A stretch of DNA of 62,940 nucleotides, the filler included, from a bacterium (lineage in GTDB: Bacteria; JALSQH01), in assembly GCA_027004335.1 (NCBI GenBank). It is 10 parts of 10 records of this genome, joined end to end, with 100 filler letters (N's around TTAATTAATTAA, not from the genome) between each part and the next. Parts side by side here need not be neighbours in the genome. Positions count along the whole stretch, not along the records: positions 46,301 to 53,396 come from JALTID010000210.1; 9 more parts are not named here. One strand, given 5' to 3'. The notes under the pieces were generated by a model, which was not told the origin of the DNA, did not search any database, and saw nothing but the letters and a program-made list of their open reading frames with translations. Positions 1-62,940 of this stretch are shown piece after piece. A program made the position numbers and the translations under genes. Every line of letters begins with the position of its first letter. Positions within the stretch are counted from its first letter, which is position 1.

Positions 1-39
1 TCATCTACCACTAATATTCTCATATGTTAACACCCTATC

Positions 40-1383
40 TTACAGAATATATTTACTCAGATCCTCACTTTCCACAATATCCTTCAATTTTTCCTTCACA
101 TATTTGCCATCAATCTTTACCTTCTGACCTGCTATTTCAGGTGCACTAAAGGAAATTTCCTCAAGAAGTTTCTCAACAACAGTATAGAGTCTTCTGGCAC
201 CGATATTTTCATTTTTTAAATTCACCTCTTCAGCCAGCTCAGCGATCTCTCGCAGAGCGTCATCTGTGAACTCAAGTCCTACACCTTCTGTTTTCATTAA
301 CTCAATATATTGCTTTGTAATGGCATTCTCTGGCTCCGTGAGAATTCTGTAAAAATCCTCCTTGGTTAATGGTGCTAACTCAACTCTTATTGGAAATCTT
401 CCCTGAAGTTCAGGGATAAGGTCAGAAGGCTTACTAACATGAAATGCCCCTGCAGCGATAAAAAGAATATGGTCCGTTTTCACAATTCCATGTTTAGTGG
501 TAACAGTAGTCCCCTCTATGAGAGGTAAAAGATCTCTCTGGACCCCTTCCCTGGAAACATCAGGACCATTTCCACCTTCCCTCCCAGATATCTTATCAAT
601 TTCATCAATAAAAACTATCCCCATTTCTTCAACTTTTCTAAGAGCCACAGAAGTAACCTTATCCATATCAATCATTTTTGAAGCTTCTTCTTGAGTAAGA
701 TATTCAAGTGCTTCCTTAACTTTCATCTTTCTTTTTTTTCTTTTTTTCGGTAACATAGAATCAAAAAGGTCTTTCATCTGTAACCCAATATCATCCATTC
801 CCGAAGCAGCAAAGATCTCCACCATGGGAACAGCCGAAGTAGTAACTGTTATCTCAACTTCTCTTTCATCAAGGTCTCCTTCACGCAGCATCTTTGTGAA
901 TTTTTCTCTGGTGACATTATACCTGCTTATATTGTCCTCAGCAGCATATTCACTCACCGGGGGGATGAGAAGATCAAGTAAACGATTCTCTGCCGCTTCC
1001 ATTGCCTTTTGAAGAACCTTCCTCTTCTCTTTCTCCCTTTCCTGAGTAACTGCTATTTCAACAAGATCCCTTATAATAGATTCAACATCTCTACCGACAT
1101 AACCCACCTCGGTAAATTTGGATGCCTCAACCTTAATAAAAGGAGCATCAGCCAATCTGGCAAGTCTTCTTGCAATTTCTGTCTTTCCCACACCAGTAGG
1201 TCCTATCATTAAAATATTTTTAGGAACAATTTCATCCTTTAACTCTTCAGGAACATGTTTTCTCCTCCACCTGTTTCTCAAAGCAATAGCAACAGCTTTT
1301 TTTGCGTCGTTCTGACCAATTATATATTTATTAAGGGCCTCAACAATCTGCCTGGGAGTTAGAATCTCTTCCCTGTTTATCAT
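40..1383 (-). CDS. hslU: ATP-dependent protease ATPase subunit HslU
   Basis: Motifs [27 protein letters not shown] and ENIGARRL. Start moved to ATG 1383, which follows SD GAGGAGG. Confidence 0.97.
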
Positions 1384-1394
1384 TTCATTCCTCC

Positions 1395-1931
1395 TCATAA
1401 TTCTTCCAGCACAAATCTGTCATTCGTGTAAATACATATATCAGATGCTATTTTTATTGATTCAAGAGCAATCTCCTTAGCAGATAGATCAGTATGGGCA
1501 AGAAGTGCCCTCGCTGCAGCAAGGGCATAATTACCACCTGAGCCAATAGCTAAAACAGGTTCATCAGGTTCAAGAACATCACCTGTCCCCGATATTAAAA
1601 GAAGATGTTCCTTATCAGCCACAATCAGAAGTGCCTCAAGATACCTCAGCATCTTGCTGGTTCTCCACTCTTTTGCCAGTTCTACTGCAGCTTTCAGAAG
1701 ATTTCCATTAAATTCTTTTAACTTCCCTTCAAATTTCTCAAAAAGTGCAAAGGCATCAGCCGTAGATCCTGCAAAACCTGCAAGAACTCTCTCCTCGTAC
1801 AATCTTCTCACCTTCTTTGCAGATGATTTTATCACACTGTTTCCCATGGTTACCTGACCATCTGCAGCAATAACAGTTTTTTCATCTTTCCTCACAGCAA
1901 TCACAGTTGTTCCATAAAATTTCTCCATCAT
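1395..1931 (-). CDS. hslV: ATP-dependent protease peptidase subunit HslV
   Basis: N-terminal GTT Thr nucleophile, [16 protein letters not shown] and IGSGG; adjacent to hslU. Confidence 0.97.
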
Positions 1932-2833
1932 TTCCTCCTGGCCATGGGATGAGCTCTCCGGTATACTTCAATCAATTTCTCCACCTCAAGATGGGTATAA
2001 ATCTGAGTTGTGGAAAGACTTGCATGTCCCAAAAGCTCCTGTATTGTTCTTAAATCTGCCCCTGCATTCAGCAGATGAGTAGCGAATGTGTGCCTTAAAG
2101 TATGCGGAGAAATCTTTCTCATAATGCTTGTTTGAATTATGTACTTATCCACAATTCTTTCTACACTTCTTGCAGTTAATCTTTTCCCTCTGTTATTTAC
2201 AAAAACTGAAGAATGCTTTTCACCGTTCTCCATCAATATTTCTTCCCTGACGGGTAAATATTCCTTCAACGCTTTAATAGCAGGCTTCCCCACCGGGATA
2301 ATTCTTTCCTTCCTTCTTTTCCCCCTTACCAGTATCATTTTTGATGCCCAGTCAATATCATCAAGGTTGAGTCCGACCAGTTCGCTCACCCTTATCCCTG
2401 TGGCATAAAGTACCTCAAGAATAGCTCTGTCTCTTTTACCCAGAAAAGTGGTAATATCTGGTGACTCAACAAGAGAGATAACTTCTTCTATCCCGAGAAA
2501 AGAGGGGATTTTTTTCTCCTGTTTAGGATTGCTTATCAATTTTGCAGGGTTATTTGCCACTACCTCTTCTCTGACAAGATAATCAAAGAAATTCCTGAGA
2601 GCAGCAAGTTTCCTTGCTATTGTCCTCTTACCATTTTTTGTAAACAGTTCTCTAACAAATATCCTCACATCTCTAAAATCAATTTGGGCAGGAGAATTTT
2701 TGCCAATATTCTCAGCAAAATTAATAAGCTCTTCAATATCTCTTGTATATGCTTTCACGGTCAACTGAGAGTAATTTTTTTCAACCACCAGGTAATCTCT
2801 ATATCTTTCTTTCCAGAAGAAGAAATTCTCCAT
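1928..2833 (-). CDS. xerC: Tyrosine recombinase XerC
   Basis: [23 protein letters not shown] and [14 protein letters not shown]; conserved xerC-hslVU order. Confidence 0.9.
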
Positions 2834-2918
2834 TACCTGTTAAGTTTAGCATAATTGGAAAAAATCCGCTATACAAAACATCCAATTACATTTTTCACTT
2901 AAGAAATAAGAAGGCTTA

Positions 2919-2946
2919 TTGACAGTCTTTATACTTTTGGTAAAAT
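2919..2946 (+). promoter_or_regulatory. Sigma70-type promoter
   Basis: TTGACA-16 nt-TAAAAT with extended -10 TG, upstream of ORF 2978, which has SD AGGAG. Confidence 0.65.
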
Positions 2947-2977
2947 CTAAAAAAAATCAAATCTCAGGAGTAACGAA

Positions 2978-3547
2978 ATGGAATACCATGAATTAGTGGT
3001 GGAAGGACCATATCTACTTGTAAAGGGATTTGTGGAGGGAAGTGCCAACTGCCTTGATGATCCAGAGATATTCTTCAGCAAGGAAGAGAACATAGAAAGG
3101 GAAACTCTCAATGAGAAATTAAAAGAGTGGCTGGGATTTGCAGAAACCCTCGTTCATATCGTAGTAGATGAGAAGAATCTTGAAAAGCTTACAGAATTTT
3201 TTAAAAAAAGGGGAGAAAAATTTGGTCTGGAAATTAAATCAGAACTTAAGATACTAAGCGCCTCTTTTGAATTTAAAATGGAGGCATTCACTCCGAAGCA
3301 CGGGAAAAAGATGAAAAAACTCTTAGCTGAACTACCACCTACTATAACAATTGCAGGGAAGGAAGAAGAGGAAAAAGTCCACGATGTGGAGGAGAGGGGG
3401 ATATATACTCCGGACCACCCGTACGAACTCAATATAAAAGGTACTATTGTTGGACCATTTAAAGAAGTTGTTGAAACACACAGAAAATGGAAAGAGTTTA
3501 GCCTTATTATTCTTGAAAATATAAAATTAACATTAGAAGAAACCTAA
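2978..3547 (+). CDS. Hypothetical protein
   Basis: 189-aa ORF with SD and promoter, coupled to the next gene; no family recognised. Confidence 0.75.
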   Translation: MEYHELVVEGPYLLVKGFVEGSANCLDDPEIFFSKEENIERETLNEKLKEWLGFAETLVHIVVDEKNLEKLTEFFKKRGEKFGLEIKSELKILSASFEFKMEAFTPKHGKKMKKLLAELPPTITIAGKEEEEKVHDVEERGIYTPDHPYELNIKGTIVGPFKEVVETHRKWKEFSLIILENIKLTLEET

Positions 3548-4281
3548 TGGAGTGTTGCTCACCCTTTTTTAAGGGGATGATCCTCGCAGCGGGGAGAGGT
3601 AAAAGGATGGAGGAACTCACATCGGAAGTTCCCAAACCCCTTCTTACAATAGCAGGGCAACCACTTATTCTGTTCAACATAAAGCTCTTCCTTCACTGGG
3701 GAATAAATTACATTGTTGTAAATACCTGGTATCAACAGGAGAAACTCTGTGAGTATCTCGCGAAACTGAACCTCCCCGTCAGAATCAAAATATCCTATGA
3801 ATCAACACTCATGGGAACAGGAGGGGGAGTAAAAAAAGCATTTAATTATTTAAAGGGGACACCTTTTTTCCTTATAAATTCCGATATAATCACAGACTTT
3901 CCCCTCAAGGTCCTGATAAATGAGCCCCTCCCGCTGGCTACAATGGTGGTAGTTCCCCACCGGGAGGGAAACACACCAGTATGGGTAAAAGATGGTAGGG
4001 TTACCTCAATTGGTGAGAGGGGGGAGGGAAAAAATTTCACATTTGCTGGGATACATCTACTTACCGGGAGGATTTTTAAATATCTTCCAGAGGGAGAATC
4101 TTCAATTATAAAGGATTTCTACATAAAAGCTTTAGGAGAAGGAGAGAATATCAGGGCAGTTATCTGGGATGGATTATGGCTTGACGCCGGGACAAAAGAG
4201 AGATTCATGGATACAAAAGCTGCCATTGAATCAGGTGAAATAAACCTCCCTTCCTACTTGCTTGATATGGGAAGTATCTGA
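3547..4281 (+). CDS. Sugar-phosphate nucleotidyltransferase (MurU-like NTP transferase)
   Basis: GMILAAGRGKRM..LT..VPKPLL, GTGGG, INSD and WLDAGT motifs. Confidence 0.85.
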   Translation: MECCSPFFKGMILAAGRGKRMEELTSEVPKPLLTIAGQPLILFNIKLFLHWGINYIVVNTWYQQEKLCEYLAKLNLPVRIKISYESTLMGTGGGVKKAFNYLKGTPFFLINSDIITDFPLKVLINEPLPLATMVVVPHREGNTPVWVKDGRVTSIGERGEGKNFTFAGIHLLTGRIFKYLPEGESSIIKDFYIKALGEGENIRAVIWDGLWLDAGTKERFMDTKAAIESGEINLPSYLLDMGSI

Positions 4282-4673
4282 TACTCGTAGGTAACATCTG
4301 CAGTTTTTCTTAGCATTGCTGTTATAGCACAATATTTGTAACTGGAGAGCCTTATAGCTTTTTCCACCTTCTTTTGGTCTAAATCACCTCTGAAAATATA
4401 CTTCAAATGTACTTTAGTATATACTCTGGGATGTTCTGATGCTCTTTCAACCTCTATCTCTATAAAAAATTCCTCTACAGGTTCCCTCATTTTCCTCAGA
4501 ATTGAAATAACATCCATTCCTGTGCATCCCCCTAAGCTATGAAGAAAAACTTCCATGGGTGCTGGACCAAGATCATCTCCCCCATGAGCAGGAGCAGCAT
4601 CCATTTTAATTTTAAGTCCCCGTTCATTTATCCCTATGAAAGACATACCTCCCTTCCAAACGACTTTCTCCAA
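4254..4673 (-). CDS. OsmC/YhfA family protein
   Basis: GPAPME..LGGCTGMDV and KYCAI; TTG start after SD GAGGAG. Confidence 0.9.
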   Translation of the reverse strand: MEKVVWKGGMSFIGINERGLKIKMDAAPAHGGDDLGPAPMEVFLHSLGGCTGMDVISILRKMREPVEEFFIEIEVERASEHPRVYTKVHLKYIFRGDLDQKKVEKAIRLSSYKYCAITAMLRKTADVTYEYQILPISSK

Positions 4674-4704
4674 TCATTTCCTCCTCTTAACGGATAATTT
4701 AGAC

Positions 4705-5298
4705 CTATGCCCCTGTCTTTCTCTTAAGATCAATCAATACAAGTTTTGTTACGGCTTTAAGGGTATCAAAAACTCCCGTGCCTTTTATCGCTATAGCTTC
4801 AAAATCAGGTACATTATCCTTGTTTAATTCTTTTTTCATTTCATCTACAGGAGCAGCATTGGGTAAATCCCTTTTATTGTACTGGATCACATATGGAACA
4901 CTTTTTATGGTATAACCCTGCTCTTCAAGATTTCCTATCATATTTTCAAAACTTTCAATGTTTGCATCCATTCTTTCAATTTGAGAATCTGCAACAAAAA
5001 CTATGCCATCTACACCCTTTAAAATTAATTTCCTGCTGGCATCGTAAAAAACCTGTCCCGGAACTGTATAAAGATGAAATCTCACTTTAAATCCCTTTAT
5101 TTCCCCAAGATTAAGAGGTAAAAAGTCAAAAAAGAGAGTCCTTTCTGTCTCCGTGGCCAGAGAGATCATCTTACCCTTAGACTTTGGATTTGTCTTATCG
5201 TAAATGTACTGCAAATTTGTGGTCTTACCACCAAGACCTGGACCATAATAAACTATTTTACAATTTATCTCCCTCGCTGCATAGTTGATAAAAGACAT
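4705..5298 (-). CDS. mglA: Small Ras-like GTPase MglA
   Basis: [46 protein letters not shown] and NKRDL. Confidence 0.96.
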
Positions 5299-5308
5299 TT
5301 TTTATTTG

Positions 5309-5803
5309 TTACTCCGAAAATAGATTCTCAATATCCTCATCCGTAATTTCAGAAAATGGAGACTCAAGCTCCTCTGCCTGCATCTCCTTCTGTATCTTCT
5401 CAGTTAATTCATCAAATATTTTTTTGAGCTCCTGAGAAGCCTTCTTAACCCTCAACCTCACAAGACCCAGAGAAGACCTGTGGTCAAAAACAACCACAAG
5501 AATTATTCTCTCCCCTATCAAGGTGATATGGATATTATCCCTCTCTCCTTCATGGAAAAGAACAGAAAATTCTTTTTCCCCTAATAACTTTGCGAGCCCA
5601 CTGGTAGCTGCAATATTTCCTGCTGTTAGAGAAGCTAAAGAAGTTGTATCAATATCTTCAGTATCTCCACAGTGGGCAATAAGTTGCCCATTCTTATCTA
5701 CAAGGAAGACAAATTTTGCATTGGCTTCCCTCGCCAGTCTTAAGATTATCTCATTGATTTTTTTGTACTCTTCTTCATAAAGAATAAATTGAGTATTTTC
5801 CAT
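5309..5803 (-). CDS. mglB: Roadblock/LC7 GTPase-activating protein MglB
   Basis: LVDKNGQLIA, SLASLTAGNIAAT, SSLGLVRLRVKK and C-terminal ITDEDIENLF; lies upstream of mglA. Confidence 0.95.
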   Translation of the reverse strand: MENTQFILYEEEYKKINEIILRLAREANAKFVFLVDKNGQLIAHCGDTEDIDTTSLASLTAGNIAATSGLAKLLGEKEFSVLFHEGERDNIHITLIGERIILVVVFDHRSSLGLVRLRVKKASQELKKIFDELTEKIQKEMQAEELESPFSEITDEDIENLFSE

Positions 5804-5871
5804 TCCTTGCCTCTCTGGTATCAATTACCAGAATAAATTATAACAAATTATATCCCATTTACAAGTCAATA

Positions 5872-7352
5872 TCAAAGAAGGGGGTGTTTTGCCCTCACTT
5901 TTAACCTCTCCCACCTTCTATCAACCTCCCTCTGAACTTCGTCAAGGATGCGCTTATTTTCGGGCCGGAGGAGGTGCTTTGTTTTCCCCATAAGCTTCAA
6001 CCAATCTCCAACAGGGATCTTTTTACCCTTCTTCTCAGGATCATAATTCAAAGTGGTAACTCCATCTTCAACCTCGTAGAGGGGGAAGAAACAACTATTC
6101 ACTGCAGCTTCCACAACGATATTACCCATATTATCAGGAATGCTCCACCCTGGAGGACATGCTATCAGGACTTTCCCATAGACCATCCCTTTTTCTTTTG
6201 CAATCTTCTGAGCCTTGGCGCCCTTGATAATCAGGTCCTTATAAAAAGGTTCTGCACCAGTAAAAACATAAGGAATTCCTGCAGAAGCAAAGATCTGGGG
6301 TGTATCCTTATGATGAAAAGCTTTACCTTTTTCATATGGTCCCACATTTGATGTAGAAGTTCTATGACCCATAGGTGTGCTGTAGGAAAGCTGGTACCCC
6401 GTATTTGCATAGGATTCATTATCATATTCAAGAATTATAATATTATGGTTTCTTGCTGCAGCACCAAGTGCTGGACCTATACCGATATCCATGCCACCGT
6501 CACCAGTAACCATGACAAAAGTGATATCCTCGCTATCTGGAATCTCTCCCCTCCTCTTTCTCTCCTTAAACATCTCAACAAGACCAGTCAGGGTTGCAGC
6601 ACCATTCTGGAACAGATTATGGATATAAGTTATCCTGTGAGAACTATAGGGATATCCTGTGGTAACCACCATTCCACAACCCGTATGGTACAACACAACA
6701 ATATCTCCTTCCATTCCTCTTAAGAAAGTCTCAACCGCCGAGAAAATTCCACAACCGGGACAGGCACCGTGACCGGGAACAACCTTTCTGGGTAACTTAA
6801 TAGCATTGGTGGCGCTGGCACCCTTCACTACTATTCTGCCATCTTTTTCCTCTATTTTGTAGATACCTTTCCTGTTTTCCCCCGGAGAAATAGGAGGAAT
6901 AACTCTTTCAGGAACATAATCGGGATCCCCAGGTGTTGCTCCATAGTATTCATACCTCTTTTCTACTTCACCTGATTCTAATATATTTAATCCCTCTTCA
7001 AAAAGTGTTATTGCATCCTCAAGGAAAAATTCCTTACCCCCCAATCCATATATTCTGGAAATAACTTCAGGATGCACATTGGAATCATAAAGTAGTGATC
7101 TTACTTCATGATAAAGGGTAGAACCCCATGAGCCATATATATCGTTTTTCTCAGCAACTACTATAACTTTTGCATTTTTAATAGCTTCAAAAACCTCTTT
7201 TTGTGGGAAAGGCCTTAGAACATTGGGCATGACTGCTCCAACTTTTATCCCTTTTTCCCTAAGCACATCAACTGCCATGGTAGTTGTATCAAAGGCAGAA
7301 TTGATTATGAAGATTATCACATCTGCATCGTCTGTTTGATAGGCATTTACAA
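5872..7352 (-). CDS. 2-oxoacid:ferredoxin oxidoreductase, fused alpha C-terminal and beta domains (5' truncated by gap)
   Basis: Alpha-type LRPFP and YGLGG motifs, then beta-type GHGACPGCG, TGC and GDGG..DNESYANTG TPP motif, all in one frame. Confidence 0.88.
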
Positions 7353-7452
7353 NNNNNNNNNNNNNNNNNNNNNNNNNNNNNNNNNNNNNNNNNNNNTTAA
7401 TTAATTAANNNNNNNNNNNNNNNNNNNNNNNNNNNNNNNNNNNNNNNNNNNN
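7353..7452. other. Artificial contig spacer
   Basis: 44 N + TTAATTAATTAA + 44 N. The same spacer occurs at 14776-14875, 22049-22148, 24509-24608, 31746-31845, 38980-39079, 46201-46300, 53397-53496 and 60533-60632. Confidence 0.99.
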
Positions 7453-7950
7453 ATTTTTCAGTGATGGAATAAAAGCAGGAGTTTTTTCTGCCCATTTTAT
7501 AAAAGCTTCTCCAAATTTTTTTCTTAAAAATTCTTCTTCAGCAAACATTATTCTCTCGTAGTAAATCCAGTAAAGGAGGATCCCGATCACAGCAAACCAC
7601 CAGACCCTGAAAAAAACAAAAACACCGATCCAGATGACAAAATTGGCGAGATAGAGAGGATGTCTCACTGTTGAGTAGATCCCGGTAGTATTTAATTTCT
7701 CCGCCACCTGTTTTTTAGTTACCCTTCCTGAAGTCCCCTTTGGTATATATCCCACAGTCAAAATCCTTAGAAATTCTCCTGTTAGGGATAGAATAAATGC
7801 TCCGATCTCCCAGTAGAAATCAAGATTATGATCAAATCCAATATATTCATCAAAGGCTGGTATTAGAAAAATTAAAATAAAAAGTGGTAGATAGCTCCTG
7901 TGCCTGAATAACCAGTTACCCGTTTTTTCCCATTCTTCTTTCAGTGGCAT
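7453..7950 (-). CDS. ICMT/PEMT-family membrane methyltransferase, LmtA-like (3' truncated)
   Basis: GTSGR..QVAEKLNTTGIYSTVRHPLY and EEEFLRKKFG..F..W..TPAFIP. Confidence 0.8.
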
Positions 7951-8144
7951 AGAAAAATCCTTTACAATTTTTGAGAGTAATTATAGCAGAGTTGAGACAA
8001 GAAAACCATCTATCCGTTTAGTCACCTCTCATCAAACCTGTGGTAATGAAAAGCTTTTTTTATCCGCTCATCATCTTAACAGTATGTTGGGGTTGAGTCT
8101 TCCTTTTTTTACCCAATTTCACATTTTTCTGATATAATAACTCC

Positions 8145-8765
8145 ATGGTTTCTGAAATTTTGAATTACATCCCCTACGGTAAAGAAGGAGGATGGGTTAT
8201 GCCCTTTATCTATCTCTTTGCCGTTGGTGCCACAGCTGTATTTTTAGAGAGGTTATGGTTTCTCAGAAGAAAGAATATCATGCCGGGGGATCTTACTGAT
8301 AGAGTTTCTCCCCTTGTTGAAGGAGAAAAATGGAGTGAATTGTTAGAAATATTCAAACCAGCCAGAACTTCTCTGGAAAGGGTTTCAGGGATCATTATTG
8401 AGAATCGTTTGAAACCTATTGATGTACTCAAAGAGGTTGTGGAAACTGCTGGAAAAAAGGAGAAGGATATCCTCCGGAGGGGAATCGGTTTTATCTCGCT
8501 AACGGTGAGTATCTCCCCGCTCCTTGGATTATTGGGTACTGTTTCGGGGATGATAAAGGTTTTTTCTGCTATAAGCCACCAAAATATTGGTAACCCTGAA
8601 AAGTTAGCTGCTGGTATCTCTGAAGCACTGCTTACCACCTTTGCAGGTTTGACTGTGGCTATTCTTGCCCTTCTCATGTGGAGTTATTTAAATAGCAGGG
8701 TTAACAGATACTTAAGAGAGCTTGAAGAATATTCAGTGGAGTTAATCCAGAGGATTCAGGAATGA
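8145..8765 (+). CDS. exbB: MotA/TolQ/ExbB proton channel protein
   Basis: SPLLGLLGTVSGMI and GISEALLTTFAGL motifs. Confidence 0.88.
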   Translation: MVSEILNYIPYGKEGGWVMPFIYLFAVGATAVFLERLWFLRRKNIMPGDLTDRVSPLVEGEKWSELLEIFKPARTSLERVSGIIIENRLKPIDVLKEVVETAGKKEKDILRRGIGFISLTVSISPLLGLLGTVSGMIKVFSAISHQNIGNPEKLAAGISEALLTTFAGLTVAILALLMWSYLNSRVNRYLRELEEYSVELIQRIQE

Positions 8766-9199
8766 ATTTTCGTGAGGAAAATTCGGGGACTTCTGCACCA
8801 CGAATAGAGCTTACATCACTTGTGGATGTAGTTTTTCTTCTGGTTCTTTTTTTCGCTGTTTCCACCACTTTTCCCCAGACGCCTGCTGGTGTCAACATTA
8901 ACCTTCCAAAGATGAAAAATGTAAAGCAGGTAGTAACAGAGAAGCCATTGAAAATTTTCGTAGATAAAAAGGGGGATATTTACGATTTTAATGGGCCGGT
9001 CACTTTTTTACAATTAAGGGAGGTTATAAAAAAAAGAAAAAATAAAACCGTCATTGTTGATGCGGATAAAGATGCAACTCATGGAATGGTTATGAGAGTG
9101 CTTGATTTTCTAAAATCCAGTGGCGTGGAAAGGATCTTAATTGCAGCAGAGAAAAATGAAGGAAAAGAGAATACTGGAACTCCTCAAAAAAAGAGGTAG
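8762..9199 (+). CDS. exbD: ExbD/TolR family protein
   Basis: LTSLVDVVFLLVLFF with the conserved Asp, and the ADKDATHG motif. Confidence 0.88.
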   Translation: MNFREENSGTSAPRIELTSLVDVVFLLVLFFAVSTTFPQTPAGVNINLPKMKNVKQVVTEKPLKIFVDKKGDIYDFNGPVTFLQLREVIKKRKNKTVIVDADKDATHGMVMRVLDFLKSSGVERILIAAEKNEGKENTGTPQKKR

Positions 9200-11384
9200 G
9201 CCTCTATCTTTCAGGGAGATCGGAAAAGAACTTGGGACTTCTGGAGAAGGAAAAGAGGATATAAGGAAGACTCTTGGAGAACTGGAGCGGAAGGGGATAC
9301 TTTTTCGTACTGAAAATCAGAAATATTTCGTAGCAAGCTGGATTGGATTTGTAACTGGAAAATTTATCTTGCATCCAGATGGTTATGGGTTTGTTGAACC
9401 AGATGTGAAGGAATGGGGTGAGAAGGATATTTTTATCCCCAGACCATATATTTCTGATGCCCTGCCCGGAGATCGGGTTATAGTCGCTGTTACCACTATT
9501 AGAAAAGATAGAGCTGAAGGGAAGATATTCAGGATCCTTGAGAGAGGATTAAAAAAGATTGTTGGACTTCTTGTTTTGGAAAGGAGGCTTTACTGGGTAA
9601 TTCCTCAGGACAGGAGATTACCTTTTCAGGTACTCATCAGGTCGCGTAAGAGAGAAAAAATGCCCGTGGATCACATGGTGGTTTGTGAGATCGCCAGATA
9701 TCCAGAAGGTGGGTTACCTCCAGAAGGAATAATAGTAAGGGATCTTGGTTCCCCCGATGATCCCGCCGTTCATCCTCTGATTATTGAAGAGAAGTATGAG
9801 CTCTCTCCATCTTTTCCTCCCGAGGTGATAGAGGAAGCAGAAAATGTGAGGGAGAAGATTCCATACTACCAGAAGAAAAAAAGGGTGGATCTCAGGAAGA
9901 AGTGGTTTATAACTATTGATGGGGAAAGTGCCAAAGATTTTGATGACGCAGTATATCTGGAAGAGTTAGGTGATGGAAATTACAGGCTCTTTGTTGCGAT
10001 AGCCGATGTTTCCTACTATGTAAAAGAGGGGTCATTGCTTGATAAGGAAGCTTTTAATAGAGCTACCTCCGTCTATTTCCCTGACAGGGTTTACCCCATG
10101 TTTCCCCTTAGACTTTCTACCGGGATTTGCAGCCTGAACCCCGATGAGGATCGTCCTGTTATGGTTGTTGAGATGATTCTGGACCCAAGAGGGGTGGTGA
10201 AGAATTATAAAATCTACGAGGGCATAATAAGGTCACATCTCAGGATGACCTATGAAAAGCTGGCCATGATTCTTGTGGATGAAGATAAGAATTTGATGGA
10301 AGAGTATAGAGATTTTCTTCCGCTTTTTTACAGAATGAAAGAAATTGCTGAGGTTCTCCGGCAGAGGAGGATGGTGCTTGGAAGTCTTGATTTTGATCTC
10401 CCTGAACCTGAGTTTATTTTTGATAGAGAAGGTAGAATTGAGAAAATTCAAAAAATGGACAGAAACATTGCGCACTCCATAATTGAGGAATTTATGCTTC
10501 TGGCTAATAAAAGTGTAGCAAGGTTTGTTGCTGATTCTAATTATCCAATGCTCTACAGATGCCATGCTCCACCTGATCCTCAGAAACTTGAAACTCTAAG
10601 GGAGTTTTTAAGAATCTGGGGTCTTACAATACCTGATAGGGTCAAACCCAAGCATCTCCAGAAAATACTATTTAGAGTGGAGGGTACCCCCCAGGAGAAT
10701 CTGATAAATACGGTGATCCTCAGATCAATGATGCACGCCGAGTATTCCCCGGAGAATTATGGACATTTCGCTCTGGCATTTAAATTTTATACCCATTTTA
10801 CCAGCCCGATCAGGAGGTACCCGGATCTGGTAGTTCACAGAATTTTAAAGGATATTATTTCTGGTAAGAGTGGAGCTGTTAGAATAAAAAAGTGGAAGAA
10901 AAGGCTTCCGGAAATTGCAAAGCATTCCACAGAGAGGGAAAAGATAGCAGAAAAAGCAGAAAGAGAAATTATAGATTATAAGAAAGTGGAGTTTATGATG
11001 AATAAAGTTGGAGATGAATATGAGGGGATTGTAAGCGGTGTTTCCGGTGTGGGTTTCTGGGTGGAGTTGAAGGATTACTTTGTGGAGGGTTTTGTTCCCC
11101 TCTATTCCCTCACAGATGATTTTTACAGATTTTCTCCTAAAACTTATTCTGTTGTTGGGGTGAGACATGGAAGAATATTTCAAATTGGTGATAATGTAAA
11201 AGTTAAAGTTGTAAATGTGGACCTTTTTACCCGGCAGATCGAGTTAAATGTAGTTGATATTAAACCACCATCAAAGAGGAAAAAGAAAAAAAAGAAGAGG
11301 AAAAATAAGACAAACACAAAGAACAGGGACAAAAATAGTAGAAATGAAAAGCATAAGGGAAACTCTGGAAGAAATAGAGGATAA
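9156..11384 (+). CDS. rnr: Ribonuclease R
   Basis: [35 protein letters not shown], an S1 domain and a Lys-rich tail. Confidence 0.96.
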
Positions 11385-12384
11385 AAATCTTCATCCTCGT
11401 GCTGTGAGGAGCAGGAACACAAAGGGAAGAGAAAAGCCTGAAGCTCCCCATCCCTACAGAATGGCGTTTCAGATTGATAGAGACAGGATTATTCACAGTA
11501 AGGCTTTTAGAAGATTGAAACATAAAACCCAGGTTCTTCTACATCCCATCGGGGACCATTACCGCACGAGATTAACCCACACTCTGGAAGTTTCTCAAAT
11601 AGCAAGAACTATAGCCAGGGCTCTTCGATTAAATGAGGATCTAACAGAAGCCATAGCCCTGGGGCATGATTTAGGTCATACTCCATTTGGACATGCAGGA
11701 GAGAGCGTGTTGAACGAACTGTGTCCCGGCGGCTTTAAACACTATTTCCAGAGTCTCAGGGTGGTTGAGGTCCTTGAAAAAAATGGAGAGGGGCTAAATC
11801 TTACATGGGAAGTGAGGGATGGCATAGTTAAACATTCCAAGGGAAAAGGTCCTATTGTGGGGCCTGGTGCGGAAAAACCCGAGACCCTTGAGGGCCAGAT
11901 AGTCAGAATTTCTGATATAGTTGCCTATGTTAATCATGACATTGATGATGCTATGAGGGCAGGGGTTTTAACGGAGGAAATGCTTCCGTCAGATTGTGTG
12001 GATGTTATTGGTTCCCGCTATTCACAGAGAATAGATTCCATGGTTACAGATGTGATTGAAGAAACTATTAAAAGAGACTATGAGGAGATAGCTCTATCCC
12101 AATCTATGCTGGAAGTACTTGAAAAATTGAGGAATTTTCTTTTTAAAAATGTTTATGAAACTGAAATTATGGATGCAGAGTTTTTAAAAGCTAAAAAAAT
12201 TCTGAGAGAACTTTATGAATTTTATGAAAATAATGCTAAAATATTTGAGATAGATGCGGGTAGTTTTGGAATAAAAGAGGAAAATTTAAAAAGAAGAATA
12301 TGTGATTTTATAGCAGGAATGAGCGATGAATATGCTCTTTACAAGTACCAGCAATTTTTTATCCCCAGTAGATGGAAATTTTAA
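11344..12384 (+). CDS. dgt: Deoxyguanosinetriphosphate triphosphohydrolase (HD family)
   Basis: [30 protein letters not shown] and [13 protein letters not shown]. Confidence 0.93.
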
Positions 12385-12390
12385 GGAGGT

Positions 12391-13692
12391 ATGATGCCAG
12401 GGGAGAAGAAATCTTCTACTCTCCCTTTTTTGAAGGTTTATTTTGAAACCCTGGATGAGTTTGTTGAAGCTTATTCCCAGCATATTTCTAAAGGGGGGAT
12501 GTTTATAAAAACTCCTGTTCAATTAAAGGGGGGGCAGAAGATAAAGGTTGAACTGAAACTTAAAAATAACCAGTCTCTTATAAGAGGAATTGCTGAAGTG
12601 ATATGGGAAAAAGTAGAGGGGGGAAAAACAACTGGAGTTGGAATTAAGTTTATCCAGCTTACACCTGAGAGCTTAAAATTTCTTGAGCAGATACAAAAAA
12701 AATTAAAAGAGAAAGAGGAAGAAATTCTGAGTGCAGAAGAGGTTCTTGAAGAACCGGAAGAGATAATAGAAGAACCGGAAGTGGTTGAAGAGAAAGTAAG
12801 AGAAGTTTTGAAGGAGCCTTCTTTACCTGAATCTCAAGTAGTTGAACCTGAGGATGTAAGTAAGGAAAGTGGTCTTAAAAAAGATGCTTCTGGAGAGGAG
12901 ATAGCTGAACCCCAGGAAGAATTTCTTGCGCCTCCTGAGGAGGTAATTGAGAAGGTACCTGGGGGCTCGGAAAGTAAAACCCCTTCAAAGAAAGATGTAG
13001 AAAAAGTAGTAACAGATGTAGTGGAACCTACCACTAAGATAGAAATTTCCTCCGGGAAGATGCTGAAAAATATAATAGTAGTTGTGGTAATTTTAGCGGT
13101 GGCCGGAGTTGCTGGATATTTTGTTTTCCTTTCTCCTCAAAAGAGTGAGAAGGTTGAAATTGCTGCTAAGGGAAAGGTAATAAGTGGCGGCGGGAAGAAA
13201 ATTCCAGGGGGGGTGTTGCCGGAGGAAGTAATAACGGGAAATGAGACTGCTCATACTGTTACCTCTACATCTCCATCTACTCCTTCCCGCGGAATATCTG
13301 AAAGAGGAGAAAAAGAAGCGGCTGTGACGAAAGCAAGGCACTCACCTTTACCTCCTGTTACTTCTGGCAGACTTGCTAAAAAAATCATTGATATAAAAGT
13401 CTTGAGTGACAGAAGTGAAATAATTCTGGATGGTTCCATCACAAGAAGAAAAATCAGGACGGTAGCCCTTAACAGGGATAGAAAAAATTATCCCAGAATA
13501 GTTGTAAGAATAAGAATACCCCAGAAGAAGCTGAGTAAATGGGTTGTACATGGAAAAGGTAGATTAAGGAGAATAAGGTTGGGACTCCATCCTCCTGAAG
13601 TGTGGCTGGTTTACGATTTTAACACAGGGAGAAGACCTCCACATTACAGGGTAAAGGTGGTAGAGAACAAAATCCTTCTTTATTGGAGATAG
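12391..13692 (+). CDS. TIGR02266-type PilZ protein with acidic linker, TM helix and probable periplasmic AMIN-like domain
   Basis: F..YSQHISKGGMFIKT and GVGIKF; Glu-rich linker; TM IIVVVVILAVAGVAGYFVF; C-terminal PRIVVRI and RIRLGLH..WLVYD. Confidence 0.75.
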   Translation: MMPGEKKSSTLPFLKVYFETLDEFVEAYSQHISKGGMFIKTPVQLKGGQKIKVELKLKNNQSLIRGIAEVIWEKVEGGKTTGVGIKFIQLTPESLKFLEQIQKKLKEKEEEILSAEEVLEEPEEIIEEPEVVEEKVREVLKEPSLPESQVVEPEDVSKESGLKKDASGEEIAEPQEEFLAPPEEVIEKVPGGSESKTPSKKDVEKVVTDVVEPTTKIEISSGKMLKNIIVVVVILAVAGVAGYFVFLSPQKSEKVEIAAKGKVISGGGKKIPGGVLPEEVITGNETAHTVTSTSPSTPSRGISERGEKEAAVTKARHSPLPPVTSGRLAKKIIDIKVLSDRSEIILDGSITRRKIRTVALNRDRKNYPRIVVRIRIPQKKLSKWVVHGKGRLRRIRLGLHPPEVWLVYDFNTGRRPPHYRVKVVENKILLYWR

Positions 13693-13698
13693 AAAAAG

Positions 13699-13772
13699 CG
13701 CCCCCGGCAGGATTCGAACCTGCGACACCGGGATTAGGAATCCCGTGCTCTATCCTCCTGAGCTACGAGGGC
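13699..13772 (-). tRNA. tRNA-Arg (anticodon CCT), CCA not encoded
   Basis: Minus strand reads GCCCTCGTAGCTCAGGAGGATAGAGCACGGGATTCCTAATCCCGGTGTCGCAGGTTCGAATCCTGCCGGGGGCG, a complete cloverleaf. Confidence 0.97.
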
Positions 13773-13781
13773 ATCTACTAC

Positions 13782-13809
13782 ATTATATTTTAATTTAGGT
13801 GGGATTCAA
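13782..13809 (-). promoter_or_regulatory. Sigma70-type promoter for tRNA-Arg
   Basis: Minus strand TTGAAT-16 nt-TATAAT, ending 9 nt before the tRNA. Confidence 0.65.
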
Positions 13810-13812
13810 GAT

Positions 13813-14772
13813 ATGGCAAAGATCGTTTTTCTTGATATAGAGACTTTAGGTGAGGATGTTGATCTTACTTCCATCTCATCAAAGGGGGAGTTTACTGTCT
13901 ATCCTGTTACAACTTCTGAGAAGGTGGTGGAAAGAATCAGAGATGCTGATATTGTTATCACAAATAAAGTGGTTTTAGGAGATAAAGAACTCTCTGCAGC
14001 GAAAAACTTAAAACTGATAGTGGTTGCTGCTACAGGGTATAATAATATTGATCTTGGATCTGCCAGAAGATATGGAATTGTTGTTTCCAATGTGAGAAAT
14101 TATTCCACAGAGAGTGTTGCGCAGCACACTTTTGCCATGCTTTTTTATCTTCTCCATCAATTGAGATGCTACGATGATTATGTTAAAAGCGGAGAGTATG
14201 CAGAAAGTAAAATTTTTACCCATATTGGAAGGCCATTTTATGAATTAAAGGGTAAGATATGGGGGATCGTTGGTCTTGGTGCTATTGGCAGGAGAGTGGC
14301 TGAGGTAGCAGAAAATTTTGTGAGAGAAGTGATCTATTTTTCCACCTCAGGGGTGGAGAGAAAGGAAAATTATAGAAGGGTTTCCCTTGAATATCTCCTT
14401 CAAAATGCTTCCATTATTTCCATTCATGCACCTTTAAATGAAAGAACTGAAGGGCTGATAGGTTATAATGAACTTACTCTTATGAGAAAAGACGCTATTC
14501 TTTTGAATCTTGGTAGGGGTGGAATAGTGGTGGAAAAAGATGTTGCAATGGCGGTAGATGAAGGATTGATCTGTTGTTTTGGCACTGATGTTCTCTCCTC
14601 AGAGCCAATTTCTCCTGAAAATCCTCTGCTGAGGGTCAGAAATAGAGATAGGATCCTTATCACTCCCCATATTGCCTGGACATCCATTGAGGCAAGAAAA
14701 ACCCTTGTGGGGGAGATTGGAACGATTATTGAAAAGTTTTTTAACGGAGAGTATGTGAATCGGGTGGTGTGA
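13813..14772 (+). CDS. D-2-hydroxyacid dehydrogenase (glycerate dehydrogenase-like)
   Basis: ATGYNNID, GIVGLGAIG, LNLGRGGIV and ITPHIAW. Confidence 0.9.
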   Translation: MAKIVFLDIETLGEDVDLTSISSKGEFTVYPVTTSEKVVERIRDADIVITNKVVLGDKELSAAKNLKLIVVAATGYNNIDLGSARRYGIVVSNVRNYSTESVAQHTFAMLFYLLHQLRCYDDYVKSGEYAESKIFTHIGRPFYELKGKIWGIVGLGAIGRRVAEVAENFVREVIYFSTSGVERKENYRRVSLEYLLQNASIISIHAPLNERTEGLIGYNELTLMRKDAILLNLGRGGIVVEKDVAMAVDEGLICCFGTDVLSSEPISPENPLLRVRNRDRILITPHIAWTSIEARKTLVGEIGTIIEKFFNGEYVNRVV

Positions 14773-14875
14773 GGGNNNNNNNNNNNNNNNNNNNNNNNNN
14801 NNNNNNNNNNNNNNNNNNNTTAATTAATTAANNNNNNNNNNNNNNNNNNNNNNNNNNNNNNNNNNNNNNNNNNNN

Positions 14876-15552
14876 ACCCTGGCTTTCTCAAGTTCCAGAT
14901 AGCCCCCCATCTTCATGGGATCTGAATAGTGAACTTCGCTGTATTTCACTTTTCCAAAAATCCACATCAGCATATCAAAAAAATGAATCCCAATATTTGT
15001 GGCAATCCCACCAGATTTGGAAATATCTCCCTTCCATGAGATAAAATACCACTTGCCTCTTGAAGTTATGTAAATCAACTCAATATCATGGATCTTATCA
15101 GGTGGCTCATTTTCAATTCTCTTTCTTAATTCAAGAAGGGCAGGATGTACTCTCAGTTGAAGGATGTTGTAAACTTTTTTACCCGTTTCTTTTTCTATTT
15201 CTGCGAGAGCATCAAGGTTCCATGGATTAAGAACGAGAGGTTTCTCACAAATAGCATCAGCTCCGATTCTTAAGGCAAATCTTATATGCGCATCGTGAAG
15301 GTAATTGGGGGAACAGATGCTAACATAATGGATCCTTTTATCCTCCCCGCTTCTTCTAAGTTTCTCTGCATGTCTATCGAATCTTTCAAACTCTGTAAAA
15401 AAATGTACATCATCAAAATACTGATCAAGTACTCCAACCGAATCACATTTATCAAGTGCTGCCACGAGCCTGTTGCCGGTTTCCTTTATCGCCTTTAAAT
15501 GCCGTGGCGCAATGTAACCTGCTACACCAACCAATGCAAAATTCTTGATCAT
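14876..15552 (-). CDS. wbpB: Gfo/Idh/MocA oxidoreductase, WbpB-like UDP-GlcNAcA 3-dehydrogenase (3' truncated)
   Basis: NFALVGVAGYIAPRH, SICSPNYLHDAH, CEKPLV and SGGIATNIGIHFFD. Confidence 0.85.
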
Positions 15553-15606
15553 TTTGACCCCTGAGAGTTTTTAATATGATATTTTAAGATAATGAGAAAA
15601 TTTTTC

Positions 15607-15649
15607 AAAATAAAAATCCTCTCTTCCCCCTAAAACCAGGGTAGAGAGG
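15607..15649 (-). terminator. Probable intrinsic terminator
   Basis: Minus-strand imperfect hairpin CCTCTCTACCC..GGGAAGAGAGG followed by ATTTTTATTTT, just after the 15673 stop. Confidence 0.5.
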
Positions 15650-15672
15650 TTCAATATGTTAGTATTAATAGT

Positions 15673-16671
15673 TCAAAATTCGTAGCTGTACTTAAAGACA
15701 ACACCTCCTAACTGATCTGGATTCTTCACTCCTGAAATAGTACTCTTAAGAGGCACCATCACATACATACCGGCAAGGGCAAATGTCCCGTATTCTGTCT
15801 GAAAACCGGCCTCCATCACCCCGTTAAACCCAAGGGCAAAACCATTATAATCTTCAGGTCTCTTAATGTAGTATGAGTTCTGTTTTAAATAATAGCTGGT
15901 ATGGTAAAAACAGAAAGAAAGATAGGGTCTGAAACCAAGATAAAATTTGTCAGTTAACCCATAATTCAACCCTGGTCCCAGAGAAATGATGTTCATAGAA
16001 TTTTCCCAGTGAGCTTCGAACTCACCTATCTGTGGATCACTCTGAGAGAAATCAGTTTTACCACCCAATCTTGTATAATCTATACTTCCAGCTAAAATTA
16101 TTCCGGGATTACTCTTGAAAAGTCCCTTTACATTAAACTGACCACCCACTCCAAAAACTAGAGAATTATAGATATTCCCTATGAGATAACCTCCAAAGAT
16201 GAAAGGCTCTATCCCTTTCTTTTCTTTCTCGGAAGAAACACGAATAAGGGCGATACTGCCTCTTGGAGGAACCCATCCATAAATAATATAATCCCCAGGC
16301 ATGGAGATAGTAAGCTTCCAGATCATAGTTCTTCCAAGATAAAAATTACCCCACCTGCGCCGGGTTGGAAGAGCAGTAAAAACCTTCTTCTTGAACAATT
16401 TTTTGTTTCTGAATATTTCAATTCCCACTTTTTGAGGCGTAGGGGAAATTAGAAGAGGTACAATTTTAACTCTGAAGGTACCGGCAGATCCAATTTTCAA
16501 AAGAACAGGATATTTTTTACCCAGATACGCATATGCTCTGCCCTCCAGACTCGTTCTCCCCCCTTTTCTTGTAACAACCTGGATTTTTGCATCCGCCATC
16601 AGTGATGAAGAAAAGAGAAAAATTATAATAACTACAAAAAACTTTCTTACATCCTTCATCTCAAACCTCAC
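15673..16671 (-). CDS. Secreted protein with probable C-terminal outer-membrane beta-barrel
   Basis: Signal peptide, alternating aromatic/Gly strands and the C-terminal signature FKYSYEF. Confidence 0.65.
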   Translation of the reverse strand: MRFEMKDVRKFFVVIIIFLFSSSLMADAKIQVVTRKGGRTSLEGRAYAYLGKKYPVLLKIGSAGTFRVKIVPLLISPTPQKVGIEIFRNKKLFKKKVFTALPTRRRWGNFYLGRTMIWKLTISMPGDYIIYGWVPPRGSIALIRVSSEKEKKGIEPFIFGGYLIGNIYNSLVFGVGGQFNVKGLFKSNPGIILAGSIDYTRLGGKTDFSQSDPQIGEFEAHWENSMNIISLGPGLNYGLTDKFYLGFRPYLSFCFYHTSYYLKQNSYYIKRPEDYNGFALGFNGVMEAGFQTEYGTFALAGMYVMVPLKSTISGVKNPDQLGGVVFKYSYEF

Positions 16672-19600
16672 TGTTCCGAAAACTCAATCACATAATCTTT
16701 CATCAAGCTGTGACCACTGGTATCTTTTACACCCTGAGTAAATACCAGATAGTAACTATTACCACTCTGTAAAGACAAACCGTCACAGGTTATCTTCTTA
16801 TTGCCGTTATCAAAAGCGTAAGAGCCACAACTAATATTCCCTCCAGAATCTGCATCGTATAGATAGAAAGTAGTATTATCCACAGATGTGGGATCAACAC
16901 CAATATTAGTATAAACAGTTACAGATGAAGAATAGTTTATCGTTTCACCATCAGATGGAGTACTGCAAAGAACCTCGGGGACTGAATCTGTAGCGGAAAA
17001 ACTAAAGGTGTAATCTGCTCCCATGGGTGTCCCACCAAGATCAGTTATAACAGAGCCATCAAGTGTCACACTATAGGTCACTCCACCTGCAAAGGGTTCA
17101 GCAGGGATAAAGGAGAAGGAATTTGTGGTCCACTCGCCACCCATTGGTACGATACATCCCTCCACACTGAATGTTTTTCCACAGGCGCTGTAAGTGACCT
17201 GAAAACTTCCACTTCCACCAGAAGTATCAGGATAAATCGTATTTACTGCTATAGGTTCACTGAAATTAACAACTACTGTGGTTGAGGTTGTTACTCCCGT
17301 TGAGCCATTGGCGGGGGATGTTGATACCACCACCGGAGCATCTGACTCCGTAGTAAAATTATATATCTCCTTTACCCCACTAGAATTACCTGGATCATAA
17401 TTGTTCAATGCCATATCCTTTACATACTTGGATAGATAAACATAATAGGTTGTTCCTCCTATATATGGAGAATCTGGAACAAAAATTATCTGATGAACTG
17501 AGTAACTATCTATCACCTTTACCTTCCCACTCAGACAGTTTATTGAATTTAATAAACCTGGGGCCGTATCAAGCCCTTGCACAGAAGATACACAAAAATC
17601 TACCTGATTTGTTACTGAAGCTGGATAAATATTTTCATCAAAATCCACAACCACTGGCGAGGTTACCGTTGTTCCTCCAGTTTGAGTCAGAGGGGTAGTA
17701 ACATTCTGAACATTAGGTGGATTAGATTCCACTGTAAAGGTAAAAGATACATCTATGCCCCCATTCCTGCTGGCATCTGCCGCATCAGAAGTAGAAATAA
17801 GGGTGTAGTCTTGGCCATGGACCATGTTCTCAAGTGGTGTAACCCTTACAATTCCCTGATCATCAGCGGGGTTTACAGGATCATAATCAATTCTGATTGG
17901 TAAATGATTACTGCTGGAATCTTTAAGATAAAGTATATTATCCTGAAGTGACGCAACAAGCATATCCTGGTCATAAGTTAGATCAAACCATTCATCCCCA
18001 TGTATTGTTTGGCCATTACCTGAATTACTTGTTGAACCATATTCACTCACCACACTAACTGTTCCAACACCATTGTTAGCGTTTCCAGTAGGCGTAAAAG
18101 TCCCACTTGAATATATAACTGGATTGCCTACTTCATCACGAATGTCTGAATAGATATAGTAGGTATGTTGATCTCCATTGGTAAATTCTGGAACTGGTAT
18201 AAACGTCGCGCTTCTTGTTCTATCATCATAAGCAATTAAACCTACCTTCCATTTCCCTGCTGTATCATCATATATTTTTAAAGTATCATCATTTATCGTG
18301 GTTATATCCATTGCCCTTGAAAAAACTATTATGAAATTCGTGGTCTGTTCCTTAGCATATTCCACAATATAAGTTGTTTTTTTACTGGTATGGAATTTAT
18401 ATCTATAAGTCCTTGCAAGAGGATTATTCTGATATGTTCTAATTCCACTCTCTCCACCAATAACAACTGCAATATAGTCTTTGTCAAAATCAAGATAGGA
18501 TAAGGGAACAAGCTTAAAAGACTTACTATTTAATTCTTCAATGGAGCCAGTTACTTTAGAACCGTAACTATCCTCTATGTATAAAGAATCAGTTGTCACA
18601 GTTGTAACATTTATAGGTTCACCAAATTTCACAATTAGATAAGAAGTAACGGGAACATCTTTATTTTGTCCGGCAAGAAGGTTCCTGGTAACTTTATAAT
18701 TTTGCATTCCTACACTACTGATAAGGGGATCATTCCTTGTAGTAAAAGAGCTTACATATTCATTGAGATGTTCTCCACTATTTGATTCAATTCTTGCCGT
18801 GAGATGTATCTTATAAAGCTGACCATACCTGAGGGGAAGGACTCCTCTCCTACATGGAGTACTTTGAGGTTGTGGGTAGATAAATATTCTATCTATTGTG
18901 TTAGCAGTTCCATCACCAAGTCCGTCATAGGTATCACCAGAATCAGGCAGAAGATCTGTAGTATCATCATATTTTATTTTCACAGGGACTGTTCTTACAA
19001 AACCATTATCATCTGTATAGGTCAAATAAGCATCAGTATTGTCAATTGAGGACTTTTTCATCATTGTGGTAAATTTTACCTCTATAACTTGTGAAACGGG
19101 GACTCCAAGTTCTCCATTTGGAGGTAGTACATACTCAATCAGTGAAGATGTTCTTGTTCTAAATCCAGAGGTAAATGTCTCTGTTAGAGATTGATTATGT
19201 ATATCCAGAACATTTCTGGAAATTACTACAGTATAAACTGTATCATACTCAAGTTGCTGTGAAGGAATAAGGACCGCTGTTCTCGGATAGGTCGCTGAAA
19301 GCGGATATTTAATAGTGGAAGTAACTGCCTGAGATGCTAAGGTCTCAGGATTTGAATAGCCTGTAACATCCCCTTTCACAATAAAGAAATTAGGTTCATA
19401 ACCATCACTGGAATAGCTGCTATCTGAAGTGAGAGTTTTCCCATATATAGGGGAAGAAAATGTTATATATATCTTGCCGTTTATATCAAAACCTACCTTA
19501 CCAGGATGGGGAATGATCTTTTCAACAGTAAGTGGAGGATATTTAGCTGTGGTGAAAGTATAATCTACATCCTGGGAGAGAAATCCACCCTCAATTGTTG

Positions 19601-21029
19601 CATCAGAAGCTCTAACCCCATTTACTCCACCTTTTATCCAGACATGATATAAAGTATTGTATGATAACTTCTCCACAGGTTTAAGTGTAACTTTTGTTCC
19701 ACCAGACAACGTCAGAGTAGCAGGTATTTTTGTAGTAGTATCAGTGTCATATGTAAGATAAATATTGTCTGATGTTACAGAATCTGGAGATAGTTCATTG
19801 CTAAAAATAAGCTGAATGGTTGTAGAGGGGTCTATATCAACTGCACCCTTTGAAGGAAGTGCAGCAACAAGGGTAAGAGGGGGAGGATCAAGAGTCTTGA
19901 AAGTTATAGTTACATTATTAGGGATCAACCAGCCCTGTTCCCATGTGGCTCTTGTAGATTTTATCCCCGAGGGACCACCTGAAATTAATATAGAATATGT
20001 CGTGGAATATGTAAGTGAAGAGGGATAAATTGTTACCACAGTACTACCCGGTGAATACTGGTAATTAAATGCAATAGGCGTCCCAGTTGTTGTATCAATC
20101 AAACCTATATTTCCTGCAAAAGATGATGGGGAAATTGCCTCTGAGAAATATAATTTTACTACAGAAGAGAGAGCAATATTATCTGATTGATCAGAGGGAG
20201 ATGAAAAAGCAAGGAACAGTGGAGGGGGATCAACAATTTTAAAAGGAATATTAATTGCATCAGGTTCCAGCCAACCAGAAACATCTGTTGCTCGCTGACT
20301 CTTTACTCCTTTAGGACCACCTATAATTTCTATTTCATACATAGTTGAATAATCAAGATAACCCTGCTCCTTCACATGGCCTGAAAAAGGTGTAAGAGAA
20401 AGTGTAACAACTGTAGATGATGGGGAATAGGAAAGATTAAAAGAAATATTTTTCCCATAAAATGGACTTTCAGGATCAACATTTTTTACCACAATACCTG
20501 AAAGAGAGTCAGGATTAACAGTTTCAGAAAAATAAAGTTTTATAGTTGGTGTTCTTGAATTATTATCGCTACCAGGCTCTGGAGTGGAGTATATAAGCTG
20601 GAGAGGGGGTGGATCAACTGTGTAAAAAGAAAAATCAACTTCCTTGGCAAGATTGGAACCATCCTTAGCTCTCCTAAGCCCCTGAGTAACTTTTACAATA
20701 TAAGTCGTACTGTATTTAAGAGGTTTCTCTGGCATAAATGTCACAGTGTAGGATGTTGCCTGGTAGGAGTAGGTCCCATTTATCTGGTTACCCGCTTTAT
20801 CAGTAACTACGATGGCCTGGGAATTAATGGTAGACTGAACTACTCCATCGGAAAAGGTGATTTTAATCGCGGTATCCAGTGGTACATTATCCTGTCCCGA
20901 TGGTGATACCGCAATTACCTGAAAAGGATGAACCACCTCGATGGTGAGTTTCTGCTTACTACATGAAAAAAGAAAAAATGCAAGCAGAAAAATAAAAATA
21001 GCTTTACCTCCCTTCAAAAATCTATCCAT
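16668..21029 (-). CDS. Large lipoprotein with tandem bacterial Ig-like (Big_5/SbsA-type) domains
   Basis: Lipobox LFSC; repeated units P..G..VP....I.I.FS....Y.T.Y.V...G...D..G..L...F.T; Thr/Ser-rich. Confidence 0.85.
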   Translation of the reverse strand: MDRFLKGGKAIFIFLLAFFLFSCSKQKLTIEVVHPFQVIAVSPSGQDNVPLDTAIKITFSDGVVQSTINSQAIVVTDKAGNQINGTYSYQATSYTVTFMPEKPLKYSTTYIVKVTQGLRRAKDGSNLAKEVDFSFYTVDPPPLQLIYSTPEPGSDNNSRTPTIKLYFSETVNPDSLSGIVVKNVDPESPFYGKNISFNLSYSPSSTVVTLSLTPFSGHVKEQGYLDYSTMYEIEIIGGPKGVKSQRATDVSGWLEPDAINIPFKIVDPPPLFLAFSSPSDQSDNIALSSVVKLYFSEAISPSSFAGNIGLIDTTTGTPIAFNYQYSPGSTVVTIYPSSLTYSTTYSILISGGPSGIKSTRATWEQGWLIPNNVTITFKTLDPPPLTLVAALPSKGAVDIDPSTTIQLIFSNELSPDSVTSDNIYLTYDTDTTTKIPATLTLSGGTKVTLKPVEKLSYNTLYHVWIKGGVNGVRASDATIEGGFLSQDVDYTFTTAKYPPLTVEKIIPHPGKVGFDINGKIYITFSSPIYGKTLTSDSSYSSDGYEPNFFIVKGDVTGYSNPETLASQAVTSTIKYPLSATYPRTAVLIPSQQLEYDTVYTVVISRNVLDIHNQSLTETFTSGFRTRTSSLIEYVLPPNGELGVPVSQVIEVKFTTMMKKSSIDNTDAYLTYTDDNGFVRTVPVKIKYDDTTDLLPDSGDTYDGLGDGTANTIDRIFIYPQPQSTPCRRGVLPLRYGQLYKIHLTARIESNSGEHLNEYVSSFTTRNDPLISSVGMQNYKVTRNLLAGQNKDVPVTSYLIVKFGEPINVTTVTTDSLYIEDSYGSKVTGSIEELNSKSFKLVPLSYLDFDKDYIAVVIGGESGIRTYQNNPLARTYRYKFHTSKKTTYIVEYAKEQTTNFIIVFSRAMDITTINDDTLKIYDDTAGKWKVGLIAYDDRTRSATFIPVPEFTNGDQHTYYIYSDIRDEVGNPVIYSSGTFTPTGNANNGVGTVSVVSEYGSTSNSGNGQTIHGDEWFDLTYDQDMLVASLQDNILYLKDSSSNHLPIRIDYDPVNPADDQGIVRVTPLENMVHGQDYTLISTSDAADASRNGGIDVSFTFTVESNPPNVQNVTTPLTQTGGTTVTSPVVVDFDENIYPASVTNQVDFCVSSVQGLDTAPGLLNSINCLSGKVKVIDSYSVHQIIFVPDSPYIGGTTYYVYLSKYVKDMALNNYDPGNSSGVKEIYNFTTESDAPVVVSTSPANGSTGVTTSTTVVVNFSEPIAVNTIYPDTSGGSGSFQVTYSACGKTFSVEGCIVPMGGEWTTNSFSFIPAEPFAGGVTYSVTLDGSVITDLGGTPMGADYTFSFSATDSVPEVLCSTPSDGETINYSSSVTVYTNIGVDPTSVDNTTFYLYDADSGGNISCGSYAFDNGNKKITCDGLSLQSGNSYYLVFTQGVKDTSGHSLMKDYVIEFSEQ

Positions 21030-21053
21030 TCAACTCCTCCTTTTTCTCATTTC

Positions 21054-21071
21054 ATGCAAAAAAATTGCCAA
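21054..21071 (-). promoter_or_regulatory. Sigma54 (-24/-12) promoter
   Basis: Minus strand TTGGCAATTTTTTTGCAT, i.e. GG-N10-GC, upstream of SD AGGAGGAG and ATG 21029. Confidence 0.7.
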
Positions 21072-21132
21072 TTTGTTTATCTCTAAAACAGGATTTTAAA
21101 TTATAATGGAATATAGTGAGATTGTAAATCCT

Positions 21133-22048
21133 TCACTCCCCATGGATGTTCCACCCCTCAGGGACCTGAAATGCTTCTCCAATTGCTTCAGAAAAGGTAG
21201 GATGGGTAAAGATAAGCTTCTCCATATCAGTGATCTTTAATTTATTTTTTAATGCTACCACCCCTGCATGAATCATCTCCCCTGCATTCCCTCCTGCAAT
21301 ATGAACACCAAGAATTTCCTTAGAATCACTTGAATAGTACACCTTAACCATTCCTGCAAGGGCATCCTCAGCAAGAGCCCTTCCCGTCCATCTCATCTGA
21401 AATCTGGCTACTTCATAGTTAATATTCTTACCCTTTAGCTGTACCTCATCTAAACCCACCCATGCAATTTCAGGCTCTGTAAAAACCACTTTTGGAACAA
21501 GAAGAGGATCAAAAGGTTCAGGGGTTTCACCCACTATCATCCTGATCACCTGCTCCGCCCCAAAATATGCAGTATGAGCCAGCATCCCTCTTCCAGTGAT
21601 ATCACCTACAGCAAAATGACCGGGCATAGAAGTTCTCCAGAACTCGTCCACCTTTACCCAGCCATGTTCATCCTTATCAATAAATTGACCATCCCAGCCA
21701 GTAGCAGGTCTCCTTCCAAGTGCCACGACAACTTTCTCTCCCTCTATTTCACTATTAGACGTTTTAACCACATAACCTCCGGAAACCTTTTCGACTCCCT
21801 CTACAGGAGAAGATAGGTGTACCTTCACCCCTATCTTTTTAAGTTCCCTCAACAAGATCTTGCTTAGCTCCTCATCAGCACCAGGGACCAGAACTGGCAT
21901 CATCTCCACTATCTCCACATCTACTCCAAAACTTCTCAGCCAATATGCTGTTTCTACTCCGATAACACCACCACCAACTACAATTACCTTCTCAGGTAAT
22001 GAAGCAATATCAAATACTCCCTCTCCTGAGAGCAAATCCCCCCATTTC
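21133..22048 (-). CDS. lpdA: Dihydrolipoamide dehydrogenase (5' truncated)
   Basis: VGGGVIGVE, AVGD..MLAH.A, FTEPEIAWVG and HPTFSEA. Confidence 0.88.
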
Positions 22049-22148
22049 NNNNNNNNNNNNNNNNNNNNNNNNNNNNNNNNNNNNNNNNNNNNTTAATTAA
22101 TTAANNNNNNNNNNNNNNNNNNNNNNNNNNNNNNNNNNNNNNNNNNNN

Positions 22149-23046
22149 CTATATGAACAGAGAAGGTGATGACATCTGGAGCAGGAACGCTGATGATGTT
22201 ATTCTGGCACAGAGATATGGGCAAGGAACCGATGTTTACAATTTCTTTGGTACGGTTCTCTGGCTTGTTACTGATTATGTGGCATGGGATACTGGTTTTG
22301 GTACCCCTGATGATCATCCTACTAAGTGTGGTTCTAATACCAATGAGACATATCCCAATTTTAAAATTTATGCTTCAGATGACACTGATACACAGAATCA
22401 GTGTTCTGATGCATCAAATAAGGATGATATCCCTTACATGTTTGCGCAGGATGACTCTTCCCGATATATGGATCCCATAACTCAATCTCTCGGATCTACC
22501 TATTCCCGGGTTCCCAATGGGACTGACACTGATAGTACCAGTGATTTTACTGTTGCTGATGATACTCCTGGTACCACTGCCAGGCTGATTGAATACTTCA
22601 GGGCAAAAGTAGAGCCTGCATTAAATTCTGTAGTGCTTTCATGGCGTACAGGATATGAGAAAGATATTGGTGGTTTTAATATTTATGAATCCACCAGTTA
22701 CAGTGGGAATTATGAAAAGAGGAATGCTGTTATGATAAATGCACATGGAATTCACTCAGATTATTCGGTAGTGGAAAGGTTATCTTCAGGTATTTCTGAG
22801 GTGTATTATAAGCTTGAGATTGTATATAGTGATGGGAAAAGCAATTTTGTTGGACCCCTGAGTGTGAAATTACATGATTTTTCCTCTGTTACTTCCGCTG
22901 CTAATAGTAACCTTGTTAAGGGTTCATCCTCTTCTTCCAATTCCTCTCAGGGTTGTTCAAACTTTCCAGCAGCTGGTGCGATTTCATTTATTTTTGTGTT
23001 AGGGCTTTTTTATATTCCTCTTAGATTTTTTCTTAGAAAAAAATGA
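22149..23046 (+). CDS. Surface protein (5' truncated) with lamin-tail-like segment, Ig/Fn3-like domain and GC-TM-basic C-terminal sorting tail
   Basis: SRVPNGTDTD..DF....TPG; F.A....VVLSW.T..E....GFNIY; tail SSSSQGCS + hydrophobic helix + RFFLRKK. Confidence 0.7.
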
Positions 23047-24508
23047 AATATTTTACTTTTGTTTTTCTACTCTTTTTACTGCCCTTAACTGTTAGAGGGG
23101 AAGAATATGTTGTGAATGTGACTGCAACTGGGGTTTATCTATTCCCTTTTGGGGAGGATCATACAATATCTTTTAATGGTCACATATTGCCTTTGATGGG
23201 GGGGTTGGTAAAGTATTTTTATGTAGATGTGGAGAAGGGGAAATTTACTACTGATTTGAAAGGATTGGTTAAAAATGGTAACTCAAGAAGTGTTCAGGTA
23301 ATAAATAAAAATTTAATTGCTCCAGGTTGCTCCTTCTTTTATAAGAAATTGTCATTTGAGCAAAATTCATACTATGTTCCATATCCTCTTGAAGGAACTT
23401 CAGGAATTCATTGGTACTGGGATTATGTTTTTGGTGGTGGCTGGAATTACTACAGAAATTTTAATGTGAGATTTAACATTAATAATCTCTACTGCAACAA
23501 TTTTTCTCTTCCAGTGACAGGGTATATATATGGCTTTTCTCCCAATCTACCCGGCAGTTTTAAACTCAAAGTTGAAATCAATAACCATATTTTTTATACC
23601 AAGACTGTAACTGATATGAGGTATAGAAGTTATCCTTTTGAGCTCACCTGTGGAGACCTGACACATAACAATACCCTTACCTTTACAGGAACTGATACAG
23701 GTAAAGGAGGTTTCTGGGTTGACAGGATTGAAATTTTCTATCCATCGTTTTTCACACCGTCAGAGGGTAAATTGTCGTTTAATTTATCAGTATCATCATG
23801 TGTTTCTATTTCTCCTGTTCATGAGGGGTATTTTTTATTAAATGTTGAGAACAGGTATAATCCTATTGGTATTACCTCTGGTAAAATTATAAATGGTTCC
23901 CTTAGAGTCTGCCTTTCACCCGGCAGATATTTTTACCAATCCCTTGATTCAGTAAATGTCCCCTCCTCTTCACTCGTAAATGATATATATCCTGACTTTT
24001 TGCCTGAGTCTGATCTTCTCGTTATAACAGCTCCCCGTTTTGTTTCATCTCCCGCTCTTTCCAGCTGGATCGAAAGAAGAGAGAAAGAAGGTTTGAGTGT
24101 TCTTAAAATCCCGGTTGACGAGGTGTACAGATGGTTTAGTTATGGTAATAAAAGTCCGTTTGCCATAAGGGACTTCCTCCTTTTTTTAAAAAGTAAGTGG
24201 ATTGATTTTCCCAAGTATCTGCTTCTTGTTGGTTTTTCTACTTCAGCTCCACGCAACGACATAGTTTCTCCTCCCGGCTTCCAGTATCTTGAAGGGAAAT
24301 GGGATCTCCTTCCTGCTTTTCCATACAGGAGTGAAAATGAGGATCCCAGATACTCAGGAACAATTTATGAGTATTATGATATAGGAGTAGATTATTTTTA
24401 CGCTGATCCTGATAATGATGGAAAGGTGGATTTTTATACAGGAAGACTGCCAGTTACCTCTGAGACTGAGTTAAGTAATATATTCAACAAGGTTTATTCT
24501 TTTGAAGA
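23043..24508 (+). CDS. C25 (gingipain-like) cysteine peptidase family protein (3' truncated)
   Basis: Signal peptide; DLLVITAP.F, V.EVY..FSYG..SP.AIRDFL, YLLLVG and D.FY.D..GRLPV match the N-terminal half of the C25 domain. Catalytic His/Cys lie beyond the gap. Confidence 0.78.
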
Positions 24509-24608
24509 NNNNNNNNNNNNNNNNNNNNNNNNNNNNNNNNNNNNNNNNNNNNTTAATTAATTAANNNNNNNNNNNNNNNNNNNNNNNNNNNNNNNNNNNN
24601 NNNNNNNN

Positions 24609-25085
24609 TTTCTATGCTGGTATCAGGCCCGCTATCAATGTTGGCATTTCAGTTTCAAGGGTCGGTGGTGCTGCCCAGGTAAAGGCAATGAAGCAGGTGG
24701 CTGGCTCTCTTAGGCTGGAAATGGCGCAGTACAGAGAGCTTGCAGCTTTTGCACAGTTTGGTTCTGATCTTGATAAAGCTACTCTTGCACAACTGGAAAG
24801 GGGGAAGAGATTGCAGGAAGTTTTAAAACAGGACCAATATTCTCCTCTGCCTGTTGAGAGACAGATTGTGATCATTTATGCTGGGACCAGAGGGTTTCTT
24901 GATTCAATACCTGTGGATGATATAAAGCGATATGAAAAGGAACTTTATATATTTTTAGAGGAAAAACATCCTGAGGTACTTAAAGAAATTGAAGAACAAA
25001 GGCAGCTCACCTCAGGATTAGATGAGAAGCTGAGGAAGGTTTTAGAGGAATTTAATTCACTTTTCCATCCTTCAGGAGAGGATCA

Positions 25086-25089
<4 letters not shown>
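24609..25089 (+). CDS. atpA: F1 ATP synthase alpha subunit (C-terminal part)
   Basis: [20 protein letters not shown] and [12 protein letters not shown]. Confidence 0.97.
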
Positions 25090-27366
<2,277 letters not shown>

Positions 27367-27384
27367 TTGCTTGAGGAGATTATT

Positions 27385-27792
27385 GTGGAATTGCTTGTGC
27401 TTACACCTGAGAGAAGGCTTGTTGAAGAGGCAGTAGAGGAGGTTATTCTGCCTGGTAAGCTTGGTGAAATGGGGATTCTTCCAGGTCACACTCATCTTAT
27501 ATCAGAGTTAGAAATAGGAATTGTTTTATTCAAAGAATCTGGAGGAAATAAAGAGAGGTCTGTTTATATTGATTCCGGAGTGGTGGAAATTAACAATGAT
27601 GTTATAAAGATCCTCACTTCTTCTGGGGAAAAAGCCGAAGATATAGATGTTGAAGAGGTAAAGAAGGAGGTTGAATCACTGGAAAAGGAGTTAAGTACAG
27701 AAGAGATCATGCAGGATAAACAAAAATTCAACATGCTTGAGGTGGCACTCAAGAAAGCTCTTGCAAAACTTCAAGCTGCTAAGTATCGCTGA
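27385..27792 (+). CDS. atpC: F1 ATP synthase epsilon subunit
   Basis: LTPER and PGKLGEMGILPGH; GTG start after SD GAGGAG. Confidence 0.93.
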   Translation: MELLVLTPERRLVEEAVEEVILPGKLGEMGILPGHTHLISELEIGIVLFKESGGNKERSVYIDSGVVEINNDVIKILTSSGEKAEDIDVEEVKKEVESLEKELSTEEIMQDKQKFNMLEVALKKALAKLQAAKYR

Positions 27793-28401
27793 TTATTTTT
27801 TGGGGATAGCTTTTATTTTTAGTTTCCCGTTTTCTTCAATGATTTTAAATTCAATATCTTTGGCCTTTGTTTTTTTAATAAGTTTTTTCTTCTGTTCTTC
27901 AAGTTTGTTTTTCCATTTCTCATAGCTCATATTGGTTTTTCCTTTAATTTTTACATACTCGTTGTAGAGGGATAAATACCTGTCGTCAGATGGCTGCTCA
28001 GTAGATTTTTTGGCAGCCTCTTCTGCCAGTTTCATCCTTGAAACTGAGTCTTGAGAAAGTTTTCTTTTTGCTTCAATTTCGCTAATCAATCCTCTCTGTT
28101 TTGCTCTGAAAATATCTCTTACGAAGGTTCCTTCCTCCATCTGCCTGAGAAATCTGTTCCATTTCTCTCTGTATGTAGCATACTTATTTCTCAGGTTGGT
28201 AAGCCTGAATTTCAATGTTGCATTGGCAATATATGTATCCATCAATTCCCTTATCATTTTCTCCACCTGTTTTCGCCTACGCTGGGGTTCTACTTTTAAG
28301 AAGCCGAGGAAAAACTGGTCATATTCATAAATTAACCTGTCAATTTCCTCTTCAAGTGTTTTCAGCTTGGCTGAAATTTTTTCCGAGTCGGTTTTCTTCA
28401 T
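27793..28401 (-). CDS. MXAN_5187 C-terminal-domain-like protein
   Basis: L..EYDQFFLG..EP and W.R.LRQMEEGT; C-terminal IEFKIIEENGKLKIKAIPK. Confidence 0.7.
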   Translation of the reverse strand: MKKTDSEKISAKLKTLEEEIDRLIYEYDQFFLGFLKVEPQRRRKQVEKMIRELMDTYIANATLKFRLTNLRNKYATYREKWNRFLRQMEEGTFVRDIFRAKQRGLISEIEAKRKLSQDSVSRMKLAEEAAKKSTEQPSDDRYLSLYNEYVKIKGKTNMSYEKWKNKLEEQKKKLIKKTKAKDIEFKIIEENGKLKIKAIPKK

Positions 28402-29641
28402 TTTTTACGGCATATTCCATAAGGTTTTTTATATCATAACTGATCTGGTTTATATCAAGTCCCATTGTGAGTTCAATATGACTGTTTCCTCTTACCGGCC
28501 TCCAGAGAAGGTAATCACTTTTTACAGATCTGTAGATCTTTTTCGTGCTTTCTATTCCTGCGAAGAGATCCTCATCCCCAAAGATTATTGCGATTGGTAT
28601 TGTGATCTTATCAAAATTAGCCTTGCAATCATAATCAGCGCGATAAATCTTGAATTCATTTTTTTTAATCCAGCGGGTAAATTCTTCAACAACTTTTACA
28701 GGTTCTTTTTCAGCTCCATTTTCAAGAAGATATAATAGGTCATTCAGATCCACCTTCTCTGGGTTCCATAGTTTTGGAAAAGGATCAGGTAATTTTCTCA
28801 GGAGATTTTCTCTCCTCCTGACAAACCTTGCGAGTTCTTTGAATATTTCATCAATGGGAATTTCATTAAATTCGAGGAGTTCCCTCTTCTCTTCCTCTCT
28901 TTTTTCAGGAATAAGATTTGCTGTAATTCTAACTACATGAGAAACTTTTTTCCTCGCTTTTTTTATTTTAAATTTTATTTTTTGGTTAAAGTTTATAATA
29001 CCGAGAAGGAAATCTATCATTGAAGTTGAGAATGGGAAGATATAGCTTCCCACCTTTAACATAATGGAATTCTTACCTATCTCCGCGGGGGAGCCGATTG
29101 TGACTAGCCCATAGAGATTATCCTGAAATCTTGATGCATAGCAGTAACCAAGCATTCCCCCCATGCTGTGGCCGCAGTAGAATATTTTTTTGAAACCAGT
29201 CAGTTTTTTTACAGCTTTTACAGCCGCAGGAATATCATACAGGAAATAGGAGTCTATATCCCACTGAAAATCTATATCTACCGGAAGGGGTTTACCGAAA
29301 GTTCTATTTTTTTGAAACTGAAGTTCCCTGCTGCTTCTTCCGTGCCCCCTCAGTTCAAGAATATGAACATCTACACCGAAGTAGAGCATATTTTTTACAA
29401 ATTCTCCTGATGTCCAGGTTAGTCTATTCTGTGAAAATCCATGAACAAGAAGAAGAGGAATATTAAATAGCGGTTGATCATACTCCTGCTTTAGCGGTTT
29501 ATACCTTGTAATTACAAGGGCCCACCCGTCCTCTGTTTCTATTTCGTATGTGGACTTTATATAAGTTTTTTTAAATTCTTCGTCAGGAATTGTTACAATT
29601 TTTCTTCTTACAACTTCTTCTATATTTTCTAAAGGTGGCAT
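28352..29641 (-). CDS. Alpha/beta-fold hydrolase (lipase-like)
   Basis: TEDGW.L, LLVHG, ELRGHG, GHSMGG nucleophile elbow and a C-terminal His. Confidence 0.85.
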   Translation of the reverse strand: MPPLENIEEVVRRKIVTIPDEEFKKTYIKSTYEIETEDGWALVITRYKPLKQEYDQPLFNIPLLLVHGFSQNRLTWTSGEFVKNMLYFGVDVHILELRGHGRSSRELQFQKNRTFGKPLPVDIDFQWDIDSYFLYDIPAAVKAVKKLTGFKKIFYCGHSMGGMLGYCYASRFQDNLYGLVTIGSPAEIGKNSIMLKVGSYIFPFSTSMIDFLLGIINFNQKIKFKIKKARKKVSHVVRITANLIPEKREEEKRELLEFNEIPIDEIFKELARFVRRRENLLRKLPDPFPKLWNPEKVDLNDLLYLLENGAEKEPVKVVEEFTRWIKKNEFKIYRADYDCKANFDKITIPIAIIFGDEDLFAGIESTKKIYRSVKSDYLLWRPVRGNSHIELTMGLDINQISYDIKNLMEYAVKNEENRLGKNFSQAENT

Positions 29642-29698
29642 ACCTCTATTTTATCAGTAACTGCGGTATGATGCAAAAAGTTAATGGGTGTTCTACTT

Positions 29699-31003
29699 TT
29701 ATCCCCTTAAAATGGAGTTAAGAGAATCTGAATATTTCTTAAGATGATTGTACTCTGAAAAATTATAATACATCACCACAACTTTATTATGGAGGAGGGG
29801 ATCTTTTAATATTTCAGGGTGCTTTGTTGCATATTTGTAAAAGTCCTTTGTCTTAGGGACAGGGGAGTAAGTAACCAGGCGGACTTTGATCTCAAGGGAA
29901 TGAATAACTTCAATGGTTCTTTTAACATTTTCAAAATCTGTACCCGGTGCGCCATAGATAACATAAGCTCCTATTTCATCTTTGCTGAAACCTGCTTTTT
30001 TCAGTGCGCTCACTCCTGTGAAAAGTTCCTTCAGATTTGCTTTATTTCCGGTTGCTTCCTGAAAAGCCGGGTCTATACTTTCAAGTCCAACCCGTATCGT
30101 TCTGAACCTTGCTTTTTTCATTAAATCTGCCACTTCTTCATCAATATATCTCAGATGCACAGCGTTGGGGAGATGAAAACGAATGGGTAAATCCAGGAGT
30201 ATAATTTTTCTAAGGAGAGGTTTTATATATCGATCTCTATCTACCAGAAGTGCATCATCCAAAAAAGCAATATCTTCGATTCCTCTCTTTGCGAGGTAAT
30301 GTAATTCTTTAATAATACTGGCGAAGCTCCTTCTTTTTATGATTGAATATAGAATGGGAACAGCGCAGTAGCTACATTTAAAAGGGCATCCCTGTGTTGT
30401 TAAAAGGGAGGATGTCCTGTTTATTTCAGGGTAAAAAGAGAGATCAGGGATTGTTTCAAATAGGTCTTCTACGATTTTTATATTTAGAAGCTTTGCGATT
30501 TTTCGTTGTAGTTCCTGATAGCTATGTGTTGCCATAATCATATCAGGTCCTGCTTCTTTCAAATGTTCTGGCATGAGGATTGCGTAATTACCCCCCACAA
30601 CTATTTTGCTTTCCGGGAAGATTTCCCTCACTATTTTTATTAGCTTGTGGAGAGAAAGATACCAGTAAGTTATCGGCACAGCGAGAAAAACAAAATCAGG
30701 GGGAGGAGTTTCCTTAATTTTTTTGTAACATTCTTCGGGAGAGGCTCCAAATCTCCTGAATCTTCTTGGTATAAAAGATAGCACTTCGGGTTTTTCAATG
30801 TATTCACTCCTGTATTTCCCTGAATTCCACTTTTTGCTTTTACCTCCCCATATCGACCTATCAAGACAGTCAATGAAGTAGGCATCAACTCCTGAATTTT
30901 TCAGCCATCTAAGAATCTTGAGTAATGTGATAGGCTTAATCCACTGATCAAATGCTGAAAAATCTTCAATCCATGGATTTATAAGAAGGATTCTTTTATT
31001 CAC
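29699..31003 (-). CDS. B12-binding-domain radical SAM protein
   Basis: ILLINPWI.DF N-terminal domain; GCPFKCSYC motif. Confidence 0.85.
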   Translation of the reverse strand: MNKRILLINPWIEDFSAFDQWIKPITLLKILRWLKNSGVDAYFIDCLDRSIWGGKSKKWNSGKYRSEYIEKPEVLSFIPRRFRRFGASPEECYKKIKETPPPDFVFLAVPITYWYLSLHKLIKIVREIFPESKIVVGGNYAILMPEHLKEAGPDMIMATHSYQELQRKIAKLLNIKIVEDLFETIPDLSFYPEINRTSSLLTTQGCPFKCSYCAVPILYSIIKRRSFASIIKELHYLAKRGIEDIAFLDDALLVDRDRYIKPLLRKIILLDLPIRFHLPNAVHLRYIDEEVADLMKKARFRTIRVGLESIDPAFQEATGNKANLKELFTGVSALKKAGFSKDEIGAYVIYGAPGTDFENVKRTIEVIHSLEIKVRLVTYSPVPKTKDFYKYATKHPEILKDPLLHNKVVVMYYNFSEYNHLKKYSDSLNSILRG

Positions 31004-31529
31004 CTCTTAGCTCTTTGAGGTAGGTATCCCTTGCTTTTGAAAAGAATTCTAAATATTCTGTGGTTCTGTAATCCGGATATGTCCATTCAAAGAAGTTCCA
31101 CTTTTTCCCCCTCCAGTGCAGGGTAACTTCTGCAAAAATACCACTTCCTATATATATTCTGTGAAAAAAATTTTTGGTGGATGCAAGAATAACTTTGGAG
31201 GTTTCAACATATCCTGGATCAAGATTAACAGGTCTTGAAAAACCATCTCTGTTTGCAAAGGTTTCTTCAAGCATGTTGGTCTGTATCTTTATGGTGGAGA
31301 GAAGTGCCGGATCCTTGAGGCCTTCAAAAAGAACTAGTTTTCTTTTAATATTTTTCCCCATTTCTTCTCTGTAATAATCTGTGAAGGTAAAATCTAAGAA
31401 GGGTGATTCCATCTGAATTTTCCCCAGTAGATCAGTGAGGAGTTCTTTCACCTCTTCCCACAGAGTCTTCTCAGCAAGCAAAATCCCCACAAAGAATTTC
31501 ACCTGTAGAGGAATCTTGATTTTACCCAT
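30996..31529 (-). CDS. DUF4416 family protein
   Basis: FTDYYREEMG, RPVNLDPGY, LASTKNFFHRIY and WTYPDY. Confidence 0.85.
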   Translation of the reverse strand: MGKIKIPLQVKFFVGILLAEKTLWEEVKELLTDLLGKIQMESPFLDFTFTDYYREEMGKNIKRKLVLFEGLKDPALLSTIKIQTNMLEETFANRDGFSRPVNLDPGYVETSKVILASTKNFFHRIYIGSGIFAEVTLHWRGKKWNFFEWTYPDYRTTEYLEFFSKARDTYLKELRGE

Positions 31530-31845
31530 ACTGAACTAACCTTACCATAGAGTTTCTTCTTTATTTTATCAGGTGAAATTTTTTCCACAACACTACCCCA
31601 CATTGCACTTTACTTAAAAATTTTTCTTTAACATAAACACTGAAAACATTGCTGCCTGCTGCTGTTTTGGTTGTGTTGTTATTATATCTACCACTCTGTC
31701 CCTTTCTATCTTTTGCTCAGCCTGATCAAGATGCTCTATCTTTACNNNNNNNNNNNNNNNNNNNNNNNNNNNNNNNNNNNNNNNNNNNNTTAATTAATTA
31801 ANNNNNNNNNNNNNNNNNNNNNNNNNNNNNNNNNNNNNNNNNNNN

Positions 31846-32390
31846 CCTGTATAAGGTGGATCAGCTTTGGGATTGGTTTTTGCAGCAACAACAACAACAT
31901 CCCCTAAGAGTCCATTGGTTATAAACATTTTAGTCCCATTAAGCAGATAATGATTGCCTTTCTTGATAGCCGTAGTTTTTATCCTCTGCAAATCTGAACC
32001 TGCATCTGGTTCCGTCATAGCCACAGCAAATATTTTTTCACCCCTGGCGGCAGGTGGAAGCCAGCGCTTTTTCTGTTCCTCATTCCCAAAATAGTAAATA
32101 TAGGGAGCCACAACATCGTTGTGGAGGGAAATGGCAAACCCGCTTTCCATTACATAAGCCAACTCTTCCATAATCACAACAGAATAAAGGAAATCTGCAC
32201 CCATCCCACCATACTCTTCAGGGATCCATGGAAGTAAAAAACCCGCTTCCCCTGCTTTTTTCCATACTTCCCTTGATACCATTCCAGCTTCTTCCCACTC
32301 TTCTCTGTGAGGAAGAACCTCTTTTTCCAAAAATTTTCTGAATGCATCTCTGAAAATCTCATGTTCTTCTGAAAAAATCTCTCTTTTCAT
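31846..32390 (-). CDS. Acyl-CoA dehydrogenase, long-chain type (3' truncated)
   Basis: EEHEIFR, PEEYGG, AMTEPDAGSDL and LNGTKMFITNG. Confidence 0.92.
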
Positions 32391-32427
32391 AACTACCCCC
32401 GTTTTTTTCCTACAATTTAATATTATT

Positions 32428-32443
32428 TTGACAATCTTGTCAA
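32428..32443. promoter_or_regulatory. Palindromic operator TTGACAA-N2-TTGTCAA
   Basis: TTGACAATCTTGTCAA upstream of the acyl-CoA dehydrogenase; a second copy is at 60180-60195. Confidence 0.7.
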
Positions 32444-32738
32444 TATTTTTCTTTTCTCTTGGTGGTGTCGAGAAAATGAAGATTTTATAACCCTCCCTCG
32501 TAGGTTTTGGTAAAATATAAGGTTAAATAAAAGGGGAGATATTAATCACATAGGAACAGGGGAGATAGGGTTACTCTTTGAGATGACTCTAGAAAGTCCT
32601 AAAGAAGCTCCGCTCCTTGAGATTGATGTTCACTATAACACCATTATCAATGTAACTTTAACAGATGGGCAAGGTCATGATGTTTCTTATTTTCTCAAGA
32701 AGTACAGCGAATTTGTTCTTTCCCTGCTTGGCAAAATG

Positions 32739-33353
32739 TCAGGATAATTCTTCTTTAACTATTCTACGGAAAAAGTTTTTTATTTCATCCCAGTGAGGAT
32801 CGATCTCCTTATTAGCTGTTTTTTCTGCATCTTCAAAGTACACAGCGGCTCTTAATGTGAGGCTGTGGTTATAGGAAGAGGAGAATTTTTTTTCACACAT
32901 GGATCTTATATGAGATAAATTCCAGCGGTGTTTATTCATCAAGAACCAGAGGTCAAAGAAGTCCTTTTTTTCTCCCCTCTGAATTACTGCAATTGTTTTC
33001 ATACAGGCAATATCCTCATCAGAGGCGAGTAATATTTTTATTTCTCCAATCTTCTCCGCTGGTTTTAAAAGGGGGTATTGGTAGCTAAAAAGAGATACCA
33101 TGACATTATTGATTATAATTTGTAGCGTATCTTCTTTCAGGTTGATGATTTTCCCCGCATCAGCTATTTTTTCTGATAATTTTTCAAAGGAGATCTTTCT
33201 TTCAGGAAAAGTGAATAGGTCAACATCCTCTGATTCTCTATGGGAGTACTTTAATGCGAGAGCTGTACCACCTGCAAGATAAAAGTTTTCAATAATCCCA
33301 TATTTCGAGAGAAGTTCTAAGCTCTTTTTTATCTCTATCAAGTTCATTGTCAT
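32739..33353 (-). CDS. AbiEii/AbiGii-family nucleotidyltransferase toxin
   Basis: FYLAGGTALAL..HRESEDVDLF and MK..A...RG.KKDFFDL. Confidence 0.88.
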   Translation of the reverse strand: MTMNLIEIKKSLELLSKYGIIENFYLAGGTALALKYSHRESEDVDLFTFPERKISFEKLSEKIADAGKIINLKEDTLQIIINNVMVSLFSYQYPLLKPAEKIGEIKILLASDEDIACMKTIAVIQRGEKKDFFDLWFLMNKHRWNLSHIRSMCEKKFSSSYNHSLTLRAAVYFEDAEKTANKEIDPHWDEIKNFFRRIVKEELS

Positions 33354-33573
33354 CTACTTCCAGTATGAATTTCCAGAAAGATTGATTCCTCCTGTCCATT
33401 TTGAACCATTGTTCAATATATATCTTCTTTAGAAGTTTTCTATCATAATCATGTAGTATTTCCCCCGGGTCATCATACATCATTCTTCTCAGGATGAGAA
33501 TCTCCCTGTTTTCCTCCTTATCCCAGGCGTACCTTTTTTCTTTTTCTCTACTTGAGTTTGTCCCTGTACTCAT
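33289..33573 (-). CDS. Small putative antitoxin partner of the AbiEii toxin
   Basis: About 94 aa, overlaps the toxin start; YAWD, ILRRMMY and D.RN..FW..IL pattern. Start codon uncertain. Confidence 0.6.
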   Translation of the reverse strand: MSTGTNSSREKEKRYAWDKEENREILILRRMMYDDPGEILHDYDRKLLKKIYIEQWFKMDRRNQSFWKFILEVDDNELDRDKKELRTSLEIWDY

Positions 33574-35209
33574 TTTCATCCCATACTTCTGCACTGAATT
33601 TCTCAATTTTTGTATCTGGATCCTTCCAGCATCCAGGTGTCAGGCCAGCTTTTAAACAGGTATGATCAAGAAAGGTATAGAGATCCCAGTGGTATTCTAC
33701 CGGGACCTGGGGCAATAGTAACCCCCTGTAAAAGCCTCTGGAAATAATAAGACCATCTCTACCAACTTTTATTTCTGAGATATCTTTTACAGGTCTTACT
33801 GGAGTGAGTCTTGAAATTTCTATTTCAATTTCGGAGAGCTCACTTTTTCTCAACGGTGGAAATCTCGGATCATGAAAAGCTGCTTCTATGGCCATATGTT
33901 TCACATTGTTAATAAGTGGCTCATGGGGAATGATTGTTCCAATACAACCCCTGAGCTCTCCATGCTCTTTCAATGTGACAAAAACTGCCCCTGGTTGATT
34001 GAGTCTTTTGGTAGGGGGCTTCCAGTCAGGTGGGTCTTTGCCATCAAGGGCGTTGGCTATTGTCTGTCTTGCAAGTTTTAGCAGAAATACCCTTTCTTCA
34101 TCTGTCAATCTCTCTTCATTGAGTTCCTTAAGTTCCATTTTCTTACCCTCCTTACTTCCTTCATCTTTTATAATAACCATACTTGCATAACCTACAACTC
34201 TATCTTTAGGTCCTGCGGTGTCTCCAGAATTTTTATAATTTAGTAGAAGTATTTTATCAAGTTTTTTCTGGAGTGCTTCCAGTACAGCTATAACAGGTCC
34301 CCAGCTGCACATCTCAGCCTGGTGATTTTTCACAGCGTAAAATACTACCTCAGGATCACCTCTTTTAATGTAGTTGATGGTTTGTCTATCAAGTTTAATT
34401 GCATCATTATAGGAATGGTAATGTGATAGGTCAGTGCTGGCAATATAGAATGCCTTATCTCCAATAACTTTTTTGAGAAGATTCCCTAACTTCAAAGATG
34501 TTTGTAAATCCTGCGTCCCCATCACCAGAGGCACTATTTGAATATTATTGCCGATGAAATATTGCAGGTAGGGGATCTGGGTCTCCATGGAGTGTTCCCG
34601 CATAAACAGGGTTTCATCTTCTGTGATCAAGCCATTGCTTTCTTTTATAAGTTTCTTAACAATATCAGTGGCTATTTTCACCTGTCCCAGTGGAGTGAGG
34701 TAGTAGTCCTTTGTAAGGGTTGCCACATAAGGCCTCAAATAGTAGTGGGAAATTCCTATTATTACAAAAAGATGAGGAATTTTCTTTTTATATTCTCCCA
34801 GCAACTTATACCCATAAACTCCGGTAGGTGCTGCATATATGTATCCTGCATGAGGGCTAACAATTCCCAGGATTTTTCCCTTTATTTCTGGAAGGCCTGT
34901 TACAGCAGATGAGTATGATGATAGCATCCTCTTTAGTTCTTCAGGGTTTTCCGGATAAAATTTCCCACTTACAACGGAATAAAAAATAGTAGGAGGTTTT
35001 TTAACGACTTTTTTCTTTTTGTGGCAACCGGTTGATGTTAGAAATATGAGGGTCACAATTAGGGTCAGAGAGAGCACCCTGTACCATTTTGCCTCTCTGT
35101 AAGAAACTCTGTTTTTCTTCTTTCTGGGGCTTATCTTTTCCAGCTTAATAAATGGAATAAGAGCTAACAAGTAGAGAAAAAATCTTCTTTTTAATTTCAT
35201 TTTTGCCAC
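33548..35209 (-). CDS. amrB: AmmeMemoRadiSam protein B (MEMO1) - protein A (AMMECR1) fusion with N-terminal export-like leader
   Basis: G.FYP, VSPHAGYIY, EHSME and ASTDLSHY (MEMO), then AVFVTL..LRGCIG, DPRFPPL and GLLLPQV (AMMECR1). Confidence 0.92.
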   Translation of the reverse strand: MAKMKLKRRFFLYLLALIPFIKLEKISPRKKKNRVSYREAKWYRVLSLTLIVTLIFLTSTGCHKKKKVVKKPPTIFYSVVSGKFYPENPEELKRMLSSYSSAVTGLPEIKGKILGIVSPHAGYIYAAPTGVYGYKLLGEYKKKIPHLFVIIGISHYYLRPYVATLTKDYYLTPLGQVKIATDIVKKLIKESNGLITEDETLFMREHSMETQIPYLQYFIGNNIQIVPLVMGTQDLQTSLKLGNLLKKVIGDKAFYIASTDLSHYHSYNDAIKLDRQTINYIKRGDPEVVFYAVKNHQAEMCSWGPVIAVLEALQKKLDKILLLNYKNSGDTAGPKDRVVGYASMVIIKDEGSKEGKKMELKELNEERLTDEERVFLLKLARQTIANALDGKDPPDWKPPTKRLNQPGAVFVTLKEHGELRGCIGTIIPHEPLINNVKHMAIEAAFHDPRFPPLRKSELSEIEIEISRLTPVRPVKDISEIKVGRDGLIISRGFYRGLLLPQVPVEYHWDLYTFLDHTCLKAGLTPGCWKDPDTKIEKFSAEVWDENEYRDKLK

Positions 35210-36183
35210 CTCCCATATATTGGATATTTACAATATGGACATTTCCCATCTTTGATGACATTTTTCACCACAAAATAGCCAACTCTCTGGATAAGAAGTC
35301 TACCACAATGTGGACAGTAGGTGTTTTCCCGTGGATGCCCGGGTACATTTCCTATATAAACATACTTCATCCCTCTCTTATCTGCTACTGAAATTGCCCT
35401 TTCAAGGGTTTTTACCGGAGTTGGATAAATATGCTTCATTTTATACTGTGGGTAAAATCTGAGAAAATGGAGAGGTACATCTGTGGAAATATTTTCTGCT
35501 ATCCAGTTCACCAGCCTTTTAATATCATCCACACTGTCGTTTAAAGTTGGTATTACAAGATTGCTCAATTCCAGGTGGATACCCTTTTTCCACATAGTTT
35601 TTATAGCCTCAAGCACAGGATCAAGATGGCCATCGCATATTTTTCTGTAAAAATCCTCCCTCATGGCTTTTATATCCACAGTGGCTGCATCCACATACTT
35701 AAGAAGATCTTTTAATGGTTCCTGATTTATGAAGGCGGCAGTGACAAGGGCGTTGTTGATACCGTACTGTTTTGCAAATTTTGAAGTATCGTAGGTGTAT
35801 TCATAAAAAACTACTGGATCATTGTAGGTATAGGCAATTGAAGGTATCCCATACCTCCTTACAGTCTCAACAATTGTTTCTGGAGAGAGGTCAATATGCT
35901 GGATCTCTTCTGGATAACTCTGGGAGAGTTGCCAGTTCTGGCAGTTGAGGCAGTGCATATTGCAACCTGCCGTGGCGATGGAGAATATTCTTGTAGTGGG
36001 ATAAAAATGGAAAAAAGGTTTTTTCTCTATGGGATCCACATGGTAGGTTGCTGCTTTGCCATAAACGAGGGTGACTAACTTACCATCAATATTAGCTCTG
36101 ACTTTACAATCTCCCCTTTCTCCAGGCCTGAGTACGCATTTTTTGGGACATAATTCACACTGTACTATTTTGTCATCGCTCAT
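35197..36183 (-). CDS. amrS: AmmeMemoRadiSam radical SAM enzyme
   Basis: CELCP..C, DPIEKKP, GCNMHCLNCQNW, YTYNDP and CPHCG; adjacent to amrB/A. Confidence 0.93.
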   Translation of the reverse strand: MSDDKIVQCELCPKKCVLRPGERGDCKVRANIDGKLVTLVYGKAATYHVDPIEKKPFFHFYPTTRIFSIATAGCNMHCLNCQNWQLSQSYPEEIQHIDLSPETIVETVRRYGIPSIAYTYNDPVVFYEYTYDTSKFAKQYGINNALVTAAFINQEPLKDLLKYVDAATVDIKAMREDFYRKICDGHLDPVLEAIKTMWKKGIHLELSNLVIPTLNDSVDDIKRLVNWIAENISTDVPLHFLRFYPQYKMKHIYPTPVKTLERAISVADKRGMKYVYIGNVPGHPRENTYCPHCGRLLIQRVGYFVVKNVIKDGKCPYCKYPIYGRWQK

Positions 36184-36418
36184 TTCCAGTTACCCTGTGC
36201 CAGTACATTCCTACTTTATTTGACACCACTCCTCTGTTAATAAGTTCTTTTAAAATCTCCTCTTTCTGTCTGAGAACTCTGTTTTCTTCTTTTTTAGCTG
36301 CAACTGGAGTGGAACCGTTTTTTTTTAGAGCAAAGGCGTAATTATGATATTCCACCAGCGTCATAAGTGCAATGGAGATGATGAGAGAAATAATAAAAAG
36401 TACCGAGTCCCTTTTCAC
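36173..36418 (-). CDS. Small membrane-anchored ORF, possibly the separated N-terminus of AmrS
   Basis: TM helix; ends KVGMYWHRV and overlaps the amrS start in another frame. Confidence 0.6.
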   Translation of the reverse strand: MKRDSVLFIISLIISIALMTLVEYHNYAFALKKNGSTPVAAKKEENRVLRQKEEILKELINRGVVSNKVGMYWHRVTGNER

Positions 36419-36438
36419 ACTTTATATTTTACACCCAA

Positions 36439-37284
36439 TCAGCTGTACTGGTAAAATCCTCTGCTACTTTTTCTTCCGAGGTAACCAGCAGCTACCATTT
36501 TTTTCAGAAGAGGACAGGGCCTGTATTTTGGGTCTTTAAAGCTATCGTACAAAAATTCCATAATATCCAGGCAAACATCCAGCCCAATTAGATCAGCTAA
36601 TTCAAGGGGTCCCATGGGATGGTTCATTCCCAATTTCATAGCAGTATCAATACCTTCAGCAGATGCAACATTTTCCCATAGACCACATATCGCTTCATTT
36701 ATCATAACCATCAGGAATCTGGATGTGGCAAATCCCGGTGAATCATTTACCACCACAGGTTCTTTCCCAAGAAATTTTGAAGTTTCAACAACTTTCTTAA
36801 TGACATTATCAGATGTTCTCATCCCTTTTATAACTTCAATGAGTTTCATCACAGGTACCGGGTTGAAAAAGTGCATGCCGGCAACTCTTTCAGGATGCGA
36901 TGTAACCGATGCCAGTTCAGTAATAGGCAGTGAGGAAGTGTTAGAAGCAAGAATCACATCGGGAGAATAGGCTGCGTCAAGTTTTTTGAAAATTTCCTGT
37001 TTTACCTCCATTATCTCTACAACTGCTTCCACAATTAATTCCACATTTTTCCCTGTAATTTCTGTGGTTGGCTCAAGCAAATTCAGAGCCTTCTCCTTTT
37101 CTTCCTCAGTTAATTTCCCCTTTGAAACCTGTTTCTCAAGGTTCTTCCTGATCTTCCCGATAGATTTTTCAATAATCTCCATGGATACATCATTTAGATA
37201 TACTTTAATCCCCTTCTGCGCAAAAACCTGAGCTATACCACTCCCCATGGTTCCTGCACCAATTACAAGGACACCTTTTATCAT
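36439..37284 (-). CDS. hbd: 3-hydroxybutyryl-CoA dehydrogenase
   Basis: GAGTMGSGIA, SNTSSL, GMHFFNP and HPMGPLELADLIGLD. Confidence 0.92.
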   Translation of the reverse strand: MIKGVLVIGAGTMGSGIAQVFAQKGIKVYLNDVSMEIIEKSIGKIRKNLEKQVSKGKLTEEEKEKALNLLEPTTEITGKNVELIVEAVVEIMEVKQEIFKKLDAAYSPDVILASNTSSLPITELASVTSHPERVAGMHFFNPVPVMKLIEVIKGMRTSDNVIKKVVETSKFLGKEPVVVNDSPGFATSRFLMVMINEAICGLWENVASAEGIDTAMKLGMNHPMGPLELADLIGLDVCLDIMEFLYDSFKDPKYRPCPLLKKMVAAGYLGRKSSRGFYQYS

Positions 37285-37306
37285 TTTTATTCCTCCTTTT
37301 TTATTC

Positions 37307-38461
37307 TTATCTAAAGGCCTGAAAGCCGGTTATATCTCTTCCAATTATGAGGGTCTGGATGTCATAGGTTCCCTCATAGGTATTTACAGCCTCCATATTA
37401 AGAAGATGCCTTATAGGTACATAATCCAGAGTGATCCCATTTGCTCCATGGATGTCTCTTGCCACCCTTGCTATTTCCAGTGCCATACTGACATTGTTCA
37501 TTTTTGCCATTGATATCTGGGTATGTTTCACCTTTCCCGCGTCCTTTAATTTTGCCAGTTGAGCAAGTATGAGTTGCGCTTTTGTAATTTCTGTTAGCAT
37601 CCATACAAGTTTTTTCTGAACCAGCTGGAAGGATGCAATGGGTTTACCGAACTGGATTCTTTCTTTCGCATAGTTTAAAGCAGCCTCATAACTTGCAATA
37701 GCAGAACCAAGGGATCCCCATGCTATGCTGTATCTTGCCTGATTTAAACAGATAAGTGCAGATTTTAATCCTGATGTTTTTGGGAGGATATTATCCTTCG
37801 GGATCCTGCAATCCTCAAAATGAAGTTCTGAAGTTACAGAGGCTCTTAGTGACATCTTGTGTTTTATCTCAGTTGTTGTAAAGCCTGGTGTGCCTTTTTC
37901 AACTATGAAACCCTTTATCTCTCCATTTAATTTGGCCCACACTACTGCGACATCCGCAATTGAACCATTTGTTATCCACATTTTTGTTCCATTGAGTATG
38001 TAATGATTCCCATCATCAACAGCTGTGGTTTTTATGCTACCAGCATCGGAGCCAAAATCTGGCTCTGTGAGACCAAAGCATCCTATCATTTCACCGATTG
38101 CTAATTTAGGTAGATATTTTTTCTTCTGTTCCTCACTACCAAAGGTAAAAATGGGGTACATTACGAGGCTGCTCTGCACCGATGCAAAACTTCTTATGCC
38201 GCTATCACCCCTTTCAAGCTCCATCATTACAAGACCGTATGCCATATTATTGAGCCCCGGACAGCCATACTCTTCGGGTAAATTAACGCCTAATAAGCCC
38301 AGTTCTCCCATCTCCTTAACAAGATGAATGGGGAATTTATAATTTTCAAAATATTCAGCTATGATGGGAATAATTTCATCATCCACGAATCTCCTTGCCG
38401 TTTCCCACGCGATTTTTTCCTCTTCTGGCAGGTTTTCAAATATCTGGTAGTAGTCAACCAT
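37307..38461 (-). CDS. Acyl-CoA dehydrogenase, glutaryl-CoA dehydrogenase-like
   Basis: ELERGDSGIRS..SVQSSL, GCFGLTEPD and NTYEGT; start ATG 38461 after SD GAGGAGG. Confidence 0.88.
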   Translation of the reverse strand: MVDYYQIFENLPEEEKIAWETARRFVDDEIIPIIAEYFENYKFPIHLVKEMGELGLLGVNLPEEYGCPGLNNMAYGLVMMELERGDSGIRSFASVQSSLVMYPIFTFGSEEQKKKYLPKLAIGEMIGCFGLTEPDFGSDAGSIKTTAVDDGNHYILNGTKMWITNGSIADVAVVWAKLNGEIKGFIVEKGTPGFTTTEIKHKMSLRASVTSELHFEDCRIPKDNILPKTSGLKSALICLNQARYSIAWGSLGSAIASYEAALNYAKERIQFGKPIASFQLVQKKLVWMLTEITKAQLILAQLAKLKDAGKVKHTQISMAKMNNVSMALEIARVARDIHGANGITLDYVPIRHLLNMEAVNTYEGTYDIQTLIIGRDITGFQAFR

Positions 38462-38585
38462 CCTTCTTTCCTCCTCTGGTAATATTATCATATGTTAATT
38501 TCTACACCAAGAGTTATTTCTCCTTAATTGACACAAGCGGTATATTGTGTTAAAAATAAAATAGATATATTAAAATGGAGGTTTT

Positions 38586-38979
38586 ATGTCAAAACAAGCC
38601 TTAGGAAGGGACCCTTTTGAGATTCTGGCTGGTGAGCAGGAGAAGAAAGAGATTAAGCCGGTGAGAAAGAGATACTCAACAAAGAGAAAACCTGCGGTAA
38701 AAGTTGAGAAACCTGCTTCTGAAGAAAAAGTTGAAGATGTTATTGATAAGAGGATCGAGGAAAAACTCAGAGAGTTCGAAAAATCCATTGGAGAGAGGAT
38801 CCATGAATTTGATAATTCTCCATCTGTGTATGGTTTGAAAAAGTCTGTGGAGAGGCTCGAAGCTGTTCTTCAAAAGGGGCTTGAACTTTCCGAGCGGGAA
38901 AAAGAAATTTTCAGCTACGAAAAAAAAAAGCATACCGCAAGGCTTTACAGATTCTTTCAAATATTAAGCGGCTCCTTAC
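38586..38979 (+). CDS. Hypothetical protein (3' truncated)
   Basis: SD GGAGG; N-terminal ALGRDPF followed by a charged coiled-coil region. Confidence 0.65.
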
Positions 38980-39079
38980 NNNNNNNNNNNNNNNNNNNNN
39001 NNNNNNNNNNNNNNNNNNNNNNNTTAATTAATTAANNNNNNNNNNNNNNNNNNNNNNNNNNNNNNNNNNNNNNNNNNNN

Positions 39080-39351
<272 letters not shown>

Positions 39352-39354
39352 AAC

Positions 39355-39390
39355 TTCTTGACAACCGTTATGACAAATGTATAATAACGA
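39355..39390 (+). promoter_or_regulatory. Sigma70 promoter overlapped by a ModE-like box (copy 1)
   Basis: TTGACA-16 nt-TATAAT containing the inverted repeat CGTTAT-N12-ATAACG at 39366-39389. Confidence 0.8.
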
Positions 39391-39402
39391 ATTAACTGTT
39401 GA

Positions 39403-40200
39403 ATGGGAGAAATGATAATACACTACTTTTTGACATTTCTAACAGGTATCTTAGCAGGTACTTTAGGAGGGCTTCTCGGCATTGGTGGAGGAATTATTGT
39501 TATGCCGTACCTTAAATTTATCATCGGCCTCCCAATTATGTATGCAGCTGGGACAACAGTAATTACCGTTTTTTTCACCACATTTGGCGGAACAATTAAG
39601 CATCACCGACTTGGCCACATCCATTTTCGGGCCCTTATTCCCATAATAGCATCAGGGGCAATAATGTCAATTGTATTCTCCCTAATATTTCCACATCTTC
39701 GAGTTGTTAGCCGCTGGATTAATCTTGGAATGGGGATACTATTTCTCATTGTATCGTTAAGAATGATTGCCGATGCAATATGGCTTTCAAATATAATGAG
39801 ATCCCCTCCACAGGACACTTCAGCAAAAAATAAATTATGGCAAAAAATCACAGTTGGTGCAATAGCAGGGGCATTGCCAGGATTGCTTGGTATTGGTAGT
39901 GGTGCAATATTTGTCCCAGTATTTACATTCCTCTTTGGTATGCCGATAAAAGTCGCAATTGGTTCATCACTTGCATGCTTTTCAATAAATGCATTTATCA
40001 GTTCAGCCATGAAAGCTTTCCAGGGATTTGTATACTGGGATATCGCTATCCCTATTGCCATTGGGGCGTTTTTCGGTGCAAATATAGGTGCAAAACTAAA
40101 TAAAATTTTCCCATCTAAAGTATTGCGGTTTTTATTTGGATCTTTATTTTTATATGTTGCTATAAAATTTATATTGTTGTTCTGGGGGGTGAAAATATGA
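39403..40200 (+). CDS. TSUP (TauE/SafE) family membrane transporter
   Basis: Two internal repeats, GGLLGIGGG..P and GLLGIGSG..P; about 8 TM helices. Confidence 0.9.
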   Translation: MGEMIIHYFLTFLTGILAGTLGGLLGIGGGIIVMPYLKFIIGLPIMYAAGTTVITVFFTTFGGTIKHHRLGHIHFRALIPIIASGAIMSIVFSLIFPHLRVVSRWINLGMGILFLIVSLRMIADAIWLSNIMRSPPQDTSAKNKLWQKITVGAIAGALPGLLGIGSGAIFVPVFTFLFGMPIKVAIGSSLACFSINAFISSAMKAFQGFVYWDIAIPIAIGAFFGANIGAKLNKIFPSKVLRFLFGSLFLYVAIKFILLFWGVKI

Positions 40201-40958
40201 CTAATACTCCAAAAATAATTGAACAGGCAAAAAATAGATTAATTGAAATGATCACCAACAAAAGTATTTTTGATGCCAGAGTCTCTGTTCTTGCTCGGGC
40301 ACTAACTCCCGAAGAGGCCATTGGTACCCCGGGGCGACGGGATTTTCCAATAATAATTGGAAAAGAGAAAATGCTTGAAGCAAAAGTTTTAGGTTTTCGG
40401 GGGCAGGCATTTACTGACTCACGAAAAGAATTTATTGGTACTCTGAAAGAAGTTCTTGAAATGCCCTTAAATACAAACAGTAATCGTGCAATATTTGTAG
40501 CAGTTTTTAATGCTCTTATGCGATATTTTGGAAAAGCAAATGGTACAGTCCACTGTAAAAATGAAGAACCTGAAAGATGTGCAGTTGAAATTGCGGATTT
40601 TATACACAACAATTTTCATCCCAAAAAAGTTGGATTAATAGGTTTAAATCCCGCCATTGCTGAGGCTCTTTCGAAGAAGTTTGGCGGTGATAATCTTTTG
40701 ATTACAGATCTTTACATTAAGAATATCGGGAGAAAAAAATTTGGTACAAAAATCTTTGATGGCAATATCATGAATGAAAAACTGATTCAAGCTTCTGATT
40801 TTGTACTAATTACTGGAACAACAATTGTTAATGATACCTTTGATGAAATTATGTCAGCGGTGAAAAAATACAACAAAGAATATACTTTATACGGAGTAAC
40901 CAGTGCAGGTATATGCTCGCTTTTTGATATGCCTAGAATCTGCCCTTATAGTAAATAA
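40197..40958 (+). CDS. DUF364-like Rossmann-fold protein (putative metal chelation)
   Basis: EEAIG.P.R.DFPI..GKE, GQAFTD, HC...PE.C, ITGTTIVN and YGVT..G.....R.C. Confidence 0.75.
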   Translation: MTNTPKIIEQAKNRLIEMITNKSIFDARVSVLARALTPEEAIGTPGRRDFPIIIGKEKMLEAKVLGFRGQAFTDSRKEFIGTLKEVLEMPLNTNSNRAIFVAVFNALMRYFGKANGTVHCKNEEPERCAVEIADFIHNNFHPKKVGLIGLNPAIAEALSKKFGGDNLLITDLYIKNIGRKKFGTKIFDGNIMNEKLIQASDFVLITGTTIVNDTFDEIMSAVKKYNKEYTLYGVTSAGICSLFDMPRICPYSK

Positions 40959-40997
40959 CTCTTTAAAGAAAAAAAGAGTATATTCCACAAATTTAAA

Positions 40998-41033
40998 TTC
41001 TTGACAATCATTATGACAAAAATATAATAACGA
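40998..41033 (+). promoter_or_regulatory. Sigma70 promoter overlapped by a ModE-like box (copy 2)
   Basis: 32 of 36 nt identical to 39355-39390; TTGACA-16 nt-TATAAT; CATTAT-N12-ATAACG. Confidence 0.8.
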
Positions 41034-41035
41034 CT

Positions 41036-41389
41036 ATGAAGATAAAATCAAAGGTGTGGATTGAAAACGAAAAAGGCGAAACAATAATAAGCTACGGTAA
41101 GTATATCTTATTAAAAGAAATTGAAAAAAAAGGCTCAATCTCAGCAGCTGCAAAAAAAATGGGAACCCCCTTTCGTAAGGCCTGGGTTATGGTTAAAACC
41201 ATGAATGAAAGAAGCCTTAAACCTCTAGTTGTTACAAGATCTGGGGGAAAAGATGGAGGAGGAGCTGAATTGACAGAAGAAGGGAAAAAACTTGTCAGGT
41301 TATTTGAGACAATCAACAATAATGTGGAAAATTCTCTCAGGTCATTTGAAAACTTAATAAACATAAAAGAGGAGAAGAAAGATGGTTAA
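41036..41389 (+). CDS. ModE-family winged-helix regulator (DNA-binding domain only)
   Basis: KVWIE, LL..I...GSISAAAKKMG..FRKAW and GGKDGGGAELTEEG; no TOBE domains. Confidence 0.9.
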   Translation: MKIKSKVWIENEKGETIISYGKYILLKEIEKKGSISAAAKKMGTPFRKAWVMVKTMNERSLKPLVVTRSGGKDGGGAELTEEGKKLVRLFETINNNVENSLRSFENLINIKEEKKDG

Positions 41390-43352
41390 GTTATTGCTCT
41401 ACTTTTTTATCTCGGTAACAACATCAACTTCGTCTTCACCTGTAACACACACTGCAGCATATCCGAAACCTACTACAACTACAGGGAAAACTGTTATGAC
41501 AGAAAAGGTAAAATCATTTACTCAAATCCCGACCATCGGTGAAGTCGTAATCACAGGCAAAAGATCTGTTCCCGCGGTCAGGATCCTCATCCCCCGGAAA
41601 AGTATTGAAGAAAACGGCGTAGAAAGCAGCGATAAGATAACAAAGATCACACCTGTTTTAAATGTGGAAGATACTTCAAGGGGTGATAGGTATCTGTATT
41701 TAGCAGGCTTTAATTACAGACAGATTCAGATGTATTTAGATGGGGTCCCTGTTTACATTCCTTACAGCGGAGATATTGGTGCTGATCTCCTGAAACTGGT
41801 AAATATAAAGGAAATAGTTGTGGAACCTGTTCTTCCATCTTTATTTTATGGTCCCAATGCTATGGGAGGAGCAATAAACATTCTCTCCACCACCCCCACC
41901 GGTGGGATACATGGGAAGTTTTCAGCAGAAATTAATCAGGTGAGCAATAAAAATGGCAGGTTCAATATTTCAGCAGGAGAGAATAATTACTATGCAGGTG
42001 CAAGCGGGATGATATGGAATTCACCGGGCTTTCCTCTTTCAAAAAAATTTACCTCCTCTCTCAACGAAAATGGGGAGGTGAGGGAAAACAGCTACACAAA
42101 GGGATACACCTTCTTCGGATATACTGGATATAACAGGAATCAACTAAACTTTTTCACCCTAAGATACTACAAAACCTCAATGGAAAAAGGGGTACCACCA
42201 GAAGTGGGTTCAACAAAACCCAGATACTGGAGATTCACAGATTGGGAAAAAGAATTTTTAAATTTTGTGGGGAGGAAATCTCTGGGAGAAAATAGTTACA
42301 TCAAACTTAACAGTGCATATACAGGGTATTATAATGTTCTTGATTCTTACGATGACAGCACCTATTCAACCCAGACAAAAAGATACGCTTTCCACTCCAC
42401 CTATGATGATTACTCTCTTCTTTCATCCCTCACAGGAGGAATAACAAAGGGGATAATATCCACGGATCTACTTTTCACCTACAGAAAAGATATTCACAGG
42501 GAGCAACCAGACTACAACGAAGAATGGTCAGGATATGGTCAGGAGATATATTCAGCTGGATTAAGATCCACCGCATCGGCAAAAAAGATTATTTTCTCAG
42601 CCGAGGGAAGGTATGACAAACTCGCGGCTTTTAAATACCCCAACAGCGATGCACTTAATTACAGAGCCTCTTTAAGGTACAATTTCAAAAATGGAAACGC
42701 AGGTATTGCAATTGGTTCCACTACAAGATTCCCCACCATGAAGGAAAAATACTCCTATCATCTTGGTAGAAGCATACCCAATCCCAATCTTAAACCTGAA
42801 TCACAGGATGCTATCATACTTAATTTTTCAACTCCGCCTTTTTACGGTATAAAAATTAACGGCTTTGGTTATTATTCAAAACTTAAAAATCTTATAGAAA
42901 GTGTGAAAATTAATTCCTCAACAGATCAGAATCAGAACATAAGCAGGGCTTTTCTTACAGGATTTTATTTGGAGGGCCTCTACCAGAAAAGCGGGATCCT
43001 GCTTAAAGCTGCACTACAGGGAACTTGGACAAAGGACCTTGAACATGACACCACCCTTCCATACAGGCCAAGATGGAGAAGTATACTATCTGCTGGATAT
43101 TCAGGAAAGAAATTTTCCCTACTAATTTCTCTTAATGGTCAGTATATAACCTTCTATGAGGGTAAAGATGTCACAGACCTTCACAAGTTAGGAAGCTGGA
43201 CAACGATTGGCCTACACGGTGATTTCCACATTGACCGTAATATAAAAATTTATACAACGGTTGAAAACCTTTTTGATAAAAACTATGAAACAGATCACGG
43301 ATTTCCTGCTGCAGGAAGAGAGATTTTCGCGGGGATTGTGAGTAGTTTTTAG
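41382..43352 (+). CDS. TonB-dependent outer-membrane receptor
   Basis: TonB-box-like EVVITG, plug LDGVP..SLFYGPNAMGGAINI, NPNLKPE, ENLFDKNY..GR and terminal Phe. Confidence 0.93.
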   Translation: MVKLLLYFFISVTTSTSSSPVTHTAAYPKPTTTTGKTVMTEKVKSFTQIPTIGEVVITGKRSVPAVRILIPRKSIEENGVESSDKITKITPVLNVEDTSRGDRYLYLAGFNYRQIQMYLDGVPVYIPYSGDIGADLLKLVNIKEIVVEPVLPSLFYGPNAMGGAINILSTTPTGGIHGKFSAEINQVSNKNGRFNISAGENNYYAGASGMIWNSPGFPLSKKFTSSLNENGEVRENSYTKGYTFFGYTGYNRNQLNFFTLRYYKTSMEKGVPPEVGSTKPRYWRFTDWEKEFLNFVGRKSLGENSYIKLNSAYTGYYNVLDSYDDSTYSTQTKRYAFHSTYDDYSLLSSLTGGITKGIISTDLLFTYRKDIHREQPDYNEEWSGYGQEIYSAGLRSTASAKKIIFSAEGRYDKLAAFKYPNSDALNYRASLRYNFKNGNAGIAIGSTTRFPTMKEKYSYHLGRSIPNPNLKPESQDAIILNFSTPPFYGIKINGFGYYSKLKNLIESVKINSSTDQNQNISRAFLTGFYLEGLYQKSGILLKAALQGTWTKDLEHDTTLPYRPRWRSILSAGYSGKKFSLLISLNGQYITFYEGKDVTDLHKLGSWTTIGLHGDFHIDRNIKIYTTVENLFDKNYETDHGFPAAGREIFAGIVSSF

Positions 43353-43354
43353 GT

Positions 43355-44587
43355 ATGAGAGAAGAAGTTGCAAAACTTGATGGGGTTTCCCTGTTTCTTG
43401 TCCGAAGAAATGAGGAAATTCTGAAAGATGTGAGTTTTTCACTCTCGGAAGGGGAACTCATTGTAATCAGAGGACCAACAGGAAGTGGAAAATCACTTTT
43501 ATTAAAATCAATTGCGGGGAGCAACCTTCAAGGAATAAAAGTAAGGGGAAAAATTAAAACCATTCATGAAAAAATCAGGGTGCCGCAGGATCCATCTTCG
43601 CTGCTGCTGACCCCTTCCGTAAGAACCTTACTATCGTTTCATGATTTTGAAAAGGCTTCAAGGCTACTGGAATATTTCGGAAAAGAAGAACTGCTCCACA
43701 GGAAAACTTACCATCTATCATATGGAGAAAAGAAAATAATTACCCTTCTCCACGCATTAACTTCCTCATCAAAACTTCTCTTGCTTGATGAACCATTCTC
43801 AGGTCTTGATAGCAGGAGAAGAGAAACTCTAAAATGGATTATTGATGAGGAGAGGAAGAGAGGGAGAAGTTTCATAATTGTTGACCATACTGCAAGCCCT
43901 TTTGAAAATGGTAAAATTCTCTACATAAGTACTGCCGAAAAAAGGATAACACGGCAGAAAAGAAAACATAGAAGAGAACTACCACCTTTAAGAAATTCAA
44001 AAAATGGGAGGGAATTACTTAAAATCAATAAAATAACTGTGAAGGTAGATGGGAAAGAAATTTTAAAAAACCTCTCTTTTACTCTCAATGAGGGGGAGTT
44101 AAAATTTATATCAGGGGAAAATGGAACGGGAAAAACCACTCTGCTCCATGCCATCTCAGGATGGGGGAAAAATGCAGAAGGTGAGATCAATTACAGAGGA
44201 AAAAAGTGGAAGAAAAAAGATCGGAAGAAAAAAACCTTTTTTCTCTCCCAGACACCGGAGAGCAGTTTTTTTTCCCTCAATATGGATTATATGAGCAGAC
44301 GTTCCGGAATCCCGGAGGAAAAAATTGAAAGAAGTAGTCTTGAAAAATTAAAGGGGATCCCCTCAATCTACTGGAGCTATGGAGAGAAGGTAAAATTTAA
44401 TCTACTCTTGGCAGATTCAAGCGAGGCGGAAATAATTATGATCGACGAGACTTTTTCATCTCTTGATTACAAATCCCTTCTTTTTCTCTACCAGAACCTC
44501 AATAGGTGGCTCAACGAAAATAGAGGTATAATAATAACAACTCCGGAAACCGGTACATCCTTTGAGGGAGTAAATCTTGACAGGTAA
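43355..44587 (+). CDS. Tandem-domain ABC ATPase (ECF A-A'-like)
   Basis: Two Walker A (GPTGSGKS, GENGTGKT), signatures LSYGE and WSYGE, Walker B LLLDEP and IMIDET. Confidence 0.85.
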   Translation: MREEVAKLDGVSLFLVRRNEEILKDVSFSLSEGELIVIRGPTGSGKSLLLKSIAGSNLQGIKVRGKIKTIHEKIRVPQDPSSLLLTPSVRTLLSFHDFEKASRLLEYFGKEELLHRKTYHLSYGEKKIITLLHALTSSSKLLLLDEPFSGLDSRRRETLKWIIDEERKRGRSFIIVDHTASPFENGKILYISTAEKRITRQKRKHRRELPPLRNSKNGRELLKINKITVKVDGKEILKNLSFTLNEGELKFISGENGTGKTTLLHAISGWGKNAEGEINYRGKKWKKKDRKKKTFFLSQTPESSFFSLNMDYMSRRSGIPEEKIERSSLEKLKGIPSIYWSYGEKVKFNLLLADSSEAEIIMIDETFSSLDYKSLLFLYQNLNRWLNENRGIIITTPETGTSFEGVNLDR

Positions 44588-45113
44588 AAGAGTAGCTTAC
44601 AGTGCAGTGTTCGGGATACTTATCGGGTTGTGGGAAACCCTTGCGGGGAATTTCTTACATCAACTGAGGGTCCCTTTCACAGGAGAGACCCTATCATTTT
44701 TTGACATTCTTATCTTCGCCTATATTTTTCAGAAAACAAGGGACAGAAATATCATACTCTACTCCGTAGCAGTTGCTATAGCAATAAGGATCACTCTCAT
44801 GGGTACATTTTCTCTTGGTCCCATCATTGGAGTAGCTGCCATATCTCTTCTTTTCTATACAGGGACAATTTTGAAAAAAATCGCATATCTTGCAGGAGGA
44901 ACACTGGCGGGACTCTGGTCCCCCTTTTATTTTGGAATAATAAAAGTAAAACTCCTGGGACCTGAACTTCTCCAATCATATAAATTTTTATTTAAAAAAG
45001 CCGGGATCACCTTCACTCCAGAAGAGTTAATAATCCTTCTAATAATCGTCGGTGGGGTATCAGGTCTACTGGCAGGGATCGCAGGGCAAAAGCTGGGAAG
45101 AGATCTACCATGA
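44577..45113 (+). CDS. Membrane protein, putative ECF-type S component
   Basis: 178 aa with about 5-6 TM helices; W.E...G.FLH.LRVPF.G motif; lies between ATPase and T-like genes. Confidence 0.6.
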   Translation: MTGKRVAYSAVFGILIGLWETLAGNFLHQLRVPFTGETLSFFDILIFAYIFQKTRDRNIILYSVAVAIAIRITLMGTFSLGPIIGVAAISLLFYTGTILKKIAYLAGGTLAGLWSPFYFGIIKVKLLGPELLQSYKFLFKKAGITFTPEELIILLIIVGGVSGLLAGIAGQKLGRDLP

Positions 45114-45634
45114 ACCTGATAATTGGAACATTTTTGATAATAATAAGCATCCTGAAGCTGAATTTAATAAAGGCGGGAGGAGTGGCTTTACTCTCATTGA
45201 TCCTTCTCTTTCCTCAGACAAAGATAAAAAAATTTGTATCAATTTTTGTAATACTAACTCTTATCCCACCATTTCTCGCGCCTGAAAAATTCAATCTTCT
45301 CATGCTGAATTCCCTTAAGATTACCATCAGATTTTCAGGTTTCTTTTTAATCATACTCTGGATAAATAAAAAATTCTCGGAGATAGACATCATCTCCTTC
45401 CCTCTACCTACATCAATAACTGCTCCTGTAACTCTTGCACTGAATATCCTGCCCCAGATGAATGAATTCTTCTCAGTCTCAACAAAGCAGTTAAGAAAAA
45501 GAAGGGGCTGGATAAGGGACCTGCCAGAATATGTTAAATTTTTGTTAGCCTATGTTACAAATTTTGCAGAAGAACTTGGAAAAGAGGTAGAAATCACCCT
45601 ATCTTTAATTGAAAATGATAAAAGAAATTACTGA
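45110..45634 (+). CDS. Membrane protein, putative ECF T-component-like
   Basis: N-terminal TMs followed by an LALNILP amphipathic region and a basic helix; operon context. Confidence 0.5.
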   Translation: MNLIIGTFLIIISILKLNLIKAGGVALLSLILLFPQTKIKKFVSIFVILTLIPPFLAPEKFNLLMLNSLKITIRFSGFFLIILWINKKFSEIDIISFPLPTSITAPVTLALNILPQMNEFFSVSTKQLRKRRGWIRDLPEYVKFLLAYVTNFAEELGKEVEITLSLIENDKRNY

Positions 45635-46088
45635 AGGAAAAATTACTTACATCATGGGACCGCTGAATTCCGGGAAGACCACTTACCTGAAAAGAAAAAT
45701 AGCTGAGAATCCAGACAACTATATAGGTTTTCTATCTCTTCCCATATACTTCTATCATGGATTAAAAAATTACTATCTTAAAGGCATAAATATCCCTATA
45801 GAAGGCCTTCTTACAGCTCCAGATCCTCTCTTATTACATCCACCCCTCTTTTACTGGCGAAAAAGATTTTTCTCACAGTTTATGTTTGATACTGTAACTG
45901 AATTTGTTATTGAAGATTCTGAAATTTCAACAAATAATAAAATATTTGTTATTGACGAGGTAGGCCCTCTGGAAAAAACTGGAAAAGGATGGAACAAACT
46001 AATTGACTTTCTTGTCAAAAATAATGTAAAATTAATTATGGTGGTGAGGAGAAAAGAGAGCAGAAAAAAACTTGAAAATAAATTTTAA
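45615..46088 (+). CDS. P-loop nucleoside triphosphatase (NTPase_1/THEP1/DUF2478-like)
   Basis: GPLNSGKTT, GFLS, FVIDEVGPLE..GKGW and MVVR. Confidence 0.8.
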   Translation: MIKEITEGKITYIMGPLNSGKTTYLKRKIAENPDNYIGFLSLPIYFYHGLKNYYLKGINIPIEGLLTAPDPLLLHPPLFYWRKRFFSQFMFDTVTEFVIEDSEISTNNKIFVIDEVGPLEKTGKGWNKLIDFLVKNNVKLIMVVRRKESRKKLENKF

Positions 46089-46100
46089 ATGTGTTATATT
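46072..46100 (+). promoter_or_regulatory. Sigma70 promoter with extended -10
   Basis: TTGAAA-17 nt-TATATT with TG at 46092-46093. Confidence 0.65.
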
Positions 46101-46106
46101 AACTTT

Positions 46107-46184
46107 AGAATTTAATACGCTGTTTTACTTATACCCCTCCCCCCTCCCCCGGCGGGAAAGCGTCACGCTTTCCTGCCGTTTTTT
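46107..46184 (+). ncRNA. Candidate small RNA (about 78 nt)
   Basis: Bounded by a promoter and an intrinsic terminator; contains no ATG; has a C-rich tract. Confidence 0.5.
46150..46184 (+). terminator. Intrinsic terminator
   Basis: 13-bp stem CGGCGGGAAAGCG / CGCTTTCCTGCCG (one G-U), loop TCA, then T6. Confidence 0.9.
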
Positions 46185-46300
46185 AACAAGAGGCTAATTC
46201 NNNNNNNNNNNNNNNNNNNNNNNNNNNNNNNNNNNNNNNNNNNNTTAATTAATTAANNNNNNNNNNNNNNNNNNNNNNNNNNNNNNNNNNNNNNNNNNNN

Positions 46301-47653
46301 TTAGAAAAATTAAAAGAAATAGTGGGGAAAAATTTTCCCTCTGCTTCTGTTGAGGATCTCTATCTTTACGGTAGAGATGGTGGTTCCACCCCACCCCGAG
46401 AGGTTGATTTTGTAGTTGCTCCCGGTAGCGTGGAAGATGTACAGCAGATAGTTAAGTTTGCCTATAATGAAGGGATCCCCATTACTCCATCCGGGGCTGG
46501 ATTAACTCTCAATGGTCTTACCCTTCCTCTTAAGGGGGGGATTGTACTTGATATGAGGAGGATGAACAGGATCATTGAAGTAAATAAGTTGGCAAGATAT
46601 GTGGTGGTTGAATCTGGTGTTACCCAGGGGTTTCTCCTCTCCTATCTCAAAGAAAACTATCCTGAGCTGCAACATTCACTTCCTGAGGCACCCCCCGCTG
46701 CTACAGTGGTTGGGAATCTTTTAATAAAGGGTCACGGCACCCAGGCTTTTTATGGAGAAAATTCCGATATGATAAATGGTCTTGAAGTGATCCTTCCTGA
46801 TGGAGAAATAGTTTATACAGGCTCCAGATCAATCTCAGACTACTGGTTTACCAAGGGACCCCTCCCTGAGCTAACAGGATTGTTTATCTCCTGGTTTGGG
46901 ACCACAGGCATTGTCACAAAGGCTTCTCTCAGACTCTTTCCAAGAACCAGGTTTAAAGATGCGGTACTTTTTGTAACAGATGACGCTGAGCTTCTTCCAC
47001 CTCTAATATATGAGATCACATCTACAAGACTGTTTGACAACATTGGAATGCTTGGTCAGGATCTCCCTGAATATTTAAAGGGACATAAATTTGTAGCTGT
47101 TATGATCTCAGGGAATTATGAGGAAGAGATAGAACTTAAAAAAAGAATTATCTCCTCTGTGGAAGAAAAAGTTGATGGAGTGACTCTTATCCAGCAGATA
47201 CCTCCAAATATTGCTAAGAGATTTATGGAGGAACCTCCCTTTGCAGCAGTTGCCGCTGATTTTAGAAAGGGGGGTGGATTCCAGTACTGTGGTTCCATGA
47301 TACCACTTGAAAAAGTGCCAGAGGCGTGGGTTGAAGGGGAGAAGATCGCCCACAAATATAATTTTTATTTTTCATGTGCCAACCAGGTACTTGCCTATGG
47401 TCATGAAGTTATGTTTGGATTCAACTACTCCTTTAACAGGGCGGACAAAGATGAAATAGAGAGAGTAAGAAAAGCAATGAAGGAAACCAATGAACTTGTT
47501 GTTAAATTGGGGGGGATCCCATGGAAGGCTGATACTTACGGACAGAAACTCATCCTTGATAAGATGTACCCGGGGACAAAAAAGCTGATTGAGAAGATCA
47601 AAAAACTGCTTGATCCTGAGGGAATAATGAATCCCGGCAACTGGGAGAGTTAA
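46301..47653 (+). CDS. FAD-binding oxidoreductase, GlcD-like (5' truncated)
   Basis: VVAPGSVEDVQ, GGIVLDMRRMN, GLEVILPDG, GTTGIVTK and LDPEGIMNPG. Confidence 0.88.
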   Translation, partial: LEKLKEIVGKNFPSASVEDLYLYGRDGGSTPPREVDFVVAPGSVEDVQQIVKFAYNEGIPITPSGAGLTLNGLTLPLKGGIVLDMRRMNRIIEVNKLARYVVVESGVTQGFLLSYLKENYPELQHSLPEAPPAATVVGNLLIKGHGTQAFYGENSDMINGLEVILPDGEIVYTGSRSISDYWFTKGPLPELTGLFISWFGTTGIVTKASLRLFPRTRFKDAVLFVTDDAELLPPLIYEITSTRLFDNIGMLGQDLPEYLKGHKFVAVMISGNYEEEIELKKRIISSVEEKVDGVTLIQQIPPNIAKRFMEEPPFAAVAADFRKGGGFQYCGSMIPLEKVPEAWVEGEKIAHKYNFYFSCANQVLAYGHEVMFGFNYSFNRADKDEIERVRKAMKETNELVVKLGGIPWKADTYGQKLILDKMYPGTKKLIEKIKKLLDPEGIMNPGNWES

Positions 47654-47656
47654 TAT

Positions 47657-48823
47657 ATGGGCCTTGATGAATACAGAGAGATAATTCATAGATGTTTTCG
47701 TTGTGGTTTCTGCAAATTAACAACTGATTACAACTGGAGAGGCTTTAACTGTCCGGAGTATAATAAATTCAGACTTGAGAGTTACTCTCCAGGTGGTATG
47801 CTCTGGCTCTCCTATGCTGCTTTTGTAACTGGAGAATTAAAACCAGACAACCATCTTGCTGAGATTCTGTATTCCTGCTCCATGTGCAAAAACTGCGCCC
47901 AGAGTTGTAAATTTAAATTTGGTGATATGGTAACTGAGATGCTCCGAAAAACAAGAGAGGAAATTGTAGAAAAACACCCTGAATTGGTTCCTGCGGTGGT
48001 TCAAAAATTTTTAAAGAATGTTTATAGATATGGAAATCCATATGGTGTAAATTCCTCCGAATTTAAAAGCATAGAAAAGATTCCTGGTGTTGAAAGATAC
48101 AGTAATCAGGAGTACCTCCTCTATCTCTCCCCCATCTCCTACATTGAACCTTCTGCCTATGAATCTGCCCATTCTCTTGCTGAGGTTTTAGTGAAGCTAA
48201 AAATCTCCTTTGGAATTATAGGACCTGATGAGATCTGTGACGGGAATGAGGTTCTGATGTTAGGTGATTCAGCCCTTTTTGATTATGTGAAGGAGAAAAA
48301 TCTTGAACAATTCAAAAAAATGAATGTTAAAAAAATTATCACATTCTCCCCCCACAGCTACAATGCCATGAAAAACTACTATTCTATGGATGAAATAGAA
48401 GTATTTCATTATACTCAGATTATTTATGACTTTCTTAACAAAGGTAAAATTAAATTTAACAGGGGACTTAATAAAAGGATCACCTACCATGATCCCTGTT
48501 TTTTAGGAAGATACAACGGTATTTATGAAGAACCAAGGGAGATTTTAAGGTCAATTCCCGGTATAGATTTTGTTGAAATGCCGAGAAACAGAGAAAAGGC
48601 TTTTTGCTGTGGTGGTGGAGGTGGTAATTTTTATACTGATATGATTGGCCCTGGTGAAAATGCACCATCCAGAGTTAGAGTTAGAGAAGCTGAGGAAACC
48701 GGTGCGGAAATTATTGCTGTTGCATGTCCTGTATGTAAGTTAATGCTGGAAAACGGGGCGCAGGGAGAAGATTCAAAATTAGAAATTAAAGATATATCAG
48801 CTATCCTTCTTGAACTCCTTTGA
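47657..48823 (+). CDS. Fe-S oxidoreductase with CCG domain (GlpC/HdrD-like)
   Basis: CFRCGFC, CSMCKNC...C, YHDPCFLGR, CCGGGGG and ACPVC. Confidence 0.9.
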   Translation: MGLDEYREIIHRCFRCGFCKLTTDYNWRGFNCPEYNKFRLESYSPGGMLWLSYAAFVTGELKPDNHLAEILYSCSMCKNCAQSCKFKFGDMVTEMLRKTREEIVEKHPELVPAVVQKFLKNVYRYGNPYGVNSSEFKSIEKIPGVERYSNQEYLLYLSPISYIEPSAYESAHSLAEVLVKLKISFGIIGPDEICDGNEVLMLGDSALFDYVKEKNLEQFKKMNVKKIITFSPHSYNAMKNYYSMDEIEVFHYTQIIYDFLNKGKIKFNRGLNKRITYHDPCFLGRYNGIYEEPREILRSIPGIDFVEMPRNREKAFCCGGGGGNFYTDMIGPGENAPSRVRVREAEETGAEIIAVACPVCKLMLENGAQGEDSKLEIKDISAILLELL

Positions 48824-49474
48824 ATATTTCTTACTTAGACTTTCCATTTTTTCTCTAAACTCGTTGAATGCCTCAATTCTTATTTTCATTATTGTGTCCA
48901 GAGGCTGGTTCTCTAGTTCACTTAGTATCCCGTAATTGTAAAGGCTGACGATACCATGCAGTGTGCTCCAGAGGCGGATTAAATTTATTCTTGCTTCCTG
49001 CTCAGGGGTGCCCGAAAAGGCTTCTCTGAGAAGTTTTAATATAAAATTAAACACCTTCAGACCTGTTTTTTTACTTTCTGATGCCAGTTTTTCCGCGTCT
49101 GTTCCTACAAAATCTGTATACCTCGGGGCAGAAGTCATGAGCATCACTTCATAGTAGTTTTTGTTTTTTATTGCAAAATTTATGTATGCTTCCCCTACAT
49201 TTAAGAGTTTTTCAAGGGGGGTTTTCCCGGAAAGAGTTAAAGAAGATAAAGCGGAATAGAGTTTTTCAAAAGCCCTTTTTAACAGGGTAAGATAAAGTGC
49301 ATCTTTACTCGGAAAATAATTGTAAAGATTTGCTGCAGTCATACCTGTTCTCTTGGCAATATTTCTCATACTCAGATTTGCATAACCTTCCCTTGTTATT
49401 ACATCAAGGGCTGCAGCAAGAATTTTTTCTTTTACCTGTTCAATTTCTTCCGGGGTTCTTGGTAACTTTGCCAT
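48797..49474 (-). CDS. TetR/AcrR family regulator
   Basis: [32 protein letters not shown] and WSTLHG. Confidence 0.92.
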
Positions 49475-49595
49475 CTCTTCATCCCCTCTCAAGAATTTGT
49501 AGTATTAAACCTATTTATATTTATAATTGGTAAGAATGTCAAGGGTAAGACTTTATTATTTGATTTTATTTTTGTGAAATATATAATAATGCTAA

Positions 49596-49645
49596 ACTCC
49601 TTGCTCTTCCTTCAAGAGGGAGGGCTAAAAAACCATGAGGAGGTG
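49596..49645 (+). promoter_or_regulatory. S6:S18-type ribosomal protein leader
   Basis: CTCCT at 49597-49601 can pair with SD AGGAG at 49638-49642, enclosing hairpin CTCTTCCT / AGGGAGGG; lies directly upstream of the bS6 ATG, downstream of TATAAT at 49582. Confidence 0.7.
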
Positions 49646-49648
49646 CTT

Positions 49649-50230
49649 ATGAGAGTCTATGAGACTATTTTTATTCTTGGTGAAAAGTTAGAGGATCCAC
49701 AGATTTCAGAGGAAATTGAAAAATATCGCAAACTCATTGAAGAAAGTGGTGGTGACATAATTTCTGTGGATAACTGGGGTAAAAGAACCCTCGCTTATGA
49801 GATTCAGAAAAATAGAAGAGGGACTTATGTTCTTATAAAATTTCAGGGGGAGGGAGACATCATTAAGAAGCTTGAGAGAAGATTTAGACTTGACGAACAT
49901 GTTATTAGATTTTTTACTGCAAAGGTTGAGCAGAAAAAGGAAGGGAAAAAGAGGACCAGAAGATCCGGGCAGAATGGAGAGTATAGAAGAGGAAGGAAGA
50001 AATATGGAAGGTTCTGCGAAGATGGAGTTGAGATTGATTATAAAAATCCTCGTTTACTCAGAGATTATATTACAGAAAGAGGAAAAATTCTTCCAAGAAG
50101 AGTTACCGGTACATGCGCAAAACATCAGAGGCAACTCACCGTTGCGATAAAGCGGGCAAGAGTTTTGGCATTAATACCATTTACAACTGTGACAAAGAAG
50201 ATTATAATTTTACCAAAGGATTTGAAATAA
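49649..50230 (+). CDS. rpsF: Fused 30S ribosomal proteins bS6-bS18
   Basis: [26 protein letters not shown] (bS6) continues in frame into [39 protein letters not shown] (bS18). Confidence 0.93.
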
Positions 50231-50249
50231 AATAGCGAGGAGGTAGGTA

Positions 50250-50711
50250 ATGGAGGTGATTCTCCTAGAAGATGTGGAAAAATTGGGGAAAATAGGAGAT
50301 GTTGTTAAGGTTGCTGATGGCTACGCAAGGAATTATCTTATCCCCAAAAAGTTAGCGGTAAAGGCAGATCCCAGAAGAGTGAAAGAGTTTGAGCATAAAA
50401 AGAGAATGGTCCAGAGAAAGATTGAAAAGAAAAAGAAGATGATGGAATCTCTTGCAGAAAAACTTTCTGGGGTTAAACTAACCTTCCATAGGAAAATAGT
50501 TGAAGGAGAGGAAAGCAAGATATATGGCTCTGTTACGATTAATGACCTTCTTACCGCTCTTCAAAATGAAGGAATAGAAGTTCCCAAGAATAGTGTAGAG
50601 TTGGAAAAGCCGTTAAAGCAGTTAGGTGTCTTCACTGTGCATGTGAAGCTGGATCTGGGGATAAAAAGTGAGGTACAGGTGGAGATAATGCCTGAAGATG
50701 AAAATAAGTGA
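50250..50711 (+). CDS. rplI: 50S ribosomal protein bL9
   Basis: MEVILLEDV..LG..GDVVKVADGYARNYLIP and KIYGSVT. Confidence 0.97.
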   Translation: MEVILLEDVEKLGKIGDVVKVADGYARNYLIPKKLAVKADPRRVKEFEHKKRMVQRKIEKKKKMMESLAEKLSGVKLTFHRKIVEGEESKIYGSVTINDLLTALQNEGIEVPKNSVELEKPLKQLGVFTVHVKLDLGIKSEVQVEIMPEDENK

Positions 50712-52074
50712 AGATATAGGGGGAAAAGTACCCCCTCAAAATCTGGAGGCGGAAGAGTATTTACTTGGGAGTTTGCTTCTTGATAATTCTCTTGTTGATT
50801 CAGTGGCTGGTGTAGTATCTGAAAAAGATTTTTACAAACCTGCTCATGGGGTGATTTTTCGGCATATGCTACTATTACGGGATAGGGGTGACCCCATTGA
50901 TGTAGTCACTTTAACTGAATCACTTACAAAATCGGGGGAAATAGAACTCACCGGTGGAGCATCATATATTGCTTCTCTTGCGGATGTTGCTCCATTGGCT
51001 TCTCATGCTGAAGATTATGCAAGAATTGTTAAAGAAAAATCTGTTTTGAGAATGTTGATTCGTGAAGCAACGAGGATTGTTGATGAGGCATACATGCCGG
51101 AGAAGGATGTTGAAACATTTTTTGGTGAGGTGGAGAAGAGGATCTTTGAGATATTAGAAAGCGGTCAGCCAGAAGTCCTTGTTCCAATAAGGGATGCTCT
51201 TGAAGAGGTAATGGGAATACTTGAAGAACTCTCCTCCTCCCCCTATGCAAGGATTGGAATATCCACAGGGTTTGAAGATCTTGATAATATTATATATGGT
51301 TTGCTGCCCGGCAACTTTATTATCCTTGCTGCCCGACCCTCTAAGGGTAAGACTTCTTTTGCTTTAAATATAGCAACCAATGTTGCGATGAAGGGCTTTC
51401 CTGTGCTTTTCATTTCCATGGAGATGCAGGTTAGAGAATTAATTAACAGAATGCTCTCTTCAATGTCTGGAGTTCCCCTTGATATTATAATTAAAGGACT
51501 TTTTGGTCAGAGTGGCATGTTGAAAATTTACAAGGCTTATGAGAGCTTGAAGGATCTTGATATTAAATTTGATACCTCTTCAAGAACTCTTTATGATGTT
51601 AGGACCAAGATAAGAAAATTTGTTAATGAAAATTATAGAAAGTATAAGGATAAGAATAAATTAGGGCTTGTGATTATAGATTATATTCAATTGATGACCT
51701 CTGGAGGTAGAAGTGAGAGAAGAGAATTAGATGTAGCAGAAGTATCCAGAGGATTAAAAAATATTGCCAGTGATCTTAATATCCCTGTTTTTGCTCTTTC
51801 TCAATTGAATAGAGAGGTGGAAAAAAGAGAAAGAGTGGAGCCGCGGTTATCAGATCTCAGGGAATCTGGCGCTCTTGAACAGGATGCTGATCTTATAATG
51901 TTTATTTATGATCCTGATGAACTGAAAAAGAAAAAAGATGAAGCGGTACGGAAACAATCACGGGATTTTCAAAGATTGATTGTTAAGGTAGCCAAACAGC
52001 GAAATGGTATGTTGGGATCTGTAGAATTCCAGTTTTATAAAAGATTGACACTTTTTAGAGAAGTAACTATTTAG
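50698..52074 (+). CDS. dnaB: Replicative DNA helicase
   Basis: PPQNLEAE, AARPSKGKT, IIDYIQL, LSQLNR and SDLRESGALEQDAD. Confidence 0.97.
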   Translation: MKISEDIGGKVPPQNLEAEEYLLGSLLLDNSLVDSVAGVVSEKDFYKPAHGVIFRHMLLLRDRGDPIDVVTLTESLTKSGEIELTGGASYIASLADVAPLASHAEDYARIVKEKSVLRMLIREATRIVDEAYMPEKDVETFFGEVEKRIFEILESGQPEVLVPIRDALEEVMGILEELSSSPYARIGISTGFEDLDNIIYGLLPGNFIILAARPSKGKTSFALNIATNVAMKGFPVLFISMEMQVRELINRMLSSMSGVPLDIIIKGLFGQSGMLKIYKAYESLKDLDIKFDTSSRTLYDVRTKIRKFVNENYRKYKDKNKLGLVIIDYIQLMTSGGRSERRELDVAEVSRGLKNIASDLNIPVFALSQLNREVEKRERVEPRLSDLRESGALEQDADLIMFIYDPDELKKKKDEAVRKQSRDFQRLIVKVAKQRNGMLGSVEFQFYKRLTLFREVTI

Positions 52075-52844
52075 GTTATTATCTTCCAGATAGCAGTGGT
52101 GGGAAGAAGTTCCATTTTCATTTCTGTTATTTCTTTTTTAAAATTTCTAAGGAAATCGGTATCATATTTATAACTCGTGAGTTGAGGTCTTACAATTTTA
52201 TCCTCTGAAGAACACAGTACGGTAGGAGTTGCTGCAAGAGCTCCTGTAATAATCAATTCATACGATCCAATTTTGTTAATCAGCCATTCTTTCCCCATGG
52301 CATCGCAACCGATAAGAACTATGTCTCTTTTGCGTGAAAGTTTTGCCAGATTTTCGTCCTTTGTTACAAAGGTCCTGATTCCATGTTTTCTCAATTCCTC
52401 CGCAGTCTTATATCCCTCCATGGCAGGATGCCCTTCTCCAACAGTTACTGTAAAATCTTTCCCCTCTTCACGAAGCGCAATTAAAGAGGAGATAACCATT
52501 TTGCTGTGAGAGATTGTCACAAGTTTTTTTACCTCAAGTTTTTTTAAGAAATTTACGCATTTTTTTACAGGTTCTTGGTGGATTTTCTTCAGGTGCGTTC
52601 TGAAATCAATCAGGTGTTCTTTGAGATTGTCCCTGTAATTTTCAAGGTGATAGGCAATGTAATGCATCTGGATCATAGGGGGGAAATTTTTTCTAATCTC
52701 AGCTGCTGTCCATTTCAGAATTTCAGGGGTAATTTCTTTTTCATATTCAATGAGGACTTCAATGATCTTTTCCTGGAGGTAGGTTGCACCGTGGGTCCTG
52801 TCTTCTAAAAGTTGCTGAAGTTTTCCTATTACCTCTTTGCTCAT
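52071..52844 (-). CDS. eIF-2B / sugar-phosphate-isomerase-like fold protein
   Basis: D.THGA, TISHS..V, EGHP.MEG...A..L and VLIGCDA....INKIGS. Confidence 0.7.
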   Translation of the reverse strand: MSKEVIGKLQQLLEDRTHGATYLQEKIIEVLIEYEKEITPEILKWTAAEIRKNFPPMIQMHYIAYHLENYRDNLKEHLIDFRTHLKKIHQEPVKKCVNFLKKLEVKKLVTISHSKMVISSLIALREEGKDFTVTVGEGHPAMEGYKTAEELRKHGIRTFVTKDENLAKLSRKRDIVLIGCDAMGKEWLINKIGSYELIITGALAATPTVLCSSEDKIVRPQLTSYKYDTDFLRNFKKEITEMKMELLPTTAIWKIIT

Positions 52845-53396
52845 TTTATCCCTATCCTGCAGATAGTTACATAGGGGCAGTAGTTGCAGAAATTCTCCTC
52901 AAGGGGATCGGGGTAAAAAGGGATTTCTGGGTTGGTGATTGCGGATAGTAACGGGGTAAGAATTTTTTCCCTGAAAGTTTCAAGTTCAACCTCAGATTGA
53001 GCGGGGATTATCTCTTTAAAAATATCATCTTCTTTTGTTTTTCTTATAAAATAAAAAGCTGAGGAAATTGGAAATGGATCTTTTTCTTTCGTGGTTTTAT
53101 AGTAGAGATAAGAGTAGATGGCGAGCTGTGTGGAACCAATTTTCTCATAAATGTTTTTTCTCAACTCCTTGTCTTTTTCCAGGGTTAAGGGTGGAGAAAA
53201 TGTTTCTTCTATTATTGTATCCCAGAGTTTCTTTCCTCTGGTGTATCTGTCAGGTTTTCCTCCTGTTTTGTAATCAATGATTTCAATACACCCTTCTTTT
53301 CTCTGGATCCTGTCTGCAAATCCCTTAATTTTTACACCAAATCCAGCAATATTTTCTTTACATGACATCCCTTTCTCCAGAGCTTCTACCACAGCC
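52841..53396 (-). CDS. PD-(D/E)XK nuclease domain protein, AddB-like C-terminus (5' truncated)
   Basis: GFADRI, IIDYKTG, QLAIY and C-terminal CNYCPY..IC. Confidence 0.8.
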
Positions 53397-53496
53397 NNNN
53401 NNNNNNNNNNNNNNNNNNNNNNNNNNNNNNNNNNNNNNNNTTAATTAATTAANNNNNNNNNNNNNNNNNNNNNNNNNNNNNNNNNNNNNNNNNNNN

Positions 53497-53536
53497 CGTC
53501 ACGCTTTCCTGCCGTTTTTTATCAAGAGGATAATTC
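53497..53536 (+). repeat. 40-nt near-identical copy of 46161-46200 (probable contig overlap)
   Basis: 38 of 40 nt identical between one contig end and another contig start. Confidence 0.9.
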
Positions 53537-54736
53537 ATTGAAAAGGTCAGTATAATTCATCAGCAATCTTGTGATTAGAAATTTCTCTCTTACAATTTCT
53601 CTTCCTCTTTTACCAAGAAGAGCGGCAAGTTCAGGGGCCTTCAGAATGTCAATTACCCTTTTAGCAAATCCATCAACATCTTCTGGATCTACTAAAAAGC
53701 CATTATACCCATCTTTGATTTGAAGTGGTATTCCTCCAACAGCAGAAGCAACTACTGGTTTCCCTTTCCAGAGTGCCTCAGTTACCGTAAGACCAAATCC
53801 TTCTCTCAAAGATTTCTGAATTACTACAGCAGCCTTCCTCTGCAGAGCATTAACAAGGAAGTTGTTCTCAAGGCTTATAAGAACCAGATCCCCGCTTTTT
53901 ATAAGGTCTGAATATTTTCTCTCTATCCTTTCAAAGATATTCCATCCTTCCGGATCATCTGTGGCCATACTCCCACAGAGAACCAATCTTACATCCACCT
54001 CTTCTTTAACTTTCCGGAAAATTTCAATAACTCCTTCTGGATCCTTCCATTTATCAAATCGGGACACCTGCAGCATAAAAGGTTTCTTATCATAATCTGG
54101 AATAAACTTTCTTAAAAATTTATCAAATTCCTCCTCAGGAAAATCTCTGTTCTTTGATGAAAGAGGATCTATAGCAGGATAAAATATCCTTTGTTCAATT
54201 GGAAGATCGTGCCTAACATAAGCCTCATTGGATACGATCATAACATCGTACCTCAATATAAGAGGGCGCAAAAAATCACAGATCTCCTCATTGGGATTGG
54301 AGAGGTCCACATGGCATCTCCAGACCCAGGGTTGTCTCTTTTTATAAAACTTCACGAGTGGAAGAGGTTGAGGATCATGAATCACAACTATATCATGATG
54401 TATATGGGTATAAACAGAAAAATTTTCATTGGTCTGAAAATAAAGATCCTTTTTCCTTTCAGTAAGATGGATCTTATCCCCCTGCAGGGAGTTATGTATT
54501 TTTTTTGTAACACCAAAGAAATCTTCATTAGCATGAAGAATTCTCCATCCCACATCCATTCCTACATCATTGGCAAGGGGTACCATGGTGGAAAGCATCT
54601 CAGCAACCCCACCTCCTTGAAATGTGGAATTAATATTCAATATTTTTTTGTTGTAGAGCCGTCTTGCCTTCCTGTAAATTTCTGTGATCACAACATCATC
54701 CACTATCCCCCTGTAATTTTCAAGTGTAATCACCAT
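53522..54736 (-). CDS. treT: GT4 glycosyltransferase, trehalose synthase TreT-like
   Basis: INST..GGGVAE, IHDPQP, WRCHVD, QVSRFDKWKD and EGFGLTVTEALWK. Confidence 0.88.
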   Translation of the reverse strand: MVITLENYRGIVDDVVITEIYRKARRLYNKKILNINSTFQGGGVAEMLSTMVPLANDVGMDVGWRILHANEDFFGVTKKIHNSLQGDKIHLTERKKDLYFQTNENFSVYTHIHHDIVVIHDPQPLPLVKFYKKRQPWVWRCHVDLSNPNEEICDFLRPLILRYDVMIVSNEAYVRHDLPIEQRIFYPAIDPLSSKNRDFPEEEFDKFLRKFIPDYDKKPFMLQVSRFDKWKDPEGVIEIFRKVKEEVDVRLVLCGSMATDDPEGWNIFERIERKYSDLIKSGDLVLISLENNFLVNALQRKAAVVIQKSLREGFGLTVTEALWKGKPVVASAVGGIPLQIKDGYNGFLVDPEDVDGFAKRVIDILKAPELAALLGKRGREIVREKFLITRLLMNYTDLFNELSS

Positions 54737-54748
54737 ACTTCCTCCTAT

Positions 54749-56935
54749 CTAAGTTAAAAATGCCTGAAGAAGATATCTAACCATAACTGGATTTTCTACA
54801 TAAAATTTAGCCTTGGATGGTTTTATGCCAACCTTTACCGAATATGCATTTTCAGGGAGAATATTAAATACATCTTCATCTGTTTTATCGTCACCGGCGG
54901 CCAGAATAAATTCCCATTCTTTCCTTTCCAGCCATCTTTTCACTGCTGCACCTTTATTGATGCCGGCATTTTTTATTTCAAGTACCTTATCACCTTCAAG
55001 AACAGAGAGGTCCTTATTGGCAATAACAGGAACAAGAGCTGATTTTAATTCTGCACGCTTCTGCACCACCTGTTCAGGATCTGCCTCACGGAAATGCCAA
55101 GCAAGAGAATACTCTTTTTCTTCAATAAAACTGCCCGGAGTTGAGAGCATAAACCGTTCAAGGATATTACGGATTTCATCCTTCCATGAACTGTCCACAG
55201 GTTCAATTGTATACCACTCACCATCTCTCTCTCTTACCCATACCCCATGTTCTGCCACTAAGTGCAGAAAATTTATCTGATCAAACCACTTTTCAAGAAA
55301 CTTCCTGTCTCTTCCACTGATTACAACAACATCAGCATTCTCTATCTCAGTAAGCTTTTCTAAAATTTCAAGAATCTCGCTATCAGGAACAGCATATTCA
55401 GGTCTCTTTTGAAGAGGGATAAGAGTACCATCATAATCAAGTATAAGCAGCTTACTTCTGGCAGAGGAAAACTCTTTTTTTATCCTTTCTGTGAGTGCAG
55501 GTGTTAATTTTTTCCCTTTTCTCTCCTCTATCTCCCCCTTAACCTGAATAAGTTTATCCACAAAATCCTGGGTCCACTTGCGAATATCATACCTTCTGAT
55601 CCTCTCCTGCATAAACCTATTTCGTTTAACTTGTTCATCCTCATCCATGGTAAGAGCTTCAAAAAATGCATTAGAAATCTCTCTAATATCATAAGGATTA
55701 ATGATAACTGCCTCATTCATCTCCCTTGCAGCTCCAGCCATTTCACTGAGTATGAGAACTCCTGGATTATCCTGCTTAACAGTAACATATTCCTTTGCCA
55801 CAAGATTCATACCATCACGAAGAGGAGTAACAAGAGCAACATCTGCAGCAAGATAGAACACGGAAAGATTCTTCTGAGAAAATGATTTATAATAAAAGTG
55901 TAGAGGTATCCAGCCAGAGGAACTGAAGTTACCGTTGATCTCACCTACAAGTTCACTTACCTCTCTTTTGATCTCAGCGTAGTATTCCACATCTTCCCTG
56001 GAAGGAACAACAATTAAAATGTAAATTATCTTTCCATGGAACTCGGGATGCTTCTTTAAAAATAGCTCAAATGCCTTCAGCCTGTTTATAATCCCCTTGG
56101 TATAATCAAGTCTATCCACAGAAAGGATTATCTTCCTATTCCCTGTATTTTTCTTTAATTCATCTACCCCTTTCAAGACATCTTCATCTCTACTCATTCC
56201 AATCCAGAATTGATAATCTATACTAATCGGAAAAGCATCAACCTTTACGGGTCTGCCGTTGAGTATATAGGAAAGGTCGTTCTCATAACCGAGAACTTTC
56301 AGCACGCTGTTTAAAAAATAATTACCATACTCATAGGTGTGAAACCCAATAAGATCAGATCCAATCAAACCTTCAAGAATCTCCCTCTTCCACGGAATGA
56401 TCCTGAAAACCTCATATGCAGGAAAGGGGATATGGAGAAAAAATCCTATAGTGGCATCTGGAAATTTCTCGCGTATCATTGCTGGTAGCAGCATCAGATG
56501 ATAATCATGAATCCAGAGAAAATCCCCCTTCCTATAAACTCTACTCAAAGTTTCCGCATACTTCCTGTTTACTTTAACATATTCCTCCCAGTAACTCTCA
56601 TTAAATTCAATATACTGCGGAAAATAATGAAAAAGGGGCCATATTACCTTATTGCTGAAACCATCGTAGAAATTTTTTAAACTCTTTCTGGCAAGGAAAA
56701 CTGGAAAACATTTCTCCGCATTTAACTTATGGGCTATTTCAATGATATCGTCCTCGTTAAGCTCCTCTCTTGCGATTCCTGGCCAGCCTATCCAGAGAGT
56801 TTCATATTTATCTGTGAGGGAGGAAAGGGCACTGGCGAGACCCCCTGGACTTTTTGTATAGACTAATTTTCCTCTGGATTTCCTGATGGTAAATTTTGAG
56901 CGATTAGCAACTATAATAAGTCTTGATTGTTCCAT
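54749..56935 (-). CDS. Bifunctional trehalose-6-phosphate synthase/phosphatase (OtsA-OtsB fusion)
   Basis: [26 protein letters not shown] and DGMNLVAKE, then HAD motifs LDYDGTL and GDDKTDED. Start moved to MEQSRL. Confidence 0.95.
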
Positions 56936-57050
56936 TATTATTATTTTAGCACTTTTCGTGGGGTTTGAAAATGGGGAAATATCTGTCACATTCTTTTTCA
57001 TTGACTCATAACTCAACATTCATTAAGATTACCTAAAATAGGAGGATGGG

Positions 57051-57301
57051 ATGGATATTCCAGTATGGAGTGAAGAAGAAAAAAGGACGGTTTTCTGTTG
57101 ACTGCCATCGGACTGGCTGAGAATAACATTTTGAGGGTCAAAAAAGAAGTCTTTCAGCAGAGCTGTATTGAAGGCTATTTCAAACCAAGGGCAATCTCCC
57201 TCGGATTAAAGGTGATTGAAGCTGTCCCACTAAAAGAGGGATATAGAATAAGGGGGGGGAGGAACAAAAAATCTCCCCTGAGAAGAATCTATTGTGAATA
57301 A
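57051..57301 (+). pseudogene. Small gene apparently frameshifted at an A6 run
   Basis: SD AGGAGG + ATG 57051 (MDIPVWSEEEK) stops early. The open frame KDGFLLTAIG.. resumes across the A6 run at 57079-57084. Confidence 0.45.
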
Positions 57302-58580
57302 TAAAAGTAGGCCAATCAAAATCATGATTTCTATTTTAGCAGGCTGGTCCGGATTACTGCTGATTATATTCCCTTTGCTTGGATTTCCTCTATTTGAGAT
57401 AGGAGATTTTAATTTTTACACAGCAATGGCATATCACGGAATAGCAATAACTGCATGGTTGTTGCTACTTCTTGCATATTTATACTATATCAAGCCATCG
57501 CAGAAAATAGAAAAATGGAGTGGATATGGGGCAGTAGCTGCAGCTATCTTAGCTGGAATTGGTTCTATGCTAATACACAACAGGGGGGTTTCCACCGGCA
57601 CAGTTATTCAGATCTCAGGAATGGTTCTTACAGAAATTATTGCACTGACAATAATAATTTTAGCGATCAAATTTTATTTTACAGAACCCATGAAAAATAT
57701 TAATTCTCTTGCATGGTGGACTGGTTTAACAGGACTTATATCAATGTCTTTATCTGCTCCCCTGGGACATTTAGCTGGAGCTACAATTGATCTGGGAAAT
57801 AAATTCTTTCTCATACTGCAACATGCAAAAGCTTTAAATATGCCTGTGCAGGATGTGCTTGATGGCTATATTGGGTCTCACAGCCACGAAATTTTAGCAG
57901 CATTTTTTGCTACCGCTTTTACAATACCTCTAATAAGTAGATCCGAAGAAGAGAAAAAGGGAACAGTTATTATAGAGAAGTTCAGTTTGTTTATCATAAT
58001 AATAGCAACTATTGCACAAACACTCCTCTACCAGTACTGTGCATGGTCCGGTTGGGAACCCCCAACTCTCTTTGCCAATGGACCCAATGGGATTCCCCTT
58101 GATGATTTCATACTTTCCATTCTGGGAATAGGTTTGTTGATCCTTATCTACCCCCTTATTGTGAGAGCAGGAAAAAAACTTAAAAGTAAAACAGGGCTCA
58201 TCAACATCACGGTTGCGCTAACCCTGTTTGCCTATCTAATATCAATTGTGGCACTGGGCATATTTATTGAATTCCATGAGCAGTATTTCGGCCATGGAGA
58301 GGGGAGTGCCCGTGGTGTCTTGCACGATATGGCTTATATTAGAGCACATCTACTCTTTGGATTTATGATAATTCCTATCTTGTTAGGCACGCTCCTCCAC
58401 GGGGAGCTTATCACTGATAAAAAGCGACTTTATCCTCCTTTCAGTATAGCGTTACTTGCAATAATATCAGGCTCCATGGGGGTATTCACATGGACATTTT
58501 CCTTAAATCCTCTTTTAGTAGAAGTATCATTTTCCCTCACCGCACTATCCCTGCTGGTGTTTGGAGTAGCAGGAGGGTAA
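57294..58580 (+). CDS. Polytopic membrane protein with membrane-associated His motifs
   Basis: About 11-12 hydrophobic segments; YHG, GHLAG, SHSHE, FHE and AHL motifs. Confidence 0.7.
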   Translation: MNNKSRPIKIMISILAGWSGLLLIIFPLLGFPLFEIGDFNFYTAMAYHGIAITAWLLLLLAYLYYIKPSQKIEKWSGYGAVAAAILAGIGSMLIHNRGVSTGTVIQISGMVLTEIIALTIIILAIKFYFTEPMKNINSLAWWTGLTGLISMSLSAPLGHLAGATIDLGNKFFLILQHAKALNMPVQDVLDGYIGSHSHEILAAFFATAFTIPLISRSEEEKKGTVIIEKFSLFIIIIATIAQTLLYQYCAWSGWEPPTLFANGPNGIPLDDFILSILGIGLLILIYPLIVRAGKKLKSKTGLINITVALTLFAYLISIVALGIFIEFHEQYFGHGEGSARGVLHDMAYIRAHLLFGFMIIPILLGTLLHGELITDKKRLYPPFSIALLAIISGSMGVFTWTFSLNPLLVEVSFSLTALSLLVFGVAGG

Positions 58581-58644
58581 TCCTCTTGCCATTTTTCCCA
58601 ATTCCTTCTAATATCTTAAATGGAACCGAGAAAGGGTAATAATT

Positions 58645-60069
58645 ATGAAAAAAATATTGACTCTTTTAATTCTGATTCCACTGATTTTAATCTCATGCGG
58701 GGGAAAAACAAAAGAGGAAAAAGGTGCAAGCACTCCTCAGATTAAAGCCTACCCCCTCTATGTTGAAAACTACCAATTTAAAAAAGATGGATATACCTTT
58801 CTTGCCAGGGGTATCAATGTTGCTGGAGACTGGAAATACAAAAATGCACCTGCCATCTACCCATACCTCGGCAATGTCACAGAAGGTACTTTTCGCTGGT
58901 TGCGTGAAGATCTTGGGTACAACTTTGTAAGAATGTTAGCTATCTGGGCAGCTATTGAACCAGAACCTAACAAATTTAACGAAGATTATATAAAAGAATA
59001 CGCGAAGAGGGTCTCCTGGGCAGAAGAAAATCATATGTATGTTTTCATAGATATGCATCAGGATGCCTACAGCGAAGCATTTTACAAATATGGAGGTGAC
59101 GGTGCTCCAACCTGGACATGTCCATCAAAATATTATCAGGATCAACCTGATATGCCCAGATGGGAACTGGGTTATCTCACACCAGGAGTACTGGCATGTG
59201 TAAAAAGATTCTGGAGCAATGAGGATAACCTCTGGTGGCACTATGGTGAATCTGTTAAAAGGATATTACAACCTTTTGCAAAGAGCAAAACAGTAGTTGG
59301 ATTGGAGATCATGAATGAGCCATTCTGGGGACCATTTGGTCCAGATACATTTGAAAGAAAATACCTCTACAGGTTTTATCTCTACATTGGCAAAATTATT
59401 CAGCAGATAGCTCCACAAAAAATTATCTTTTTTGAACCAGCAGCATCCAAGAATCTCGGGTATCCATCTGAATTACCACCGATTCCCTTCCCCCAACTTG
59501 CCTACGCACCCCATTTTTATCTCACCACTTTCTATTTGGGAAGGACCTACCCCGGGGACATGACCGGGATGCTTCAAGAGAGCATGGAGACACGAATTGG
59601 AGAAGCAAAGGCTCAAAATGCTGTGCCCATAATCGGAGAATTTGGAGCCTGGATGGACAGAGAATCCACTATCAAATATTTGAAGGATTTCTTTAATGCA
59701 GCAGAAACCGTTAAGATCAATTTAACCCAGTGGGAACTTACCGATACTGAATACAGATTTCAAAATAGTGACTACTGGGGCGAGTGGATCAAAGTAGTTA
59801 TCAGGGCTTTTCCGGAAATGTGGCAGGGAAATCTTGTAAAATATAGCTACGACCCTTATAAATTAATTCTTTCTATAACCTGGGAGGCAAAGAATAAGGA
59901 TGACATGATCGTAACACTACCTCATTATATTTTTAAGAAGCAATGTAGTGTTAATTCTGCTCCTGATGCAATTAAATGGGAGTGGATAAATAAATACCAG
60001 ATAAGAATAACTGCGGAAAAATCAGATACCTTTAACATAAAAGTGAACGCAGAGACCACCCAGCACTGA
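58645..60069 (+). CDS. GH5 glycoside hydrolase lipoprotein (endoglycoceramidase-like)
   Basis: Lipobox LISC; RGIN, W..IEP, DMHQD, GDGAP.W, acid/base NEP and nucleophile GEFG. Confidence 0.88.
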   Translation: MKKILTLLILIPLILISCGGKTKEEKGASTPQIKAYPLYVENYQFKKDGYTFLARGINVAGDWKYKNAPAIYPYLGNVTEGTFRWLREDLGYNFVRMLAIWAAIEPEPNKFNEDYIKEYAKRVSWAEENHMYVFIDMHQDAYSEAFYKYGGDGAPTWTCPSKYYQDQPDMPRWELGYLTPGVLACVKRFWSNEDNLWWHYGESVKRILQPFAKSKTVVGLEIMNEPFWGPFGPDTFERKYLYRFYLYIGKIIQQIAPQKIIFFEPAASKNLGYPSELPPIPFPQLAYAPHFYLTTFYLGRTYPGDMTGMLQESMETRIGEAKAQNAVPIIGEFGAWMDRESTIKYLKDFFNAAETVKINLTQWELTDTEYRFQNSDYWGEWIKVVIRAFPEMWQGNLVKYSYDPYKLILSITWEAKNKDDMIVTLPHYIFKKQCSVNSAPDAIKWEWINKYQIRITAEKSDTFNIKVNAETTQH

Positions 60070-60146
60070 TTACCACCTTGCAAAGTGTCTTTGGCAAAAC
60101 TTGCAGCAGGGTGAGGAAGATGTCTTAACCAGGAAAAGCAATTTAC

Positions 60147-60195
60147 TTGACAACTAAATTGAACTATGGTAAGGTAGTCTTGACAATTTTGTCAA
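60147..60195 (+). promoter_or_regulatory. Sigma70 promoter plus palindromic operator
   Basis: TTGACA-17 nt-TAAGGT with extended TG, followed by TTGACAATTTTGTCAA at 60180-60195 over the predicted start site. Confidence 0.7.
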
Positions 60196-60216
60196 AATTC
60201 AAAAAAGGAGTATGTT

Positions 60217-60532
60217 ATGATTGGAATTAAAGACCTGGGTTCTTACATTCCAGCTCACAGATTACCCCGTCAAAAAATAGGTGAGGCCTTGGGGTATGAT
60301 GAATTTTTTATGAAGATGATGTTGGGTGAGAAAGCGGTGGCCAACTACGATGAGGATTCGCTGACCATGGCTTCGGAGGCTGTGCTTTTAGCGCTGGAGG
60401 GAAGGGATACATCCAAGATCAATGCACTCTATTTTGCTTCTACAACAGCTCCCTATCTTGAAAAAAATACCTCCAGCACTCTTGCTGAGATTGCTGATCT
60501 TTCCAGTGAAATTAGTACCATTGATTTTGGTA
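60217..60532 (+). CDS. HMG-CoA-synthase/thiolase-fold protein (3' truncated)
   Basis: MIGI...GSYIP..RL, EKAVANYDEDSLTMA and LYFASTTAPY.EK. Confidence 0.8.
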
Positions 60533-60632
60533 NNNNNNNNNNNNNNNNNNNNNNNNNNNNNNNNNNNNNNNNNNNNTTAATTAATTAANNNNNNNNNNNN
60601 NNNNNNNNNNNNNNNNNNNNNNNNNNNNNNNN

Positions 60633-61239
60633 ATTAACAGGGGTGTTAGGGGGGGACCTCGGAGAGTACTTTTTTCTCCCTGTTATTTCAAAAAAAGAAC
60701 AAAAAGGCTGGCTTCTTGGAAGATTAAGAGCAGATTATGAAGAAGAAAAAAAATTCCTGCCAGGTTTAAGACCCCTAAAATCAGGTACAATAAATTTTGA
60801 AGATTACAAAATGAAGGAGGAGATCCTCTTTATTCCAAGGGGGGAATGGTTTGAAAATTACAAGAGCTGGTTTCTAATCTATCTTTTCCCCCTACTTCTC
60901 GGACTTCTTAAAAGTGGATGGGAGATCAGCAATGAATATGCACAACAGCGGTACCAGGGGGGAGTACCAATTGCTGAAATCCCCTCTGTCCAGAAGCTCC
61001 TGAAAAATATAAAAGAAACAATTATTCTAATTGAAATGATAACTTCATACTTGAGCGAGACAGATCTCTCGCAGGTTCCCTATTTGTATACTTCAGTTAT
61101 TGACAAAATTGAAGAGTCAATTCTAAATTCTATTCAGGTCATGGGTGGTTATGGATATATGCAGGATTACAAGGTGGAGAGAATTCTCAGAGATTTTAAA
61201 AGCATCAGATCTATTTTTTCTCCCCTGGAATACATATAA
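60633..61239 (+). CDS. Divergent acyl-CoA dehydrogenase-family protein (5' truncated)
   Basis: EYA..RYQGG.PI and IQVMGGYGYMQDY.VERILRD. Confidence 0.75.
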
Positions 61240-61255
61240 ATTTATCATTTTTCTC

Positions 61256-62110
61256 ATGCCATTTCTTTTAATATCACTTCCCCCCATGGCAGGTGCACAA
61301 ACATCTTCTCCTCACTGGCTAAGGATTGGATTTTCCTCCCGAAGCGGGGGAGAATGGTTCAATCAGGATGGTAGAAGGGAGAAAGAAGAGGTTTATCTTG
61401 TTGAGAGAAGAATCTCACTCGATTTACATTTCACTATATACAAAAAATTCTTTGTAGAATATGAAAGTTCCATGGTGTGGAGAAAGGGGAAATCATCTTT
61501 TTATTTCCTCGCCGGGAACAGAATGCTACCTGCAACAACCGGAGAGATCAAATCACACGGTCCCGGAGATTCTACAGCTTCTGCAGGAATAAAAATAGGT
61601 AAATTCACCCACAAAATCTCTCTTGAGATCCCCTCAGGTAGCAGTGACTTTTCTTATCTACAATATCCATTAGGTACAGGAAGGTGGGGAATATCTTTAG
61701 AAGAAAATGTTCAATTTTTTCTACTCACCAATAATCAACTCTCTTTAAAATTTATCCACCTTTTCCCTAGAGATTACACCTATGTGGATTATTTAGGAAA
61801 TGTTTTACCATTCAGGATGGATGCAAAGGAAAAATTTTTCCTCATTTATTCCATCATATTTAATCGCAGAGCAGCAACATTTAACCCCGGAATAAATTAC
61901 TACCACGAATTCGCCCTCAGCAAAGAAAACCTCCTCATTCTCTTTTTGCAAATTCTAATAAGAGCAGGTGGCTCTGGAAGTATCATTGCAGGTGTTGAAC
62001 TACCGATCTATGGGAAATACTACCCATCTCAGATGTACCCATCTTTCTTCTGGCTTAATGAATATCCTATAGGTAAGAAAATCTACCTGCGGTGGAGGTA
62101 TATTCTGTGA
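61256..62110 (+). CDS. Probable outer-membrane beta-barrel protein
   Basis: Hydrophobic N-terminus, GPGD and IPSG..PLGTG motifs, aromatic strands, C-terminal LRWRYIL. Start codon uncertain. Confidence 0.55.
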   Translation: MPFLLISLPPMAGAQTSSPHWLRIGFSSRSGGEWFNQDGRREKEEVYLVERRISLDLHFTIYKKFFVEYESSMVWRKGKSSFYFLAGNRMLPATTGEIKSHGPGDSTASAGIKIGKFTHKISLEIPSGSSDFSYLQYPLGTGRWGISLEENVQFFLLTNNQLSLKFIHLFPRDYTYVDYLGNVLPFRMDAKEKFFLIYSIIFNRRAATFNPGINYYHEFALSKENLLILFLQILIRAGGSGSIIAGVELPIYGKYYPSQMYPSFFWLNEYPIGKKIYLRWRYIL

Positions 62111-62940
62111 AAAAATTACTGCTCATAACCGTACTTTCATTCATAACAACAAACCTCTTCGGTGGTTTTCCTGAGGTGAAATGGCAAGAAATAGAATCTC
62201 CACACTTCAGCATAATTTTTCCTGCAGGAAGAGAACGATACGCAGCAAATGTAAGCAAAATTGCAGAGAGAGCCTATAACCTTTACACAAAAAAATATGG
62301 AGTAAAACATCCAGAAAAAACGATTATAGTTCTCAGAGATCTCTCTGAGATATCCAACGGGGCTACATACTACTTCTGGAATCTCGTCAGGATTGATGGA
62401 TTTACAGGATATTTTTATCTTAGAGATACTACTTCATGGTGGAGAAATGTTATTAGCCATGAGTTAAGCCATGATTTTTCACTTCTTGCTGCGGACCCCT
62501 TCAACAGAAATGTTCCTGGTATCCTGGTGGGAACTAACACCTCTCCTTCATATGGAGAGGTCGCTGGAGAATTCTACATTCCTGCAACAAATATTCCTCG
62601 TTGGTACGCAGAGGGGATCGCTCAGAGGGATTCCTCCCTTCTCGGGGGAGATAGATGGGATAGTATAAGGGATATGTTACTCAGAGTGAGACTCCTCTCC
62701 GGAAAGAACCAGAAACTTGATGCAATCAACACCATCCTGGACAAGGGATATCTTGAAGGAGAGATGGTATACAATCAAGGATTGGCTTTCACCCAATTCC
62801 TTGAAGAAAAGTATCCCGGGTTCGTGTCAGAATCATGCAGAATGATGGGGAAAAAATGGCATTCTTCCATAGATTCTGTTTTCCAAAAAATTTCTGGAGA
62901 TTCCCCAGAAACTCTATATTCAAAATGGGTATCCTATGAG
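62107..62940 (+). CDS. Secreted gluzincin-type (clan MA) metallopeptidase-domain protein, runs off window (not in ORF track)
   Basis: Manual translation from GTG: signal peptide, W..IESPHF, VISHELSH and PRWYAEGIAQ. Confidence 0.82.
   Translation, partial: MKKLLLITVLSFITTNLFGGFPEVKWQEIESPHFSIIFPAGRERYAANVSKIAERAYNLYTKKYGVKHPEKTIIVLRDLSEISNGATYYFWNLVRIDGFTGYFYLRDTTSWWRNVISHELSHDFSLLAADPFNRNVPGILVGTNTSPSYGEVAGEFYIPATNIPRWYAEGIAQRDSSLLGGDRWDSIRDMLLRVRLLSGKNQKLDAINTILDKGYLEGEMVYNQGLAFTQFLEEKYPGFVSESCRMMGKKWHSSIDSVFQKISGDSPETLYSKWVSYE

Follow-up and report, generated by a model that had tools for sequence, protein, structure and literature searches.

The window, as we call the whole stretch of 62,940 nucleotides (filler included) that was analysed, consists of MAG contigs strung together with N spacers, and the contig of interest covers 39080-46200 only. 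Because that contig ends at 46200 and spacers join the contigs, the genes past 46300 are unlinked to the operon described here. Between 41036 and 46088 we found six ORFs, all on the plus strand, which encode a ModE N-domain regulator (ModE-N), a TonB-dependent receptor (TBDR), a tandem ABC ATPase, two small membrane proteins and a THEP1-like NTPase (Table 1). Their junctions consist, in gene order, of an 8-nt overlap, a 2-nt gap and overlaps of 11, 4 and 26 nt, and the coupled gene set proposed in the initial annotation was borne out. The six genes form an operon, but that annotation drew the extent of the unit too narrowly, since an upstream TauE-DUF364 operon (39403-40958) shares a near-identical promoter/operator; DUF364 and TauE are members of the operon's regulon. 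The reported lack of a binding protein also held: none is encoded between the promoter at 41001 and the terminator at 46150, and none was found after the homologous genes in the relative genome G001.

Table 1. Features of the operon and of the co-regulated upstream operon, with positions in the window.
Feature	Position	Strand	Evidence
Promoter 1, TTGACA-16-TATAAT, 12/12	39358..39390	+	ModE-type box CGTTAT-N12-ATAACG at 39366-39389
TauE/SafE-family anion permease, first gene of co-regulated upstream operon	39403..40200	+	PF01925, E 3.7e-47
DUF364 protein, Rossmann-like part matched	40197..40958	+	PF04016, 39.3 bits (cut-off 23)
Promoter 2, 12/12	41001..41033	+	Box CATTAT-N12-ATAACG at 41009-41032
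ModE N-terminal wHTH regulator, 117 aa, without Mop sensor domain	41036..41389	+	TIGR00637, E 1.7e-25
TonB-dependent outer-membrane receptor, 656 aa	41382..43352	+	Plug PF07715, 40.9 bits
Tandem ABC ATPase, A-A' in one 410-aa chain	43355..44587	+	ABC_tran PF00005 in two stretches
S-component-like membrane protein, 178 aa	44577..45113	+	E 1.8e-25 to fused-family HMM
T-component-like membrane protein (memB), 174 aa, C-terminal helical hairpin	45110..45634	+	Fold, collinearity, docking model
THEP1-like P-loop NTPase, 159 aa	45609..46088	+	PF03266; E 7.1e-16 to fused family's C-terminal domain
Intrinsic terminator, operon end	46150..46178	+	13-bp stem, 9 GC pairs, T run

The regulator aligns with ModE_repress (TIGR00637) over residues 23-114 at 89 bits, where the curated cut-off is 98.5, and has no Mop/TOBE match in Pfam or NCBIfam, in agreement with its description as a sensor-less ModE wHTH. 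It clusters with the ModE-N genes of 7 related loci, and the window's genome (G000) does have a Mop-domain ORF, but separately, on a different contig in front of wtpABC. The box of the second promoter is a copy of the first with one mismatch, and the promoter/operator pattern was matched twice in the contig against 0 in 100 shuffles. The same CGTTAT-N12-ATAACG architecture is found upstream of E. coli K-12 modA, and in 5 of 8 ModE-N loci GTTAT-N11/12-ATAAC immediately precedes the receptor gene. Both promoters carry a putative ModE operator, and this box supports a link to molybdenum. A third operator-like site (G000:C241) has 3 mismatches and falls within an ORF close to the end of a contig, and was set aside as a probable chance match. 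No Rfam family was found in the contig at E<=1, and therefore no Moco riboswitch was found there.

In the DUF364 protein of the upstream operon, PF04016 passes over residues 141-237 only; the DUF4213 N-domain, present in the orthologue of locus L045, gave no match, and no PDB sequence matched at E<=0.01. The protein is matched (E 9.8e-9) by an HMM of the DUF364 genes that adjoin the fused family described below.

The receptor was recognized as a TBDR by its Plug domain and by the BtuB model, which covers residues 65-649 and is the best NCBIfam model but with 72.9 bits falls far short of its cut-off. The Pfam model of the barrel failed on the window receptor itself; the orthologues have both PF00593 and PF07715. 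Its full-length matches (E 1e-53 to 1e-60) are the receptors of operons with ModE-N, TBDR, DUF364 and the fused protein (L081, L060, L045 and L075). Solved receptors are all distant, the best being the pesticin receptor (E 2.7e-5, plug only).

The double ABC ATPase had been singled out for its signatures LSYGE and WSYGE, and both are present in the translation, with the invariant residues L121, S122 and G124 in the first and S341 and G343 in the second, along with both Walker A and Walker B motifs. Its nearest named relatives, at about 25% identity, are labelled ECF ATPase or ModF-like. When the ATPase was modelled with the 45110-45634 protein (ABC2+memB), the complex reached an ipSAE of 0.69 (0.70, 0.67 and 0.69 in separate runs), the best control scoring 0.00, with a partner pLDDT of 59-60 and at least 85% of contacts shared; scores of this kind were seen for 116 of 157 solved complexes and for 2 of 215 mismatches. 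Solved structures of ECF complexes exist, so this pass may reflect likeness to them. The predicted interface brings residues 104-167 of memB against residues 54-126 and 268-338 of the ATPase, so that the T-like protein is predicted to dock on both ABC domains.

Neither membrane protein matched a Pfam family (E<=0.01) or an NCBIfam model. The motif W.E...G.FLH.LRVPF, noted earlier in the first of them, is real, and its E, G, H and P do not vary within the wider family. The window S protein belongs to a distant subfamily with 4 close homologues only, and its fold is predicted from a model of a two-domain homologue (P0006; pLDDT 88.1, pTM 0.86), which is not the window protein. This model matched 5edl_A with a Z of 15.0 (rmsd 3.1, 163 aa), and 14 of its 15 top structural matches are ECF components, 13 of them S components and one EcfT (5d3m_D, Z 7.9, rank 13). 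The next S-component matches (RibU, BioY, PanT, FolT, ThiT, NikM, CbiM and BtuM) have a Z of 7-10.7, the first unrelated structures appear at about 7, and CbiQ (5x41_Q) is at 5.9. An ECF S-component fold is thus well supported for the family by modelling. The nearest ESM feature clusters of the S protein are Trep_Strep (PF09605, score 0.92); no sequence match to this Trep_Strep / YkoE family was found, the likeness being one of ESM features and fold only.

The initial annotation had expected ECF folds in both membrane proteins; the S fold stood up through this homologue, and the match to a T fold proved weak. The model of memB alone (pLDDT 76) matched CbiQ (5x41_Q) with a Z of 5.8 over 159 aa, at rank 45 and behind mainly generic helical hairpins in the VIA search, and Foldseek against the PDB returned nothing for either the two-domain homologue or the memB model. 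It is collinear with the middle domain of the fused relatives, to which the sequence links are weak (hhalign E 0.13; HMM E 0.0096, Z=3), and carries an R-G turn, RKRRG, at residues 129-133. Its identity as a T component is supported weakly by fold and more strongly by the predicted docking. A word-based search for memB recovered no sequence except memB itself.

The NTPase had been called THEP1/DUF2478-like. The THEP1 part of this call stands (NTPase_1, 31.8 bits against a cut-off of 23.9), but only the fused relatives match DUF2478. The protein has a Walker A motif GPLNSGKT and a Walker B motif VIDEVG. In the PDB, the fused family's C-terminal domain has matches to 2i3b (E 2.4e-18) and 1ye8 (E 2.8e-15), and a sequence search there with the fused-family profile matched this NTPase part and nothing else.

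The first membrane protein falls in a family that has no name and 324 cluster representatives, for which 526 of 600 stretches were confirmed in a scan of species genomes; a scan of genome contigs with the window's own S subfamily confirmed 0 of 46. The commonest architecture is an S-T-NTPase fusion of about 570 aa (55 of the 149 proteins listed measure 541-640 aa), and other fusions join a MobA-like domain to S (P0107) or MobA to S-T-NTPase (L039). The fused protein recurrently adjoins orthologous receptors, ModE-N, DUF364, XdhC, MobA and molybdoenzymes, and ModE-N/TBDR/DUF364/fusion is a recurrent operon type, although only 22 of the 65 loci in which the fusion was called have a Mo-linked neighbour within 3 genes. 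The gene set, with TBDR, ModE-N and NTPase, is conserved elsewhere; a set without such conservation would have refuted the reading of the initial annotation. Nearly all of these loci have no adjacent ABC ATPase; L043 and L058 do have ABC genes in the vicinity of the fusion, but these were rejected as partners because they directly adjoin MlaE permease genes and so belong to an Mla lipid-transport operon. The conserved core is the S-T-NTPase, usually fused, and the ABC ATPase is a rare addition of the window's lineage. This core could be read as something other than an importer, namely a membrane-anchored machine for cofactor maturation or delivery, in which the NTPase would work with XdhC or MobA, like MobB, and the S/T part would be an anchor or a route to exported enzymes. 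The fusion of NTPase and membrane part in most members, the scarcity of adjacent ABC ATPases, the MobA fusions and the xanthine-dehydrogenase-family (XDH-family) enzymes found in all 10 carriers of our phylum sample would suit such a machine. We nevertheless consider it improbable: the S-component fold is one of substrate capture, an orthologous TBDR repeatedly shares the operon, the window has a full A-A'/T/S set that is predicted to assemble, and the family is enriched specifically where the cofactor pathway is missing.

This last pattern emerged from a genome survey. Among 50 carrier genomes, MoaC was missing in 20, MoaA-C in 28 and MoeA_N in 21; MoaA, MoaC and MoeA were all missing in 19, every one of which encodes 1-4 XDH-family enzymes (PF02738), and the pathway-less genomes tested had XdhC and a MobA-like protein in 5 of 5 cases each. 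MoaE was left out, since the search looked insensitive (14 of 50 genomes matched, with many MoaC- and MoeA-positive genomes unmatched). Phyletic tests were run on two samples of 121 genomes, a phylum sample and another, with thresholds that differed between them; these are MAGs of unstated completeness, and kin among them are not independent. The family was present in 7 of 8 and 12 of 20 XDH-family-positive genomes lacking MoaC, respectively, the membrane part not being seen in the other 1 and 8, as against 3 of 12 and 3 of 23 genomes with both XDH-family enzymes and MoaC, and 0 of 101 and 4 of 78 genomes without XDH-family enzymes. The absence of the family from those 101 genomes, like the ModE box and the links to ModE-N, MobA, XdhC and XDH, speaks against an ECF transporter that merely lies near Mo genes and imports an unrelated vitamin, such as the thiamine precursor of YkoE or cobalamin supplied by a BtuB-like receptor. 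We regard that reading as very improbable, even though 5edl is the best structural match, Trep_Strep (PF09605) the nearest ESM cluster and BtuB the receptor's best NCBIfam model, since these matches are far below family cut-offs and the contig has no Rfam riboswitch at E<=1.

Taken with the S fold, the predicted T-ABC docking, the receptor and the missing binding protein, these data support the two-membrane route from TBDR to ECF module proposed in the initial annotation, and the ModE-type box, conserved neighbours and phyletic patterns support its link to molybdenum. As for the substrates it had offered, a Mo/W chelate, a pterin cofactor or another metallo-cofactor, the comparative data point, for the family, to the pterin cofactor, while the window's own genome makes the cofactor itself. 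With belief and doubt about evenly balanced, we propose that the operon is a two-membrane uptake system, controlled through the ModE box, whose cargo is most likely preformed Mo/W pterin cofactor (Mo-MPT-like), that is, a salvage system, since the family is concentrated in bacteria equipped with molybdoenzymes, XdhC and MobA-like proteins but without MoaA, MoaC and MoeA. The receptor would bring the cargo into the periplasm, and a group-I ECF-type transporter would carry it across the inner membrane without a binding protein, the S protein capturing the substrate and the T-like scaffold docking the tandem A-A' ATPase through its C-terminal helical hairpin. In the cytoplasm, the THEP1-like NTPase and the DUF364 protein would handle the cargo. 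The structure paper on DUF364 predicts ligands resembling pterins or flavins and describes Mo/W/V transporter neighbours (PMC2954201), and another report finds DUF364 within a modABC operon that is cofit with nifH (bioRxiv 10.1101/2024.03.05.583561).

The salvage signal does not apply to the window's own lineage, because G000 (80% complete) and G001 (97%) have MoaC and MoeA and no XDH-family enzyme was found in either; for this cofactor maker, salvage would be facultative and repressed via the ModE box. Classically, such a box controls the uptake of molybdate and not that of cofactor, which counts against a cofactor cargo. Also weighing against the proposal are the WtpABC of G000, the distance of the window's S subfamily, the weak T-fold match and, in the surveys, the fusion loci without a Mo-linked neighbour, the 4 carriers among XDH-family-negative genomes and the pathway-less genomes in which no membrane part was seen. 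The same ECF-type importer could instead carry metal, either trace molybdate/tungstate or a Mo/W-metallophore, with DUF364 and the NTPase releasing the metal or passing it to MoeA. The match of the box to that of E. coli modA argues for this, as does the need for the metal in G000 and G001, which have the de novo pathway and encode Mo/W enzymes. SAM-derivative chemistry occurs in metallophore synthesis, and a chelator could leave the cell through the co-regulated TauE permease. One DUF364 enzyme is described as working on a SAM derivative (PMC12930334), and the two reports cited above place DUF364 in modABC operons and beside Mo/W/V transporters. However, the 19 of 50 carriers that lack MoeA, MoaA and MoaC could not use imported metal, yet some of them (L025, L026 and L064) keep the full ModE-N/TBDR/DUF364/fusion set; moreover, G000 already has WtpABC, and the MobA fusions and XdhC neighbours handle finished cofactor, not metal. 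We therefore judge a metal cargo a serious but rather unlikely reading, under which the operon would be a fourth, structurally unrelated route of Mo/W uptake beside Mod, Wtp and Tup.

No description of such an uptake system was found in the literature searched. In YkoEDC, YkoE is the S component, YkoD a tandem A-A' ATPase and YkoC the T component. The window system resembles this group-I ECF type in its S-component fold, its one-chain tandem ABC ATPase, its lack of a binding protein and a small T-like partner predicted to dock on both NBDs via two C-terminal helices. Unlike YkoEDC, it sits behind a TBDR in a diderm, its membrane proteins have no Pfam or NCBIfam match, its T-like protein is short (174 aa) with a weak fold match, and there is a THEP1-like NTPase in addition, which most relatives carry as a fusion with S-T and without a nearby ABC ATPase. 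The fused family's C-terminal domain is like THEP1/NTPCR (1ye8, 2i3b), but what sets this NTPase apart from THEP1/NTPCR/DUF2478 is its link, through fusion or translational coupling, to a membrane S/T module, a role that was not found in the literature searched. With ModE-ModABC and WtpABC the operon shares a ModE-type wHTH and the operator architecture CGTTAT-N12-ATAACG, and differs in a regulator without Mop sensor and an ECF-type transporter without ModA/WtpA. BtuB and BtuM, a TBDR and a solitary S-component-like cobalamin transporter, likewise pair a diderm receptor with an S-fold inner-membrane protein and no classical ECF module (PMC6072759). BtuM (8ovv_A) matches the P0006 model with a Z of 7.0. 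In BtuB and BtuM the cargo is another one, control is by a B12 riboswitch rather than a ModE box, and the T-like domain and NTPase are particular to the system described here.

The molybdenum cofactor is usually treated as too unstable for sharing. Searchable papers describe no bacterial transporter for it, only food-fed nematodes, in which the carrier is unknown, and the operon may be the first bacterial route of cofactor salvage. With somewhat more doubt than belief, we extend this to the family: S-T-NTPase proteins, with the receptor and DUF364, could be the long-missing prokaryotic importer of preformed molybdenum cofactor, the clades that carry them being auxotrophs and the NTPase driving or gating most members. 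If this is true, whole clades, with example loci labelled Neomarinimicrobiota, Lentisphaeria, Elusimicrobia and some Ignavibacteria, would live on cofactor released by other microbes, and the molybdenum cofactor would be a traded "vitamin" in microbial communities. In most members a THEP1-like NTPase, and not ABC ATPases, would drive or gate transport as a new energising module for an ECF-like scaffold, and this scaffold would gain a new cargo, a new outer-membrane partner and, in most members, a non-ABC NTPase partner. Biosynthesis genes alone would no longer suffice to infer molybdoenzyme use, and several abundant uncultured lineages would gain a defined growth requirement that could aid their culturing.

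The six-gene operon lies on a contig of 7.1 kb (G000:C209, in the window's own genome G000) that covers window positions 39080-46200. The window is made of MAG contigs with nine spacer pairs across 7353-60632, each spacer consisting of 44 Ns, 12 bases and 44 Ns, and since the contigs are joined in this way, neighbourhood arguments across spacers are invalid. Thus, because the contig stops at 46200, the genes found after 46300 are unlinked to the operon. The FAD-oxidase/CCG genes at 46322-48823 belong to a separate contig and are likewise unlinked. In addition to the features in the table below, the contig holds what reads like the 3′ end of a tgt-like gene. Neighbouring genes of the six-gene operon overlap or almost touch, and no binding-protein gene occurs within it. 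The initial annotation had described a ModE without sensor, ABC signatures LSYGE and WSYGE, and a W.E...G.FLH.LRVPF motif, all of which we recovered; its THEP1/DUF2478-like NTPase is indeed NTPase_1/THEP1-like, while DUF2478 is matched by the fused relatives only.

Features of the 7.1 kb contig, in window positions
Feature	Position	Context
TauE/SafE-family permease	39403-40200	first gene of two-gene ModE-box operon
DUF364 protein	40197-40958	second gene of two-gene operon
ModE N-domain regulator (ModE-N), 117 aa, sensor-less	41036-41389	six-gene operon
TonB-dependent receptor (TBDR)	41382-43352	six-gene operon
Tandem ABC ATPase	43355-44587	six-gene operon
Small membrane protein, S-like, 178 aa	44577-45113	six-gene operon
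Small membrane protein, T-like	45110-45634	six-gene operon
NTPase_1/THEP1-like protein	45609-46088	six-gene operon
Terminator, 13-bp stem	46150-46178	end of six-gene operon

The window organism has a 38% GC content and a tungsten-type AFOR, and is diderm, judged by its TonB-dependent receptor. Only one of the 40 genomes nearest to G000 falls in the same family, the others being related at the domain level only, so that this MAG represents a very sparsely sampled deep lineage. The TauE/SafE permease, which shares its ModE-box operon with DUF364, has no counterpart seen among 80 related loci; chelator export and oxyanion permeation are both possible roles.

For the S-like protein, a set of 5.8 billion clustered proteins yielded only four close homologues; searching 1.84 billion representatives with a profile gave 324 relatives. 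Among the relatives listed, the commonest architecture is a chain of about 570 aa joining an S-like domain, a second membrane domain and NTPase_1/DUF2478 (55 of 149 are 541-640 aa long); two-domain proteins of about 400 aa, single domains of about 200 aa, NTPase-S fusions and one MobA-like-S fusion were also listed. The window gene order S, T-like, NTPase is the domain order within the fusion, and an HMM of the fused family matched the window S protein (E 1.8e-25) and NTPase (7.1e-16), with a weak but collinear match to the T-like protein (E 0.0096, three targets). We modelled a two-domain homologue with AlphaFold (79-row alignment, pLDDT 88.1, pTM 0.86). Foldseek found no match for this model. 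An exhaustive structural search placed 5edl_A, an ECF S component, first (Z 15.0, rmsd 3.1, 163 residues), the top 15 rows including 13 ECF S components and EcfT 5d3m_D (Z 7.9, rank 13); unrelated rows begin at about Z 7, and CbiQ lies below the top 15 with Z 5.9. By ESM features, the window S protein is nearest to Trep_Strep (PF09605) clusters, with a score of 0.92. Taken together, these structural matches and the nearness to Trep_Strep show that the family has an S fold. By sequence, the window membrane proteins belong to no named S or T family.

When the T-like protein was folded alone (pLDDT 76), its structural matches were generic hairpins, the sole whole-length row being CbiQ (Z 5.8, 159 residues, rank 45). 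With the tandem ABC ATPase, a complex was predicted at ipSAE 0.69 (0.70/0.67/0.69) against 0.00 for the best of three controls, with a partner pLDDT of 59-60 and at least 85% of contacts common to the runs. Of solved complexes, 116 of 157 reach a comparable mark, as do 2 of 215 mismatched pairs; this calibration is approximate here, the alignments being custom. In the prediction, the C-terminal helices 104-167 of the T-like protein touch the two ABC domains in corresponding regions (54-126 and 268-338), so that its hairpin would dock onto the tandem ATPase. Since ECF complexes have already been solved, passing this mark indicates likeness to them and is not proof of binding.

A one-genome-per-species scan confirmed 526 of 600 matched stretches, and the best 80 loci carry the labels Acidobacteriota, Neomarinimicrobiota, Elusimicrobia, Lentisphaeria, Bacteroidota, Ignavibacteriota, Gemmatimonadota, KSB1 and others. 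ORFs were called in these loci and clustered, and cluster representatives were annotated. One carrier available in culture is Maribellus sp. CM-23, which has locus L071. The fusion stands in an operon with ModE-N, TBDR and DUF364 in L045, L060, L068 and L081, with ModE-N and DUF364 in L025, and with ModE-N and TBDR in L075. It is paired with TBDR in L030, L066, L070, L079 and L021 (in the last with a methyltransferase gene in between), and with DUF364 in L052, L064, L073, L077, L087 and L022 (in the last with two reverse-strand ORFs in between). The window receptor aligns with the receptors of these operons along their entire length (E 1e-53 to 1e-60), and the window ModE-N matches its counterparts at about 1e-17. 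Other neighbours of the fusion are xanthine-dehydrogenase-family (XDH-family) enzymes, molybdopterin oxidoreductases with NrfD, XdhC (L006) and MobA. Against a conserved set, a molybdenum-linked neighbour within three genes was found in only 22 of the 65 loci with a called fusion (TBDR 11, DUF364 11, ModE-N 7), and the window-like ABC ATPase is confined to the window's own lineage (L007; P0157, P0158). A MobA-like nucleotidyl transferase is naturally fused to the S module in protein P0107, and a single 935-aa protein at L039:6897-9704 combines MobA, S, T and NTPase; in the genome of the latter (G061), a molybdopterin oxidoreductase operon adjoins the fusion, and MoaA, MoaC and MoeA gave no match. 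In L006:7462-8055 (TehB/TPMT-like) and L021:7099-8007, a SAM-methyltransferase-fold gene lies between receptor and fusion. It occupies the slot held elsewhere by DUF364, also Rossmann/SAM-like, a hint that the pathway includes a SAM-dependent step.

The contig contains only two perfect sigma-70 consensus sites, one before each operon, and the two promoters are near-identical over 33 bases (2 matches, compared with 0 in 100 shuffles). The first contains the inverted repeat CGTTAT-N12-ATAACG, of which the second has a copy with one mismatch. E. coli K-12 modA has the same box architecture, CGTTATATTGTCGCCTACATAACG, some 20 bases upstream, a site that we take to be the ModE operator. In five of the eight related loci having a ModE-N gene, GTTAT-N11/12-ATAAC likewise stands immediately before the receptor gene: L045, L060 and L068 (with two copies each), L075 and L026. 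Because promoter and box architecture are common to both, the TauE-DUF364 pair and the six-gene operon form one ModE-type regulon. A genuine WtpABC is encoded elsewhere in G000 (G000:C185, locus L091 1-2678), where wtpA, wtpB and wtpC follow an ORF that is truncated by the contig end and encodes a Mop (molybdenum-pterin binding) domain. G000 has either separate HTH and Mop proteins in place of a single ModE, or a second ModE of full length. In the Elusimicrobia-labelled L066 (5545-5982), a regulator with a NikR C-terminal domain takes the usual place of ModE-N upstream of the receptor-fusion pair.

G000 and its family-level relative possess MoaC, MoeA, a DMSO-reductase-family enzyme, a tungsten-type AFOR and WtpABC, and neither has an XDH-family enzyme. 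Particularly in this lineage, a serious rival to a Mo/W pterin cofactor as cargo is the metal itself, free or chelated. Among 50 carrier genomes, 20 had no match for MoaC, 28 none for the MoaA C-domain and 21 none for MoeA_N, while 45 had at least one XDH-family molybdenum subunit; control genomes gave the expected outcome in each search. MoaA, MoaC and MoeA were all without match in 19 of the 50 (G049-G056, G058, G061, G062, G065, G067, G072, G074, G078, G080, G083 and G087), and each of them carries between one and four XDH-family molybdenum subunits of full length. The labels of their loci are KSB1, Acidobacteria, Lentisphaeria, Neomarinimicrobiota, Elusimicrobia, Ignavibacteriota/-ae, Bacteroidota, Gemmatimonadaceae and unclassified bacteria. 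XdhC and MobA-like transferases were kept in all five pathway-less genomes tested, often beside XDH genes. The 19 look like molybdenum-cofactor auxotrophs.

We tested two samples of 121 genomes, one drawn evenly from the phylum of G053 (thresholds: fusion 1e-10, MoaC 1e-10, XDH 1e-30) and one drawn evenly from the class of G061 (1e-20, 1e-10 and 1e-60). In the phylum, carriers were 7 of 8 enzyme-positive genomes without MoaC, 3 of 12 enzyme-positive genomes with MoaC and 0 of 101 enzyme-negative genomes; in the class, the corresponding counts were 12/20, 3/23 and 4/78. With kinship uncorrected, Fisher tests gave p = 1.5e-9 (phylum) and 3.4e-5 (class) for the family against enzyme presence, and p = 0.020 and 0.0032 for the family against MoaC absence within enzyme-positive genomes. 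That the S-T-NTPase family tracks enzyme-positive, pathway-less genomes is a strong lead and not proof, since kin are non-independent and the genomes are MAGs of unstated completeness. Stand-alone THEP1-like NTPases whose match to the fusion profile is limited to its C-terminal part were present in 16/121 and 7/121 genomes, which were left out of the carrier counts; G218, G234 and G266 among them are enzyme-positive and MoaC-negative. Given such matches, more divergent membrane partners may have escaped the thresholds used.

The architecture resembles that of YkoEDC-type group-I ECF transporters and that of the BtuB/BtuM pairing (PMC6072759). We found no description of such a system in the literature searched, and no bacterial molybdenum-cofactor importer either, as 'Moco uptake' papers were nematode-related or unrelated. 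The observed parts are the genes, the common operator, the family's S fold and the conservation of the gene partnership. The cargo is most likely a Mo/W pterin cofactor (Mo-MPT-like), which the receptor would bring into the periplasm and the S protein would capture. The A-A′/T module would power inward transport, the usual arrangement in ECF transporters, and the cofactor would be received or processed by the NTPase and DUF364 on its way to MobA, XdhC and the enzymes. Where molybdoenzymes, XdhC and MobA occur without MoaA, MoaC and MoeA, bacteria are unable to use molybdate and need the finished cofactor. In the window's organism the system would serve as a facultative salvage route, switched off via the ModE box.

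Follow-up and report, generated by a model that had tools for sequence, protein, structure and literature searches.

The locus holds, in order, a tetR gene on the minus strand, a fused rpsF-rpsR gene, rplI and dnaB, with no ssb or priB inside. It belongs to a stretch of DNA of 62,940 nucleotides, called the window here, which consists of MAG contigs strung together with N's: there are 792 N in total, present as paired 44-N runs flanking the spacer TTAATTAATTAA, and the contig pieces measure, in order, 7,352, 7,323, 7,173, 2,360, 7,137, 7,134, 7,121, 7,096, 7,036 and 2,308 bp. Since the window is made of joined contigs of a fragmented MAG, gene neighbourhood across the joints is meaningless. 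The GC content is 37-40%. The 193-aa fused protein (P0001), the DnaB and other genes of 46301-53396 correspond to database records on a 7,096-bp contig; the sole record of P0001 comes from this contig, the window's own, and adds no independent support. The contig and the joints lie as follows.

46301..53396, no strand: MAG contig bearing the fused gene, 7,096 bp, with spacer-type N runs on both sides
7353-7452, 14776-14875, 22049-22148, 24509-24608 and 31746-31845: the first five N joints (44 N + TTAATTAATTAA + 44 N)
38980-39079, 46201-46300, 53397-53496 and 60533-60632: the last four N joints, of the same make-up

The genes and features of the locus itself are these.

48797..49474, minus strand: divergent gene for a TetR-family regulator, 225 aa from ATG (Pfam TetR_N and TetR_C_33); the 225-aa form is found under NCBI and ENA
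49560..49587, plus strand: promoter-like TTGATT-16-TATAAT, 10/12 consensus matches, a consensus match only
49596..49645, plus strand: predicted 5' leader hairpin, in which a CUCCUU arm pairs with GAGGAG of the rpsF Shine-Dalgarno sequence
49637..49644, plus strand: Shine-Dalgarno sequence GAGGAGGT (AGGAGGT motif), 4 nt before ATG 49649
49649..50230, plus strand: fused rpsF-rpsR ORF, 193 codons from the ATG start at 49649, then TAA (50228-50230)
49649..49930, plus strand: bS6 domain, residues 1-94 (PF01250, TIGR00166; AF2 pLDDT 97-98)
49931..50005, plus strand: junction, residues 95-119, where the basic C-terminal tail of S6 meets the basic N-terminal tail of S18 (pLDDT ~62)
49974..49986, plus strand: out-of-frame ATG 49974-49976 (offset +1) and TAG 49984-49986 (offset +2), from an insertion scan
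49979..49984, plus strand: codons 111-112, GAG TAT; the relatives' rpsF stop falls at Glu111 (ungapped) and their rpsR Met over Tyr112
50006..50188, plus strand: bS18 core, residues 120-180 (PF01084, TIGR00165; pLDDT 89-97)
50189..50227, plus strand: C-terminal extension of ~13 aa, from alignment with P0122, P0123, P0124, P0523 and P0524 (pLDDT 61-65)
50250..50711, plus strand: rplI, encoding L9 (Pfam L9_N and L9_C), with a strong Shine-Dalgarno sequence AGGAGGT at 5-nt spacing
50698..52074, plus strand: dnaB (Pfam DnaB and DnaB_C), with a 14-nt overlap with rplI and no Shine-Dalgarno sequence

The fused gene encodes both ribosomal proteins in full. Pfam Ribosomal_S6 (PF01250) matches residues 4-92 (model positions 2-90 of 90, E 6.9e-31, 106.7 bits against a cut-off of 27) and Ribosomal_S18 (PF01084) matches residues 127-176 (model positions 3-52 of 52, E 1.3e-27, 96 bits, cut-off 21), while the NCBIfam equivalogs cover residues 1-94 for S6 (TIGR00166, 88.1 bits, cut-off 42.9) and residues 116-179 for S18 (TIGR00165, 100.9 bits, cut-off 38.75). 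Two full-length domain matches sharing one frame indicate that the ORF is not due to chance. An earlier note on this DNA had described bS6 and bS18 as one polypeptide, a natural single-chain S6-S18, and as to the assembled DNA our analysis bears this out: a single 193-codon frame, stop-free between the domains, carries both of them intact, and S18 has no start of its own. Foldseek returned only S6 chains in the top 50 (TM (target) up to 0.97, E down to 1.9e-12), including PDB 1G1X, which represents a separate bS6/bS18 system; no solved chain spanning both domains is present among the 60 sequences listed and the 50 Foldseek chains. In the AF2 model, computed from a 52-sequence alignment, pLDDT is 87-98 in both domains and ~62 in residues 100-120, with a pTM of 0.81, and the predicted architecture is that of two ordinary domains on a flexible basic tether. 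Full-length equivalog matches, the S6 fold and the operon place beside rplI are features that the fused gene shares with the separate bS6 and bS18 genes (rpsF and rpsR); unlike them, it encodes one polypeptide, has no rpsR start and no ssb or priB in between, and carries Gly in place of the first S18 Cys. No second S6 or S18 match was found in the window's 62.9 kb of MAG.

The linker singled out in the earlier note (23 residues) corresponds to residues 96-118. It was said to hold no in-frame ATG, GTG or TTG, which is correct and can be extended, as none of ATG, GTG, TTG, CTG, ATT, ATC and ATA occurs in frame from after codon 86 (ATT) to before codon 129 (ATT). The lack of any in-frame NTG or ATH in codons 87-128 means that S18, as assembled, is made only as a fusion. 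The plus strand of the junction showed no slippery or structured element. Both sides of the junction align gap-free to the 110-aa S6 tails and the 82-aa S18 N-termini of the relatives, and the length of the fused protein matches their S6 and S18 sizes exactly (110 + 1 + 82 = 193), indicating that no linker was added and that the junction consists of a natural S6 tail and a natural S18 N-terminal tail.

The relatives that define this fit carry the two genes separately. The closest S6 proteins, P0002, P0003 and P0005, show 71-76% identity to the S6 part, are separate proteins and are each exactly 110 aa long. The closest S18 protein is P0122 (85% identity), whose 90% cluster also holds P0523 and P0524, followed by P0123 and P0124 (72-73%); all five are exactly 82 aa long. 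S6 and S18 occur as split pairs in P0002 and P0122 (on a contig of 2,948 bp), P0003 and P0523 (longest contig of record 26,004 bp) and P0005 and P0524 (2,888 bp), hence as separate genes in 3/3 nearest relatives with both on one contig. The DnaB P0246 (64% identity) is encoded on the same 2,948-bp contig as P0002 and P0122, indicating that synteny with dnaB is retained. These split relatives resemble the window in their S6 (71-76%) and S18 (85% for P0122) sequences and in a rare S18 C-terminal extension; they differ from it in that a stop follows residue 110 of S6, S18 begins with its own Met and Cys stands in place of Gly120. The suggestion that the fusion could serve as a lineage marker is therefore not borne out, the genes being separate in all three, and on this sequence comparison the fusion, if real, would be confined to one species-level population. 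Two further searches for close relatives were made. A contig-pattern scan with the universal TGTCAKHQ gave, among the matches listed, distant loci only and no close relative, and a metagenome scan for junction DNA of close relatives gave one locus, L106, which ends inside S6 at a contig end.

The S18 half departs from its relatives in the zinc site. The zinc-binding 'C+' form of bS18 has the motif C-x2-C ... C-x2-H. Here the first pair reads G120-R-F-C123, with codon 120 at 50006-50008, against C-R-F-C in 5/5 close relatives, and C156-A-K-H159 is kept. The partial erosion of the site noticed earlier, GRFC at 120-123 with CAKH retained at 156-159, is thus present, and three of the four putative zinc ligands remain, one fewer than the four that define a 'C+' bS18. 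The ~13-aa C-terminal extension of S18 is common only to the five closest S18 relatives and, judged by alignment, looks like a tail specific to this lineage.

Upstream of the fused gene, the region 49560-49660 folds with a minimum free energy of -24.9 kcal/mol (z -1.85), and 7/200 shuffled sequences fold equally well. The hairpin predicted in this leader could mask the Shine-Dalgarno sequence; autoregulation through it is a guess. No Rfam family, the rpsF leader included, matched here at the gathering score, and in 49440-49720 the matches up to E 10 were at chance level only. A Shine-Dalgarno sequence of at least 4 nt precedes 44/56 long ORFs, compared with 123/511 background ATGs.

The close adjacency of rpsF and rpsR from which a fusion could arise is widespread, and fusion itself was absent from the loci and genomes surveyed. 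Among the loci L001-L106, the first 106 from diverse bacteria, 0/99 had both genes in one stop-to-stop ORF, and none of the 76 matching genomes (58 of one class and 18 of another phylum) was fused. In that class (63 genomes, 58 matching) the two genes are in the same frame in 15 cases, split by one stop in 11 and by two stops in 4, the rest giving separate matches; in the other phylum 18/18 genomes matched, with the S6 and S18 matches lying several hundred bases apart and none fused. Five cases that had appeared as an open frame, including the 234-aa G055, G059 and G052, were rejected as fusions, translation revealing a stop between the genes. Many Thermodesulfobacteria- and Desulfobacterota-type genomes (loci L081-L095, from the class of G001, and L001-L006) have rpsF and rpsR in the same frame with one or two stops between them, often as a stop followed by ATG, and in several Desulfobacterota loci the stop is followed directly by the ATG, in frame. 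In such a same-frame, stop-then-ATG layout a single mutation, or a single error of assembly, is enough to produce a fusion. For annotation the lesson is that a singleton rpsF-rpsR fusion should serve as a marker only once reads support it.

Fused S6-S18 proteins are nevertheless well represented in public data. The uniqueness that the earlier note implied had to be given up, as 40 other public proteins carry both domains (by Pfam, 41/41 putative fusions in our alignment, query included). This alignment of 52 sequences comprises the query, 33 of 37 fetched candidates, 7 earlier ones and 11 unfused relatives; P0375, P0378 and P0387 (shortened forms) and P0382 (S6 duplication) were left out. S18 was detected in 49/52 members and S6 in 44/52, as the 8 S18-only and 3 S6-only members predict. 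In a search among proteins of near length, the best 120 include 16 others that carry both Pfam domains, and an exhaustive search through 1.84 billion representatives gave 30, among its best 150, that match the query in one stretch over both halves.

One group consists of P0014, P0016, P0020, P0121, P0386, P0392 and P0400, a fused family whose identities range from 94% down to 38% and whose linkers are long and rich in Arg, Gly, Pro and Glu. Within it, the four 216-aa sequences P0014, P0016, P0020 and P0121 are 90-94% identical to one another and come from contigs of up to 594 kb, the more distant fused kin showing 38-47% identity. Such a pattern speaks for inheritance of the fusion rather than for an error that recurred. 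Beside the 216-aa family stand atlas clusters of 65, 162 and 55 members, 98-100% fused and mostly labelled Gemmatimonadota, one Gemmatimonadota-labelled cluster being named 'Multifunctional fusion protein'; near the query stand clusters of 61, 55 and 55 members, 84-100% fused and labelled Pseudomonadota and Absconditibacteriota. The labels (Gemmatimonadota, Pseudomonadota and Absconditibacteriota) derive from the atlas and not from genome DNA and serve as leads only. A phylum-wide S6-S18 fusion in Gemmatimonadota seems likely on the basis of these labels. No relevant paper on natural S6-S18 or rpsF-rpsR fusions, including those in Gemmatimonadota, was found in the portion of the literature accessible to our search.

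Like the window protein, the public fusions are single chains in which S6 precedes S18 and both Pfam domains are present; unlike it in sequence, they are only 29-47% identical to it. The P0014 family and other long forms (up to 228 aa) have much longer low-complexity linkers, whereas the window fusion has no added residues. For P0014, P0016 and P0020 the identity to the window protein is 30-32% and the linker is ~30 residues longer (216 versus 193 aa). Common descent with the Gemmatimonadota-type fusion lineage was considered and rejected in view of this low identity, the longer linker there and the unfused state of the window's kin. Since its closest kin are unfused, we infer an independent origin for the window fusion. 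If real, it would be an apparently independent addition to the fusions already in databases, and its distinctive point would be that no linker was added.

A near-identical assembly under ENA allows part of the contig to be compared. Its DnaB is 457/458 identical and lies on a 7,083-bp contig (P0243, P0371), and exact copies of the flanking TetR, CCG-domain and L9 proteins are recorded under ENA too. Of nine MAG proteins with ENA counterparts, five match exactly, a sixth does so except for its called start, another differs at 1/458 residues, and the remaining two are of equal length and in the same 90% cluster. Length changes were found in 0/9, which argues that the assembly is not riddled with indels. 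P0001, by contrast with its neighbours, is recorded from NCBI only, and the similarity searches gave no near-identical ENA fusion, S18 (30-338 aa) or S6 (at least 106 aa). The two assemblies may differ at the rpsF-rpsR locus, or the database may be without that product.

How the single frame came about can be weighed on this evidence. We lean slightly towards a real, young fusion in this population. The public precedents, the common same-frame adjacency of the two genes and the exact 110 + 1 + 82 fit count for it, as does, weakly, the lack of a Shine-Dalgarno sequence at ATG 49974 compared with the 7-nt ones at rpsF and rplI, dnaB also being without one; its occurrence as a singleton on a short contig, in a MAG whose contigs are ~7 kb, and the split state of 3/3 nearest relatives count against it. 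A substitution error cannot explain the fusion, because the position of the relatives' Met reads TAT (Tyr112) and S18 would have no start even with a stop at codon 111. The main competitor, which we regard as a lesser but still substantial possibility, is an assembly or consensus artefact. The earlier note had cautioned that an out-of-frame ATG near 49974 could be the true rpsR start if one base had been lost; this caution stands and can be narrowed, as the insertion scan identified one missing base at 49976-49983 as the only change that splits the genes. The true DNA would then be one base longer in that interval, for example with GGG for GG after ATG 49974, rpsF would end at TAG 49984-49986 and rpsR would start at ATG 49974, giving an S6 of 112 aa and a translationally coupled S18 of 85 aa from genes that overlap by ~14 nt (14 nt in the scan). 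A single change thus yields two complete genes near the sizes found in the relatives, with S6 ending in ...GRV, its Arg near their terminal R or K, and coupled starts without a Shine-Dalgarno sequence do occur here, as at dnaB. The short contig of a fragmented MAG, the single record of the fused protein beside three split relatives, and the absence of P0001 from the records of the near-identical ENA assembly fit this explanation too. It requires, however, that the error fell within a target of only 8 nt in an assembly where none of the nine ENA-shared proteins differs in length, and the resulting 112 + 85 aa would break with the 110 + 82 aa that hold throughout the relatives and with which the assembled frame agrees exactly. 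No Shine-Dalgarno sequence was found before ATG 49974, in contrast to the 7-nt ones of the ribosomal protein genes beside it, and a near-identical 112-aa S6 or 85-aa S18 would be expected to top the similarity searches, in which neither appeared.

Two other explanations take the DNA as correct. The copy may not be the working source of S18 and S6, being instead a recently damaged allele, or a minority variant caught in the MAG consensus, with a second rpsF/rpsR elsewhere. The first zinc-ligand Cys, conserved in 5/5 relatives and replaced by Gly here, would agree with this, some bacteria have paralogous S18 genes (bS18A and bS18B are named in the PDB), and the search for further S6 and S18 genes covered only the window's 62.9 kb of the genome. 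We nevertheless consider it improbable, given that both domains are full-length equivalogs with no sign of decay, that the gene occupies the canonical rpsF-rpsR-rplI-dnaB place behind a strong Shine-Dalgarno sequence, and that those 62.9 kb of MAG hold no second S6 or S18 match. It is also conceivable, and in our judgement very improbable, that the ORF is fused and separate proteins are still made, through cleavage in the basic junction, an unusual start codon or programmed frameshifting. The junction is indeed rich in Arg and Lys and predicted to be flexible (pLDDT ~62), but it offers neither a common nor a rare in-frame start codon and no slippery or structured element on the plus strand, and long-lived fused families elsewhere indicate that cleavage is not required.

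S6 and S18 are a textbook ribosomal protein pair whose pairing is required before rRNA is bound. According to PMC4647458, S6 and S18 heterodimerise before binding the complex of S15 and 16S rRNA. For a real fusion, we propose an ancestor in which rpsR came immediately after rpsF without ssb or priB, as in the nearest relatives and many Desulfobacterota-type genomes, and in which the stop of rpsF and the start of rpsR later disappeared. One chain of 193 residues would be translated from the rpsF Shine-Dalgarno sequence and ATG, and its two halves would adopt the normal S6 and S18 folds. It would attach to the central domain of 16S rRNA as an S6:S18 dimer turned intramolecular, with the stoichiometry fixed at 1:1, and translational coupling or a ribosome-binding site for rpsR would no longer be needed. 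The sequences themselves show a single frame with two domains, no start inside it and a length that agrees exactly with the split relatives; we infer the correctness of the DNA, the assembly of the chain into 30S subunits and this route of fusion.

The fullest form of the proposal, which we put forward tentatively and with somewhat less than even confidence, is that in a deep-branching vent bacterium the only S18 is the tail of S6, in a minimal, linker-free and obligate single chain independent of the Gemmatimonadota-type fusions. On this proposal S6 may now keep the N-terminus of S18 in place, so that S18 can do without one of its zinc ligands. If true, it would provide a natural test of whether S6:S18 dimerisation, 1:1 stoichiometry and rpsR coupling can be hard-wired. 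A natural single chain would mean that S6-S18 pairing can become covalent, and studies of assembly and structure could use it as a construct just as it is. Its value is limited by the fused forms that are already public, some of them clade-wide, by its occurrence in one population only and by a junction that rests on one contig.

As to the organism, no protein in the genomes searched is more than 45% identical to its DnaB, which points to a poorly sampled deep lineage; searches of 63 genomes in one class, 401 in the phylum it belongs to and 18 in a second phylum gave no kin above ~53% identity for the fused protein or 45% for DnaB. Of the words sampled, 7% occur in the read run X1, whose label is hydrothermal vent metagenome; no RNA run was listed. 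The matches comprise an exact 151-bp piece at 50527-50677, within rplI, and a distant S18 stretch of 54 nt, with none over the junction, and a 151-bp match in rplI is too little to name a habitat from the label of this run.

Two observations were made on other contigs of the window. At 53522-57019, on a different contig from the fused gene, a gene for a TreT-like trehalose synthase (404 aa) adjoins one for a fused trehalose-6-phosphate synthase/phosphatase (756 aa), a pair that suggests compatible-solute synthesis. The minus-strand gene at 16668-21029 encodes a protein of 1,453 aa with at least 8 Big_5 Ig-like repeats and a weak CopC-like stretch, which is probably a large surface protein.
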